Of a stretch of DNA of 64,000 bases, positions 1 through 64,000 are shown piece after piece. The translations under genes and the position numbers were made by a program. The DNA is from Octopus vulgaris. Taxonomy: Eukaryota. The stretch spans positions 17,918,001-17,982,000 of the forward strand of contig OX597840.1 in assembly GCA_951406725.2 (NCBI GenBank), given 5' to 3'. How positions within the stretch are numbered: position 1 is the first letter of the stretch; the number at the start of each line of letters is the position of its first letter. The notes below the pieces were generated by a model that searched no databases, was not told where the DNA came from, and saw only the letters and a list, made by a program, of their open reading frames with translations.

Positions 1-667
1 CTTTGATCTCTTTCGGGACAATGTTAAATAGGGCAGGACCTGTTGAGGAAAAGAAATTATGTTGCAGTGTACATGTATGCTTGAATTGGGCAGGGGACGT
101 ATGGCCCAAGGTCCCAGTCTTGGATGAACCTTGAAGCTAATGTTCAGGTCGTTTGGGCAAAGTTGGCGGTATATTCTCCACATCGTACAAATGATGTACC
201 GCTCACAGCGACGCTGGAGAGAGTAAAGTTTCAAGGCTTTAAGGCGATCCCAATAATCGAGAGCAGCCATGCCTTCAATTCGTTTAGTGAGTGCCCTCTG
301 GGGTGACTCAATCCTCGAGATGTTTTGTCTTGTATGGGGAGACCACAGTGGGCAGCAGTATTCGAGGTGTGGCTGTACAAAGGAGGAGAAAAGTGGTATG
401 ATGACACCTTGTTCTCTGGACCGGAAAGTTCTTAAGATCCAGGAACTCATCCTACGAGCTATATCGACCTTCTTGTTGATGTGTGCACTCCAACTGAGAT
501 CGTCATCAGCAATTACACCCAGGTCTCTGATATTGTTAGAGGCTGTGAGCGGTTCCCCTGAAGGAAGAGAGTATGGCTGTTTTAGTGAGGAATTTCTTCC
601 AAAATGCATCAGCTCAAATTTTCCCTCATTCAGTTTGCATTTTGTTTCTGTCTGCCCATTGACTCAC
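1..667 (-). mobile_element. CR1-like LINE fragment (C-terminal RT region)
   Basis: The minus strand translates to ...NNIRDLGVIADDDLSWSAHINKKVDIARRMSSWILRTFRSR...FVQPHLEYCCPLWSPH...LDYWDRLKALKLYSLQRR..., typical of CR1 ORF2. Related copies lie at 7580-7960 and 57620-58262. Confidence 0.85.
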
Positions 668-693
668 AGCATATAGATCATGTAGATATATGT

Positions 694-772
<79 letters not shown>

Positions 773-785
773 AAGGGAGATACAT

Positions 786-836
<51 letters not shown>

Positions 837-872
837 TACATACATGTATACATTACATATGTATATATTAGC

Positions 873-930
<58 letters not shown>

Positions 931-945
931 TTAAATATTTCTTAC

Positions 946-1080
946 CCGTTTTTATCAAATTTATCGTTGACAGTTCTGACAGGCCCTGCATAGTTTATTG
1001 TTGCTGTGACCTTGATGAATTCTCTGTTGATCGTGACAACGTGAATGTCTTTTGTTGTTTGTTTTATTAGTAGCTGCCTT
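946..1080 (-). CDS. Putative internal coding exon of an unidentified minus-strand gene
   Basis: Unique sequence with a pyrimidine tract + tacag acceptor (1081-1082) and a gtaaga donor (944-945). It is 135 nt with only one frame open: [45 protein letters not shown]. Confidence 0.55.
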
Positions 1081-1557
1081 CTGTAAAAAAAAAAAGACAA
1101 AAAAAGAAAAGAAAAATGATGAAATAAGAAGCTAAGTATGTAGGCAAAATTTAGAGGGAATAGGATGGGACGAGTTTTCACTGCTTTTTCCGGGTTTATG
1201 TATAAATATAAACCCCAAAATAAGACACTCCTTTTTTTAATGAGTATCACAGAAGGGATAACAGTTCCTCTGTCGTGCACATGTTGGTGCCACTTGTACA
1301 AGTGCTTCACTTTCATTGCAACACGCAGTTATTATTATTATTATTATTGTTATTATTATTATATAATTATAATAATAATAATAATTATTATTATTGTTGC
1401 TATTATTATAGTTATTATTATTATCATTATAATTATTATTATTATCAGTATTATTAAGCATAGGAGTGGCTGTGTATTAAGTAGCTTCCTTACGAACCAC
1501 ATGGTTCCGGGTTCAGTCCCACTGCATGGCACCTTGGGCAAGTGTCTTCTACTATAG

Positions 1558-1847
1558 CCATGTTTCCAAAGGTGAATTATCCAAACCCCAAAGAATTCCT
1601 CTCAACACATGGCTATGATGCTCCCCCACTACTTCTGCTTGTGATCAGAGATGCACATATCGTCAGCCACTAAGGGACATGCTCAACTGGTTACGGTCAA
1701 ACAACTGACAAGCAAATCTGTGGCATTGAGCAGAATATTTGCTGTAGCCCATCTTTTATACCAAGACAAAACAATGTACATGATAACACTTCCAATCAGT
1801 TAAGATCAGAAGCCATGAGAGCCAGTGCTTGGTACTGCATCAGGGCA
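1558..1847 (-). mobile_element. Partial copy of a ~560-bp (TAA)n-flanked non-coding interspersed element
   Basis: Close match to 53320-53608; abuts (TTA)n. Confidence 0.7.
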
Positions 1848-1888
1848 TTTATTATTATTATTATTATTATCATCATTATTATCATTAC

Positions 1889-1919
<31 letters not shown>

Positions 1920-2369
1920 GCAGAATCATTAGCATGCTGGACAAAATGTTTAGCAGTATTTTGCCTGTTGCTACGTTGTGAGTTCAAATGTCACCAAGGT
2001 TGACTTTGCCTTTCATCCTTTCAGGGGTTGATAAATTAAGTACTAGGGTCACTGTGATTGATTATCCTTCTCCCTTCAAATTCCAGGCCTTCTGCCTATA
2101 ATAGAAAGGGTTATTATTATTATCATTATTGTTGCTGTTGTTATTATTATTATACTAAGGTGGTGAGCTGGCAAAATAATTAACATGCTGGACGAAATGC
2201 TTAGCAGTATTTCATCTGCCATTACGTTCTGAGTTCAAATTCTGCCGAGGTCAACTTTGCCTTTCAACCTTTCTGGCTTGATAAATTAAGTACCAGTGAA
2301 ACACTGGGGGGTTGATGTAATCGACTTATGCCCTCCCCAAATGGTTGCTTTTGTGGAAAAATTTGAAAC

Positions 2370-2370
<1 letters not shown>
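1920..2370 (+). mobile_element. Two tandem Nin-domain-like tRNA SINE copies
   Basis: Both carry GACTTTGCCTTTCATCCTTTC-GGGGTCGATAAATTAAGTACCAG and (ATT)n tails; same family as 10476-10708. Confidence 0.75.
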
Positions 2371-2427
<57 letters not shown>

Positions 2428-2428
<1 letters not shown>

Positions 2429-2840
2429 TCTTCTTTCAATTCTGTTTCTATTTCTTTCCGTGTGTCCTCCCAACACCTAGGGCAAAGAAACTCACTGTAT
2501 ACATTGGTAGGCCATCAAAATAAACACAATAGAGTGTTCATTTACGAAGTCATGTGATAGAAAAAAAGGGGAAGAAAGACAGAGGAAAGAAGGAAAACAA
2601 AAAGAAAAAATGGAAAACAAAAATGAACAAAGAAAATAAGGGGTAAAAAGGATAGAAAATTCACAGGGACAAAGCCCTTCTCAATATGTGTGACGTACCA
2701 GTTAAAACAATCTTTTGCACTTCCTATATGGATTGGAAGCCAGGGATCATCCTCAAAGAATTTTCAGTTCCTTTTTTGATCATTCCAAGTGCTCCAAGCA
2801 TTGGTATTGTAACTTTTTCTGAGCTTATAAAATTCTTTTG
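2428..2840 (-). mobile_element. 3' end of an R4/Dong-clade non-LTR retrotransposon (subfamily A) with (AAT)n tail
   Basis: The minus strand reads ...IPMLGALGMIKKGTENSLRMIPG...VQKIVLTGTSHILRRALSL*, then a 3' UTR running into (AAT)n at 2371-2427. Confidence 0.7.
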
Positions 2841-2842
2841 CC

Positions 2843-3852
2843 AAATTATTATTTTATTGTCTTTGCACAACTTCTAACACTAGAGTTGTACCATGGTGTT
2901 AACTGTTCACTATCAGTGAACTAAGTTAACACCCCTAATTTTTTGAGCACCTTCCAGAGTATTCGAGTGGTTCCAAGCAGTGCTGTTTCCTGCAAGTGCT
3001 CCACCCTTATTGCAGCCCCTATTTGTTCCATGTACTTCTCAAGATTTTTACTCACTGTTCCCAGGGCTCTGACAATTATTGGTACTACTACCACCTTTTT
3101 CAGCAACCACAACTGCTTAACCTCCCAAGCTAACCTGTCATATCTATCAACTTTCCTTTCTTCCTTATCGTATACCTTGTTGTCAGCTGGGCATCCTATA
3201 TCTATGATCCAACATAGTTTGTTTTCTTTCTCAATTAACACTATGTCTGGTTTCCTATTCTCTATCTCATGGTCGTACTGAATCATAAAATCCCATAGCA
3301 TCTTTGCATTATTATTTTTGATGATGCCTTTGGGTTTATGTTTGTACCACTTTTTTACTCTGTCAAGTCCATACTTGTTGCAAAGTGTCCAATGGATAAG
3401 CCTGTCTATATTGTCGTGATGTCTCATATTTTTTCTGAGCTAGTGGCATACATTGAGTGATAATATGCCATACGGCTTCACCATTTTGTCCACAAATTCT
3501 ACTCTTACCACTTTCTGGTGTGTTGTCTATTCTGTATTTGATATAATTAGTTCTTAATGCTTGCTCTTGGGCAGCACAGATTAAAGCCTCCGTTTCTGGG
3601 TTTAAATCACATTTAGTCATTCATAGCCATCTTTTTTCTCTGTCTGTCTTATCTCCAACATCCTCATGAAATTGTACATGTATTCTTTTCTTTATCCACC
3701 TATTTCCATTTTCATTCATTTTCAAGTGTTTGTACAGTGCTTTCTCTTTGCAATCTTCCATCCAACACAAACTTGACCTTCTTACTTCCAATAGTAGCAG
3801 TTTTGTGGCATTTTTTACATAGCATGCTATGTTGTTTTCTTTTACTCTAATG
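2843..3852 (-). mobile_element. R4/Dong-clade non-LTR retrotransposon, degenerate Zn-knuckle + restriction-like endonuclease (subfamily B)
   Basis: ORFs 3363-3620 (ETEALICAAQEQALRT...RICG..EAVWHI) and 2921-3427 (RHDNI..LIHW...LWDF...RKPDIV...IIDIGCP...PIIVRALG), joined by a frameshift. Confidence 0.85.
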
Positions 3853-3854
3853 CT

Positions 3855-4450
3855 GAGTTTCGGATGCCGAGGTGGAAATCCACGCCACCATCTCTTCAGT
3901 TATCCAGCCATCGGAAAAATGCTATGGAAAATGACCATTATACAAAGGGAAATTACTGTGTGATTGACCGCTATTAAGACAAAAGAGCTTTTTGAATAAC
4001 AGCTAAGTAAGGAAAGGGGGTAAAAAGTTCATAGTATTCACATAAGCGCGCCTGGTTTTTCTTGTGCTTGTGTGTATATAAACGTGTGTATGAACTTTTA
4101 CAGTGTGCACGAGTGTGTATGTGGGTTTGTATGTATATGCATATACATCTGGCGAAAGATGTGAGTGAGGATGTGTATGTTTTCAAGTGAGGGTGGATGA
4201 AAATATGCGCCTGCACGTGGGTGTGCGGGCATACATGTGTAGGTATGGACAGACACACTTACGCGAATACTATAAAGTTTCTACCCCCTTACCTTACTTA
4301 GCGGTCATTCAAATAGCTCTTTTGTCTTAATAGTGGTCAATAACACAGTAATTTCCCTTTGTATAATGGTCATTTTTCATAGCATTTTTCTGATGGCTGG
4401 ATAAGTGAAGAGACGGTGGTGTGGATTTCCACTTCAGCATCTGAAACTCG
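3855..4450. repeat. Long inverted repeat (arms ~3855-4046 and ~4258-4450), Penelope-like, with a hammerhead motif in each arm
   Basis: The arms are diverged reverse complements around a ~210-nt spacer. Confidence 0.85.
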
Positions 4451-4461
4451 GAGTTTTATCT
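4399..4461 (+). ncRNA. Degenerate minimal type I hammerhead ribozyme
   Basis: GGATAA-[G]TGAAGA-stem II-GAAA-CTC-G-GAG-TT-TTATCT. The inverted copy at 3855-3905 keeps CTGAAGA but is truncated in stem III. Confidence 0.6.
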
Positions 4462-4492
4462 TGGCTACTGAATAATTGTCACATATTACATT

Positions 4493-4574
<82 letters not shown>

Positions 4575-4640
4575 TATATATATATGTATGTATGTATATA
4601 TATGTATGTATGTATGTATATATATGTATGTATGTATGTA

Positions 4641-4674
<34 letters not shown>

Positions 4675-4702
4675 TTTGTATATGTATATATATATGTGTG
4701 TG

Positions 4703-4747
<45 letters not shown>

Positions 4748-5132
4748 GTTTAATGCTTTTGTGATCAATACTGACTAGTCTTTGTTGTTTGTTTTTATTC
4801 AATTCGCTTTTATGTGTGTGCTTGTTTATACATTACTTAATGAAATTTTGAAATATTAAAATGTGTTCGTGAAAAATTGGGGGTATACGTAATTAATTAG
4901 TTTACGTACTTACTTGTTTGTGATGTGTACTTAACCGGATATAGTCCAATATGTACTTCCTCGGATGTAGTCCAACACTTTTAATGAGAATTGCTTGCTC
5001 GGGTGTAGTCCAGTGCTTTGTCAGGGTGGCAAGCGTGTTTACACATGTTGTGTGAGTGACGGAGGTGACACACAGTTAAAATACATCATTTCATTCAGAA
5101 AATAGAAATTAATTTTAATGAGTGTTACTTAC

Positions 5133-5174
5133 TCGGATATGGTCCAACACTTTGTCAGTTATTTTAGGCTCCAT
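5133..5174 (-). CDS. Possible first coding exon (MEPKITDKVLDHIR) of the minus-strand gene
   Basis: ATG at 5174 with an in-frame upstream stop and a gtaagt donor at 5132. It joins the 946-1080 exon in frame only via the downstream cag acceptor (exon start 1073) or an unseen exon. Confidence 0.3.
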
Positions 5175-5303
5175 TTGTTGTCTTTATTCCCAAAGTTTTT
5201 GGATAAATTTTGGAGAAGTGTTTTATCATTCTCACATGTTAAACATCCCCGGTGTTGCTGAATTATTATTATTATTACCATTATTATTATTCTCATTATT
5301 CTC

Positions 5304-5368
<65 letters not shown>

Positions 5369-5369
5369 C

Positions 5370-5401
<32 letters not shown>

Positions 5402-5406
5402 CGTTA

Positions 5407-5471
<65 letters not shown>

Positions 5472-5610
5472 GTTATTATTATTATTATTATTTTTATTAT
5501 TTCGTCCATTCTAGTGGAGTTGTCAAATTGAGAAAATTTGACTATTTTTCATATATGTGCATATATGTATATATATGTATACATGTATATATGTATATGT
5601 GTGTGTGTCA

Positions 5611-5654
<44 letters not shown>

Positions 5655-5860
5655 GTGTGTGTCTTTGTGTCTGTGTTTGTCCCCACCCCCATCGCTTGAC
5701 AATAAATGTTGGTGTGTTTACCTCCCTGTAACTTAGTGGTTCCGCAAAAGAGACTGACAGAATAGTACTAGGGGTCGATTTATTTGACTAAAATCCTTTA
5801 AGGTGGTGCTCCAGCATGGCCACAGTCAAATGACTGAAGCAAGTAAGAGAATAAGAGAAT
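5655..5860 (+). mobile_element. 3' half of CORE-like tRNA SINE (family A)
   Basis: Carries the family tail ...GTGCTCCAGCATGGCCACAGTCAAATGACTGAA. Confidence 0.8.
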
Positions 5861-6030
5861 ATATTGACAGTCAGGTAGACAGACAGACAGACAGGTACAT
5901 ACATACATAGTTACATACATACATACATATATAAATACATACTACATAGACAGAAAGACAGCTAGATAGAGATAGAGGGAGAATGGATGGATGGATGGAT
6001 GGATGGACGGATGGATACAGACAGACAGAC

Positions 6031-6075
<45 letters not shown>

Positions 6076-7162
6076 TCTTTTTATTATGCTCACACAGGGC
6101 TAAACACAGAAAATAGACAATGTAGAGTTTTTCTTTTCGAAGTGGGATGGGTGGAACAGAGATAGGTCGGTAGCTAGACAGACAGACAGATACATACATA
6201 CATACACACATACATTCATAGAAAGATAGATAAACAGACAGAAAGCAGACAGACAGACAGACAGACAGATAGATAGATAGATATAGAAGTGAAACTAGTG
6301 TGAGGGTTGGGTGGTGAGTGGCAAATGTTTACTCAACAACAATTATGAAACCAAGACAATTATTGTGAAAACTTGTCTGTCAATAGAATCGCCTTGACCC
6401 TGTCTGTTGAATATAGTGTTGCCACAACCACCACCACCACCATCACCACCACTAACACCACCACCACAACAACAAGCACAAGAGCAACATTGCTAGTAAT
6501 ACTAGTACATTGACACTAACACCACCACCACAATACCAAGCCACTATTAAATAACATGACCGTTGGTACTTCCTCTTGGTGAGTCATGAACACCAAACAC
6601 CACACCACATCACTAAACAACTGGTGCCACCTATGATAAAGGTCAATGGTCATCACACTTTAGAGTCGATGAGGTGGAGGAAGGTCTCTGTGTGCTTTTC
6701 CGGTGAATTAGAAATAGCAGCCAAATCTCTGTTATAGCATAGCCTACTGTCTTTAAGATGCCTACTGAATATGTTCCAGGAGTTTTTGCACATAGAAGTA
6801 AATACAAAGGTGTGTTTGCCATGGCTGGAATGCATTTGATTACAAGTTTGTTTGATTATAGTTGAGATGGGGTTCAGCAAGAACAACAACAACAGTAACA
6901 GCCTCAATACCAACAAAAACATCAAAAAGCAACAGCAAAAAGTAGACTATTTGCAACAACAACAATGACAACAGCAATAACCATAGCAACAACAACTTCA
7001 GACACCATTATACTACTACTCCAGCCACCACAGTAGCATTATACCAAACACCACACCACCACATCAGGTACTGCCAGGGCCAGATTAAGACCCATAGAGG
7101 CCGTAAGCACTTAACAAGGTTTTGGTAACCCCATATATTTGTAATTCAAAATATAAAAAACT

Positions 7163-7380
7163 CTTTACTCTCTTTCACTCTTTTACTTGTTTCAGTCATT
7201 TGACTGTGGCCATGCTGGAGCACCACCTTTAGTCGATCAGATCGATCCCAGGACTTATTCTTTGTAAGCCTAATACTTATTCTATCGGTCTCTTTTGCTA
7301 AACTGCTAAGTTACGGGTACGTAAACACACCAGCATCAGTTGTCAAACGATGTTGGGGGGACAAACACAGACACACAAAT

Positions 7381-7421
<41 letters not shown>

Positions 7422-7575
7422 CACACATATATACGACAGGCTTCTTTCAGTTCCTATCTACCAAATCCACTCACAAAGCTTTGGCTGGCCCAAGGCTATG
7501 GTAGAAGATACTTACCCAAGGTGCCACGCAGTGGGACTGAACCCAGAACTACTTATGACACAGCCACTCCTACAC
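7163..7575 (-). mobile_element. Family A SINE
   Basis: Reverse complement of the 26417-26815 type, with an internal (CA)/(TA) tract. Confidence 0.85.
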
Positions 7576-7579
7576 CTAC

Positions 7580-7960
7580 ATAGATAAACTTAGATATGTT
7601 TCCACTAAAGATTGGTCCAGGCAATGTCTAACTTAATAGCACCACCTGATAGGATTATCTAAATACATTTTGAGTCAAGTTTTATGGTATCATGGTCCAT
7701 TCAAGTAGTGAGTTCTTGTTGAATGAGTTGTATCTAGGTATGGGTGGCTTATCTGGTATTCTTTGAAGAAATCTGTCCAGACTCCATTTAATGGTGATGG
7801 GATCCTTTTCCTCTTTAATCAGTTTTGAGACAATGTTAAACAGGGCTGGACCTGTTGAGGAAAAGAAATTATGTCGCAGTGTACCTATATGTTGTGATCT
7901 TGAATTGGGCAGGGGACATATGGCTCGTGGTCCCAGCCTTGGATGAACCTTGAAACCAAT
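7580..7960 (-). mobile_element. CR1-like LINE 3' end
   Basis: 7830-7950 matches 1-135, which is CR1 ORF2. Confidence 0.75.
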
Positions 7961-8190
7961 ATAAAAAGTTATAAACCATAAAATATATTTTTATTTTTCA
8001 AAGTAAAGCAAAACTAACAGTAAAATGGAGAATAATGTTTATTTTTGTATATTTCCACTTTATTTATTTTGGTTTTGATTTGATTTTCCAGTTTCAGCTA
8101 ATGAGCTGTGGCCATGCTGGGGCACCGCCATTTAATTTATATTTGAAAATTTTCTACTTTTTTTTTTAGTTGTAAAGTCTTAGATTAGAT

Positions 8191-8487
8191 TGTTGTTTGT
8201 TCCTTTTCAAGCCACACCTGGCTTATAAGGGTCAGTTTCCTGGTTTCCTTGGCATATAGGTTCCCCACCTGGACAGGACGCTGGTCTATCACAGGTGAGC
8301 TTTAAGGTGCAGAAGAGAGAAAGTTGTGGCGAAAGAGTCAGCAGAAGTTCGTCATTACCTTCTGCCAGAGCCACATGGAGCTTAGGTGTTTCGCTCATAA
8401 ACACACACACCACCCGGTCTGAGATTCGAACCTGCAATCCCTCAACCACGAGTCCGCTGCTCTAACCACTAGGCCATGTGCCTCCAC
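8191..8487 (-). mobile_element. tRNA-derived SINE with 12-bp target-site duplication
   Basis: A box TGGCCTAGTGG and B box GGTTCGAATC on the minus strand; TSD CTTAGATTAGAT at 8179-8190 and 8488-8499. Confidence 0.8.
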
Positions 8488-9618
8488 CTTAGATTAGATA
8501 CTCAAAATTAATCGTATATAACACATCTGCTTCTATATTTAGAAAAGATAAAGCATCCTGAATATCTCAGGTCATGTGACAGTACTGGATTAAGACCTAT
8601 GGAGGCTCTAAGCTCTTAAAAGATTTTGGTAACCCCATATATATGTAATTCAAAATATAAACAATAATAAATTAGGAAATATATTTTAATTTTTCAGAAT
8701 GAATCAAAACCATCAGTAAGATGGAATATACAGTTTATTTTTGAATACTTCCATTTTATTTATATTTGAAAAGATTTCTCCTAATTTTTTTTTTAATTGC
8801 AGAGTCTTTGATCAGATTCTCACTATGACACCCATGAAAACCACTTTGAATATTATTTGAGCAAGTTTAAAGTGATTTCTGTTGCGCCTTAAACCATTTA
8901 TTATTTCTGTGTTGTCTCCCCACTTATCTTGATCCCCTAAGCATATGCTTATTTCACTTAATGGTTAATCCAGCACTGTGTGTCCCATAACCCTATTACA
9001 TTCCGCTACAGCTATCACATATATTCTAGATCCTGTGTCCAGAGCCAGATTAAGACCCATGGAGGCCCTAAGACTTGAATATTATTTTAGCAAATTTAAA
9101 ATAGTTCCTCACTTCCCTTGATGCCCTAAGCACATGCTTATTTCTCTTAATGGTTAATCCAGCACTGTGTGTCCCATAAACCTATTATATTTTGTTACAG
9201 ATATCACATATAATCTAGATCCTGTGTCCAAGGCCAGATTAAAATCTAAGCACTTAAAAGGTTTTGGTGACCCCATAAATATATGCAATTCAAAATAAAC
9301 AATAATAACCATAAAATATATTTTGATTTTTCAAAATGAAACAAAACCAACAATAAGATGGAGAATAATGGATATTTTTGTATACTTCCACTTTATATTT
9401 GAAAAGTTTTCTTTTTTTAAAAAAAAAGTCTTTTTTAAAAAGTCTTTGATTAGATCCTCACTTATGACACTATGAACACTTTGAAGTTATATTTCCAATC
9501 ATATTAATCATCATATCACTTCAAATACTATTTTAGCAAGTTTATAGTGATTTCTTTTGTGCTGTAAACCTTTTACCATTTCTGTATGTGTGTGTGTGTG
9601 TGTGTTTATGTATATGTG

Positions 9619-9654
<36 letters not shown>

Positions 9655-9656
<2 letters not shown>

Positions 9657-10010
9657 AAAAAATACAAACTGGGACAAGACGTAAAACATTTAGAAGACGA
9701 TACAAAAAATACGGACGGGACATTCGAAGCCTTCAATCTTCAGTCAAGAACCGGATCATCCTAGCAATTTCAGCTGATTAATCTTGAGATCGCTCTGATC
9801 TGGCCAGCCCAAGGAAAAACTAAGCTATGAGCATTAGATTTCTTGGAAAAAGGATTGAATGTATACGAAACAGGGACAGAAAAACGGACGATGCCATACA
9901 AATATAAAATACAAAAAACAATGATGGTAAAAACATGACAAAAACAGCGGGTGTCTTACGACTAATAGACAGTACAACTTAGTTTAGCTGGCGTATTTGG
10001 AAATACACAC
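9655..10010. mobile_element. (TA)n-embedded non-coding interspersed element (putatively Penelope-derived)
   Basis: Near-identical to 27155-27520 and related to 17205-17760 and 20975-21440. The classification is inferred. Confidence 0.6.
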
Positions 10011-10172
10011 ACACATATTTCTGTGAGAGTTAGAGGTTGAGAAGCCAACCCAACTAAGGGATAGTGCCTATCCAATATCCTGCTGGTAGTGTACCCAATT
10101 ATTCATACCCAAATGCTGGTTATTGTGTGGCTTCATTTCATTTTGAAAAATAAAAATTTATTGTATGGTTTA

Positions 10173-10392
10173 TTATTGTTTAATTTGAATTGCATATATT
10201 TTTTCTTGATGATCTCTGATAACTATATCTGGTTTATTGGCCTTAATTTCTCTGTCTCTGTGTATTGGCATATCCCATAGCATGGTTGCTTTCTCATTTT
10301 CTGTGACCTTTTCTGGCATGTGCCTATACCATCTTTTTTCTGTTGCTATTCCATAGTGTTGGCATAGCTTCCAGTGCATATAGGACCCAACT
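10173..10392 (-). mobile_element. R4/Dong-clade endonuclease fragment
   Basis: RVGSYMHWKLCQHYG...RWYRH...LWDMPIHRDREIKANKPDIVIRD, abutting (TAA)n. Confidence 0.8.
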
Positions 10393-10420
10393 CTACTATT
10401 ACTATTACTACTACTACTAC

Positions 10421-10456
<36 letters not shown>

Positions 10457-10475
10457 TATTATTATTATTATTATT

Positions 10476-10709
10476 AAGGCGGCGAGCTGGCAGAAACGTT
10501 AGCACGCCGGGTGAAATGCGTAGCCGTATTTTGTCTGTCGTTACGTTCCGAGTTCAAATTCCGCTGAGGTCGACTTTGCCTTTCATCCTTTCGGGGGTCG
10601 ATAAATTAAGTACCAGTTATGCACTGGGGTCAATGTGATCGACTTAATCCCTTTGTCTGTCCTTGTTTGTCCCCTCTATATTTAGCCCATTGTGGGTAGT
10701 AAAGAAATA

Positions 10710-10749
<40 letters not shown>

Positions 10750-10961
10750 TAAGGTAACAAGTTGGCAGAACCATTAGCATGCCAGGCAAAATGCTTAATG
10801 GCATTTCATGTCTTTATGTTCTGAGTTCAAGTTCTGCTGAGGTCAAATTTGCCTTTCATCCTTTCTGGGTCAATAAATTAAGTACCAGTTGCATACTGGG
10901 TCAATCTAATCGACTGGCCCCATCCCCCAAAATTTCAGGCCTTGTGCCTAGAGTAAGAAAG

Positions 10962-10962
<1 letters not shown>
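10476..10962 (+). mobile_element. Two Nin-domain-like tRNA SINEs (10476-10708, 10751-10962)
   Basis: GGCGAGCTGGCAGAA head, GAGTTCAAATT B box and a GCCTTTCATCC...ATAAATTAAGTACCAG core; embedded in (TTA)n. Confidence 0.8.
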
Positions 10963-11023
<61 letters not shown>

Positions 11024-11183
11024 ATTGGTTGGAGATAAATTGAAAATTCACCATTCCACAATTCCACTGGGAAAGACGCTTTTTCGTCAGACAAAATATC
11101 TTAAATAACTGGTGCCAGCCTGAGTCAGAAAATGGTAAAATGTATCATTGACAACATTTGTGTATGTGTAAGTTTGTGCTTGC

Positions 11184-11218
<35 letters not shown>

Positions 11219-11372
11219 TTTGTGTGTGTGTGTGCGAATGCGCGTGAGTGTATTTCGATCAGGTGATCTTGTTCTATCCATAATCTGTTAGAACACTGTG
11301 TTACAAAGTAGGGCTACAGACTACATGGTGATTACTGCCTTACTACTTCATGGCTGTACGTAGTAGGATGAG

Positions 11373-11404
<32 letters not shown>

Positions 11405-11616
11405 GATGGGATTCTTTCAGTTTCCACCTACCAAATCCACTTTGGTCAGACCAAGGCTATAGCAGAAGACACTTGCCCAAGGTGCAACACAGTGGGAGTG
11501 AATATAGAACAATGTGGTATGCAAGCTACTTACCACACAACCACTCCTGCACCTATGTGTATATATATATATATACTCATATACATGCCTATAAATAAAA
11601 ATATATATCTATATAT

Positions 11617-11823
11617 AGTTAATCCAAATATGAAAGCACAAAAAAACACAACAACGCGAGGATGTGGAACAAGTATAGTATTATCGGACGCTCAGGAAAG
11701 AAGGAAAGAAGGAGGGTTTAATGTTTCAAGCGGAGCTCTTCGTCGGAAATGTAGGAGAAGTAAAGATCCAGAGAAGGGAAGACAGAGGAAAAAAAATCGC
11801 CAATGGTACACACGCGGTCACAT
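11617..11823 (-). mobile_element. ~200-bp hammerhead-bearing element (family H1)
   Basis: Reverse complement of 41437-41636 and 57011-57213; motif at 11716-11750; flanked by (TA)n. Confidence 0.8.
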
Positions 11824-11847
11824 TTATATATATATTTATACATATAG

Positions 11848-12555
11848 GTGCAGGTGTGGCTGTGTGGTAAGAAGTTTACTTTCCAAGTACATGTGTCCAT
11901 GTTCAGTCCTACTGTGGGGCACCTTGGGCAAGTGTCTTCTACTATACCCTTGCACCAACCAAATCCTTGTGAGTGGATTTGATTGAGAGAAACTGAAAGA
12001 AGCCCATTGTGTGTGTGTGTGTGTGTGTGTGTGCCTGTGTTTGCGCACATATGTATGTCTTTGATACCTAACACTGCTTGACAACCAGTGTTGGTGTGTT
12101 TACATCCCTGTAACCCAGCGGTTTGGCAGAAGAGACTGACAAGTACCAGGCAGAAAAAAAGTAGTTGGGTTGATTCATTCACCTTAAAATTCTTCAATAC
12201 GGTGCCCCAGCATGGCCACAGTCGAATGACTGAAACAAGTAAAAGATAAAAGGTATATGCATTAGCTAATATGATAATTTTTTCGCTATGTATTTACTAG
12301 TTGTACGAAAGACACAATACTTAGAGCAGATGCACATATTCATATGCACTTACGTGAAATTAGTTATTCATAGGCGTTGGAGTGGCTGTGTGGTAAGTAG
12401 CTTGCTTACCAACCACATGGTTCCAGGTTCAGTCTTCAGCTATAGCCTCAGGCCGACCAAAGCCTTGTGAGTGGATTTGATAGACGGAAACTGAAAGAAG
12501 CCCGTCGTATATATGTATATATGTGTGTGTGTCTGTGTATGTGTGTGTGTGTGTC

Positions 12556-12588
<33 letters not shown>

Positions 12589-12782
12589 CTGTGTTTGTCC
12601 ACCTAACATGACTTGACAACCGATGCTGGTGTGTTTACGTCCCCGTCACCTAGCGGTTCGGCAAAAGAGACCAATAGAATAAGTCCTAGGCTTACAAATA
12701 ATAAGTTCTGGTGTCGATTTGCTCGACTAAAAGGCAGTGCTCCAGCATGGCCACAATCAAATGACTGAAACAAGTAAAAGAG
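11848..12782 (+). mobile_element. Two family A SINE copies (11848-12250, 12372-12782); an inverted partial copy lies at 11405-11553
   Basis: TGGCTGTGTGGTAAG head, GTTCAGTC B box and the family 3' tail. Confidence 0.85.
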
Positions 12783-13283
12783 TATTCTATCACTACTGGG
12801 TTGTATAGAAACATCCTGAATTGCTCTTTTAGGGACGATTCAGAAACATTTGAGTGCTTTTTGTTTCAATTGCCATTTATTAGTCTCTGAGAGAAGAAGA
12901 GAAGAAGAGAAAGAGCTCTATAAATGGTCTTTAAAAAGCTGCCAGTGTTGGAGGTACTATATATTTTCGAGAATCTGAATTTTCATGTATTTGATCTTTT
13001 AATTTTTTGAGAATATAAAAAGATTCAACAACAGAAACATTTAACTTCTTTTTCTCTTCGTTGTTCCCTCATTTTCTTCTTTCTGATTTTTCCTTTCGTA
13101 TTTTTAGCTTATTCTCTTCTGTAACGGTTATCAAATACCTCCTTAAGTCTGTCATGGCTGACTATCGTTACACGGACGCTTAAACTGATTAAATAAATAA
13201 ATAACCTTATCGTGCACTCTATATTAAGTATGCTTGCATTTACATCAATGTTTTGTTAAACCAAGCTAAGTTAATCGCCATAT

Positions 13284-13650
13284 TTTTCTCATACCTTACC
13301 AGTTGCAATCGTAAACTAGAACAAAGTCAAAAATTCAGTACTTGCAAAGAAGTTCTGTTGCACCAGTGTAAAACATTCAGATGCAGTATTAACTTACGTC
13401 CAAATGTTGCTTAATTTTCTCATACCTTTCCACTTAATGCAACCACAAATCGAAACAAGATGGTGAATTCAAAGTCTGTTTGCCATTCTTTGCTATGACG
13501 GCATTAATATCGTCTGCTGCAGTATTAATTCACGGCAGACTATCATTTATAGTTCTTCATGCCTTTTCAAGTACAACCACAAATCTAAAACGATGGCAGT
13601 TTAAAGTTTTACTATTTTACAATGATACCGTTTATATCGTCTGCTACTAT
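13284..13650. repeat. Degenerate ~135-bp tandem repeat (x3, partial extra copy at 13893-13945)
   Basis: Recurring TTCTCATACCTT, CAACCACAAATC and ATATCGTCTGCT motifs. Confidence 0.6.
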
Positions 13651-13944
13651 AATTAATAATTAGTGAAAAGTGAAAACTAAATATATGTAAAAATCAAGAG
13701 ATAAACAGTCAAACTTTAATCTGCCTTCATCGTATCCAGATTTCTCAATGAATAAAACCTATCAAACACTGAGCAAGGTTAACAAACGAATATTTTCTTG
13801 GCATCAAACAGACAATATTCCTTAGAACTAAATTCTATCATTGCTACCTTTGTGGGGAAGATTCGCAAAACATACTGCCTTATTTGTTCGAAGTTTGCCA
13901 TTCTTTGCTATGGTAACATTAATATCGTCTGCTGTAATATCAAT

Positions 13945-14260
13945 TTAAGACAGCAACCGCCATTACACTCTCCGGCTGGATTCCTATGCGTGACCAACTG
14001 GTCGATGGATATTATCCAAACCTTTCGCTCTTGATCTACTACTAGGTCTCCTGCCGGTCGGTGAAGCTTGAAGAATCTGTCTTGCGCTTATTTCCTGTGA
14101 CATTCTAATTACGTACATATCGGTCGTACCACAGTTGTGACTCCTCATTGCCAAGAAGTAACGGCTTGACCTGAAGAGACTCGCTAATCTGCGAGATACA
14201 CAGCCAATCGTGTAACATTTCTCCAGAGATCCTTCGAAAGAACTCCTCTATTTTTGTAAA
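13945..14260 (-). mobile_element. RTE-like LINE 3' fragment
   Basis: VKPLLLGNEESQLWYDRYV / MSQEISARQILQASPTGRRPSSRSRAKGLDNI matches the RTE C-terminal 'QLRWFGHV.RM...GRRP.GRPR.RW.D' pattern. Confidence 0.65.
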
Positions 14261-14745
14261 TATCAAACATTCATGTAAACAATATGACGCAATATTTATT
14301 TGCAAAAGAATATTGAAATATATTCTGATAGTATATCAAGATCTGATCTAGTTTATTATTTTTACTTTGAATAGCCTTAACATATCCAGGTGAGACATTA
14401 ATTTAAACTAGCATCGCTCTGTTTTGCAACTGTAAATTGAAACAGGATGATGAACTGAGAACTCGTCTGGAATTTTTGGCGATGATAGCAAAAACGTATT
14501 CCGGTGCAGGGTTAAATTTCAGTCGACTAACGTTTGATTTTCTTAGAGATTGCAACTGCAATTGCAGAAGAACTACGTGCATAAGTGCATAGTTAGACAT
14601 ATGATCTGTATGTGCCTTACAGCTTTGAAATACGAATTGAAACTCCACCCAACTTAATGTAGGGCTAGGTTGAGCTAAGAGATAAGAGCTGGATGCATTC
14701 ACCTTCCAATATTGTAACAACTTACTGGTAAACATAAACACACGT

Positions 14746-14781
<36 letters not shown>

Positions 14782-14860
14782 ACATAATATATATACATAT
14801 ACCATATACACATACACACACACAATCACAGAGACAGATGTGCATATATATATATGTATA

Positions 14861-14955
<95 letters not shown>

Positions 14956-14975
14956 ATATATATTATATATATATA

Positions 14976-15028
<53 letters not shown>

Positions 15029-15146
15029 GTCACATGAGCAGGGCGGCAGCTAAACATGTTTTGTGTAGATAATTATGACATAGCTAAAGAAGACACTAGT
15101 ATATATATATGCACACAGACACGTCTATATATATACATATATATAC

Positions 15147-15186
<40 letters not shown>

Positions 15187-15477
15187 GTGTGCGAAGAAGA
15201 CTAGGTGAAAGTGATGGGGAGATTATATTAGATTATATAGTCATATAAAAACATATACACATATGCACCACGTGCACACAGGCACACTCACATATGCGTA
15301 CATGCACGCATATATGCATACACACGCACACACAGACCCAGACAGATGGACAGGCTGACAGACAGACAGACAGTTAGAAAAACATAGACAGCTTTATAAA
15401 TACGCACATTTAGGCATAAATAAATACGTATGTTAGCAAATACGTTGGTTGGACGATAGACAGACAGATAGACAGAC

Positions 15478-15555
<78 letters not shown>

Positions 15556-15592
15556 GCAGACAGACACAGAGACACACAGACAGACAGTTAGC

Positions 15593-15654
<62 letters not shown>

Positions 15655-15699
15655 GCAGACAGACACAGAGACACACAGACAGACAAGCAGACAAAAAGT

Positions 15700-15789
<90 letters not shown>

Positions 15790-16143
15790 TGTTTCTTTAT
15801 TAGCCACTCAGGGCTGCACACAGATAGAACAAATTACAAGGTAGAGCTTTTCTTTTGGGGGTAAAAAAAAGAGAGTGGTGGTTTTCGATCAAAAGGGATC
15901 GTAAAAGGAAAGAAAAAGGACAAAAAAAGGGAGGGGTTTAAAAAGGGGGGAGAAAAAAAATGAATAATAGGGATCGTTATCACAGAAATGTCAATATGAA
16001 GTGTAAAGGGGAGGACAGGTGAGGTTTACCCGTGGAAAGAAAAGCCTACGGAAAAGACCACGGTAACCTCAGTCAATGAAGTCACATGCTATATTTCTTT
16101 TTTTTTTTTTTTTTTGCAAATAAGCAACTCTCTGTATTAATTT
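15790..16143 (-). mobile_element. 3' end of an unclassified retroelement embedded in (GATA)n
   Basis: Ends in GGCTAATAAAGAAAC + (ATCT)n. Related termini occur at 6075-6135 and 40441-40466. Confidence 0.55.
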
Positions 16144-16144
16144 T

Positions 16145-16223
<79 letters not shown>

Positions 16224-16384
16224 GCAGACAGACAAGCAGACAAAAAGTTAGATAGATAGATAGATAGATAGATAGACAGACATACAGACAGACAGATAGA
16301 TAGACAGACAGACAGAGAGACAGGTAGACAGTCATTATATTCCCGTAAATTTGAAATAACTAAAACGTTAAATAATGGCCCCAT

Positions 16385-16395
16385 CAAAATGGCGG
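16385..16395 (+). promoter_or_regulatory. YY1/Pho-type motif CAAAATGGCGG in a CpG-containing unique patch
   Basis: Motif match only. Confidence 0.25.
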
Positions 16396-17117
16396 ATTGT
16401 ATCGTCTGTTTTTTTGGTAACGCATCCGATCACAATAGACATGTAGAAACATTACCGACTTCACCTCCACACTGTCATCACATATTGCATGAACTAACGT
16501 AACCAGATACCGAACACAACATCTCCGACATACCATCAGGCGCACGAGCATATGTATTCATTCGTTTACCTGCAATACGTGCGTCTGTGCATGTCTCTAT
16601 GTTTGTGTATGAATATATATATATGCGTGTATATATGTGTACATATAAGTACGTTTGTAATTGTATATTTATATTCACAAAAACATACATATACACACGT
16701 GTGCATGCGTATAAATGTTTGCATGTATGTATATATGGATAAGTTCACACACATACACACATGCATGTGTCCGTGTTCGTATATATACATGCACCTTCAC
16801 AAATGTGTGTATAAAATTATATATGTACATATCTTTGAGCCTGTAGGAATAAGTGTGAGTAGACATGCTTTTGGTCCTTTTAGATGTCAGCTTTTCTGGG
16901 GAAATAATTATTTCTTCATAAAATTAGGCGGGATTGAAAATCTGAATTTGAAAGAAAAAAATGTAAAGAAAAAAATGTATAAAATTCACATGCTTACATT
17001 CTTTTTAATTACTTAATACGAGGTTCTCATGGTTCCTGATTGGCGTTAATCATGAATAGTATGATTACCATATATATATATGTATGTATACATGCATACA
17101 TATACATGTATACATAT

Positions 17118-17176
<59 letters not shown>

Positions 17177-17204
17177 CCAAAGTGTATGAACACCGCTACA
17201 TGTT

Positions 17205-17760
17205 TTTATATATAAAAAAAATACAAAATGGGACAAGAACGCAAAACATCCAGACAGTTAGGTGATACAAGAAAGGCACAACAAAACATCCAGATAGATG
17301 ATACAAAGAAAATAGGGACAGGTCATTCGGAGTTTTCCTTCCTCAGTCAAGTTCCAGGTTATCTTTGCAATTTCAGCCGGTTATACTTGAGATTGCTCCA
17401 ATCTGGCCAGCCCCAAGGGAAAAACTAAGCTAAGAGCATTAGATTCCTTGGAAGAAAGCAGTGAATGTATACGAAAACAAGGACGGAAAAAAACGGAGAA
17501 TGTTACACAAATACAAATGACAGGACATAACAACAGGTGTCTTTCGACTAAGGACGAATGAAATTAGGTTGGCATGTGTGGAAGTAAAGCCTTACGGCAG
17601 AGATACAGGATTTTACGGGCACAGGGAGGAATATAGATGTTGCACGGATGGTAGTCGAACCCCGAAAGAAAGGTCAGGCCTGGCCGAACACCGGTCACGT
17701 GGGGACAGAAGAGAGAGAGAGTTAGAGGCAGAGGGATAGAAGAAATAAGGAGGGTGAGAA
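17205..17760. mobile_element. (TA)n-embedded element, same family as 20975-21240
   Basis: Direct sequence similarity. Confidence 0.6.
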
Positions 17761-18063
17761 ATATATATTCATATCTATACACACACACACACACACACAC
17801 ATGTATGTATGTATGCATGATGCATATCCCTTTCTCTCTCTCTGTATATTTATGTGCGTGTGTGTTCAAATGAAGCTTATAAACCTTAATAAGGGAAAAT
17901 AAAATCCAATGAAAATACTGGTTAGTTACCAATTTAAAGAGTGTTGAATATTAAAATTAATATTCAACTGTAAGGTAATTAGATAACCCTTGGTTTATAT
18001 ATATATTATGAAGATAAGAAAATAGAGGGATAATTAATAATTATAGATATATTAAAAAATTAA

Positions 18064-18095
18064 ACATCATCTCTGACAGCTGTCAGAGATGATGT
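18064..18095. repeat. Perfect 32-bp palindrome
   Basis: ACATCATCTCTGACAG|CTGTCAGAGATGATGT. Confidence 0.9.
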
Positions 18096-19191
18096 CAAAT
18101 ATACTAACTTAAAAGCCGCTGGATAGGGCGGATTTTAAGCTAGCTCCTATGAAAGGCTCTTCATTGGGCCTTGAGCCCAACAATGACACTTCATGCAGTG
18201 ATTCCTATTAAATTTTATCAAACTTGACCAATATTTTTCAAGCAATGAACAAGTTTTCTCAAAACATTGATATAATATGTCGACTTGGAACTTATTGTCT
18301 TCCCATTCGGGTGTCAGTACAATTTTTTTTCTGTCTAACCTCTTCTCTCTCCCTCTCTTTCTCTTGATTATTTTCAACCATCACCATCATCAGTACCACC
18401 GCCATCACCACTACAACTGCCATACACAAACCATTCAGACATTTTACGCCACCACCATCAGCAGCTTTGACTTCATTGCCTTCTCCTCCACCACCATCAC
18501 CACTGTCTTTCACATCCCTTACTATCACTGTCATGCTACCACCACCACCACCACCAACACCATCACCATTGCCTCCGCCTCTATCACAACTACAGCTCAT
18601 ACTATTACTCTCACCCCAGAAAGAGGAGTAGAAGTGCCAGTGAATAGTGAGAGAGGCGGTCAAATTGTCACACACTGACACACAGAAATTCGTTCTGGCA
18701 TTTATTATTGTGTGTGTGTATGTGTATATATATAGAGAGAGAGATTTAAAGAGCATGCATGTCTGCCAATAAATCTAAGCTATATGATTTACTATACTCT
18801 TCAATGGACATTATTCTCACTATGTGTGTGTGTCTGTGTCTGTATCTGGATACATGTGTGTGTGTAAGCATACTAGTGTGTGCATGTACACATATGCATA
18901 CACACACATACAGATAGACAGGTAAGTCCAGAATTTGCAAAATAAAATTACAAGAAATGAGAAAAAAATGATAGAGTTATAGAAAGAAAGAAAGAAAGAA
19001 AGAGGGAAGGAAGATGGCAAACAAAGAGGAAAGAAGGAAGAGATCGCGGAAGGAAGGGAAAGAGGGGGGAAGAAGAAGAGAAGAAAATGGCAGAATGAAA
19101 GTGTAAACAAATATAGCTGCTATTTAAATTACGTAGTCCCTGTGGAGGTGACATATGTGTGACGTGTGTGTGTATGTGTGTGTGTGTATAC

Positions 19192-19244
<53 letters not shown>

Positions 19245-19598
19245 ATCCATACTTATATGTATGTGTAGACACACACACACACACACTCATAAACATTCTA
19301 GCATATACACGTGCATGCAAATTTGTGTGTGCGTGTGTTTATATATCTATGTATGTAAGTATATATGTGTATGTCTGTATTGGTGAGTGTACACACAAGC
19401 AAACATTCACATACTGAATTGTGCACACGCATGCATGCACACACATGCATGCACACACACACACACACACACCTTTGTGTGTTAGAGGTAAAGTACCAGT
19501 GCATGGTATTCTCACAAAGATGTATTAACTTTGTGTAATGGAACTGAGGTATGTGTGTGGGGGATGTAGTGTGTGTGTGTATATATATATATATGTGT

Positions 19599-19654
<56 letters not shown>

Positions 19655-19662
<8 letters not shown>

Positions 19663-20055
19663 GGCATTATTACACATAAATGCCACACGCTAGGAGGGAC
19701 TTTTAAAGTCATAACTACCAAAAATAAACGAATCGTACTGAATGCAGCTCTCGAAGCAAGACATTTAAAAACATAATTTAGATCCAGATCACCTGTGATT
19801 TCGCAATTAACGTATTATCTACGTCTCTTGCTCTTCAGTGAAACGAATTCAAAATATATCATGAATGAACAAAACCAACATACCCGGCAGAGATAATACG
19901 TTAATTGCGAAATCACAGGTGATCTGGAACTAAATTCTGTTTTTAAATGTCTTGCTTCGAGAGCTGCATTCGGTACGATTCGTTTATTTTTGGTAGTTAT
20001 GACTTTAAGTCCCTCCTAGCGTATGGCATTTATGTGTAATAATGCCCTCTATATA
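19655..20055. repeat. Near-perfect inverted repeat (19655-19820 / 19891-20055) inserted in (TA)n
   Basis: ~165-bp arms with few mismatches and a 70-nt spacer. Confidence 0.9.
19781..19844 (-). ncRNA. Type I hammerhead ribozyme with intact core
   Basis: GTTTCA-CTGAAGA-GCAA(GAG ACGTA GATAA TACGT TAA)TTGC-GAAA-TCAC AG GTGA-TC-TGGATC. All core bases are present, with a G-C first pair in stem II and an AUC cleavage triplet. Confidence 0.8.
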
Positions 20056-20166
20056 ATATAAATAAATATTTTCAAGTGAAAAAATTTACAGATTTTTCTC
20101 TTATGAGGTTTTTCACGCTAACTACCTGATAATTTCTTATTAAGATTTTATCCTAATTTTTTAAAA

Positions 20167-20212
<46 letters not shown>

Positions 20213-20402
20213 CAAATAAGAAAATGGAGGAACCGATTCCTTTCAATCATCGACTTACAGATAATACCAATTAATATTATTTATTAACTACATAAATAGG
20301 AACATCCAAATCCAACAAAACAAAACAACATATATCAATAAGTAAGATAATAATACCATAAGAATAATATGTATGTATGTATATATATATAATCATTTAT
20401 AT

Positions 20403-20618
20403 GCAAGGGGTGCTGGAAATTTCCTGGCTTTAAGGGTATCATGAAAGGCCTGGTTGGAGGCCCAACTTACCAAGCTCTTTAACAGGGCTTAGAAAAACTG
20501 AAGGACTGCTGGAATAAATGGGTGAATCTGAAAGAGGAATATGTTGAATAAAATCATAATTAACTGGTCCTCTTGCATTTTCTTTTATTCAAAGCCAGAA
20601 AATTTTCATCACCCTCAC
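20403..20618. mobile_element. Mariner-derived MITE
   Basis: Termini GGGGTGCTGGAAATTTCCTGGCTTT and AAAGCCAGAAAATTTTCATCACCC. Confidence 0.6.
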
Positions 20619-20630
20619 GTGTTTATATAT

Positions 20631-20690
<60 letters not shown>

Positions 20691-20974
20691 GTCGTCGTCG
20701 TCGTCGTCGTTTAACGTCCACTTTCCATGCTGGTTTGACTGAGGACTGGTGAGCCAGAGGTTGCACCAGGCTCAATCTGATCTGGCAAACAGACGTTAAA
20801 TGATGATGATAATCTCCTTTAGAGAGACTTAGTAATTTTAATATTTCTATTATATATATATGTATGTATGTGTATATTTATGTATACATACATACACACA
20901 CATGCATATATATATATATACACACACACACATACACATACATATATACATACATATAATTATATATATATATA

Positions 20975-21440
20975 TCGCAAAATATACAGACAGTTTGGTG
21001 ATACAAGAACAGGACAACAAAACATCCAGATAGATGACACAAAGAAAACAAGGACGAGTCATTCGGAGTTTTCTTTCCTCAGTCGAGTTCCAGATTATCT
21101 TTGCAATTTCAGCTGGTTATACTCAAGATTGCTCCAATCTGGCCAGCCCCAAGGAAAAAACTAAGCTAAGAGCATTAGATTCTTTGGGAGAAAGCAGCGA
21201 ATGTATACGAAAACAAGGACGGAAAAAAATGGAGAAGGTTACACGGTCAGATTGAAGCAATCGCGAGTATAACCAGCCGAAATTGCAAAGATAACCTGAA
21301 ACTCAACTGAGGAAAAAAACTCCGAATGACACGTCCTTGTTTTCTTTGTATCGTCTATCTGGATGTTTTGTTGTCCCTTTCTTGCATCACCTAACTGTCT
21401 GGATGTTTTGTGTTCTTGTCCCATTTTGTATTTTCATATA
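20975..21440. repeat. Inverted repeat formed by the (TA)n-embedded family (arms ~20985-21144 / 21244-21402)
   Basis: Diverged reverse-complement arms around a ~100-nt spacer. Confidence 0.8.
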
Positions 21441-21451
21441 TATATATATAT

Positions 21452-21866
21452 AGGTGCAGGAGTGGCTGTGTGGTAAGTAGCTTGTTTACCAACCACATGG
21501 TTCCGGGTTCAGTCCCACTGCGTGGCACCTTGGGCAAGTGTCTTCTACTAAAGCCTCGGGCCGACCAAAGCCTTGTGAGTGGATTTTTAGATGGAAACTT
21601 AAAGAAGCCCGTCGTATATATGTATATATGTATATATATGCATGTGTGTGTTTGTGTGTCTGTATTTGTCACCTCCAACATCGCTTGACAACCGATGCTG
21701 GTGTGTTTGCGTCCCCGTGACTTAGCGGTTCGGCAAAAGAGACCAATAGAATAAGTACTAGGCTTACAAAAGAATAAGTCCCGGGATCGAGTTGCACGAT
21801 TAAAGGCGATGCTCCAGCATGGCCGCAGTCAAATGACTGAAACAAGTAAAAGAGTAAAAGAGAGAG
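21452..21866 (+). mobile_element. Family A SINE, full length
   Basis: tRNA-like head, GGCACCTTGGGCAAGTG CORE-like segment and (GTAAAAGA)n tail. Confidence 0.9.
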
Positions 21867-21898
21867 AATATATATATAGTGGCGTACATACACTTTGG

Positions 21899-21968
<70 letters not shown>

Positions 21969-22051
21969 CCATATGTTAGTTTATGTCTCTGGCTGTCTTG
22001 CCTTCCTCTTCTGTCTATCCATTTATCTATTTGTCCATATGTTTCAAACAC

Positions 22052-22198
<147 letters not shown>

Positions 22199-22712
22199 CA
22201 AATGTATACATCTGTGCACATACGTCTAAACGAAAAGATGCTGCAATGTCTCATGAGATGAGTAGTACATCCTATACGTATATATATATATTTACATATA
22301 CATATATATATATCATCATCATCATCATCATATATGAATGACAGTGTTGTTTATCATCCCAAACAGCTGATGAGAGTTGTGATAATACACAATATCTTCT
22401 CAATTATCAGTTACCCCAAAATTGCTTTAAAGTGGGGGGGGGGCCAGACTTGGGTATCTCATTAGAGGGCTGATAACCTTAACTAATCTCTCTATTTCTC
22501 TCTCTCACTTTTTCTCTCGTGCAGACACACACACACACTTTTGCACATATATTCACACACATGAAGCTACATACATTCATAAGTAATGTTAAACGGTTGG
22601 GGGTGGGGACAATGGTGCTGTGTGGTGTGGGGAATGTTCACCACAAGACACGAACACACACACACACACACACACACACAGAGATATTTACATGTATAAA
22701 ACTTGATTCTGT

Positions 22713-23050
22713 CAGTCATGATGACCATGGGTGCATCTAAGAGGTTCCCCTCGGGGGGGGGGTTACAAGTCTGGGCAGAAAGTCACCTCACAAGTGACCG
22801 TACAACCTAGGGTTGTTTTTTATGGAAGACCAGCAGCCGCCCATACACACCGGCGTCCCCTCTCCATGCCACCAATGTTATCCAAGGGAAAGGCAAAGGG
22901 GCCGATACAGCTTGGCACTAGTGATGCCGCAACTCATTTCTACAGCTGGGTGAAAAGGGAGCAACATGAAATAAAGTGTCTTGCTCAAGAACACAACACA
23001 CAGCCCGGTCCGGAAATCAAACTCACAACCTCACAGTTGTAATCTTGACA
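22713..23050 (-). mobile_element. Meta-domain-like tRNA SINE
   Basis: Homologous to 33131-33461 (GTGTTGTGTTCTTGAGCAAG-CACTTTA...CAGCTGTAGAAATGAGT). Confidence 0.7.
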
Positions 23051-23054
23051 CTCC

Positions 23055-23162
23055 AGCACTTATAGTGTTTCAAGCATGATGCTAATCTTCAGCCATTTTG
23101 AATTTGAATTCAAACTGAAAATGACTGAAGATTAGCATCACACTTGAAACTGAAGAGTACCA
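23055..23162. ncRNA. Divergent inverted pair of degenerate hammerhead-like motifs
   Basis: Minus strand: TGG-CTGAAGA-TTAGCA TCA TGCTT-GAAAC ACT ATA AGT GC. Plus strand: TGA-CTGAAGA-TTAGCATCACACTT-GAAACTGAAGAG-TA-CCA. Confidence 0.5.
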
Positions 23163-23403
23163 ACGAATTTGAATCAAACTGTTTTGATCCCTACAACCAA
23201 TAATTGTGTTGAATGCACTTCTTCCGTTTGTCCACTCACTCGTATACACATACACTCACACACACACACAAAAACAACACACATACATTAAAGATACGAC
23301 TGGCATGTATGTATTCAGATGTATATGTATGTATACAGACACACACACAAATATTTATAATATGTGTGTATATACAAATATATATATATATGTATATGTA
23401 TAT

Positions 23404-23454
<51 letters not shown>

Positions 23455-23855
23455 ATATATAAACACTCATGCTTGCATTTATCAAACCTAAAATGAGGTG
23501 TCAGCTGGTTTTTGATATATTCTGGATAGCAATTATCACACACTTTGATAAATTTCTGATATTCTCTATCACACATCAATGATGTGCAGAAATGATATAT
23601 CATACACTCACACATTCACTCACATACACGTCACCCTCTCTCTCTCTCTCCCCCTCTCCCTCCCTCCCTCTCTCCCTCTCTCCTCCTACTCTCTCCTTCT
23701 CTCCCATACCTGCTTACACCTATTTCTAAGTGAAAGGATGCTTGTACGGTATGTCTCATGGGATATATGGCAAATAAACAGGTTCACAGATATATCTGCA
23801 TACGTGTGTGTATGTGTCGCTGTTGGTCTGTGTATGAATCTGTTTGTGTGCATGC

Positions 23856-23907
<52 letters not shown>

Positions 23908-24081
23908 GAAAGTTGTAGCAAGACAGACAGAGAATTAAATATAAAAAGAAAAACAATAATGAAATACAATCTGTGAAATATTTAGTTCTGGCCAATATTT
24001 CGCTTAGAAAATCCCTTCACAAAGACTTTAAGGGAGAAAAGAGAGAAAATGGGGGAGGGGGCATCATCATCATCATCATCA

Positions 24082-24480
24082 TCGTTTAACTTCTGCTTTC
24101 CATGCTGGCATGGGTTGGATGATTTGACTGAGGACTGGCAAACCAGATGGCTGCACCAGGCTCCAATCTGACCTGGCAAGGTTTCTATAGCTGGATGCCC
24201 TTACTAATGCTAACCACTCCGAGAGTGTAGTGCTTTTTACATGCTACCAGCACGGGGGCCAGTAAGGTGGCACTGGCATCAACCACACTTGTATGGTGCC
24301 TTTTATGCTCCACCAGCATGGGAGCCACTCAGGTGGCACTGGCATCGACCACTCACAAATGGTACATTTTATGTGCCACCTGCATGGGAGCCAGTCAGGT
24401 GGCACTGGCATTGACCATGTTTGTATGGTGCCTTTTACGTGCCGCTGGCATGGGAGCCAGCCTGGTGGCACTGGCGTCGC
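24082..24480 (-). mobile_element. (GAT)n-tailed SINE-like element with an internal ~65-bp tandem array (x4)
   Basis: AAGGGCATCCAGCT-TAGAAAC...CATGCCAGCATGGAAA 3' end. Other copies lie at 20710-20810, 25825-26080, 30662-30960, 36025-36285 and 41159-41330. Confidence 0.75.
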
Positions 24481-25133
24481 CCATCAATGTGGATTTATAT
24501 GACCATGGTAGCCATATTGGACGACATAATGTGGTTATTCATGCATCAGTTGAATGCATCCTTTACTCAATTCAGTCATTGAACTGCGGCCATGCTGGAG
24601 CAAAACTTTGAAGTGTTTAGGCGAACAAGCTGATCCCAGAATGGCATTTTTAAATGTCTGGTACATTTTCTATTGGTCCCTTTTGCCGAACTTATAACTT
24701 ATGGGGATGTAAACAAACCAACACTTGCTATCAAGTGGTGGAAGGGGAAACACAAAAATGTGCATGTGCACACACACACACACACACATACACACATACA
24801 TATATATATAAATACTTACAGAGAGAGACAGATAGCCTGGTGGGTAGGTAGGTAGGAAGGTTGGTAGGAGACAGACAGATAGATATAGACAAACAGACAG
24901 ACAGACAGGTAGATAGATAAATAGATAGATAGATAGATAAGTAGATAGATAGGTATGTAGGTAGGTAGGGGACAGACAGATAGATATAGACAAGCAAGAC
25001 AGACAGACAGATAGGTAGGTAGGTAGGTAGGCAGGCAGATAGACCGATAGATATTGACAGACAGACCGATATTTAGAGAGACAAGACCTCAACTCAGTTT
25101 CTGTCTCTCAAACTCATTCACAAAACACTGACA

Positions 25134-27085
25134 GAAGCCCATCGTATATATGTATATATATATGTGTGTGTGTATATGTTTGTGTGCCTGTGTATGTCCC
25201 CCCAACATCGCTTGACAACCGATGCTGGTGTGTTTACATCACTGTAATTTAGTGGTTCAGCAAAAGAGTTTGATAGAATAAGTACTAGGCTTACAAGAAT
25301 AAGTCCTGGGGTCGATTTGCTCGACTAAAGGCAGTGCTCCAGCATGTCCGCAGTCAAATGATTGAAATAAGTAAAAGAGTAAAAGATATATATATTCTTT
25401 ACTTTTATTTGTTCCAGTCATTTGACTGTGGCCATGCTGGAGCACCACCTTTAGTCAAATAAATCGACCCCAGAACGTATTCTTTGAAAGCCTAGTACTT
25501 ATTCTATCAGTCTCTTTTGCCAAACTGCTAAGTTACGGGGACGTAAACACACCATCATTGGTTGTCAAGCAATGTTGGGGGACAAACACAAGCACACAAG
25601 CACACACACACACTGACAATACACATGCACACACACACACGCACATACACACACACACATATATACGACAAGCTTCTTTCTGTTTCCGTCTACTATATCC
25701 ACTCACAAGGCTGTGGTCGACTCATGGCTTTTGTAGAAGATACTTACCCAAGGTGCCACGTAATGGGACTGGACCGGGAACCATGTGGTTGATAAGCAAG
25801 CTACTTGCCACACAGTCATTCCTAGGCACCCACGCCGGTGGCATGTGTAAAAGATTCGAGCAAGGTCGTTGCTAGTGCTGCCTGACTGCCCCTCGTGCCG
25901 GTGACATGTAAAAAGCACCCACTACACTCTCAGAGTGGTTGGCGTTAGGAAGGGCATCCAGCTGTAGAAACTCTGCCGGATCAAGATTGAAGCCTGGTGC
26001 AGCCATCTGGTTTGCCAGCCCTCAGTCATACGTCCAACCCATGCTAGCATGGAAAGCGGACGCTAAACGATGATGATGATAATGGTGATGAAGTGTGCAG
26101 CAAAGCCCCTCCCAGATTTACCAGACAAAATATTACATCATAACTTTCTGTCAATATATATTTTCTTTTATATCTATTCTCAACATCTTCCTAACTATTT
26201 CTGTGACAAACTAGAATCAATATTTTTTTTACAACTTATTCATATGTCACATGACTAGAATAAATATATTCAGCAGTTTGACCTTTTTCTCACTGGATAA
26301 CATTTAACGCTTACAAGAGTTGACTGGAATTCATGAAGTGGCAGTAAATGTGTTCTGATTTCTTTGACTTTTTTGTGGTGGGTCTGGGATTTTTGTTTCT
26401 TTTTTTTTTCTCCATAGGCGCAGGAGTGGCTGTGTGGTAAGAAGCTTGCTTACCAACCACATGGTTCCGGGTTCAATCCCACTGCATGGCACCTTGGGCA
26501 AGTGTCTTCTACTATAGCCTCGGGTCGACCAAAGCCTTGTGAGTGGATTCGGTAGATGGAAACTGAAAGAAGCCCGTCATATATATGTATATATATGTAT
26601 CTGTGTTTGTGTGTCTGTGTTTGTCCCCCTAGCATTGCTTGACAACCGATGCTGGTGTGTTTATGTCCCTGTCACTTAGCGGTTCGGCAAAAAGAGACCG
26701 ATAGAATAAGTACTAGGCTTACAAAGAATAAGACCCAGGTTCGATTTGCTCGATTAAAGGCGCTGCTCCAGCATGGCTGCAGTCAAATGACTGAAACAAG
26801 TAAAAGAGAGTAAAGAATAACTTGATCTTTTTCTTTACTTTTGATGTGGTTTTCTTTCTTTCTTTCTTATGAATATTGTCTTTTAGTCTTTTACTTGTTT
26901 CAGTCATTTGACTGTGGCCATGCTGGAGCATTGCCTTTAGTTAAACGTATCGACCACAGGACTTATTCTTTGCAAGCCTCACGCTTATTCTATCCATCTC
27001 TTTTGCCACACTGCTAAGTTACAGGGACATAAACACACCAACATCGGTTGTCAAGCAATGGTGAGGGGACAAACACAGACACACA
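25134..27085. mobile_element. Two tail-to-tail inverted pairs of family A SINEs (25134-25385/25398-25825 and 26417-26815/26885-27085)
   Basis: Direct comparison of copies and orientations. Confidence 0.85.
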
Positions 27086-27091
27086 AATACG

Positions 27092-27145
<54 letters not shown>

Positions 27146-27154
27146 TATTATATG

Positions 27155-27560
27155 TAGAAAAATACAAACTGGGACAAGAACGTAAAACATTTAGAAGACG
27201 ATACAAAAAACACGGATGGGACATTCGAAGCTTCAATCTTCAGTCAAGAACCGGATCATCCTAGCAATTTCGGCTGATTAATCTTGAGATCGCTCCGATC
27301 CTGCCAGCCCCAAGGAAAAACTAAGCTACGAGCATTAGATTTCTTGGAAGAAGGATCGAATGTATACGAAACAGGGACAGAAAAACGGACGATGCCACAC
27401 GAATATAAAATACAAAAAACAATAATGGTAAAAACAGGACAAAAACAGCGGGTGTCTTACGACTAATAAACAGTACAATAAGTTTAGCTGGCGTATTTGG
27501 AAATACACACACACATACGTATAAACAGGTTTGGCCAAAAGTCACCTGACAGTAAATCAA
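27155..27560. mobile_element. (TA)n-embedded element, same family as 9655-10010
   Basis: Near identity over ~350 bp. Confidence 0.7.
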
Positions 27561-28653
27561 AACCGTTTAATTCCAAGATTTATTTATGTTTAACAACTGA
27601 ATGAATTTAATAAAAGCATCTCAATATGAAACATCATAAAACTGTTTTATTTCAATCATTAGACTGTGGCAGTACTCTATGTATATATGTGTATATATAT
27701 GTGTGTGTGTGTATGTATACATAATATAGATATATAGGTATATATACAGACACACACACACCCCGGATGTGTCTATAATTGGTTCACACTTGTTAAGAAA
27801 CAACAGTGCAACCCTTGGTAGTCATGGTGATTAGTCTCTTGAGTATGTCTATTAACAGCAGCAGCAGCAGCAGTAGTAGATGCTTGGTGGTGGGGTAGGG
27901 TGCGATGGTGGGGGACTGATATTAATGTTGGTGGTGGTGTTGGTGGTGGTGTTGGTGGTGGTGGTGATAGCGGTGGATGAGGTGTGTGTGTGCAGGAGTG
28001 TGGCATTGCAGGATGCAGTAATGATGCATTCTGATGAAGTATACATCTGCTGATAGTAATATAGTGTTGATGTTGGTGGTGCTGCTGCTACTGATGTTGA
28101 TGGTGATATTGTTGTTGTTATTGGGGGGGGTACGATTATTGTGGTGGTGGTCGTCGTGGGGTGTGATAGTGGAGATCATGGTGATGGTGGCGAAGGTGGC
28201 AATGATGGTGGTGGTGGTGGTGGTGGTGGTGGTAGTGGTAGTGACAGTGATGGTGGTGGTAGCGGTAGTAATGATGATGGTGGTGAGGTTGGTGGCAGGC
28301 GGGGATGGTGGTGTCTGTACAGTGTGGAGTGATATGACTGTCACAAAGCAGTCTTGGTAGAATTGTGGTATAGCCACCTGCTAGACATAGTAACCAGAAA
28401 TACCTACCGAATTATAACCTAAGACCTTAAACATCTTTCTAAAAGAAATATGAGACAGGATGGTCGTGGCTTGATAGCACTGATCATAGCTTTGCTCAAT
28501 CAGCGCTAAACAGCAACAACAACAACAACAGCAACAACAATAACAATAACAAGAGCTAAACTAAATGACTTGTGATGTTCATGCAGGTAGATATAATGAA
28601 GTGAACCACAAATTAATGCTAATTATATCTCTAGCTATCTATCTCTTGTATAC

Positions 28654-28693
<40 letters not shown>

Positions 28694-28763
28694 GTATATG
28701 TATATATATATATATTTTACATCAGGTAATGCTATATAATGCTGACAATCTATCTATCAATCT

Positions 28764-28824
<61 letters not shown>

Positions 28825-29231
28825 GGGTGTGCTAGATGTGTGCTATACACTCAATACATCAACGACTGTATATCTATCTATGTGTTTGTGTGTGTTTATT
28901 TGTGTGCCTGTATGTGCATATGTGTGCATGCGCACATGCACTACTATACAGAGAGGGACATGTTTATGTATATATATATACATACACAGACATATATATA
29001 TATATATACATATACACATATATATATATATATATATCCACATGTACATACATACACATACATGCACATCATACATACTCATAAATCCATCTATCCATCC
29101 ATCCATACATACATACATGCACATATGTGAGCAAATATATACAAAAAATAGTTCTCAAATACCAGAAGTAGATTAAAATATGGAGATTTATTACAACTAA
29201 AAAATGCTTACAACTGTTATTCAATGAATTT

Positions 29232-29269
29232 CTGTCTGATGATCAGAAACATGAAACACTGGGTGACAG
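29232..29269 (+). ncRNA. Degenerate minimal hammerhead motif (related to 42242-42279)
   Basis: CTGT-CTGATGA-TCA GAAA CAT-GAAA-CAC T GGG-TG-ACAG. Stem I and the core are intact; stems II and III and the cleavage base have decayed. Confidence 0.5.
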
Positions 29270-29545
29270 TTTTAAAAGCTTTCTAGCTTCAGTGAAACTC
29301 TGTCTGCCAGAACACTTTATTGTACAATTTACCATGTAGATAATTACTCGTGGATGATTAGCAACTGGCTATTGCTTTACCATGCATTGGCGTCTCTGAG
29401 TAATTATATATATTAAAAAAAAAAACAGAAAAGTTCTGTCTCTTCTGAAGAGACAGTTTCATGTTGATGGAAATAACGCCAGCAGTTTGTTTTTTTAACA
29501 ACAGCTTGTGATTTAACTGAAAGTAATGATGTGGCTCAGCGGAAG

Positions 29546-29581
<36 letters not shown>

Positions 29582-29627
29582 ATGTGCGTGTGTGTGGTTG
29601 CTTGTTTTTGCATGCGTGTATGTGTGA

Positions 29628-29660
<33 letters not shown>

Positions 29661-30181
29661 CATACATACACACATACACACATACAACACACATATTCAT
29701 ATATATATAGCTCTATAGACAACTTGATGTGCATGTGTATATGTGTATTTGAGTGTGTGTGTGTGTGTGTGCAGGTGGGCATGTTGCGTGGGTAGATGTA
29801 CATTTCAGTTTCTAAGTGGGTGTATATATTTCAGTGTATGAATCAGTATTTAGGTGTGTATATGTGTGCATTTCTGTGTGTAGTTATACTTTTGGAAGTG
29901 CATTGTGACCAGCGATGTATAACAACATCTAATTGTTTGGTTGATGTGTGTGTGTGTGTGTTCAGAGTACACACTCTGTGATTGTTTAATTTCTTTCTAT
30001 TTTCTTTCAATCAACCACGTAATCTACTTGTCTGACTTCATATATTGTTTAATTCTTCATCTACTTTTTACCATATAATCTTCTTCACTCTCCTTCATGT
30101 TCTTTGTATAGTATTTTGTAGTATTACTTCAAATTTAAAAAAAAATACCATTCGATATGTTATACAAAATTCATATTTTAT

Positions 30182-30258
30182 ATCTCTGAAGAGCAGAAGA
30201 GCTTATCAATATAGGATTTCATTATAGGGACAAAACTTCTGTGAAACGAGCCTAAGAT
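30182..30258 (+). ncRNA. Hammerhead-like motif with long stem II
   Basis: ATCT-CTGAAGA-GCAGAAG...CTTCTGT-GAAA-CGAGCC-TA-AGAT. Confidence 0.55.
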
Positions 30259-30450
30259 GCTTTAAAAACTTAATTCAAAACTTTTAAATTGTCATATACA
30301 TTATATATTTATACTTATACATATTTACATATATTTTTATACATATATTTATATATTTTTAATACAACAATTATTTTACACACGTATATATCTTTCTGAA
30401 GAATTCTCTAATATTGATTTCCTGATATTAATAAACATATATTATAAAAA

Positions 30451-30498
<48 letters not shown>

Positions 30499-30537
30499 GT
30501 ATGTATGTATGTATGTATTCACTCACACACACACACA

Positions 30538-30580
<43 letters not shown>

Positions 30581-31019
30581 ACACACACTCACACACACAC
30601 TCACACACACACACACACTCACACACACACACACAAACACACATATATATATCATCATCATCATTTAATGTCTGTTGTCCATGCTGGCATGAGTTGGGCA
30701 GTTTGACTGGGCTGGCATGCTGGGAGGCTGCGCCAAGATCCAGTCTGATTTGGCATGGTTTTCTACGGCTGGATGCCCTTCCTAATGACAACCACTCTGA
30801 GAGTGTAATGGATACTTTTAGGTGCCACCAGCACGGGTACCATTTGCATTACACCGGGATATGTTTATTTGCCACCAGCATGGGTGCCACTCTGCGTGAC
30901 ACCAGTGTCTGTCACAACTGCCATTTTGCTCGGCTTCATGGGTCTTCTTCTCAAGCATGACATTATGCCAAAGGTCTTGGTCATACATATGTATGTATAT
31001 ATATGCATATGTATATTTT

Positions 31020-31494
31020 CAGTCACCAGACTGCGACCATACTGGGACACCATCTTGAGGAATTTTAGTCAAAATAATTGACCCCGGTACTTAATTAATT
31101 TTTATCAGTTTCTTTTGTCAAACCACTAGGTTATGAGGACATAAAAACACCAACACTGTTTGTCAAGTGGCAGTGGGGAACAAACACAAATACACACACA
31201 TTCAATGGGCTTCTTTCAGATTCTGTTTACCAAATCCACTCTCAAGGCTTTGGTTGGCCTGAGGTTATGGTAAAAGATACTTGCCCCAAGGTGCCACGCA
31301 ATGAAACTGAACTTGGTAACAAGAGATTTGGAAGTAAACTTCTTATCACAAAAAATATGTGGTGCTCCAGTATGACCACAATCACATGGTTCCAGGTTCA
31401 GTCCCACTGTGCGGGTCCTTGAGCAAGTGTCTTCTACCATAGCATTGGGCTAAACAAAGACGGAAATTGAAAGAAGCTCATTGTATATATATAT

Positions 31495-31554
<60 letters not shown>

Positions 31555-31774
31555 ATGTATGTATTTATGTGTGTGTCTGTGTTTGTCTCCCTGCCATTGC
31601 TTGACAACCGATGTTGGTCTGTTTACGTCCCTGTAACTTAGCAGTTTGGCAAAAGAGATTGATAGGATAAGTACTAGGCTTACAAAGAATAAGTCCTGGC
31701 ATTGATTTCTATACTAACACCCATTAAGGTGGTACTCCAGCATGGCCACAGTCAAATGATCGAAACAAGTAAAA

Positions 31775-31778
<4 letters not shown>
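31020..31778. mobile_element. Divergent inverted pair of family A SINEs (31020-31330 on -, 31383-31778 on +)
   Basis: Family motifs present in both orientations. Confidence 0.75.
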
Positions 31779-31813
<35 letters not shown>

Positions 31814-32078
31814 TTCCAAGAGAGTTAGAGGTTGTGAATCCAACCAACTAAGGGATAATATCTATCCAATCTACTGCTGGTAGAATACCCAATTATTAAT
31901 ACACAAGTGTTTTCTTTATTGCATTGTACTAAATGGGTGAGTGTAAAGAGTTGTTTTACCATTAATTTATAGAGCAATAAGAAAATGGAAGGGATCAATA
32001 GGTGGTAGTCATCAACTTTTAGATATTATATTATGTGAATTTATTTATTTATTTACTAAAATGACAATTATATATATA

Positions 32079-32115
<37 letters not shown>

Positions 32116-33088
32116 GTGCCAACCTCAGAGCAAAGACAGATTCAATCATTTGCTTCTAAATGTATAAACATACTCTACTACATGTATTGAGTACATTTTC
32201 TTCTTCCATTTGTGAAATTCAGCCGCATACCTTTGTATTTTTCTATTTATTTGTGTGTGTGTGTTTGTGCAGTGATGACCTAGACGAATCCCAGATGTAT
32301 TGTATCTGTTGTGTGTCTATATACCTGTATGTAGATACAGTTATCTACCTGTCTAATTAGATATATCACCTAACTCTGCCCCACTAGCTACCTGTCTCTC
32401 TCCCTCTCTTTCTTGCTTATACCGAATAAGTAAACATACACACACCCACATACATATGTAATATGCATATACATACATGTGAAATTTTCCGTATGGATGT
32501 ATATTGTGTATACATGTATATAAGTGTATGTACATATGTATGTATATTTATATTTATGAATGTGTGTGTATATGTGTGTGTGGGTGCATGTGTGTATATA
32601 TATTTGTATGTATCATATCGAATTGTTTATTTATATCCATAACATACATATAACATGTGTGTTTACTCAGACACATACACCCACAGCTCCACCACCACAT
32701 ACATGCATACACATGTATGCAAATACATATGTGTATGTATATATGCATACACACACACATACACACATGTTATTTGTTTACAGACACACACACATACACC
32801 TACAAACCCAACATAATCATAATTTCTTTGGGAAGAACGGAGCCAAAACTGTGGCTTATTTTACCAGGAGTATGTTTTCATTGACTGCAATGTAAGGCTT
32901 TAATGTAAATAGTTCTCTGTTTCGGCGGAAGGATATGACTTGTGTTTAGATGTGGTATGTATATATTAAGAGATGCATAGAAGATGTAATTTATGTTTAA
33001 TATTTATACATACTTGTGTGTATGCATGTGTGTGTGTGTGTATACATAAATCTATATATATGTATGTAAGTATGTATGTGCGTGTATG

Positions 33089-33129
<41 letters not shown>

Positions 33130-33130
33130 G

Positions 33131-33461
33131 GTAAAGACCCCCTTCGGTCATGAATGACCATGGGATTGGATCTAGAAAGTTACCCTCCTAGACACAAGTC
33201 CGGGCAAGGTTGTTTATGGAAGGCCAGCAGTCGCCCATGCATACCAGCCTCCCCTCTCCACGCCACCAGTGTTATCCTAGGGAAAGACAAAGGTCGATAC
33301 AGCTTGGCACCAGTGACGTCGCAACTCATTTCTACAGCTGAGTGAACTGGAGCAACGTGAAATAAAGTGCCTTGCTCAAGAACACAACACGCAGCCCGGT
33401 CCGGGATTCGAGCTCACAACCTCACGATCGTAAGCTTGTCGCTCTAACCACTGAGCCATGC
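33131..33461 (-). mobile_element. Meta-domain-like tRNA SINE, abutting a truncated H1 element (33461-33525)
   Basis: Head CGCATGGCTCAGTGGTTAGAGCG...GAGCTCGAATCCCGG, then GTGTTGTGTTCTTGAGCAAGGCACTTTA. Confidence 0.8.
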
Positions 33462-33867
33462 GGAGCTCTTCGTCAGAAACATAGGAGAAGGAAAGATCCA
33501 GAGAAGGGAAGACGGAGGAAAAAAAACATGGTTTTTGGCTGTGTTCAGGATAGCATATTGGTAGTAATAAGTTTAGTCAGAAGAAAGGACGGTGTAGTTC
33601 CTTAGTTTATTTATTATACAAGGTTGACTTTGCCTTTCATCCTATCAGGCTTGGTATATTACGTACCAGTTGCGTACTGGGGTCAATCTAATCGACTGCC
33701 CCCCCCCCTCCCGCAAAATTTCAGGCCTTGTGCTTAGAGTAGAAAAGATTAGACAGGAACAGAAAATCTTCAAATTTTCCAAGGAAATGAAACAAAATGG
33801 AAAGAAATAAAATAAGATAAATATTTATAGGTGCAGTTACCTCCTTTGACAGTGGTTTTACACAAGC

Positions 33868-33883
33868 TGCCACTAGATGGCAC
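33868..33883 (+). promoter_or_regulatory. CTCF core-like site
   Basis: TGCCACTAGATGGCAC matches the CCACYAGRKGGCR consensus and lies in unique DNA. Confidence 0.45.
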
Positions 33884-35431
33884 TTGAGTGGTGAGATTCT
33901 AACATGAGGCCTTGCGACTTCCTCTTTTGACATCTAGACATCGGAGAGCAAGGCCATGGTCCAGCTGGCTCTCTTACAACATGCAGTGACCAGCAGACAA
34001 GAGGTAACTCACAGAAGAAGATAATGGCTTCCATGCACCAATCTCTTTCCATTTATTATTCAACTTATATGTTTGTGTGTGAGGCCAACATTAAAGGTAT
34101 TAAGAGTTACAGCCTTGTTCTATGTATATCTATATAGGCTTTAAATCAAACTATGGATAGTTTTATCCTGTTCATGCTATATTGTTAGGATTATCCTGGC
34201 GTTTGAGTTAAAAATTATTTCCTTATCCGTATCTTTCAATACATCTCAGTGCTTCGAAAGCAAACTTTGCTGACTTTCAATGTAAGTTGAATTTAACTAT
34301 TGAACCAATAGTTGTCTTTTAGAAGTTTGGTTCCAGCCAGCCGAGATGAAACCAAAAGCAATTTCCAGACGTTTGTTTCATATGCTTATAGTTAAGCTCA
34401 GAAAGCCTGCAGGAAATGCTTAGATCTTGGCATCGGGCATCAAGGGCAGAACATGTATATAGTTATATGTGAGGAATTTAAACTTTGGATCATAGACATA
34501 AAACCAAAAATTAGTTGCTTGTAATTTTACTTTGGTTTCCTAAATACTGTCATAGAAATTATATCACATCGAATTATTCTGGTAAAATATTGTGTTATTG
34601 ATTCCGCAACTGGTGGAATTTAGAGAACTGCTTAAAATACATGGTCAGTTATGTTAGATATTTGCCAGGAAATCTACATACAAGACTGGCATATAGCTTA
34701 TAGTGCTAACCATCCAAGCCAAGCAGTTTTGCCTTCATGCAACCAACCATCGTTTATTATATAACCTAGTATATATAAATCACAGTATGTGTGAGTATAT
34801 TGGCCAACGCATACATTTCCGTAATTCTCAACCAATCTTCACCAAACTTTACACACATTCCTTATGTCCCAAGAACTGTTATGCACTATCACATTTTGCC
34901 CAGAGGTCCTGCATAAAGGGACAAACTGGGAAAAACGGTGATTTACAAGGGTTTCTCTCTAATTTGTTGTCTGTACATAGTTTTTTGTATGTAGGGGCTT
35001 CTATAGGGTCGTATATTGGCATTAGAGAATATTTTTTAGTAGTTTTCACATCTTTTTTTATTTATGTGTTGTAATTGTGTATTATTTCTTGGTTAGAGAA
35101 TATTATAAAAGTGAAGGGATTTTGTCTATTCATTTATTTCAACTGTCCACCAGCAATGGTGATTAAAATTGACCAGGAACAATGTACGTGATGAATATCC
35201 AATACCAAACAATCTTAATCTGCATATTTAAACTGCATTAAACTTTGGCAAGCTTACCTTTACCTGTTCTGAGTTAGTTGAAAGGTGATGTTCCCTTCCC
35301 TCTCTTCTGATTGTTGATACCTTTTTTTTTTACCTTTGATACCATTGTTTCACTTCAAGGATGCTTCTTTACCCATCCATTATGATATTTTGAACATGAC
35401 ATCTTTTCACTGCGAACTGCTGAAGATTCAA

Positions 35432-35693
35432 AGCATGATACCAATAGTAATTGGTGCACTTGGAAGTACCAGCCCTCAACTAGCAGCATGGCTAAAAGAG
35501 ACTGGTTCAAGTGTGAAAGTAGAACACTTACAAAAAAATCAGCATTGCTTGGAACTGCATGAATTCTTCACAGATTACTTGAAGCATGACAAGTAAACAA
35601 GTGTCACCTTTGTCTGCTGGTCGCGGACAGCTGACACTTTCCATCATACCCAGCAAAAGAAGCTGTGAGTTTTCATCACATAATAATAATAAT
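35432..35693 (+). mobile_element. 3' end of an R4/Dong-like element (subfamily C) with (TAA)n tail
   Basis: IPIVIGALGSTSPQLAAWLKETGSSVKVEHLQK/ALLGTA, followed by a UTR and TAATAATAATAAT. Confidence 0.7.
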
Positions 35694-35704
35694 CAGGTGT
35701 ACTG

Positions 35705-38324
35705 CTGAATTTTGAAAAGAATATCAGTGTACCACAAGTGAAAGAGGGTTGTGGAGCAATCAGGTCTAAGGGCCTAATTCTAATCTTTGTTGTGGCCGGC
35801 TGTCAATAAGTAAATATTATTGGATGCAGTGCATTGGTGTACTCAGTGGCCTTTATTGTTGTTAAGGTGGCTCTGTATATAACCACAGTCACTTGGCATC
35901 ATTCATCTGGGGCATGGTTGGACAGACTGACAAGGCAGTAAAAGCAGGCAGTCCAGATACGATTATCAAGATCACGGAAACACATGAAACTTTAGGCCCT
36001 GTCATCATCATCATCATCATCATCATTTAACGTCCACTTTCAATGCTAGCATGGGTTGGACGTTTTGACTGAGGATTGGCGAACCAGATGGCCGCAGCTT
36101 TCTACAGCTGGATGCCCTTTCTAATGCCAACCACTCTGAGAGTGTAGTGGGTGCTTTTATGTGCCACCGACATATAGGGCCAGTCAGGCGGTACTGGCAA
36201 CGGCCACGCTCAAATGGTGTTTTTTTACATGCCACATGCACAGGAGCCAGTCCAGCGGCACTGGCAACGACCTCGCTCGAATGTTCTTTTGGTTTTTTTT
36301 AGAGATACACGAGGTAATTCCTTAGAGACATAAGGACACAATAGTCACGACTAGTATGCTTTTGATAACCGGTCTACTGGATCAAGGCTGACCTATTGCT
36401 AAAGAAGCAACAACAATGGAAGGGTTCGAATAGAAATTAACAGCTCAAAATGGTACAAATGAATCCAAAAGACAGAAAAAACATCAACAATGACATCATC
36501 ATCATCATCATCATCATCAAACAACAACTATCTAACATTTATAATAATGGTCCTGGCACCAGTTTGGCTGCAGAAAGTTACAGGAAGGAAGAAAGGAAAG
36601 GAAGTCCAAGTACAACTTGTAACTCCTTTTAAATACTGCCATTTCCTTTGAGATTTATAATAGTAATAACAACAGTAGTAGTAATGATGGTGGTGATGGT
36701 GGTGGTGGTGGTGGTAATGATGATGATGGTGGTGGTAGTGGTGGTGGTGGTGGTGGTGGTGGTGGTGGTGGTAGTGGTGGTGGTGGTGGTGGTGGTGGTG
36801 GTGGTGGTGGTGGTGGTGGTGGTGGTGGTGGTGGTGGTGGTTGTGGTTTATTTATTGACCACAATGGGTTTACAGCAAGAAAAACATTATGGACAGTACA
36901 GGACAAAACATTGAATGTGTGTGTGTGTGTGTGTGTAGCAGCAGCAGTGGTAGAGGTGGTGGTGGTGGTGGTGGTGGTGGCAGCATCAGCATCATCAGCA
37001 GCAGCAGTAGTAGTAATGGTAGTAGTAGCTGTAGCAGTAGTAGTAGTGGCAGGTCACTCCTCCTCATCCACAGCCACTGGTCCTCTGTATCTGTTTTGAC
37101 GTTCACATCTCTTGCAAACTGACCACCAGAGTAGGATAGTTACCAAAGGGATCCATGAATGGTTGAGAACTCCTGCACTTGACAGAATAGCACTGCCTAT
37201 TCTGCCTCTTGCCTGAGGTGGGTGATGGGGTGACTTTTAGGATGGACTCAGCCAATAGTTGTATTCATCCTACAAGCGACAAGAGCTGTTCAACAAAACT
37301 CCAAAAGGTCAGCAATCACTTGGCCACTGCCCAAGTGATTGCAGGATGGTTTGCTCTGCGTGGATTTCAAACAGCCCAACTTGGTTCCATATCCATCCTT
37401 GGAAAGTGCTATTCGGTAGGCCAGACCAGGCCAAGCCAAGCCAGACTAGGGATTCCTAGAAGTCATCCTTAGAAGTCTCTGGTCCAAAAGTCCTGCAAAA
37501 CTGACCAGTTATTTCATCCTCATCAACACTTAGAATTTCCCTGTGAACATCATTGCTTTTACCCACCAAATAATAATAATCCTTTCTACAAGAAGAAATC
37601 TTGACTGGACAGGACCCTTCAGATGTTAGGATCCCAGGGCCGCAATCTTACTTTGAGTTATTATTGATTCCTGATTTTCACATAAGTTCACACGGTTAGC
37701 CCTACACTACATTGACAGACTGTTTTGAATTCTGACATAAGGCCAAAAATTTCAAGGGGCAGGGAAGCCAATTAAATCAACCCAAGACTCAACTGTCAAC
37801 AAAAAAATACTATAGGGCCCAGTGCATTGATTTACCCTGGGGTGAGGGGCTTTGTTGTTGCTAAGACAGCTCTGTATATAACTACAGAGATTTGACATCA
37901 TTCATCTAGGACAGAGGTTCTCAGCCATCTTTTATCTGTGGGCCCCCTTTAATTACTATTTTATTCTGATGGACCCACATAGCCAGTCAATGTTTAGAGC
38001 TAGCTTTATAGATACTTCTTTTAGGAAGACTCCCTTTTTTACCCCCCACCCCATAAAATTTTTTTAAAAACTATTACACATTAGTGGAATATTGATTTCC
38101 TACCATGTTTTATAATTATAAGAAGAACTCTCTTTTTACAAGTGACTGTGGCCATGCTGGAGCACCACTTTTAGTCAAGCAAATCGACCCCAGGACTTTG
38201 TAAGCCTAGTGCTAATTCTATCGGTCTCTTTTGCCGAACTGCTAAGTTACGGGGATGTAAACACACCAGCATCGGTTGTCAAGCGATGTTGGGAGGACAA
38301 ACACATACATACATACATATAAAT

Positions 38325-38408
<84 letters not shown>

Positions 38409-38444
38409 CATCATCATCAAATGATGATGATGATGATGATGATG

Positions 38445-38483
<39 letters not shown>

Positions 38484-39400
38484 CATATATACGACGGGCT
38501 TCTTTCAGTTTCCATCTACCAAATCTACTCACAAGGCTTTGGTTGGCTCGAGGCTATATTAGAAGACACTTGTCCAAGTTGCCACGCAGTGGGACTGAAC
38601 CCGGAACCATGTGGTTCGTAAGCAAGCTACTTACCATAAAAATTAGGAATTTCTATTAAATAAACTTCCTTTCTGTATTCTGTAGATTCAGTCCCAAGGT
38701 TAGGCAAATTTCATAGAGTTAGGTAATTAAGGCCTTAACATTAACAAACTGGGACAGGAATATACATAATAGAGAAATGTTGAGAAATCAATTTTCCACC
38801 ATGTGTAATATTTTTTTTTTAAATTTCATTGGTGGGTGAGTGAGTACAAAAGAAGTTTTTCTCTTTTTTCAAAATTCCTCTTTTGTTTTCCACACATTAA
38901 TTTGTGGAGGTTGAAATATGTAAAATTTTAGAGAAAGAAATTTCGCTATTTTTTGCAATACATACCAATGCATACAGCAAAAGCAAGATTTTTTTCAGGA
39001 GCCCTTAAAATGCTATTGTGGATCCCCAATTTACTATTTTATCATGTGGACCCCACAAAAATCTTATATGGACCCTCAGGGGCCATGTGAACTCTCGTTG
39101 AGAACCACTGATCTATGATATGCTTGGACAGGCTAACAAGTCAGTAAAAGCAAGCAGTTCACATACAATTATTAAGAACGTCTGTCGTCTTAAAGATAAA
39201 GAAATACATTAGATAATATATACACAAGGTAATTCCTGACAGACGTAAAGACAGGTTGGTCATGACTAGAGCGTCTTTGACAATGGTTATGCTGGATCGA
39301 GGCTGACCGACTATCAAAGAAGCATCAACAACAGCAACATCAACAATGGAAGGGTTCGAAAAGAACTTAACAGCACGAAATGGTAAAAAGGAATTCAGAC
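35705..39400 (+). repeat. Ancient local duplication (35705-36470 vs 37720-39400), each copy interrupted by different TEs
   Basis: Collinear shared blocks: GCTCTGTATATAAC, CATCATTCATCT, CAGTAAAAGCA, AGGTAATTCCT, AACAATGGAAGGGTTCGAA. Confidence 0.75.
37912..39110. mobile_element. hAT (Charlie/Buster-type) MITE containing a nested family A SINE (38128-38635, -)
   Basis: TIRs CAGAGGTTCTCA / TGAGAACCACTG and an 8-bp TSD ATCTAGGA / ATCTATGA with central TA. Confidence 0.8.
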
Positions 39401-40323
39401 TTATGATCAAGAACATTCCAACCATAGCCATCCCATCTTTTTCATATATATAAAGAAATTAGATCCGCATTATCCGACGCGATTTCCTTTTTGTTAATCA
39501 AGATGTTATGGTATGCTTGATGGAAGATTTAGCTAGTATTTCTAGCAAGCAAATCGACTCTGAAGAGGCCCTGCAACTTCTTAACGGTGAGTTGTTTCGG
39601 TAAAAATATTACTTAAGTTTAAAGTTCACCAAACGGAATGAATTAATATGCCTTTTGATTAATTAAGAACTTAATTACCTGTTATTTGAGGGGTTGGTCG
39701 GGAGTGAATAGGGGATGTTGTTGAAGATGGGACTGTATATAGGGGATGTTGTTGAGAGGGAAGTGAAAGCAGGGGTTTTGATTTAAGGAAATGAAGTCAT
39801 GTGCCAACAGCGGGGTACCAACTCGTCATTTTGAAACTCGCCCACGGAATTCAAAGAAGATCACAAACAACGGCGATTCTGGGTCCCCCCATATTTTATT
39901 TTATGTTACTTTTATTTTAATTTATTTTATTTCTCACCCAACGACGGCATCACTGTTGTCAAATGCAAGAATTATTAATTGGGGCCCGAGAAAAACCCCG
40001 CCGACTGTGATGAAGCTGGCGCCAAATTCTGTTTTCGTTTCGAAATAAACATAAGAAATAAACATAGGAACTCACACACACAAACACGTAAGAGCAAGTA
40101 TATATAGACTAATGTCCCCCACACATACACATGGACAAACAGACACACACACACAAACACTCACACACATATTACATTATACGTATACGTATAAGTATAG
40201 GCATCCACAAAGATTCCCATATCTATCTATGAATCTATCGGTTTTATACACACACGCAGAGGAAGTTACATGCATGCATATACACATACATACACACATA
40301 TACGTGTGAGAATGTGGCAGATG

Positions 40324-40416
<93 letters not shown>

Positions 40417-40521
40417 ATAGATAGGTAGATAGATAGATAAGTTTCTTTATTAGCCACACAGGGCTTGGTAGATAGATAGATTGGTAGATAGATAGATAGA
40501 CAGATAGATAGATTGATATAC

Positions 40522-40590
<69 letters not shown>

Positions 40591-40602
40591 GATAGATAGA
40601 TG

Positions 40603-40699
<97 letters not shown>

Positions 40700-41064
40700 G
40701 TAGATAAAGAGAGAGAGATAGGTAGGTAGGTATTCAAATGTTTGCCCAACATCACAAAACTTGTGATGATTGACCGAATCGTGTTTTCATCTGATTACCG
40801 CTGACGACCATTACAGATGAAAAGAAGAGTGAATGCACAGACCGAACCAATTTCATCAGTAATTATGGCACTTGAAAGCACACACACACACACATATACA
40901 CAGGCGCTCACAAATACCCCTTGTGATCCTTCAAGCAATAAAAGATGACAGACCGCACGTAGCTATTGAGTTTGAATAGTCACAGAATAATTTGCTTCGA
41001 ATGAATATTTGTCATACATACATACATACACACATGCATACATGTATGTATGTGTATGTATGTA

Positions 41065-41110
<46 letters not shown>

Positions 41111-41436
41111 CACATAAGTATATATACATATATGTATATATATTATCATCCTCATCATCGTTTAACGTCCGTTTTCCATGCTGGCATGGGTTGGACGGTT
41201 CAACTGGGGTCTGGGAAGCCAGGAGGCTGCACCTGGCCCCAATCTGACCTGGCAGTATTTCTACAGCTGGATGCCCTTCCTAACGCCAACCACTCCAAGA
41301 GAGTAGAGGGTGCTTTTTACATGTCACAATCAGATGCCGCAATTAGGAGGCCAAATGTTCTTAATAATTGTATATATATATCTATATATATATATGTATG
41401 TATGTATATATGTATGTATATACATACATTCAAAAT

Positions 41437-41636
41437 GTGACCGCGTGTGTACCGTTGGCGATTTTTTTCCTCTGTCTTCCCTTCTCTGGATCTTTCCTTC
41501 TATGTTTCTGACGAAGAGCTCCGCTTGAAACATTAAACCCTCCTTCTTTCCTTCTTTCCTGAGCGTCCAATAATACTATATTTGTTCCACGTCCTCGCGG
41601 TGTTGTGTTTTTTTGTGCTTTCATGTTTGGATTTAC
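41437..41636 (+). mobile_element. H1 hammerhead-bearing element
   Basis: Motif at 41504-41538: GTTT-CTGACGA-A-GAGC TCC GCTT-GAAA-CA-TT-AAAC. Confidence 0.8.
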
Positions 41637-41856
41637 TTTACATACATATATATATATATTACAGAGATGTACTTGCATAGCAAGTGACCTGATCTGAGAT
41701 TGTGTGCTGGAACGAAAACAATTGCAGCGCGGAAGGTGTTTATAAGTCATTTAAGAAACACACAAAATCCGTTAGATTCACTTCAACAATTAAATTTAAT
41801 TTGTCAAAATATTTTCGTTGCTTTGTGACCACGACCAGTTCACTGACAAAATATAT

Positions 41857-42173
41857 ATTTGTTTCATTGGTCCTTTCAATTAACGATCTTAAGCATACAA
41901 TGAACAAAATAAACAAATTCATCCTATTATAAATTATAAATTCATCCTATTATAAAAATCAAGGAAAACCTTAAATCAAAGAGTGGATTCAAAATACAAT
42001 TATTTGTATTAATTGTATTATATTTCGTTTAAAATTATTTGCAGTATGTATTTTGAATCCACCCTTTGATTTAAGGTTTTCCTCGATTTTTATAATAGGA
42101 TGAATTTATATTAAATTAATTTATTTTGTTTATTTTGTTCATTGCATTGATTGAAAGGACCAATGAAACAAAT
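41857..42173. repeat. Inverted repeat flanked by degenerate hammerhead-like motifs (41800-41850 on -, 42242-42279 on +)
   Basis: Arms at ~41857-41998 and 42047-42173. The + motif reads CTGT-CCGGCAA-ACG GGAA CGT-GAAA-CTC T GAG-TA-ACAG. Confidence 0.75.
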
Positions 42174-42398
42174 CCATTTTAAAGGAGTATCCTTTAACTA
42201 GTTTTGATCATATCATTATTTCTGTTCTATTTTAATAAAAACTGTCCGGCAAACGGGAACGTGAAACTCTGAGTAACAGCTTTTGTTATATTTCTGATGC
42301 TTTTAAATTAAGCATATTACTCTACCTCTGGCATTTGAGTACTCTTTTTTTCCACCTTGTTTCACATTTATGTGCTTACTCCGGTATATATATATATA

Positions 42399-43210
42399 GG
42401 CGCAGGAGTGGCTGTGTGGTAAGTAGCTTGCTAACCAACCACATGGTTCCGGGTTCAGTCCCACTGCGTGGCACCTTGGGCAAGTGTCTTCTACTATAAC
42501 CTCAGGCCGACCAAAGCCTTGTGAGTGGATTTGGAAGACGGAAACTCAAAGAAGCCTGTCGTATATATGTATATATATATGTGTGCGTGTGTGTTTGTGT
42601 TTGTCTCCCTAACATTGCTTGACAACCGATGCTGGTGTGTTTATGTCCCCGTCACTTAGCGGTTCGGCAAAAAGAGACCGATAGAATAAGTACTGGGCTT
42701 ACAAAGAATAAGTCCCAGGGTCGAGTTGCTCGATTAAAGGCGGTGCTCCAGCATGGCCACAGTCAAATGACTGAAACAAGTAAAAAAGAAAAAAAAGAGA
42801 AAAAGAGATATACACACACTCATTTTATCTTTTACTCCAGTCCTTTGACTGCAGCCATGCCAAGGTACTATCTTGAAGGGTTTTAGTCAAACAAATCAAT
42901 CCTGGCAGTTATTTTTAAGTCTAGTACTTATTCTATCAGTACTTTTGTTGAACTGCTAAGTTACAGGGACATAAACACGCCAACATCTGTTGTCAAGCTG
43001 TGGTAGGTAACAAACTCAAACACAAGCACACACACACACACACACACACATATACAATGGGCTTCTTTCAGTTTCTGTCTCCCAGACCTACTAACAAGGC
43101 TTTGGTCGCTCCAAGGCTATAGTAGAAAGCATTTCCTTAAGGTGCCATGCAGAAGAACTGAACCCAGAACCATGAAGTTCAGTAGCAAACTTCTTACACA
43201 CCATATACAT
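42399..43210. mobile_element. Tail-to-tail family A SINE pair (42399-42790 on +, 42830-43210 on -)
   Basis: Family motifs. Confidence 0.85.
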
Positions 43211-43630
43211 TCATGCATATATATCATCATCATCATCATCATCATCATCATCGTCATCCAGTTTTTTAGATCTGGGTTTTTCCCCATTAACGGGGTTGGC
43301 CAGATCTACCTCAATGCCAAAGCAACCGAGGTTGGCAGGTTCAGCCCACCCCAACCTTTGGGCTGACTGGTGCCCATTGTCCCTTGCTATCATGAGGCTT
43401 TTTTGGAGCTGGATATTCTATGGGAAGCATGCCCTTGCTTACCCGCAACCTCAGTTTCTAGACATGAGTGGTCCTGGGACCAAGGCCTCTACCACGATTT
43501 TTAAGAAATGTGGTGGAAAATTAGCTCAGGAAGGCAGGGACGCTACTCCTTGAGACCTCTCTCAGAGCCCCTTACCCTATATAGATGTACATGTAATATG
43601 TACACATATATATATACATATATATATGCA

Positions 43631-43925
43631 CTAGCACCATGACCCGGCAACGACGGGTCATAATGCTATATATATATAAAAGCATTAACAATCAGACAGC
43701 AAACACATACGTGAGGGATGAGAGTCGAGAATGAGCTTAATTTTAAAATATATAAATGCATGAATGTAATTCTTTTCCCAAATAAACTGCACTTAATATT
43801 TGAGGCTCTGATGAAGTTATGTGGTGTTACTCAGGCCCTCAACTATGAGCCCACTGCACTTCTGGCAGAAACAACTGTAAGCTAATGAAGTTCATTTATT
43901 CCTTTGTCATCTCGTTTTCTTCTAC
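43631..43925 (-). mobile_element. Helitron 3' end
   Basis: Terminal hairpin ATGACCCG-TCGTTGC-CGGGTCAT followed by CTAG; a possible decayed helicase 'LFLPE...AH' remnant lies upstream. Confidence 0.6.
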
Positions 43926-43931
43926 AAAATA

Positions 43932-45128
43932 CAGGTTGTGTAAGAGATTTGAGGACAGATTTATGTTTATAAAAAACAGATAGATAATAACAAATAATAA
44001 CTTTATTTATCAAAAAATTATATGAAGATAAAAATAAACCTTCTTTTCTATAATGTTATTCAATAAAGCCACCTTCAGCTTCAACAACTGCTTCTGTATG
44101 AGATCTAAATCATCTACATGTTCGAATAAAGTGGTCCTGGTTCATTTTGGACATTACTCTGACTATGGCAGCTTTCAAAGAATCTTTGGTATTATGGGCG
44201 AGTTCATTGACCTCTCTCTCTCTCATCAACGCTCCACATGTAATAGTCCAATGATCTGAGATGTTAGGTGTTATGTGGTCATGAAAATTTTCAGCCATCT
44301 ATTCTTGTGTTATTAGAGCCATGTGTAATAGTGCAGAGTCTTACTGAAACACATACGGCCTTCCATTGCATATGCTGTCTATCCAGGGCTTAACAATTAT
44401 TTCCAGGACCTCAGTGAAGACGGCAGAGTTAACTCTAAGGCTTTGTGGAAAGAAGTAAGGAGGCATCACATGTCCTTTATTGCTGACAACCCCTAAAACC
44501 ATGACTGTTGCAGGAAATTTTGTATGCATAACATTTAGAACTTCAGAAGGGTTATTTCTTCTGTCATTTCTTCTGTTAACTTTTTGATCTTGGTCGAAGT
44601 TTTTCTCTCTTCTTGTTTAAGAGCCTTTTAGATCTGATGTAGTAATTTTCGTTTGCTTTTTCCGACAAAATGACCTTTTCTCATCCTATAAGACTTATAT
44701 TTGTCATCTTCGTGGACAACAATTCTGACTGTTCCTTCTGACAAATGGAGATCTTTTGCAATTGACCTCATGGACTTTCTGGGATTGTAATCAATGATCT
44801 GTTGAACTTGCTGGATAAATTCATTGTTCTGATGATTTCAGAGCGTTTAGAATGCTTTTTATGTTTTGACACTGGTGATAAATTTCCATCTTCAGTCTCT
44901 AGCACCTTATAAATTTTGTAGACGAAAGATCTGGCAATTTTAAAAATCAAGATATTTCTAATTCGCTATGCTCAGCCTTTATAACCACAGTAACAGCATG
45001 CCTCTTCATTTCTTGAGTAAGATGAGGATCTGCCATTATTATTTTCTGAAACAAAGATTATACAGAGTTAGCAAGAAATGCAGCAATGACCCCAGAAAGG
45101 TATGTCCTCAGATCCCTTATACACCCTG
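43932..45128 (-). mobile_element. Full-length decayed Tc1/mariner superfamily transposon (maT/DD37D-like)
   Basis: TA-flanked TIRs CAGGTTGTGTAAGAGATTTGAGGACA / TGTCCTCAGATCCCTTATACACCCTG. Transposase remnants TKFPATVMVLGVVS...KPWI...PYVFQ*DSA contain stops and frameshifts. Confidence 0.85.
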
Positions 45129-45904
45129 TAGATACAATATGTGTGCACAAACATTGATATATGTTGTGATGCTGTTTGTAGCCAAATGACTAATGTTTGT
45201 TGGTCAGTGGAACAGCTGTAGATCTGTTGGGCTCTTCATCTCACATGGATGTGGATGTGTGTATGCGTGTGAAAGAGTATTTGTGTTTGAATGTTGTGTG
45301 TGTTGTGTGTGTGTGTTTGATTGTTTCTGGACTGTATGTTTATGTATGTGTTTTTGTATATGTGTGTTTTTATGTATGTCCGTGTATCTATGTACGTGTA
45401 TCTGCATTTGTGTGTGTGTGTGTGTGTGTGTGTTTGAAAGTTTGTGGGTGTGAATGTGTTTGAATGTATGTATGCATGTGTTTGAGTGTGTGTATGTATA
45501 TGTGTGTATTTGTGTGGGTATATGTGTGGCTGCTTGTATTTGTATCTGTATGTGTATGTGTATATATATGTGTTGTGTATGTGTGTATGTCTTATCTCCC
45601 CAGACAAAACTACTTCATTTTCTTAGTTTTTTGTTTTTTTTGTTTCTTGTGGTACTTCATGTAAATTCTTTTACCAATAGAATGGAATTAGAATGGTAAG
45701 TATTTCCTCTGCGTTTCTCAAGTACTTCTCACACATTCTTCTTTTATTCCATTACGGTTAAAAAGTTCCTTATCTCTAAATACTCAAACAGCATATTTTT
45801 GTCATTGTTGTTGTTGTAACCTGTTAATATTTGCCAATATCGAAGGGGATGATCCAGCAGAATTGTTAGCACACCAGGCAGATTCCTTAATGGCATTTCT
45901 TCTA

Positions 45905-46655
45905 TACTCTTTTACTCTTTTACTTGTTTCAATAATTTGACTGTGGCCATGCTGGAGCAGTGCCTTTAGTCGAGCAAATCGACACCCAGGACTTATTCCT
46001 TGTAAGCCTAGTACTTATTCTATTGGTCTCTTTTGCCGAACCGCTAAGCTACAGGGATGTAAACACACCAGCATCGGTTGTCAAGCGAAGTTGGGGGGAC
46101 AGACACAGACACACAAGCATACACACACACACACACACTCACACATACACATATATATATACATATATACGACAGGCTTCTTTTAGTTTCCATCTACCAA
46201 ATCCACTCACAAGGTTGGCCCAAGGCAATAGTAGTAACATTTCATCCACTTTCACATTCTGTGTTCAAGTTTCACCGAAGTTGACTTTGCCTTTCATCCT
46301 TAAGGGAGTCGATAAAATAAGTACCAGTTACATACTGGGGTCAATGTAATCATCATATCCCCAACTGCTGGCCTTGTACCAAAATTGTTGTTGTTGATGA
46401 TGATGATGATGATGATGCTGTTGTTGTTGCTATTGCTAAAAGGGGGTGAGCTGGCAGAATCGTTGGCACATCAGACGATATGTTTAACAGCATTTTCTCT
46501 GAATCTTGACATTATGAGTTCAAATCCTGATGAAGTCAACTTTGCCTTTCATCGTTTGGGGATTGATAAAATAAAATAGCAGTCAGGTATAGGGATTTGT
46601 GTAATTGAATTTCCCCTTCCCTCTCAAAATTGCTGACCTTGTGCCAAAATTAGAA
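45905..46655. mobile_element. Family A SINE (-, 45905-46225) and Nin-like SINE copies (+)
   Basis: Family motifs. Confidence 0.75.
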
Positions 46656-46995
46656 ATATTTAGTATTGATGCTGTATATATACTACAACTACTACTACTA
46701 CTACTACTACTAATACTACTACTACTACTATTACTACTACTACTACTATTACTACTACCACCACCACTACAACCACCACTACAACCACCACTACTACTAC
46801 TACCACCACTACTACTACTACCACCACTACCACTACTACTATTACACACACTACTTCTACTACTACTACTACTACTACTATCATCACACCTCTACCGCCA
46901 CTACCACCTCCACCACCACCACCACCACCACTACTACTACTACCACCATCACTACCATTTTTACTGCTACTACTACTATCCTCATTTCGTTGCAG

Positions 46996-47232
46996 ATATC
47001 TGGAATTACTGTTTGCAAGATGTGTGCGGTGGATCATCAAAGACCCTGGTATGTGATGAGGGGTCCATCATCCTTATCTACAACGTCCAAAAGGCTACAA
47101 ACAGTGCTTTTCAGAACCGATCGTTTCAAAACTTCCGAAACAGCTGTATGGGCCGGAAAGAGTGTCAGCTGAACAACATTTGCCCGGACAATAAGAGCAT
47201 TCGGCTAAAAGTCACTTATACTTGTGTCAAAG
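46996..47232 (+). CDS. Receptor gene exon A: divergent SUEL/galactose-rhamnose-lectin-like domain
   Basis: ttgcag|...AAAG|gttagg, 237 nt, phase 1-1. Translation IWNYCLQDVCGGSSKTLVCDEGSIILIYNV...NSCMGRKECQLNNICPDNKSIRLKVTYTCVK matches the SUEL pattern C..G..I.I / C.GR..C / CP....L.V.Y.C. Confidence 0.85.
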
Positions 47233-47448
47233 GTTAGGATGACCTTTACATTTCACTAATTCCAAATACAGAGAGAGGAGAGGAAAAGAGTGTAAGAGAG
47301 AGAGAAATAAAGAGAGGCAGAGAGAAAGAAATAAAGAGAGAGAGAGAGAGAAAGACCAAGAGAGTGTGAGAGATAAAGAGGGAGGGAGAGAGAAGTAATT
47401 ATGTATGAATATGCTGTAGTATTATTTTCTCTTTCTTTGTATTTTCAG

Positions 47449-47817
47449 AAACCCAAAGAATAAAATCTTGCAGCCAAAGTGAACTCTCGAAACCAAAGGG
47501 CTTCATCCAGAATGAGAAATATCCTTCCATGTCTATCATTGGAGTTTGCCAATGGAAAATCCATGTTCCTCAGGAGTCTTTCATTATACTGCGTCTTCAT
47601 GATGTCATGCTTCAGCAACCATCGAAAGGGGCTTGTGCAGTTGGCTTAAGGATAGTCACTGAGAGACCATGTGAAGGCCACAACTTCACCAGTGAAATTA
47701 TTTGTAGAAGCAAACAGAGTTTTCAATCCAGATATTTTCTCGCCTGTGGTAATGTGACTGTGATGCAGGTCAGCAACACAGAAATGCACCGTTTTCGGTT
47801 TTGGATTTCTTATGAAG
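47449..47817 (+). CDS. Receptor gene exon B: CUB domain
   Basis: ttttcag|...GAAG|gtaaca, 369 nt, phase 1-1. Translation SCSQSELSKPKGFIQNEKYPS...CQWKIHVPQESFIILRLHDVML...C...LRI...IC...GNVTV...RFRFWISYE. Confidence 0.9.
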
Positions 47818-47835
47818 GTAACATGTTTCTCTTAT

Positions 47836-47874
47836 TCTTTTCTGTTGAAGAGCATAGGCTCGAAATGTAAAAGA
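47836..47874 (+). ncRNA. Minimal hammerhead-like motif (core variant CTGTTGA) in a short H1-related element at ~47825-47941
   Basis: TCTTTT-CTGTTGA-A-GAGC ATAG GCTC-GAAA-TG-TA-AAAGA. Confidence 0.5.
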
Positions 47875-47973
47875 CTTTTTCATTTTCCTGAGTGTTGTTC
47901 ATACACCTGTTTTCATATTTTGTTTTTCTATAAACTTCAACTATATGTATATATACATATACGTATATATATA

Positions 47974-48485
47974 TCTATATATATAAAACTGTAGTTGTGT
48001 GAGTGTCTGTCCCCTTCGATTTAGATTCCTAACTACTCCCACATTTTGCGGTGCAGTTTAACCAAATTCGGGTATCTTATAGTCGTGATTCATATCAAGC
48101 CCGTCTGAGTATTAGCGCGTGTCTACGATGAGTCTACGATTTTAAAAATAATTTAACATCATTTTTTATTCCATTTTAATGCATAATTTTTCGTGTGTCG
48201 ATGGTGGCGGAGTTGGTGTCCATGGTCACACCTGCACCTGTTTGCTTCTCCCCCTTCTTCCCTCCCTCGTGAAGCTGTGGGGAAGGGAGTGTAAGGAAAT
48301 CAACGTCGTAAAGCATTGTCAAGGAGACCAGCGTTCTTTTAGAACAATGACTTCATGGCTTGAAGACACCAAAACAGAAATGGCTAAGAAAGCCCGAATT
48401 GGCATCTATAAGGGAAGTAACTCTCTAAAAATGCTTATATAGTTATTTCCCTTACAAACCCGAACAACGCCGGGCGATACTGCTA

Positions 48486-48486
<1 letters not shown>
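47974..48486 (+). mobile_element. Non-autonomous Helitron
   Basis: 5' TCTATATATATAAAA, 3' CCCG-AACAACGC-CGGG hairpin + CTAG, inserted between A and T. Confidence 0.75.
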
Positions 48487-48532
<46 letters not shown>

Positions 48533-48746
48533 CAAAATAAGCAACAAGGATATCCAGAGCAACTCCATTTAATTGAACAATGCAATCATTACATCAATTT
48601 AAATGCTCTTGTTGTTTATTTTGATTTTAATTACCTTACTTTGAAATTGTATGGATAATACCGTACTAAGTTCTGGTGCCTCAACTTAAGTACCATATTA
48701 ATCTGAATCTATCTATCTATCTATCTATAAATATATATATATTATA

Positions 48747-49325
48747 CACAGACATGCAGAAGTAAATAGACACCTTTCATTTTTCAAAATCTTTTATTTG
48801 ATATTAATTGGTTGAAGGAGAGGTTTTCTTCTAGCTGCTCGTCCATAATACCCAAGCTTATGCAGATATTTAACACACGTTCTTGGACTAACTTCTAGCT
48901 GTTTTGCAATGCCAGAAGCCTTCAAACAGGGTTCGTTTTCCACAATTCTTTTCAAACAGTGAAGCTTCCTTTCTGAGGGCCCAGGTCGGCTGGGATGAGA
49001 ATCTGTTGATTCTTTTCCTTGGCTTTTGAATTGCACTATAATTCTATTAACAGTAGCAAGAGGAATTTGAAGATTTTCGGCAATTTTTCCCTGGCTAAGA
49101 CCAGCGTCAGATTGCCCAACAATACGACCTCTTTGAAAATCTGACAGTTGTGCTGAATTTTTTGTGCAAGGCATGGTTACTCTTTCACAAATGTTTAATA
49201 TCATGGCACCTGGAATGGAAAAGAATAATTACATTGTAAATTCTACTCCACTGAAAACATATTAAGACGCTTAGATCAGAAATTTTGACAATTAAATGTG
49301 TCTATTTACTTCCTGTGTGTCTGTG
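48747..49325 (-). mobile_element. Internally deleted Tc1-like transposon retaining an intact N-terminal HTH ORF (48794-49204)
   Basis: TIRs CACAGACATGCAGAAGTAAATAGACAC / GTGTCTATTTACTTCCTGTGTGTCTGTG; protein [12 protein letters not shown]...GLSQGKIA...[13 protein letters not shown]. Confidence 0.85.
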
Positions 49326-49369
49326 TGTGTATTTGCTTTGAAGACATGAAATCATGTGTTGAAACAAAC

Positions 49370-49693
49370 ATTGTTATATTTCAGGTTGGTCTTTTTTTTT
49401 GCCAAATAAACACATTCAGTATATATTGATTCTTCTATATTGTTTGTTATTGTTCTTATACTATCTTATGTTTATTGTCTGGAAATCTTTCATCACATAT
49501 ATTTGATTTCTTTAGTGAACCTTTCCATCCACATGTATCCTGCTACTGGAGGATCACTGTTGAGGTCACAGACGTGTGACGAAAGATTTCCAAACAATGG
49601 ACATAAGATGAAATAAGAACAATAATAAACGAGTATATAGTGTGTGTGTGTTTATTTGGCAAGAAAAATATTACCATCCCAAAATATAACAAT
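49370..49693. repeat. Diverged inverted repeat (49370-49497 / 49575-49693)
   Basis: TTGCCAAATAAACAC / GTGTTTATTTGGCAA and TGGAAATCTTT / AAAGATTTCCA. Confidence 0.7.
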
Positions 49694-50062
49694 ATATATA
49701 TAATGTAATTATACTTCAAAAAGTAGAAAAACACTCAGTTAATTAAGAGAGTAAAGATAATCTTAAATTAAAAATCACAAATTATAGCTACTCAGAGTTT
49801 TCAGGTCAAAATAATTATCAAGCTGAAAGCAAGACCATTTGTCAGTTGTCTTTTGAGCTGATAACATTTAAAGAAGAAATAATTGGAGGAATAAGTTATC
49901 AGCTTGATTAAAAAGTAAGCAACATTTTGAACCATGAAGAATTTGTACTGGATTTTTGCAGATTTTGAATTTTTTAAAAATTATATTTTTGAAATTTTCT
50001 GATAATGCAGTCATAGACTTGCCCAAATGCATCAATAAATTAACATTGATATTTCGTCTGAA

Positions 50063-50685
50063 ATGGAACTGTCAAAGTACGATATTTGGGCGATTTTGCT
50101 ATTCAACTTCAAAAAAGGACGTAAAGCAGCTGAAACTGCTCCCGATATCAATGAAATGTTTGGTGAGGAAATGACCAGTGAGGGGTCAGCTTGAAAATGG
50201 TTTAAACGATTTCGCAGTGGATACCTGAGCCTTGAAGATTGTGAGCATAGTGGACACGCATCTGTCATTGACAACAATCAATTAAAGACCGTCATCAAGA
50301 AAGATCCACGTAAAACCACTCAAGAACTGGCAAAAGAACTTCTAGTTAGCCAGAAAACTGCCTGCAACCATTTGCATGCCATCAGAAAATCAAATAAGCT
50401 TGACAAATGGGTACCGCATGATTTGAATCAAAATCAGAAAATGCGCAGATATGAAATTTGCTCGTTGCTTCTTCTCTGTAACCAGATCGATCCATTTCAA
50501 GACTGTATTGTAACTTGCAGTGAAAAGTGGATTCTGTACAATAATAAAAAATATTCTTTGCAGTGGTTGGACCAAAATGAAGCACCAAAAACCTTCCCTA
50601 AACCCGAGCTCTTCAAAAAGAAGGTTATGGTGACTGTTTGGTGGTGTACTGCTGGACTTATCCACTATAATTTCTTAAAACCTGA
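50063..50685 (+). pseudogene. Mariner (DD34D) transposase pseudogene, 3' truncated
   Basis: MELSK...FKKGRKAAETA...*KWFKRFRSG...KWVPHDL...IVTCSEKWILY...KKVMVTVWW, with an in-frame stop. Confidence 0.9.
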
Positions 50686-50792
50686 GCATGTTGACTAAAG
50701 AATAATTTTTTTATAGAATTATTATCCTTACCATCATCATTTAATGTCACACTACTTCACATAAAAAATCTTGCACAACAAATACTTAAACG

Positions 50793-50825
<33 letters not shown>

Positions 50826-51125
50826 GTATATACGCACATATGTAAATGTTGAACTATGAAAATGCATTCTCAATGCCACATTTGTGATTGGAGATTCTTT
50901 ATTTGTCTATTAAGGCTACCATTGGTTTCATCTTAATATCTTAACAATTTTTCAAATTGATCACATGGAGGAATGGTGTTTGTCTCCATTTTGGATAAAA
51001 ACATGTGTGTGTGTTTGTGTTTGTGTGTGTGTGGACTGGCTTATTCATTTTTTTGTTTACCTTTTTATAGTCTTATTTGCCTATTGGTATACCTAATCAT
51101 TTTTTTATTTATTGTTTGTTCACAG

Positions 51126-51302
51126 TACAGACATTTGCCGCTAATAAGCTGTCCTATCTTTATGATAAAAATCTAAACTGCATCGACTCTAAAGTAGGGT
51201 ACCAGACCTGGAAAGTTGACCAAGTGAACAGCCCTCACCTTAGCCATGTTTCTTCTAACCATTCCATTCTCTCAGAGACAACTAAGTTACCATTCAATGC
51301 AA
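51126..51302 (+). CDS. Receptor gene exon C: stalk
   Basis: ttcacag|...GCAA|gtgagt, 177 nt, phase 1-1, open frame VQTFAANKLSYLYDKNLNCIDSK...LPFNA. Confidence 0.75.
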
Positions 51303-51564
51303 GTGAGTTAACTATTGATTTATATAATGCTGTTGTTGGGTGCGTGTATATGTGTGGGTATGTAAAGCATGTGAGTGTGTGCATGTGTGTGTACGTAGGT
51401 TTTCTTCCACTTTTAATTATTTGAATTCTTCCCCAGAGGAAAGATCTGGCTTCTAACTAAGGTACAAAGCTCCATTGTTAGAATGTCACATTTTGAATTT
51501 CAGAAAAGTCTTGCATATTTTTACTGTTCCACTTACAGATTATAAAATTGTATTTGCAATGTGC

Positions 51565-52685
51565 ATATGTATGTATGTATGTATGCATGTATGTATGTAT
51601 GTATGTATGTATGTATGTATGTATGTATGTATGTATGTATGTATGTATGTATGTATGTATGTATGTATGTATGTATGTATGTATGTATGTATGTATGTAT
51701 GTATGTATGTATGTATGTATGTATGTATGTATGTATGTATTTATTTATTTATGTATGTATGTATGTATGTATGTATTTATGTATTTATGTATGTATGTAT
51801 GTATGTATGTATGTATGTATGTATGTATGTATGTATGTATGTATGTATGTATGTATGTATGTATGTATGTATGTATGTATGTATGTATGTATGTATGTAT
51901 GTATGTATGTATGTATGTATGTATGTATGTATGTATGTATGTATGTATGTATGTATGTATGTATGTATGTATGTATGTATGTATGTATGTATGTATGTAT
52001 GTATGTATGTATTTATGTATTTATGTATGTATGTATGTATGTATGTATGTATGTATGTATTTATGTATTTATGTATGTATGTATGTATGTATGTATGCAT
52101 GCATGTATGTATGTATGTATGTATGTATGTATGTATGTATGTATGTATGTATGTATGTATGTATGTATGTATGTATGTATGTATGTATGTATGTATGTAT
52201 GTATGTATGTATGTATGTATGTATGTATGTATGTATTTATGTATTTATGTATGTATGTATGTATTTATGTATGTATGTATGTATGTATGTATGTATGTAT
52301 GCATGCATGCATGCATGCATGCATGTATGTATGCATGCATGCATGCATGTATGTATGTATGTATGCATGCATGTATGTATGTATGTATGTATGTATGTAT
52401 GCATGCATGCATGCATGCATGTATGTATGTATGCATGCATGTATGTATGTATGTATGTATGCATGCATGTATGTATGTATGTATGTATGTATGTATGTAT
52501 GTATGTATGTATGTATGTATGTATGTATGTATGTATGTATGTATGTATGTATGTATGTATGTATGTATGTATGTATGTATGTATGTATGTATGTATGTAT
52601 GTGTGTATGTATGTATGTATATATGTATGTATATATGTATGTATGTATATATGTATGTATGTATATATGTATGTATGTATGTATG
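51565..52685. repeat. ~1.1-kb (ATGT)n microsatellite with ATGC/ATTT variant blocks
   Basis: Direct inspection. Confidence 0.98.
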
Positions 52686-52963
52686 TGGTATTTTACACAT
52701 TGCTACTTTCTGAGTTCAAATTCCGCTGAGATCAGCTTTGCCTTTCATTCCTTCGGGGTCAATAAATTAAGTACCAGCTGCATACTGGGATTGATATAAT
52801 CAACTACTCCTCCCTCAAAACTTCAGGCCTTGTGCCTATAGTAGAAAGGATTATTATTATTGTTATTGTTGCTGTTACTGATGTGGCAGCCTTCATATCC
52901 TGAGTTCAAATTTCAAGCTGACTTTGCCTTTAATCCTTGCTGGCCTTGTGGCAAAATTTGAAA

Positions 52964-53027
<64 letters not shown>

Positions 53028-53050
53028 CATTATTATTATTATCATTATTA

Positions 53051-53608
53051 TTGAGTGAGAGAGCACTGCATGCCATCAAAGTGACACTGGGGTACAAATA
53101 TACAAATCCCAGTATACCCATCATGACTACCCGTCTGATAAGGGTACACTAGACACATGCATCACAACCATATGTGCATGACATGGTGATCTCATATCAA
53201 GATTAACAGTGCATGACCTTGCAGGTGGGGCCCAGTGAGAATTTTCTTCTGGTCGAGTAACCCATCCCACTCAAAAGGTCCTTGAATAAGGGTTGTTTAA
53301 GGATGTTGAACGAAATAACCATGTTTTCAAATGTAAATTATCCAAAACCCAAAGAATCCCTCTCAACACATGGCTAAGATGCTCCCCCACTACTTCTGCT
53401 CGTGATCAGAGATGCACATATCGTCAGCCACTAAGGAACATGGTCAACTGGTTACGGTCAAACAACTGACAAGCAAATCTGTAGTATTGACCAGAATATT
53501 TGCTGTAGCCCATCTTTTATACCAAGACAAAACAATGTACATGATAACACTTCCAATCAGTTAAGATCAGAAGCCATGAGAGTCACTGCTTGGCACTGCA
53601 TCAGGGCA
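53051..53608 (-). mobile_element. ~560-bp non-coding element flanked by (TAA)n
   Basis: Second copy at 1558-1847; the orientation is inferred from the long (AAT)n tract at 52966-53050. Confidence 0.7.
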
Positions 53609-54159
53609 TAATGTTGTTGTTGTTATTGTTATTATTATTACTCTGCTTCTTCCTTTTCTCCTTTTTCATCTTCTTCTTCTCCTACTTCTCCTCCATTTGG
53701 TCTTTTTCTCCTTCTCCTCCTTCTCTCCTTTTCTTCTTTTTTCTTTTTCTACTTCCTCTCCTCCTCTTCACCTTCTATTTCTCCTTTCTCTCCTCCTCCT
53801 TGCACCAGTCTACTCACCTGTAAATGACTGTTGCTTTAGCATTGGTGCCCTCTCTCTCTCCCTCTCTCTCTCTCTCCCTCTCTCTCCCTCTCTCTCCCTC
53901 CCTCTCTCTCTCTTTCTCTCTCTCTCTCTTTCTCTCTCAGTCTTTCTCCCTCCTATGCTCCCACATTTTGCTTGCTCCACTGAGTCAAAGAGAGGAAAAC
54001 CGAAAGAAATTTTGTGCCTACTCATGATTACAATATGCAAGTAAAGCAATTCGTTTTACTCGCTTGGAAGTGACGGCTATTTTTCTAATCTTACTTTTAT
54101 TTATAGTTCTGCTTAATTTATTTTTCCTCTTCTTCTTCTTCTTCTTCTTGCACCACTAG

Positions 54160-54246
54160 CATCACCAGGGAGCGACTCGGACAACTTCAACGGGACATTA
54201 AATACAAGCAACAAAATGAAGCCATCAGTTCCTCTGTATAACTTAA
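54160..54246 (+). CDS. Receptor gene exon D: juxtamembrane stalk
   Basis: (ctt)n...cactag|...TTAA|gtaagt, 87 nt, phase 1-1; TSPGSDSDNFNGTLNTSNKMKPSVPLYNL. Confidence 0.7.
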
Positions 54247-54464
54247 GTAAGTAATATGGAAAGTGTGAGAGGGAGAGGAGTGAGAGGAGAAGGGGAAGGA
54301 AGGGGAGGAGAAGGAAAAGAGAAAAGGGAAGGAGTGGAGGAAGGAGACGAAAAGTGTGGAGAAGTAGTCTTTAATAAATTCAAAAAAATTCCTTTCTTTC
54401 GTCAAGTTTTCCCTTTCATTTTCTTCATTTTAACTAATTCAAATTTATATAAATATATATATAA

Positions 54465-54872
54465 GGCACAGGAGTGGCTGTGTGGTAAGTAGCTTGCTTA
54501 CCAACCACACGGTTCTGGGTTCAGTCCCACTGCGTGGCACCTTGGGCAAGTGTCTTCTACTATAGCCTCGGGCCGACCAAAGCTTTGTGAGTGGATTTGG
54601 TAGACGGAAACTGAAAGAAGCCCATCATATATATATATGTATATATATGTATATATATGTGTGTGTGTGTTTGTGTGTCCCCCCAACATCGCTTGACAAC
54701 CGATGCCGGTGTGTTTACATCCCCGTTACTTAGCGGTTCAGCAAAAGAGACCGATAGAATAAGTACTAGGCTTACAAAGAATAAGTCCTGGGGTCGATTT
54801 GCTCGACTAAAAGGCAGTGCTCCAGCATGGCCACAGTCAAATGACTAAAACAAGTAAAAGAGAAAGAGAAAG
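54465..54872 (+). mobile_element. Family A SINE, full length
   Basis: Family motifs. Confidence 0.9.
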
Positions 54873-54888
54873 AGATATATGTGTGTGC

Positions 54889-54929
<41 letters not shown>

Positions 54930-55106
54930 CACATACATACAGTAATCCCTTGCCATATCACGGTTCATCTATGGTGCACTCAGAACATCGTAGATTTTTC
55001 TGGCTAATATAAGTAAATTTATATCACAGATCCCTAAGTATACCTGGGTTTCTGCAGCCGATAGGTATTTAGATTTTCTTGGATTTTAATTACTTCTGTG
55101 TATATA

Positions 55107-55145
<39 letters not shown>

Positions 55146-55235
55146 GCATGTGTGTGTGTATATATATATATAGATAGATAGATAAATTATAAATATATGT
55201 GTGCATGTGTTTATATACATATGTATGTACGTACC

Positions 55236-55626
55236 ATAAATCCTCAAGTATAGTCCGCCCTTGAGTATAATACGCAGGGGATTTTTAGGGGGCTGTACCT
55301 CTGATAAACCTAAACCTTGTGTATAATATGCACCCCTTCTCTAACTTGAGTCAAGGAGGTCTATATAATGTCTTTGGTTTGTAAAAATGTATATGGTAAC
55401 GTCCTTTATTATTATTGTATATATAACATAATGCAAACGTGTAGCTTTTTTGTGCATTTTGTTCGTGCCTGACATCACAAAATGCGTCTAAATAAACATA
55501 GCTGGACAGCAAATAGAGACTCGGACATTGCTTAGAAGATATTTTTCATTTTTAACCTCGTATATAGTACGCACTAGGGATTTTGACCTTTAAATTTTGG
55601 GGAAAAATTGTGGATTATACTCGAGG
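55236..55626. mobile_element. Pogo/Tc2-like MITE
   Basis: CCTCAAGTATAGTCCGC / GTGGATTATACTCGAGG inverted ends with subterminal repeats. Confidence 0.55.
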
Positions 55627-55687
55627 CTGTATGTATATATGTATGTATGGATGGATTTATAAATGTTATTGTTAATATCTTTTGCAG

Positions 55688-55757
55688 AACTCATACTGGC
55701 AATTGGTGTACCATTGTTGGCAATCATCTTATTTGTTTCCATTGGAATATGTTACTG
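55688..55757 (+). CDS. Receptor gene exon E: transmembrane helix
   Basis: ttttgcag|...TG|gtaagt, 70 nt, phase 1-2; KLILAIGVPLLAIILFVSIGICY(W). Confidence 0.85.
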
Positions 55758-56414
55758 GTAAGTACATTTTTATTGGGCATGCATAGAAAATCAAAAATTT
55801 ATTCTGTATGAATACTTTTTTCACCCCTCAATATCTATAATTGTATATAAATTCCTTAGTTACTATAATTTATTAGTTTCTATTGCATATTCTTAGTTTA
55901 TGCATGTGTATGCAAATATAGTATTGGTATATCCCCTTTATGTTCATTAGAAATTAAATAAATGAAGAATTTTGACATGTACGAATATTTATTTCCCCCC
56001 ACTGTATATATATATTATAATAAATGCGAAAACTAATTTCTGTGTGTCAGTGTGTCACACTTCGACCCACTCTCTCACTATTCAATGACACTTTTTCTTG
56101 CTGGGGTGAGAGTAATAGTAGGCACAGAGACAGTGAGGGTGGTGGCAAAGACAGAGAGAGAGGGCGAGAGAGAAAGAAAAAGAGAGGGAGAGAAAGAGAG
56201 ACAAAGAAATGTAGGGAGAGTTGATGATGTTTTATTAAAAGTAGTAGTGTTGATGTTGGCGTGGGGAGTGATGATAAGAGAGAGAGAAAGAGTGGGTATG
56301 TGAGAGAAAGAGGGAGATGATGTACAACTTTCCTGGGCAGAAATTCCGGTGGCCAACATACTGAACTAACTACTGGACACTATCATTTTTATTTTATTTT
56401 TTGCTTTCTTTAAT

Positions 56415-56461
<47 letters not shown>

Positions 56462-57010
56462 CACTTTAATTGAAATACAGTTTCCCCAAAATTAAACATA
56501 TCTAATATAATAAATGTGAAACGTTAGTGTGTCAGTGTGTCACACTTTTTCAACTTTACACCTAGAGGTTGTAGCTCTGCTTCATTTGGCTCACAGCATA
56601 TCATCCAGCCTTCGTCTCTGCACTTATGGTCTTCCATAATATCTTAATCTCCTTCTTCACTGTGCTTTGTATCCAACATGGCAGCAACTCTCTGGGACTG
56701 ATGTTCTCTCGTTGACTCCAGTTTTAACCAGTAGACATCAGCACCATCTGTCGATGTCTATCACAGAATTATTTATATATTTTCTATTTCCATATTATAT
56801 TTATTCATTCATTTGAGGCATTCATTCATGCATATTTGTATATTTATGTTCATCTTGTATTTTATCAGTTCCCACCAACGCCACACCTCACTCATGTACT
56901 CCTCACCCCCACCATTATCCCTACTCTCCGGTTGTTTAACAGTTTAAAGATGGTGGCGTTATACTCAATCCGAGGCATTAGCAGATATATATGTGTGTGT
57001 GTGTGTGTAT

Positions 57011-57210
57011 GTGACCACGTGTGTACCGTTGGCGATTTTTTTTCCTCCGTCTTCTTCCCTTCTCTGGATCTTTCCTTCTCCTATGTTTCCGACAAAGAGC
57101 TCCGCTCGAAACGTTAAGCCCTCCTTCTTTCCTTCTTTCCTGAGCATCAAATAATACTACATTTGTTCCACGTCCTCGCGTTGTGTTTTTTTGTGCTTTC
57201 ATGTTTGGAT

Positions 57211-57213
<3 letters not shown>
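57011..57213 (+). mobile_element. H1 hammerhead-bearing element
   Basis: Motif at 57085-57119: GTTT-CCGACAA-A-GAGC TCC GCTC-GAAA-CG-TT-AAGC, with palindromic AACGTT stem III. Confidence 0.8.
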
Positions 57214-57247
<34 letters not shown>

Positions 57248-57462
57248 TGTTTGTAAATATATGTGTGTGTGTATATTTATATATATATGAATATTTTTAT
57301 ATATATATGTATATATATATATATGTCGTCTTTGGATTTGGTTTGCAAGATTCTTTATATGAGTTTGTGTATTGAAGCATATTCTGTTGTGTCTGGGGTG
57401 AGTGATTTTCTTTTTGCACCTTATAATTTAACACACTCACCGGTAAAATTTCTACTTATTTC

Positions 57463-57514
<52 letters not shown>

Positions 57515-57619
57515 CACACACACACACACACACACGCATATATATATCTATTTATACATATAATATACATAAACATACATATATAAATATATTATATATA
57601 TATATATACCTTGATACTT

Positions 57620-58262
57620 TGATAGCACCACCTGGCAAAGTCATTCAAGTCAGGAACAACAGTATTCAAGGTGGGGTTGGACAAAATTAGAGAAGAGAAG
57701 GATAATGGTGTGGATATCTCTCAACTGGAGAGTTCTGAGAATCCAGGAACACATTCTGTGGGCCCCGTCAACTTTGCTGTTTATATGAGTGGCCCAGCTT
57801 ATGTTGTTGTTGTCCACAATTACTCCCAAGTCTCTGATGTTGTTGAATGCCATGAGAGTTTCACCTGATGTTTCATGGGAGTTTCAGGGTATCCTCTTTC
57901 CCAAAGTGGATTAACTCAAATTTGTCCTCATTCAGCAGCCTATTATTCTTTTCTGCCCATTCGATGACAGCCAGTCGATCTGACTGAAGGCATGCCTGGC
58001 CATCTACGCCATTGATGACCTTCTGGATCTTGGAATCATCTGCAAAGATTCTTATGTTGCTGTGCTTGATGATGCCAGTAAAGTCATTGATATAGATGGT
58101 GAAAAGAGGTTGGCTCAACACAGTGCCTTGTGGAACACCACAACTGACTTTGACTGGGCTTGATTTTACTCTTCAACTGCAATGTGTTGGGTTCTGCCTG
58201 TCAGGAACCACTTGATCCATTGTAGTGACTTTCCAGAGACACCAATGCTGGATAGTTTTTTC
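57620..58262 (-). mobile_element. CR1-like LINE RT fragment
   Basis: SCGVPQGTVLSQPLFTIYINDF...IRIFADDSKI...IRDLGVIVD...PHLEYC. Confidence 0.9.
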
Positions 58263-58559
58263 CATGTGCAGAGCCTGTAATGTAGGGAATAAGGGCATAT
58301 TTTGAAGTTACTTGTTAGTGTCATGGGGTGCACATTTCACTTCATGGATGATTTCAAGTTTTTGTTTATACTACAGTAGAATTGAGGTAGCAATGAGGAG
58401 GAAGAAAGCAGTGGTTTATTTTTAGCATTTGAGGTGGTAGAAGATGATGGTGGCAGCAATGGTGATGACGAGGAAGATGACGATGACGATAATTGTGGTG
58501 GCAGTTCACTAAATCAGTTATTATGCTAGAATTTAGGAGTGGCTTTTCCTGTTGTTGTT

Positions 58560-58619
<60 letters not shown>

Positions 58620-58743
58620 GATAGATAGATAGATAGATAGATTGTGAAGTATATTTGCCACTTAGATGTGGCTAACCCTTAAGGGTAGATGCTACTTTAG
58701 CTTGTAGCCCCAGGTGGACACCTCCTCCACCTGGCTATTGACA

Positions 58744-58789
58744 CACACGGACTTGGTATTTCTGGGTATTGACTCGTCATCAGCGTGTG
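58744..58789 (-). ncRNA. Type I hammerhead ribozyme (core intact, stems II and III partly decayed) in a structured ~170-bp element
   Basis: CACACG-CTGATGA-CGAGT CAAT ACCCA-GAAA-TACCAAG-TC-CGTGTG, with a 6-bp stem I and a GUC site. Confidence 0.65.
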
Positions 58790-58888
58790 ACAATCACCGA
58801 TTGCCTAAGTGAAGTCGTTCTCAATGCAAATATATATATATCCTTTTTCCAGTGATGAAAAGCCACTGACGATAATTATCTCGAAAAA

Positions 58889-58931
<43 letters not shown>

Positions 58932-59145
58932 TGTATGTATGCATGTGTGTGTGTATGTATGTATATCTATAGATAGATAGAAGAAAAAGATGTTTTTTTC
59001 TGCGGTATTGGATGGAACTATTCTAATTAGTAAATTCATTTGACAACAAAAAGATAAATGAAGAGAATTGGTACGGGGTGAGGCGGGGGTTTGGGTGTTC
59101 CATATCTTAATATTTTCATTCAGAACTCCTTTCTCTACTGTAGTC

Positions 59146-59176
<31 letters not shown>

Positions 59177-59429
59177 GTGTGCGTGAGTGTGTGTGTGTGT
59201 GTGTGTGTGCATGTGTGTGTGTGTTTGGGAATCATCTTGAACAGAAGTTCTCAACTGGGGCCCACAACCCCTAAGGGGCGTGGGTCCTCATGGTCCTTGG
59301 GGTGGGGCGGGGAAGTTCAATATAAGATTTTGTTGTTAAAATTTATGTGCAATAAAATTGTTATTCTATGAAATACAGAAAATATTTTAAACAATTTTTT
59401 TATGCCATCCTCTTTTATATCTCCTTTCC

Positions 59430-60370
59430 CTTTCACTTGTTACAGTCATTAGACTGTGGCCATGCTGGGGCACCACCTTGAATTTATTTCAGTCGAATGA
59501 ATTGACACCAGTATTTATTTTTTTCCTTTTCTTTAAATCTCTTACTTATTCTATCAATCTCTTTTCTTTGCCAAACCGCTAAGTTACATGGACAGAAACA
59601 CACCAACACCGGTTGTCAAGCAGTGGTGAGGGGCAAACATTGGCACAAAGACACACACACACACACACACTCACACATACACACACACACACACACACTC
59701 ACTCACACACATTCACACTCACACACACACACTCACACACACACTCAAATTCACACACACACTCACATTCACACTCACACAAACACACACACACTTACAC
59801 TCACACACACACACTCACACACACAAACACACACACTCACACATTCACGCACACACACTCACACACACACTCTCATACACACACACACACGTATAGATTC
59901 AGCCATGGCTGTGTGGTAAGAAGCTTGCTACCCAGCCACATGGATCTGGGTTCAGTCCCACTGCATAGCACCTTCGGCAAGTGCCTTCTACTATATCCTC
60001 AGGCCAACCAAACCCTTCTCAGTGGATTTAGTAGACAGAAACTGAAAGAAGCCGGTTGTATATATGTGTATATATGTGTGTGTGTGTGTGTGTGTCTGTC
60101 TGTCTATGTTTGTCCCGTTGCTTAACAACTGATGTTGGTGTGTTTACATCCCTGTAACTTAGCAGTTCAACAAAAGAGACAAAAAGAATAAGTACTAGGC
60201 TTAAAAAGAATAAGTCCAGGGGGTCAATCCCCTTGACTGAAAAACCCTTTAACTCACAAGACTTTGATTGGATCAAGGCTATAGTAGAAGACATTGCCCA
60301 AAGTGCCAAGCAGTGGGATTGAACCTGGACTCATGTGGTCAGGAAGCAAACTTCTTATCACACAGCCATG
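59430..60370. mobile_element. Family A SINE cluster in alternating orientation (-, +, -)
   Basis: Copies at 59430-59650, 59895-60240 and 60255-60370. Confidence 0.75.
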
Positions 60371-60409
60371 CCAATTCTTAATAATATTTAATTCCAAAAA
60401 GGACTGTAG

Positions 60410-60455
<46 letters not shown>

Positions 60456-60576
60456 CAAATGGCTATGGAAGTCCAGTAGAGTAGAATTGGAAACAAAGGA
60501 ATGAAAGGATTCCAAAGGCAAAAAAATGGTTGAAAAGCTCTGGTCTAGAAGGAAACAACATAATTTCATGATTTAA

Positions 60577-60796
60577 CCCTTCTGATACCGATCCATCTGA
60601 AACCACCTTGGCTTTGTAGTACAAATGTCTTGTTTTCATAAGTTTTAAATTAAAATTTTCCATCAAACCTTAGCCACAATTATGTTCCTAACACCAGCTT
60701 AATGTTAACGAAGTTATTTCGCTAAATTCTTTGTTATATTTAAAATTAATTGAAAGAAACAGAGAGCATCTCAAAATAAATATGGTATCAAAAGGG
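60577..60796. mobile_element. piggyBac-type MITE
   Basis: TTAA|CCCTTCTGATACC...GGTATCAAAAGGG|TTAA. Confidence 0.85.
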
Positions 60797-61669
60797 TTAA
60801 TGATGTCGCTTCTTAATCCTCATTATGATACATCTGGCTAGATTTTCCAACCATATCCAATAACTGACTTAATATCAAGACAAACAGTTGGAATTCCAGG
60901 AAACCAATAATCTCTTTGTGGTGACAGCAATTAATCCGAAGAATAAAAGCTTAGAATAAATTTTGTTCTTTGTTATGCATAAGATTTATATCACTGTTTT
61001 TTCGTTTTTCTTAATTATCGCATTTAATGAATCTTCTGGCCTTGCTACAGAAAGGTCACAAACGGTGGTGAGAGCTGATTGGTCAGTCTTAAATGCAACA
61101 CATCGATCAGTCTTTTATCTCTTTTACTTGTTTCTGCCATTAGACTGCGGCCATGCTGGGGCACCACTTTGAACATCTTTTTGTGAAACAAATCAGTCTC
61201 AGTAGTTATTATTTTTTTTAAGCCTGGTACTTATTCTATCAGTCTCTTTCACTGAATTGCTAAGTTACAGGGGTGTAAACACACCAACACCAGTTGCCAA
61301 GTGGTAGTGGGGGACAAACACAGAGAAAAAAGCACACACACACACCACACACACAGACATAGACACACACAGGCATGCACACACACACACACACACACAT
61401 TATGAGCTTCTTTCAGTGTGTCTATGTGTATCATCATCATCATCGTTTAACATCCACCTTTTATGCATGCATATATAAAAGTACATTTGGTAGGATATAT
61501 TATCTGGGCAGATACCGTATTGGCTCTCAGTTAAGATCCAGTTAATGGCTAACTACAAGGATTAGCATCTAACATCTGTCTACATTTAGTTGTTAGTCAC
61601 TCCGTAAATTCTTTCGATGGGTAATTCTGTGTATTCTTTGCTGGACAGTAAAAATTCTCAGGAGTATAT

Positions 61670-62305
61670 ACTCTTTTACTCTTTTAATCTTTTACTTGTT
61701 TCAGTTATTTGACTGCGGCCATGCTGGAGCACTGCCTTTAGTCGAGCAAATCGACACCAGGACTTATTCTTTGGAAGCCTAGTACTTATTCCATCAGTCT
61801 CTTTTGCCAAACCGCTAAGTTACAGGCACGTAAACACACCACCATCGGTTGTCAAGTGATGTTGGGGAGACAAACACAGACACACAAGCATACACATACA
61901 TATATACATATATACAACGGGCTTCTTTCAGTTTCTGTCTACCAAATCCACTCACAAGGCTTTCATCAGCCCGGGGCTATAGTAGAAGATACTATATAAG
62001 GTGGCGAGCTGGCAGAAACGTTAGCACACCGGGCGAAATGCGTAACCGTATTTCGTCTGTCGTTACGTTCCGAGTTCAAATTCCGCCGAAGTCGACTTTG
62101 CCTTTCATCCTTTCAGGGTCGATAAATTAAGTACCAGTTACGCACTGGGGTCGATGTAATCGACTTAATCCGTTTGTCTGTCCTTGTTTGTCCTCTCTGT
62201 GTTTAGCCCCTTGTGGGTAGTAAAGAAATATATAGTTGAAGACACTGAACCCAGAACCATGTGGTTGGTAAGCAAGCTACTTACCACACAGCCACTCCTT
62301 CGCCT
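61670..62305 (-). mobile_element. Family A SINE interrupted by a Nin-like SINE (61998-62229, +)
   Basis: Duplication TATAGTAGAAGATACT (61978-61993) / TATAGTTGAAGACACT (62231-62246) flanks the insert. Confidence 0.8.
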
Positions 62306-62434
62306 CCTTATTTCTAAAGATTTTTTATGTTATAAATAATTTTTAATTCAATTTTTAATCTTTTTCGCACACACATAGTAATTAACTTCATTTTCGTATG
62401 TTTATTTGATTTTCATTTTTGATTTTTTTTTCAG

Positions 62435-63344
62435 GAGAAGTAAAAGAAGTAAAAGAAAGAACAATCCCGTATCAGCCAAAGATGCTGCTGTCCAGACACT
62501 GGTTTCTCGGAACATAGAAAACGTCCGACATGCTAATGGAATACTGCCCTTGCAATGCTCAGACAGACACCACCCAGCTATACAGGAAGGCTACAGTCAT
62601 GTTGCCGACGAAGTTCCGTTCCCAGAAGCAGCCAAAATGATTGACGCCACAGTCAACACTTGTGAAGCCTACACTGAGGTGGATGAAGGACAAATAGGGA
62701 CCGTCAAGCCCTTGTCCGATAGATTTCGATACCATATTGCTCGTTCTCTGCCTGCTCTGCCTGGGAAAAAATCGTCATCCAACGACGAATGGACATCCAC
62801 CAGATCACGAGGTTCTAGTAGCCGTGCTTCGATTGGTAGTGAAAATGACTATCAGAAAGCTATCTATGAAGAAATTCCTGATTATTACGAATGCAAAAAG
62901 CATCCTTCGAATTATTCTCCAAGAGTGTCAGAACCAAGTTCCGTAGAAACAGATTCAGGAATTGAATCTGAAGACAAACTAGCTCGCAGTCGTTTGGAAC
63001 GTATTCAAAATCCAACGAATCCTGGTGCTTTGCCTCCTTATAGTAATCTTAATTCTAATCTTAAAACTAATACCAATTCTTCATCGTCGTCGACGTCATC
63101 TTCGTCGTCTGGGTCTCACAAATCTCCCCCAATTCCAGCCCTCAATCCAAGAGGTGAAATTAAATCAGACGACATGTCACAAGACGTAACAGATCCTAAA
63201 TATCATGTGGTAGAAAGGAATTGCACACAGAACAATGTCGGAGAGACGAACTGTAGAGGACATTCAATCGCTAGATCTGGTGATGATGGTTTAGTGTTAT
63301 TAGAAAATGAAATATATGAGCCTTATTATCAACAGACAGACTGA
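62435..63344 (+). CDS. Receptor gene exon F (terminal): basic stop-transfer sequence and ~300-aa tyrosine-motif cytoplasmic tail
   Basis: tttttcag| at phase 2 completes TGG (W); translation RSKRSKRK...YEEI...DSGIES...NEIYEPYYQQTD*. It is a 910-nt open, non-repetitive frame. Confidence 0.9.
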
Positions 63345-63922
63345 AAATACGAGTGAATGTGTGTGATAAAATATCTGTTCTCTAATCAAGAAAACTTGCT
63401 TTAAAATACTAAAAACATCACCACCAATTTACCAATATTTCACAATGGAAAAAAAACCCTATTTCCTTCATAATTATTAAGAATTAACAGGAAGAAATTG
63501 TAAGAAGAACTGGTCAGGATTTTCATGTCACTGTTTCATAGCTTTCTTGCATTTCTTTAAAACAAAAAAAAAACATGACTGCCACGTTGATGGTGGTGGC
63601 CATGTCTGGGTTTCAAGAAGTATATTGTGTACGGCGGAAAATGCAAGGAATGAATGAATGCGGGAATGAATGAGTGTATGAATGAATAACTCAGTGAATG
63701 AATAAATATATAAAATAGAATGGAAATTATGGTGATTGGTGACAGAAATAATTGCTTAAACTAAGCAGAAATGTATCGGCTTATTGTGCCACATGCAGAA
63801 ATGCACACACATGTACACATACACACATATGCACTTCACCTCATATATATATATGTGTGCGTGTGTGTATACACATTCATATGCGTGTATATATGTATAT
63901 ATATATATATATATATAATAAA

Positions 63923-63960
<38 letters not shown>

Positions 63961-64000
63961 TCATATATATATACACGTGTGTGTGTATGTATGTATGTAT

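Follow-up and report, generated by a model that had tools for sequence, protein, structure and literature searches.

What is known of signalling at the molluscan cell surface derives mainly from homology to genes of flies and vertebrates. Among the described receptors, DCBLD, neuropilin, CDCP1 and Neto combine CUB with LCCL, FV/VIII, MAM, LDLa or further CUB domains, and DCBLD and CDCP1 signal via tail tyrosines phosphorylated by Src. EVA-1 of C. elegans and EVA1C (C21orf63) are single-pass, non-catalytic proteins with a SUEL/rhamnose-binding-lectin (RBL) ectodomain devoid of the sugar residues; according to the available part of PMC2430599, EVA-1 acts as a co-receptor for Slit, and RBLs attached to receptors are proposed as protein binders. 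On the cytoplasmic side, Cbp/PAG1 binds Csk through YSSV and the Src SH2 domain through YEEI/V, and is palmitoylated next to the membrane (PMC3492796, in the part available). The octopus locus described here encodes a predicted receptor that cephalopods, bivalves and gastropods have all retained and of which Pfam misses two of the three conserved parts.

Within the window, that is, the whole stretch of 64,000 nucleotides of Octopus vulgaris DNA analysed, sequence analysis delimited six coding exons on the plus strand, every splice site being AG/GT and the entering phases 1-1-1-1-1-2, with an uninterrupted frame of 615 codons ending in the TGA at 63342-63344. These exons, splice sites and phases, as well as the length of about 615 residues, had been proposed in an earlier note and stood, the junctions being the same in both public octopus protein models (CAI9741834.1 and XP_029652486.1). 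The translation shows 0 differences from the last 615 residues of CAI9741834.1 (P0002), which was not counted as independent support, and 3 differences in 565 positions from XP_029652486.1 of O. sinensis (P0001); junction support here means agreement of public gene models rather than reads of O. vulgaris. The last exon was present in 20 of the 24 sequencing runs listed (14 of these 20 guessed to be RNA, none recorded as RNA). A chance-ORF artefact was rejected as an account of the gene model. What the earlier note overlooked at the 5' end is the first coding exon, of 70 nt (ATG...G/gtaag, phase 1; residues 1-23; source contig G000:C27:17826256-17826325), which carries the signal peptide 138.7 kb upstream, beyond the 64-kb window, and with which the full protein has 639 aa. 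No additional family exon was found elsewhere in the 64-kb window, and a putative polyadenylation signal, AATAAA, lies at 63701..63706 (+).

Coding exon 2 (46996..47232, phase 1-1; residues 24-102) encodes a SUEL/RBL fold with 7 Cys and a shortened loop 1. The Pfam profile PF02140 (SUEL) gave no match over the curated cut-off with either the exon or the whole protein, nor was it among the 25 families listed of 35 for 20 members, and phmmer of CAI9741834.1 against PDB sequences gave no match. Nevertheless, as judged by structure comparison, the fold is real. In fact, residues 25-103 superposed on the lectin domain of ADGRL3 (Z 8.0), CSL3 (7.9) and SUL-I (7.3), with rmsd of 2.6-2.7 and 71-74 aligned residues, values of Z close to the 7-8 that the tool states as its noise level, yet all the top non-CUB rows were SUEL folds. 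Atlas matches to this part reached TM 0.72-0.79, with EVA1C clusters as structural neighbours, all Atlas feature matches being below 0.9 and taken as leads only. The AlphaFold model had pLDDT block means of 81-94 over residues 31-190 and 201-230, while a single-sequence fold of the exon (pLDDT 45.6) was left out of the analysis. The core cysteine spacings of 9 and 6 equal those of Lat-1 C41-C50 and C96-C102, whereas in other respects the family departs from latrophilin and RBLs: 7 Cys are found in 18 of 19 members, against the eight cysteines in four disulfides expected of the fold, two extra cysteines (C29, C244) are present, C43 and C74 are separated by 26-31 residues versus 46 in Lat-1, and loop 1, reduced by about 15 residues, has lost its two cysteines.

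The motifs YG[RK], DPC and K[YF]L are each found in 0/29 members, YGR, DPC and KYL being RBL motifs in the available part of PMC10817417. Likewise, the Glu that follows the first cysteine, at +1, and is required for sugar binding in RBLs (PMC2430599, same part), occurs in 0/29, with Asp in 2/29, when C34 is taken as the equivalent by spacing. On these alignments, the known sugar-binding residues are absent from the SUEL head across the 29 members, and a canonical lectin was rejected. A haemocyte pattern-recognition receptor for carbohydrates, with a remodelled lectin site, would retain the SUEL fold and would agree with the role of RBLs in mollusc immunity (PMC10817417, as far as available), but the loss of every known sugar-contact feature, the shortened loop 1, the single gene copy and a slow, taxonomy-following tree, unlike those of diversifying immune receptors, make it very improbable.

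Coding exon 3 (47449..47817, phase 1-1; residues 103-225, 6 Cys) encodes a CUB domain, recognised by Pfam PF00431 (22.0 bits versus a cut-off of 21.4), by structure comparison (Z 12.3, rmsd 2.4, 109 residues aligned) and by Foldseek; the same profile matched 14 of 20 family members (best E 1.2e-9). Coding exon 4 (51126..51302, phase 1-1) adds a segment following the CUB, in which Cys244 (codon at 51179) is retained by 29/29 members, and the start of the stalk, which continues in coding exon 5 (54160..54246, phase 1-1), with a homologous stretch in the Argonauta protein P0004. The transmembrane helix (best 19-residue hydropathy 2.83), with its juxtamembrane Cys, is encoded by coding exon 6 (55688..55757, phase 1-2), and coding exon 7 (62435..63344) encodes the basic stop-transfer RSKRSKRK after it and a 302-residue cytoplasmic tail, predicted disordered, up to the TGA. 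The ectodomain contains only the SUEL fold, one CUB and the disordered stalk. The earlier reading of this part of the protein was confirmed throughout: a SUEL-like domain without YGR and DPC, a CUB domain, eight N-X-S/T sequons N-terminal to the helix, a stalk, a transmembrane helix with a basic stop-transfer, and a non-catalytic nature, no catalytic domain being present.

EVA-1 carries a pair of RBL domains and lacks a CUB, in contrast to one SUEL fold and one CUB in the octopus protein, from which loop 1 is also gone, along with two cysteines; no EVA sequence appeared among the named matches of the protein and profile searches. Latrophilin carries 7TM and GAIN parts, both absent here. DCBLD1/2, neuropilin, CDCP1, Neto and Kremen are likewise non-catalytic type I receptors with a CUB ectodomain, but the octopus protein has a single CUB after the SUEL fold, with no LCCL, FV/VIII, MAM, LDLa or extra CUB detected. 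Orthology to EVA-1, DCBLD, CDCP1 or latrophilin was rejected. We infer a non-catalytic receptor architecture with a protein ligand as the best reading.

Sequence and profile searches found relatives in cephalopods, bivalves and gastropods, every named one being 'uncharacterized', 'hypothetical' or 'CUB domain-containing', which agrees with the earlier view that the gene cannot be assigned a name; no named non-mollusc match in the protein searches bore the domains. A fish sequence (P0032) was excluded as a match of the transmembrane helix only, with no SUEL or CUB score. The full-length profile in a word-index search, a weak one, returned only 6 cephalopod-like matches. In the O. vulgaris genome, queries with the CUB exon, the SUEL exon, P0002 or the scallop protein P0007 found only this locus, five other places all having E above 1; to judge from this search, which scored only the best candidates and so leaves room for distant paralogues, the gene is single-copy. 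Taken together, the single copy and the relatives in three classes of molluscs point to a function that is old and conserved, not to a cephalopod novelty. The earlier term 'lineage-specific' holds only at the level of Mollusca, and a cephalopod-specific gene was rejected. Literature searches on the accessions, the locus and the architecture found no paper; the family is real and undescribed in the literature searched.

The earlier note had recorded the basic stop-transfer of the tail but not its most conserved part, a box of the form LxxxYSxVAD...SPxYAEV (62580..62681, +), which in octopus includes Tyr390 (YSHV, codon 62592) and Tyr416 (YTEV, codon 62670). It was found in 29/29 members with 20-27 residues between the tyrosines, Y, V and D being invariant around Tyr1 and Y and E around Tyr2, whereas it appeared in only 3 of 29,000 shuffled tails, the pattern having been derived from the same sequences. 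Column conservation averages 0.52 in the box, compared with 0.44-0.45 across the folded domains and 0.24 for the remainder of the tail. A profile of the box found neither a meaningful Pfam family nor a solved structure, while its 41 columns alone retrieved 44 proteins, of which the 27 named are all molluscs. YSxV stands at Tyr1 in 20/29 and YxE(V/I) at Tyr2 in 29/29, with the juxtamembrane Cys in 24/29; in 9/29 members, mostly gastropods, Tyr1+1 is F, C or Y, a departure from YSxV. A hydrophobic residue at -2 is found in 0/29 at either tyrosine (D, E or Q at Tyr1, P at Tyr2) and the octopus tail has no ITIM-pattern match, on which grounds a canonical ITIM receptor was rejected. By sequence, then, the conserved two-tyrosine box is new, absent from Pfam and not an ITIM.

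This bears on a PD-1/SIRP-like inhibitory receptor, whose box would activate the tandem-SH2 phosphatase SHP2 as a bis-phosphotyrosine. The spacing brackets the 25 residues between Y223 and Y248 of PD-1 (PMC7078208, in the part available), and I, V or L at +3 of both tyrosines and A, S, T or V at Tyr2+1, each in 29/29, form part of the SHP2 consensus (PMC10231330, likewise); that consensus also has the missing hydrophobic -2, however, and such a receptor seems unlikely.

Our preferred explanation, to which a probability of about 0.5 is given, is a non-catalytic type I protein that would act as a receptor or co-receptor and, via the phosphorylated box, adjust Src activity locally where cells are in contact. 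The SUEL-CUB head would bind a protein ligand or partner receptor, and clustering would allow a Src-family kinase to phosphorylate Tyr390, Tyr416 and Tyr481. A C-terminal N-x-x-Y (NEIY, 63306..63317, +), which we take to be of the PTB-binding class, could bring in a PTB adaptor in the cephalopod and bivalve proteins; the motif is shared with bivalves and missing from gastropods. Neither it nor a third tyrosine is universal (N..Y[ED] in 14/29). Tyr481 lies in YEEI (62865..62876, +), a Src-SH2-type motif in the available part of PMC3492796. By their likeness to Cbp/PAG1, Tyr390 (Y-S-x-V) may recruit Csk, and Tyr416 and Tyr481 (Y-x-E-V/I) may serve to hold the SH2 domain of Src. The likeness comprises YSxV, YxEV/YEEI and the juxtamembrane Cys (PMC3492796, same part), short motifs only, PAG1 having no folded ectodomain and no sequence homology to the octopus protein being found. 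By this analogy, phosphorylation of the box by Src-family kinases followed by SH2 docking is likely.

The same tyrosines could serve unphosphorylated. Both match YxxPhi, and G precedes Tyr1 in 18/29, as in the GYxxPhi of lysosomal sorting signals; an endocytic or sorting receptor would thereby engage AP-2/AP-3, and an endocytic PTB adaptor through N-x-x-Y. However, mu2 needs neither Glu at Tyr2+2, Asp at Tyr1+5 nor a fixed spacing, all of which are fixed here, the signals stand some 43-68 residues from the membrane among the rows listed, the C-terminus is distant and the acidic context suits kinases, so that this reading is quite unlikely. A point against the preferred explanation is that conservation around Tyr1 begins at -4 and extends to +8 (L in 24, A in 27, D in 29 and P in 24 of 29), wider than a typical SH2 site, so that a different kind of partner may read the box. 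An adhesion protein, with the box as a phosphorylation-independent docking helix for a FERM, PTB or cytoskeletal scaffold and with PDZ-type ends in bivalves, would agree with the helical periodicity of L-4, Y0, V+3, A+4 and I/L+7 and with the ending [STQ][AV][HKD]V of 12/29 members. Against it, AlphaFold gives no helix in the box (pLDDT under 50), Pro stands at +8 and the octopus tail ends in QQTD, and we regard it as improbable.

If the tail is the Src/Csk switch preferred here, an extracellular cue would be tied to Src control across the whole phylum. More speculatively, and with considerable doubt, the locus might represent an ancient single-copy mollusc receptor with a sugar-blind SUEL-CUB head of rewired disulfides and a new bis-tyrosine motif, neither ITIM nor ITAM, with its own effector, being the core from which tandem SUEL-CUB arrays expanded and part of a phylum-wide cell-recognition pathway not known from model animals. 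The family offers defined targets: a single ectodomain with which to fish for ligands, a 40-residue peptide suited to phospho-pull-downs and one gene for knock-down in Lymnaea, Aplysia, oyster or cephalopod embryos.

As to the remaining features of the ectodomain, none of the eight sequons is conserved, any one of them occurring in 2 to 8 of the 29 members. A subset of CUB domains binds calcium through a Tyr-Glu-Asp-Asp signature (PMC10850435). Proxy patterns for it, sought at sequence level, occurred in 1/29 (C.YD) and 3/29 (F.[ST]D), and an acidic residue is present at position 154 in 29/29.

The six coding exons of the receptor gene (46996-47232, 47449-47817, 51126-51302, 54160-54246, 55688-55757 and 62435-63344 in the window, with AG/GT bounds) could be joined by coordinates into one open frame of 615 codons, with phases of 1-1-1-1-1-2 on entering the exons, and the product contains eight extracellular sequons and a single helix of strong hydrophobicity, which basic residues follow. 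The exons, splice sites, phases, length of ~615 aa and eight sequons described in an earlier note were thereby re-derived and confirmed. The CUB exon, used as query, retrieved a single longer protein, O. sinensis XP_029652486.1, differing from the window model at 3 of 565 positions; CAI9741834.1 (639 aa), of the same cluster, is identical to the model over its final 615 residues. Both are gene predictions, the latter probably from the same assembly as the window. The 24 N-terminal residues missing from the model, hydrophobic and signal-peptide-like, are supplied by a 70-nt first coding exon ending in phase 1, 138.7 kb upstream on the same contig (G000:C27:17826256-17826325); the intron that follows it spans 138,670 bases (G000:C27:17826326-17964995) and includes window bases 1-46995. 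Six full-length relatives of 570-733 aa (P0008, P0010, P0019, P0047, P0057 and P0062) lie on contigs of just 2.1-2.6 kb, a size that would fit an mRNA origin and may be an indirect sign of splicing in these relatives.

The CUB domain claimed previously is confirmed at residues 108-229 by Pfam (22.0 bits), structure comparison (Z 12.3 to ADGRG6) and Foldseek. The AlphaFold model, with a 20-row family alignment as input, reached block pLDDT values of 81-94 in two stretches (residues 31-190 and 201-230) and scored low in the stalk and tail. Although Pfam gave no SUEL match for residues 25-103, these match lectin domains in structure (ADGRL3, Z 8.0; CSL3, 7.9; SUL-I, 7.3) and SUEL clusters in Atlas at TM 0.72-0.79; Z values of 7.3-8.0 are moderate, yet the leading non-CUB rows consistently carry the SUEL fold. 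The defining marks of rhamnose-binding lectin (RBL) domains are the YGR, DPC and KYL motifs together with eight cysteines (PMC10817417), and their sugar binding requires two residues, a Glu that follows the first cysteine and a Lys in loop 2 (PMC2430599). Among the 29 near-full-length family members compared, YG[RK], DPC and K[YF]L each occur in 0/29, as does the Glu after the first-equivalent cysteine (0/29); a SUEL-like domain without YGR and DPC, as first described, therefore holds, and a true lectin, which the fold would allow, is very improbable. A sequon at N53, beside the expected YGR place, is present in 14/29 members and missing from octopus, whose own sequons are unconserved (each common to just 2-8 of 29). 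Three canonical SUEL matches lie elsewhere in the genome (L015 and L016 on G000:C8, L017 on G000:C18), covering Pfam positions 40/44-80 only, which suggests an internal intron; the SUEL fold of the receptor is encoded by one exon.

Two core SUEL disulfides, assigned by spacing, are kept (C43-C100, C74-C80), while loop 1 is ~15 residues shorter than usual and both its cysteines are gone, which deprives C34 and C86 of the residues they normally pair with. The family has the extra cysteines C29 (27/29) and C244 (29/29), the latter encoded in the exon after CUB and unplaced in the AlphaFold model, and two new disulfides may form among C29, C34, C86 and C244, for example C34-C86 spanning the old sugar pocket and C29-C244 clamping the head. 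P0022 (Candidula) is without C29 and retains C244; in P0036 (Dreissena) the CUB cysteines C110 and C136 are lost jointly, which supports their pairing.

A phmmer search against 1.84 billion representatives gave 30 matches, and of 20 looked up 17 were named molluscs and one a fish protein similar in the TM only; P0003, a further family match, is an O. bimaculoides protein. In a 21-member tree a branch splits off each class (cephalopods, 100/100; gastropods, 100/99; bivalves, 87/86), with which a 35-row tree agrees, showing one duplication in Candidula and grouping Solemya with pteriomorphs. The paralogues P0022 and P0049 of Candidula unifasciata are the sole duplication seen, and their placement is weakly supported. 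Four separate searches of the octopus genome matched, among the best-scoring candidates, the receptor locus alone. Given the tree by class and the one locus, the gene is no cephalopod novelty; it is old in molluscs and mostly single-copy. The term "lineage-specific" thus fails for cephalopods, since bivalves and gastropods have members, and stands at mollusc level among the named matches; chitons, annelids and brachiopods were absent from the named matches of single-sequence or word-limited searches.

The cytoplasmic tail (302 residues, predicted disordered) carries a two-tyrosine box whose column conservation (0.52) exceeds that of the folded domains (0.44-0.45) and the remaining tail (0.24). 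In 29/29 near-full-length members Y-x-x-V-x-D is followed 20-27 residues on by Y-[AVT]-E-[VI], a pattern found in 3 of 29,000 shuffled tails, though derived from the same sequences. Shuffling the octopus tail yields a loose two-YxxV/I pattern in 4% of cases, and the weight of the box therefore rests on conservation and not on a single sequence. A box profile built from 16 members retrieved by itself 44 proteins, the 27 with an organism name being molluscs throughout and the remaining 17 having a SUEL/CUB head or family-type tails; against Pfam and PDB it gave no meaningful match. In octopus, Tyr481 lies in a further YEEI motif and the tail closes with NEIY, an end common to bivalves (type in 14/29), and a cysteine marks the TM inner end in 24/29.

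By analogy, and with a probability of about 0.5, the sugar-blind head would bind a protein ligand, and the tail tyrosines would be phosphorylated by Src-family kinases, the YxEV/YEEI sites docking Src and YSxV docking Csk. For EVA-1 and latrophilin, whose RBL domains are sugar-blind, protein ligands have been proposed (PMC2430599), and Cbp/PAG1 uses a YSxV and YxEV/YEEI motif pair with juxtamembrane cysteines (PMC3492796). Recruitment of SHP2 by the box appears unlikely: its spacing and +1/+3 residues suit the SHP2/ITIM consensus, but the hydrophobic -2 residue which this calls for (PMC10231330) is found in 0/29 at both tyrosines, and the box thus fails it. Sorting signals at the box tyrosines are more doubtful still, and a non-phospho scaffold site marginally more so. 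Ser-Pro directly before Tyr2, i.e. Tyr416 (window 62658-62669), occurs in 24/29 members and is missing from all three cephalopod rows. In heterobranch gastropods (7/29: P0012, P0017, P0022, P0024, P0056, P0061 and P0062) [RK]N[GS]IxxFE replaces the C-terminal N-x-x-Y, and the caenogastropods P0019, P0021 and P0046 have a common LYPLQEGRVA stretch as another conserved C-terminal end.

The octopus receptor would resemble EVA-1 in the way its extracellular part works, and PAG1, DCBLD and CDCP1 in the way its tail works. It is a member of none of these four, whose architectures differ from a single SUEL fold followed by a single CUB. The literature searched, without most subscription papers or supplementary tables of expression studies, contained no description of the receptor; such tables may list these family loci. 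The records of its relatives are named "uncharacterized", "hypothetical" or "CUB domain-containing" without exception, so no named gene can be assigned, as the earlier note held; its interpretation overall is partly supported.

The introns also carry transposon remnants and repeats. Intron 3 contains a transposase remnant of Mariner/Tc1 type whose frame is broken by a stop codon (window 50042-50692, + strand; PF01359, E 7.5e-16), and a reverse-transcriptase fragment lies at 57876-58172 on the - strand (PF00078, E 1.3e-6, below cut-off). Window 1-663 (- strand) had no Pfam match, and from its motifs we take it to resemble the end of a LINE ORF2. Intron 4 contains a ~1.1 kb array of TATG-type tetranucleotide repeats (51579-52690), and tandem repeats make up 13% of the window.

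Follow-up and report, generated by a model that had tools for sequence, protein, structure and literature searches.

A motif-rich cytoplasmic tail in Octopus vulgaris carries a tyrosine pair conserved across a molluscan family of lectin-like/CUB membrane proteins

The locus raises the question of whether a dense cluster of short signalling motifs in a single Octopus vulgaris exon is a genuine, selected array, and which of those motifs are central to the protein. The exon, at 62435–63344 (+), lies in a window of 64,000 nucleotides, the whole stretch of contig OX597840.1 analysed here (positions 17,918,001 to 17,982,000). An earlier note listed eight motifs in its translation and read them as a Src-activating scaffold receptor with a built-in ubiquitin-dependent shut-off. 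Comparison of related sequences suggests that the tail is a real, selected motif scaffold, its notable feature being an ancient tyrosine pair and not the textbook Src motifs.

A search with the tail translation returned uncharacterised proteins from Octopus sinensis, Argonauta hians and a cluster including Sepia pharaonis, and tblastn of these homologues located five further exons. The six exons in the window have GT–AG ends and join into a frame identical to residues 25–639 of the O. vulgaris protein CAI9741834.1, hence 62435–63344 encodes the cytoplasmic side of a membrane helix. On the forward strand, the first coding exon found (46996–47232) encodes a SUEL-lectin-like domain (residues 24–103), followed by a CUB domain exon (47449–47817), an exon for the end of the ectodomain and the start of a low-confidence stalk (51126–51302), a stalk exon (54160–54246) and an exon for the transmembrane helix with a cysteine at its inner end (55688–55757). 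The last coding exon (62435–63344), preceded by a CAG acceptor and ending in a TGA stop, holds the entire 302-residue cytoplasmic tail, which is predicted to be disordered. No match to a signal-peptide exon (first 23 residues) was found within the window or 80 kb upstream. The tail and CUB exons each gave one match in the genome, where counts are lower bounds, and the gene encodes a single-copy type I membrane protein.

Several other features accompany the gene. The O. bimaculoides model (P0072) is without the short stalk exon corresponding to 54160–54246, which could reflect exon skipping or an annotation gap, and a candidate polyadenylation signal (AATAAA, 63701–63706) stands 357 bases past the stop codon. 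The intron after the CUB exon contains a mariner-type transposase fragment (50195–50698, +; a 167-residue frame matching Transposase_1, E 6e-16), and a TATG microsatellite (51566–52686, 280 copies, 95% matches) directly past the third coding exon found gives rise to long spurious open frames. A reverse transcriptase fragment was also detected (57876–58172, −; RVT_1, E 1e-6), as was a helix-turn-helix fragment weakly matching a Tc3-like transposase (44631–44837, −), and the frames at 1–663 (−) and 3366–3899 (−) resemble the C-terminus of LINE proteins by eye, two pieces having been tested without a Pfam match.

The protein is modelled as a signal peptide, SUEL-like domain, CUB domain, stalk, single helix and a disordered tail of 302 residues that contains no catalytic domain. 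The structure model was built from 29 sequences and replaced an earlier, poor three-sequence model (pLDDT 41). It shows confident domains at about residues 28–235 and a helix at 310–344, while pLDDT falls below 50 across nearly the whole tail (residues 346–400, 402–485 and 488–639), where no folded domain is seen. The ectodomain comprises two folded domains in about 290 residues. Residues 108–229 adopt a CUB fold (Z 13.3, rmsd 2.3, 111 residues aligned to the Gpr126 CUB domain), and PF00431 is found in 22 of the 29 members at E ≤ 0.01, with P0003 above the cut-off and the octopus protein below. Residues ~26–103 match four SUEL structures with a middling score (Z 6.1–6.7), including the latrophilin-3 lectin domain (Z 6.7, rmsd 2.6, 73 aligned); profile matches to CSL3 and latrophilin lectin domains (E 0.003–0.005) and a top Atlas match to a SUEL-type cluster (0.94) point the same way, so that the N-terminal domain is likely a SUEL-type lectin fold. 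PF02140 gave no score for this octopus domain and scored in one of the 29 aligned proteins, and the YGR and DPC motifs, which bind rhamnose or galactose in SUEL lectins, are absent from the octopus domain in the alignment, hence rhamnose binding is doubtful. The cysteine at the inner end of the helix is a possible palmitoylation site. A cysteine lies near the helix end in 22/26 mollusc sequences; the octopus has one there and no CxxC pair, and two cysteines are present in 4/27. Pfam matches to TMEM154 and Protocadherin were set aside, as they cover the helix region only.

All eight motifs listed in the earlier note were confirmed in one open frame on the forward strand: YSHV (62592–62603), YTEV (62670–62681), RSLPALP (62742–62762; class I SH3 ligand pattern), IYEEI (62862–62876, Y481; Src-family SH2 ligand pattern), DSGIES (62952–62969), LPPY (63030–63041), YHVV (63201–63212, Y593) and NEIY (63306–63317). 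DSGxxS is the beta-TrCP phosphodegron, LPxY a NEDD4 WW ligand and NxxY a PTB-like motif. When the 302-residue tail was shuffled 20,000 times, the share of shuffles reaching the observed count was 0.0001 for RxLPxLP, 0.009 for [RK]xLPxxP, 0.003 for YEEI, 0.017 for DSGxxS and 0.024 for three YxxV, and two of the 20,000 carried five generic motif classes jointly; the patterns were picked after the sequence was seen, hence these figures flatter the motifs. Taken singly, [LP]PxY (0.11) and NxxY (0.63) are at chance level.

Conservation relative to background is a described test for short motifs (PMC2559891, in the part available), and we applied it to six aligned coleoid tails: O. vulgaris, O. bimaculoides, one octopod-like, Argonauta and two decapod-like records. 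Across them 95 of 302 positions are invariant, and the motif-defining residues proved better kept (19/24) than the rest of the tail (76/278; Fisher p 7e-7, with positions that are not independent and three of the six sequences close relatives), which together with the low pLDDT bears out the earlier picture of a disordered tail whose motifs are under selection. RSLPALP, IYEEI and DSGIES are fully invariant (6/6), as is YSHV, and six of the 13 octopus tail tyrosines are invariant. Among the best-kept stretches is the one around Y390, the tyrosine of YSHV, where 17 of 19 positions are unchanged.

Other parts of the original list did not hold. The proposed NEDD4 site LPPY has none of its four positions invariant, occurs in one of the six coleoid tails (it is absent from the O. 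bimaculoides, Argonauta and decapod-like tails, and present in O. sinensis) and is probably a chance match, 11% of shuffles carrying the pattern. YHVV is not a fixed motif, only Y593 and the preceding PK being invariant. The ITIM-like label given to the YxxV sites is also unsupported: the ITIM consensus is given as (I/L/V)xYxx(L/V) in the part of PMC2194117 available, the pattern [ILVS]xYxx[ILV] has no match in the octopus tail, nor do ITSM, PPxY or NPxY, and no coleoid has the hydrophobic residue at −2. The tyrosine of NEIY is present in 5/6 coleoids (replaced by Cys in Argonauta) within a C-terminal LLENEIYEPYY block (63297–63329, +) whose PTB-ligand-like [ED]NxxY is common to bivalves; NxxY on its own arises in 63% of shuffles.

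A candidate LC8 (dynein light chain) site not on the original list, KDAAVQT (62478–62498, +), is coleoid-specific, with all eight positions of AKDAAVQT invariant in the six tails. Measured against LC8 site rules, which as given in the available part of PMC6607443 comprise an xQT anchor, a polar −4 residue and a disordered region, the VQT anchor, D at −4 and K at −5 fit, and A at −3 and L at +2 are poorer fits; the +2 residue is the disfavoured L in Octopus and the favoured P in Argonauta and decapod-like tails. A complex prediction of LC8 with tail residues 338–372 scored 0.05 against a mark of 0.34 and so speaks neither for nor against the site. An intronless LC8 dynein light chain frame of 89 residues occurs at G000:C25:23627325-23627594 (L002:1489-1758).

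Word-indexed homologue searches found cephalopods only; members in other molluscs surfaced when a three-sequence profile was run in a full HMMER scan (60 matches at E ≤ 0.001, 20 of which were looked up). Named matches include Solemya, Pecten, Pinctada, Saccostrea, Dreissena, Mya and Potamilus, as well as Haliotis, Gigantopelta, Aplysia, Arion, Lymnaea and Candidula. Non-cephalopod members share about 20–25% identity with the octopus protein. In an ectodomain tree the cephalopods, bivalves and gastropods group roughly by class, the pattern expected of single-copy orthologues, although the bivalves do not come out as a single clade and the tree cannot be rooted on its overlong outgroup branch. 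From their sequences the members appear to form an uncharacterised pan-molluscan family of lectin-like/CUB membrane proteins, of a known kind. Literature searches, mostly outside subscription journals and supplements, found nothing on the members (seven gene identifiers) or on mollusc transmembrane SUEL and CUB proteins, and returned unrelated papers only for mollusc CUB/ITIM/SHP2 transmembrane receptors.

The motif counts cover 27 tails: 6 from coleoids, 9 of bivalve type, 11 of gastropod type and a single weak nemertean match. Judging from their length and the range matched, the remaining HMMER matches were fragments or long multi-stretch proteins and were left out. The pattern that spans the family is a two-tyrosine cassette, Y-x-x-V-x-D followed after 12–24 residues by Y-x-E-[VI], which in the octopus (62592–62681, +) consists of Y390 (YSHVAD, 62592–62609) and Y416 (YTEV, 62670–62681), 26 residues apart. 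It occurs in 26 of the 27 tails, i.e. all 26 of the mollusc ones, and is absent only from the weak nemertean match; between 0 and 4 of 5,000 shuffles of each tail match it, the pattern having been drawn from the same sequences in which it was counted. The three members P0027, P0032 and P0034 were each retrieved through one stretch that stops short of the cassette, yet they carry it, and among three left-out matches that were read, P0043 is a further member with the cassette. The two tyrosines stay 20–27 residues apart in tails of 172 to 427 residues, with the first 43–66 residues from the membrane. Across 21 aligned full-length proteins from cephalopods, bivalves and gastropods, invariance within the tail is limited to R338, Y390, V393, D395, Y416 and E418. 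An ITAM reading of the pair was rejected, as ITAM spacing is roughly half as long.

Site 1 reads Y-S-x-V in 18/26 and site 2 Y-A-E-[VI] in 21/26 mollusc tails. In 8 of the 11 gastropod-type tails C, F or Y follows the site-1 tyrosine, which does not fit the Y-S-x-V likeness. The ITIM −2 hydrophobic residue is found at cassette tyrosines in 0/6 coleoid, 2/9 bivalve-type and 0/11 gastropod-type tails (2/26). Conservation around Y390 covers positions −4 to +8, more than SH2 sites usually span, and an SP dipeptide before site 2, present in 18/20 non-cephalopods, has been lost in coleoids. None of Csk, SHP2, Nck or Src explains this SP, the hydrophobic −4 residue or the invariant +5 aspartate.

The textbook motifs are distributed quite differently. 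Exact YEEI occurs in 0/20, DSGxxS in 2/20 and [RK]xLPxxP in 3/20 non-coleoid tails, the last in 3/9 bivalve-type and 0/11 gastropod-type tails. Bivalve-type tails contain echoes of the coleoid set, namely R[PS]LP, YxE[IL] past the cassette and a C-terminal [ED]NxxY (each 8/9), which are found in 1/11, 2/11 and 0/11 gastropod-type tails, respectively. We read the fixed tyrosine pair as the oldest feature of the family and the textbook Src motifs as a coleoid refinement. The original emphasis on a Src-activating set therefore looks misplaced, the family-wide core being the YSHV/YTEV pair that had received minor mention. Each class also has tail ends of its own. All nine bivalve-type tails (P0015–P0022, P0033) have Val as their last residue, in most cases preceded by an SDS-rich acidic run and ENExYE..SA[HK]V; this ending may be a PDZ ligand and is missing from coleoids. 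Among gastropod-type tails, P0027, P0029, P0031, P0032, P0036 and P0037 have their own conserved C-terminal block, KGIV[KR]NGIxxFE, and P0025, P0028, P0034 and P0043 have LYPLQEGRVA[ST]L[VI]S.

The YSHV/YTEV pair resembles docking sites for Csk, SHP2 or Nck more than an activating module. The coleoid tail combines the three kinds of site found in PAG/Cbp with the fixed pair, hence we propose a non-catalytic receptor that is a scaffold phosphorylated by Src-family kinases, whose ancestral pair would bring in a brake on Src signalling, either Csk or SHP2, a reading to which we give an even chance. By analogy, the best reading is a scaffold acting like PAG/Cbp or PECAM-1, not a pure Src activator. 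A partner of the SUEL-like/CUB ectodomain would cluster the protein; in coleoids a Src-family kinase would then dock by its SH3 domain on RSLPALP and phosphorylate the tail, and pY481-EEI would hold the SH2 domain of such a kinase. Phosphorylated Y390 and Y416 would bind the main effector, most likely Csk, which would silence the docked kinase in the manner of PAG/Cbp. In coleoids, DSGIES would then act as a degron and clear the receptor. The LC8 site may dimerise tails. Gastropod-type tails have no SH3 motif and mostly no YEEI-like site, hence Src docking in this form cannot be family-wide.

The available parts of the cited sources describe PAG/Cbp as carrying YEEI/V Src sites and a YSSV Csk site on one membrane tail, leading to inactivation of Src kinases, and Csk as conserved across animals (PMC3492796); Fyn and Lyn also bind PAG/Cbp via SH3 (PMC3492796, PMC3968143), and Csk also binds pY-A sites such as EPIYA, EPLYA and EGLYA (PMC3561454). 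No Csk SH2 consensus appears in the portions of PMC10016382 or bioRxiv 2020.09.06.285270 available. A tandem-SH2 protein such as SHP2 needs a fixed tyrosine pair (PMC10231330, in part), while the lack of a hydrophobic −2 residue at either cassette site counts against it. Four-residue SH2 motifs overlap among Csk, SHP2, Nck and Src, hence the partner is unreadable from sequence; Csk is our most likely candidate, at clearly below even chances, with SHP2 less probable and Nck or some other protein each a shade less so again. A stronger version would make the mollusc receptor a ligand-gated counterpart of PAG/Cbp, its cassette a dedicated Csk membrane anchor retained since the divergence of cephalopods, bivalves and gastropods, to which the classes added their own motifs (in coleoids the Src clamp, degron and LC8 site); we consider this speculative and rather unlikely.

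The alternatives can be weighed against the same evidence. A tail that mainly activates Src through SH3/SH2 occupancy, with the ubiquitin ligases beta-TrCP and NEDD4 shutting it off, would account for RSLPALP, IYEEI and DSGIES being invariant in 6/6 coleoids, each unlikely by shuffling, and the YxEV sites are possible Src SH2 ligands, the Src sites of Cbp being given as YEEI/V (PMC3492796, in part). Against this, LPPY is unconserved, the best-conserved block (17/19 around Y390) goes unexplained, and the scarcity of YEEI (0/20) and DSGxxS (2/20) outside coleoids means that Src activation with ubiquitin shut-off cannot be the core function of the family; as the main function, we regard it as unlikely. 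That the motifs are chance matches in a Ser/Tyr-rich disordered tail is very improbable. Chance probably accounts for LPPY and YHVV, and NxxY alone arises in 63% of shuffles, but for the main motifs this explanation is refuted by conservation in the sequences compared, with 19/24 defining residues invariant against 76/278 and the cassette in 26/26 mollusc tails.

Recruitment of Nck (Dock) by the pair for actin assembly, as at nephrin or PECAM-1 Y663, seems slightly less likely than Src activation. The top look-alike of the tail by features is the poxvirus protein A36 (0.86, a lead only), which has a Nck role, and acidic residues follow both sites. As far as the available part of PMC8187788 goes, the Nck SH2 domain binds pY-D/E-x-V/P and PECAM-1 pYTEV, which octopus Y416 matches at all four residues, but not PECAM-1 pYSEV. 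Most members have A or S at +1 instead of D/E. With its single SH2 domain, Nck offers no rationale for a fixed pair. The tyrosines might alternatively be unphosphorylated YxxPhi sorting signals or an extended surface for a folded partner, in a co-receptor or cargo receptor. The −4 to +8 span around Y390 would suit this, and SP before site 2 may suggest control by a proline-directed kinase, but acidic flanks and a +3 Val are more typical of kinase/SH2 sites than of adaptor sorting signals, and the SH3 and YEEI patterns alongside in coleoids point to tyrosine kinase signalling; we find it slightly less probable than Nck recruitment.

We know of no worked-out route by which Csk or SHP2 reaches the membrane in molluscs. 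A single-copy family with two invariant tyrosines offers two defined candidate phosphopeptides. Motif-rich tails as such are common; this family shows a disordered tail keeping one ancient core while gaining lineage-specific motifs, and its most ancient motifs are not those with a textbook look.

Among known systems, the N-terminal domain of the octopus protein models onto the fold of SUEL-lectin proteins (latrophilin lectin domain, CSL3, SUL-I), to which EVA-1/EVA1C also belong. CDCP1 and DCBLD1/2 are likewise CUB-containing single-pass proteins, feature look-alikes at 0.85 (a lead only) and Src-family substrates and scaffolds, but CDCP1 carries repeated CUB domains, DCBLD contains an LCCL domain, neither is listed with a SUEL-like domain, and there is no sign of orthology. 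With a single helix, several tyrosine motifs and no catalytic domain, the tail is transmembrane-adaptor-like, and LIME1 (0.82) and SCIMP (0.81) are look-alikes by tail features under the 0.9 bar, hence weak leads. PAG1/Cbp, LIME and SCIMP share with it one helix, a juxtamembrane Cys and a disordered tail in which Src sites of the YEEI type occur together with a YSxV site and an SH3 pattern of class I (PMC3492796, PMC3968143, PMC2194117, each in part). This likeness is one of motifs, no homology to such adaptors having been identified among the 60 HMMER matches, and these adaptors have tiny ectodomains and two palmitoylated cysteines, whereas the octopus protein has a two-domain ectodomain, one Cys and the fixed tyrosine pair. 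For the pair itself, the closest parallels are PECAM-1/CD31 and PD-1, which have Ig ectodomains and the ITIM/ITSM −2 residue that the octopus sites are without, but which likewise carry two tyrosine sites 23–25 residues apart: YTEV and YSEV at 23 in PECAM-1 (PMC8187788, in part), where Y663 matches octopus YTEV over four residues, and two SHP2-related tyrosines at 25 in PD-1 (PMC7078208, in part).
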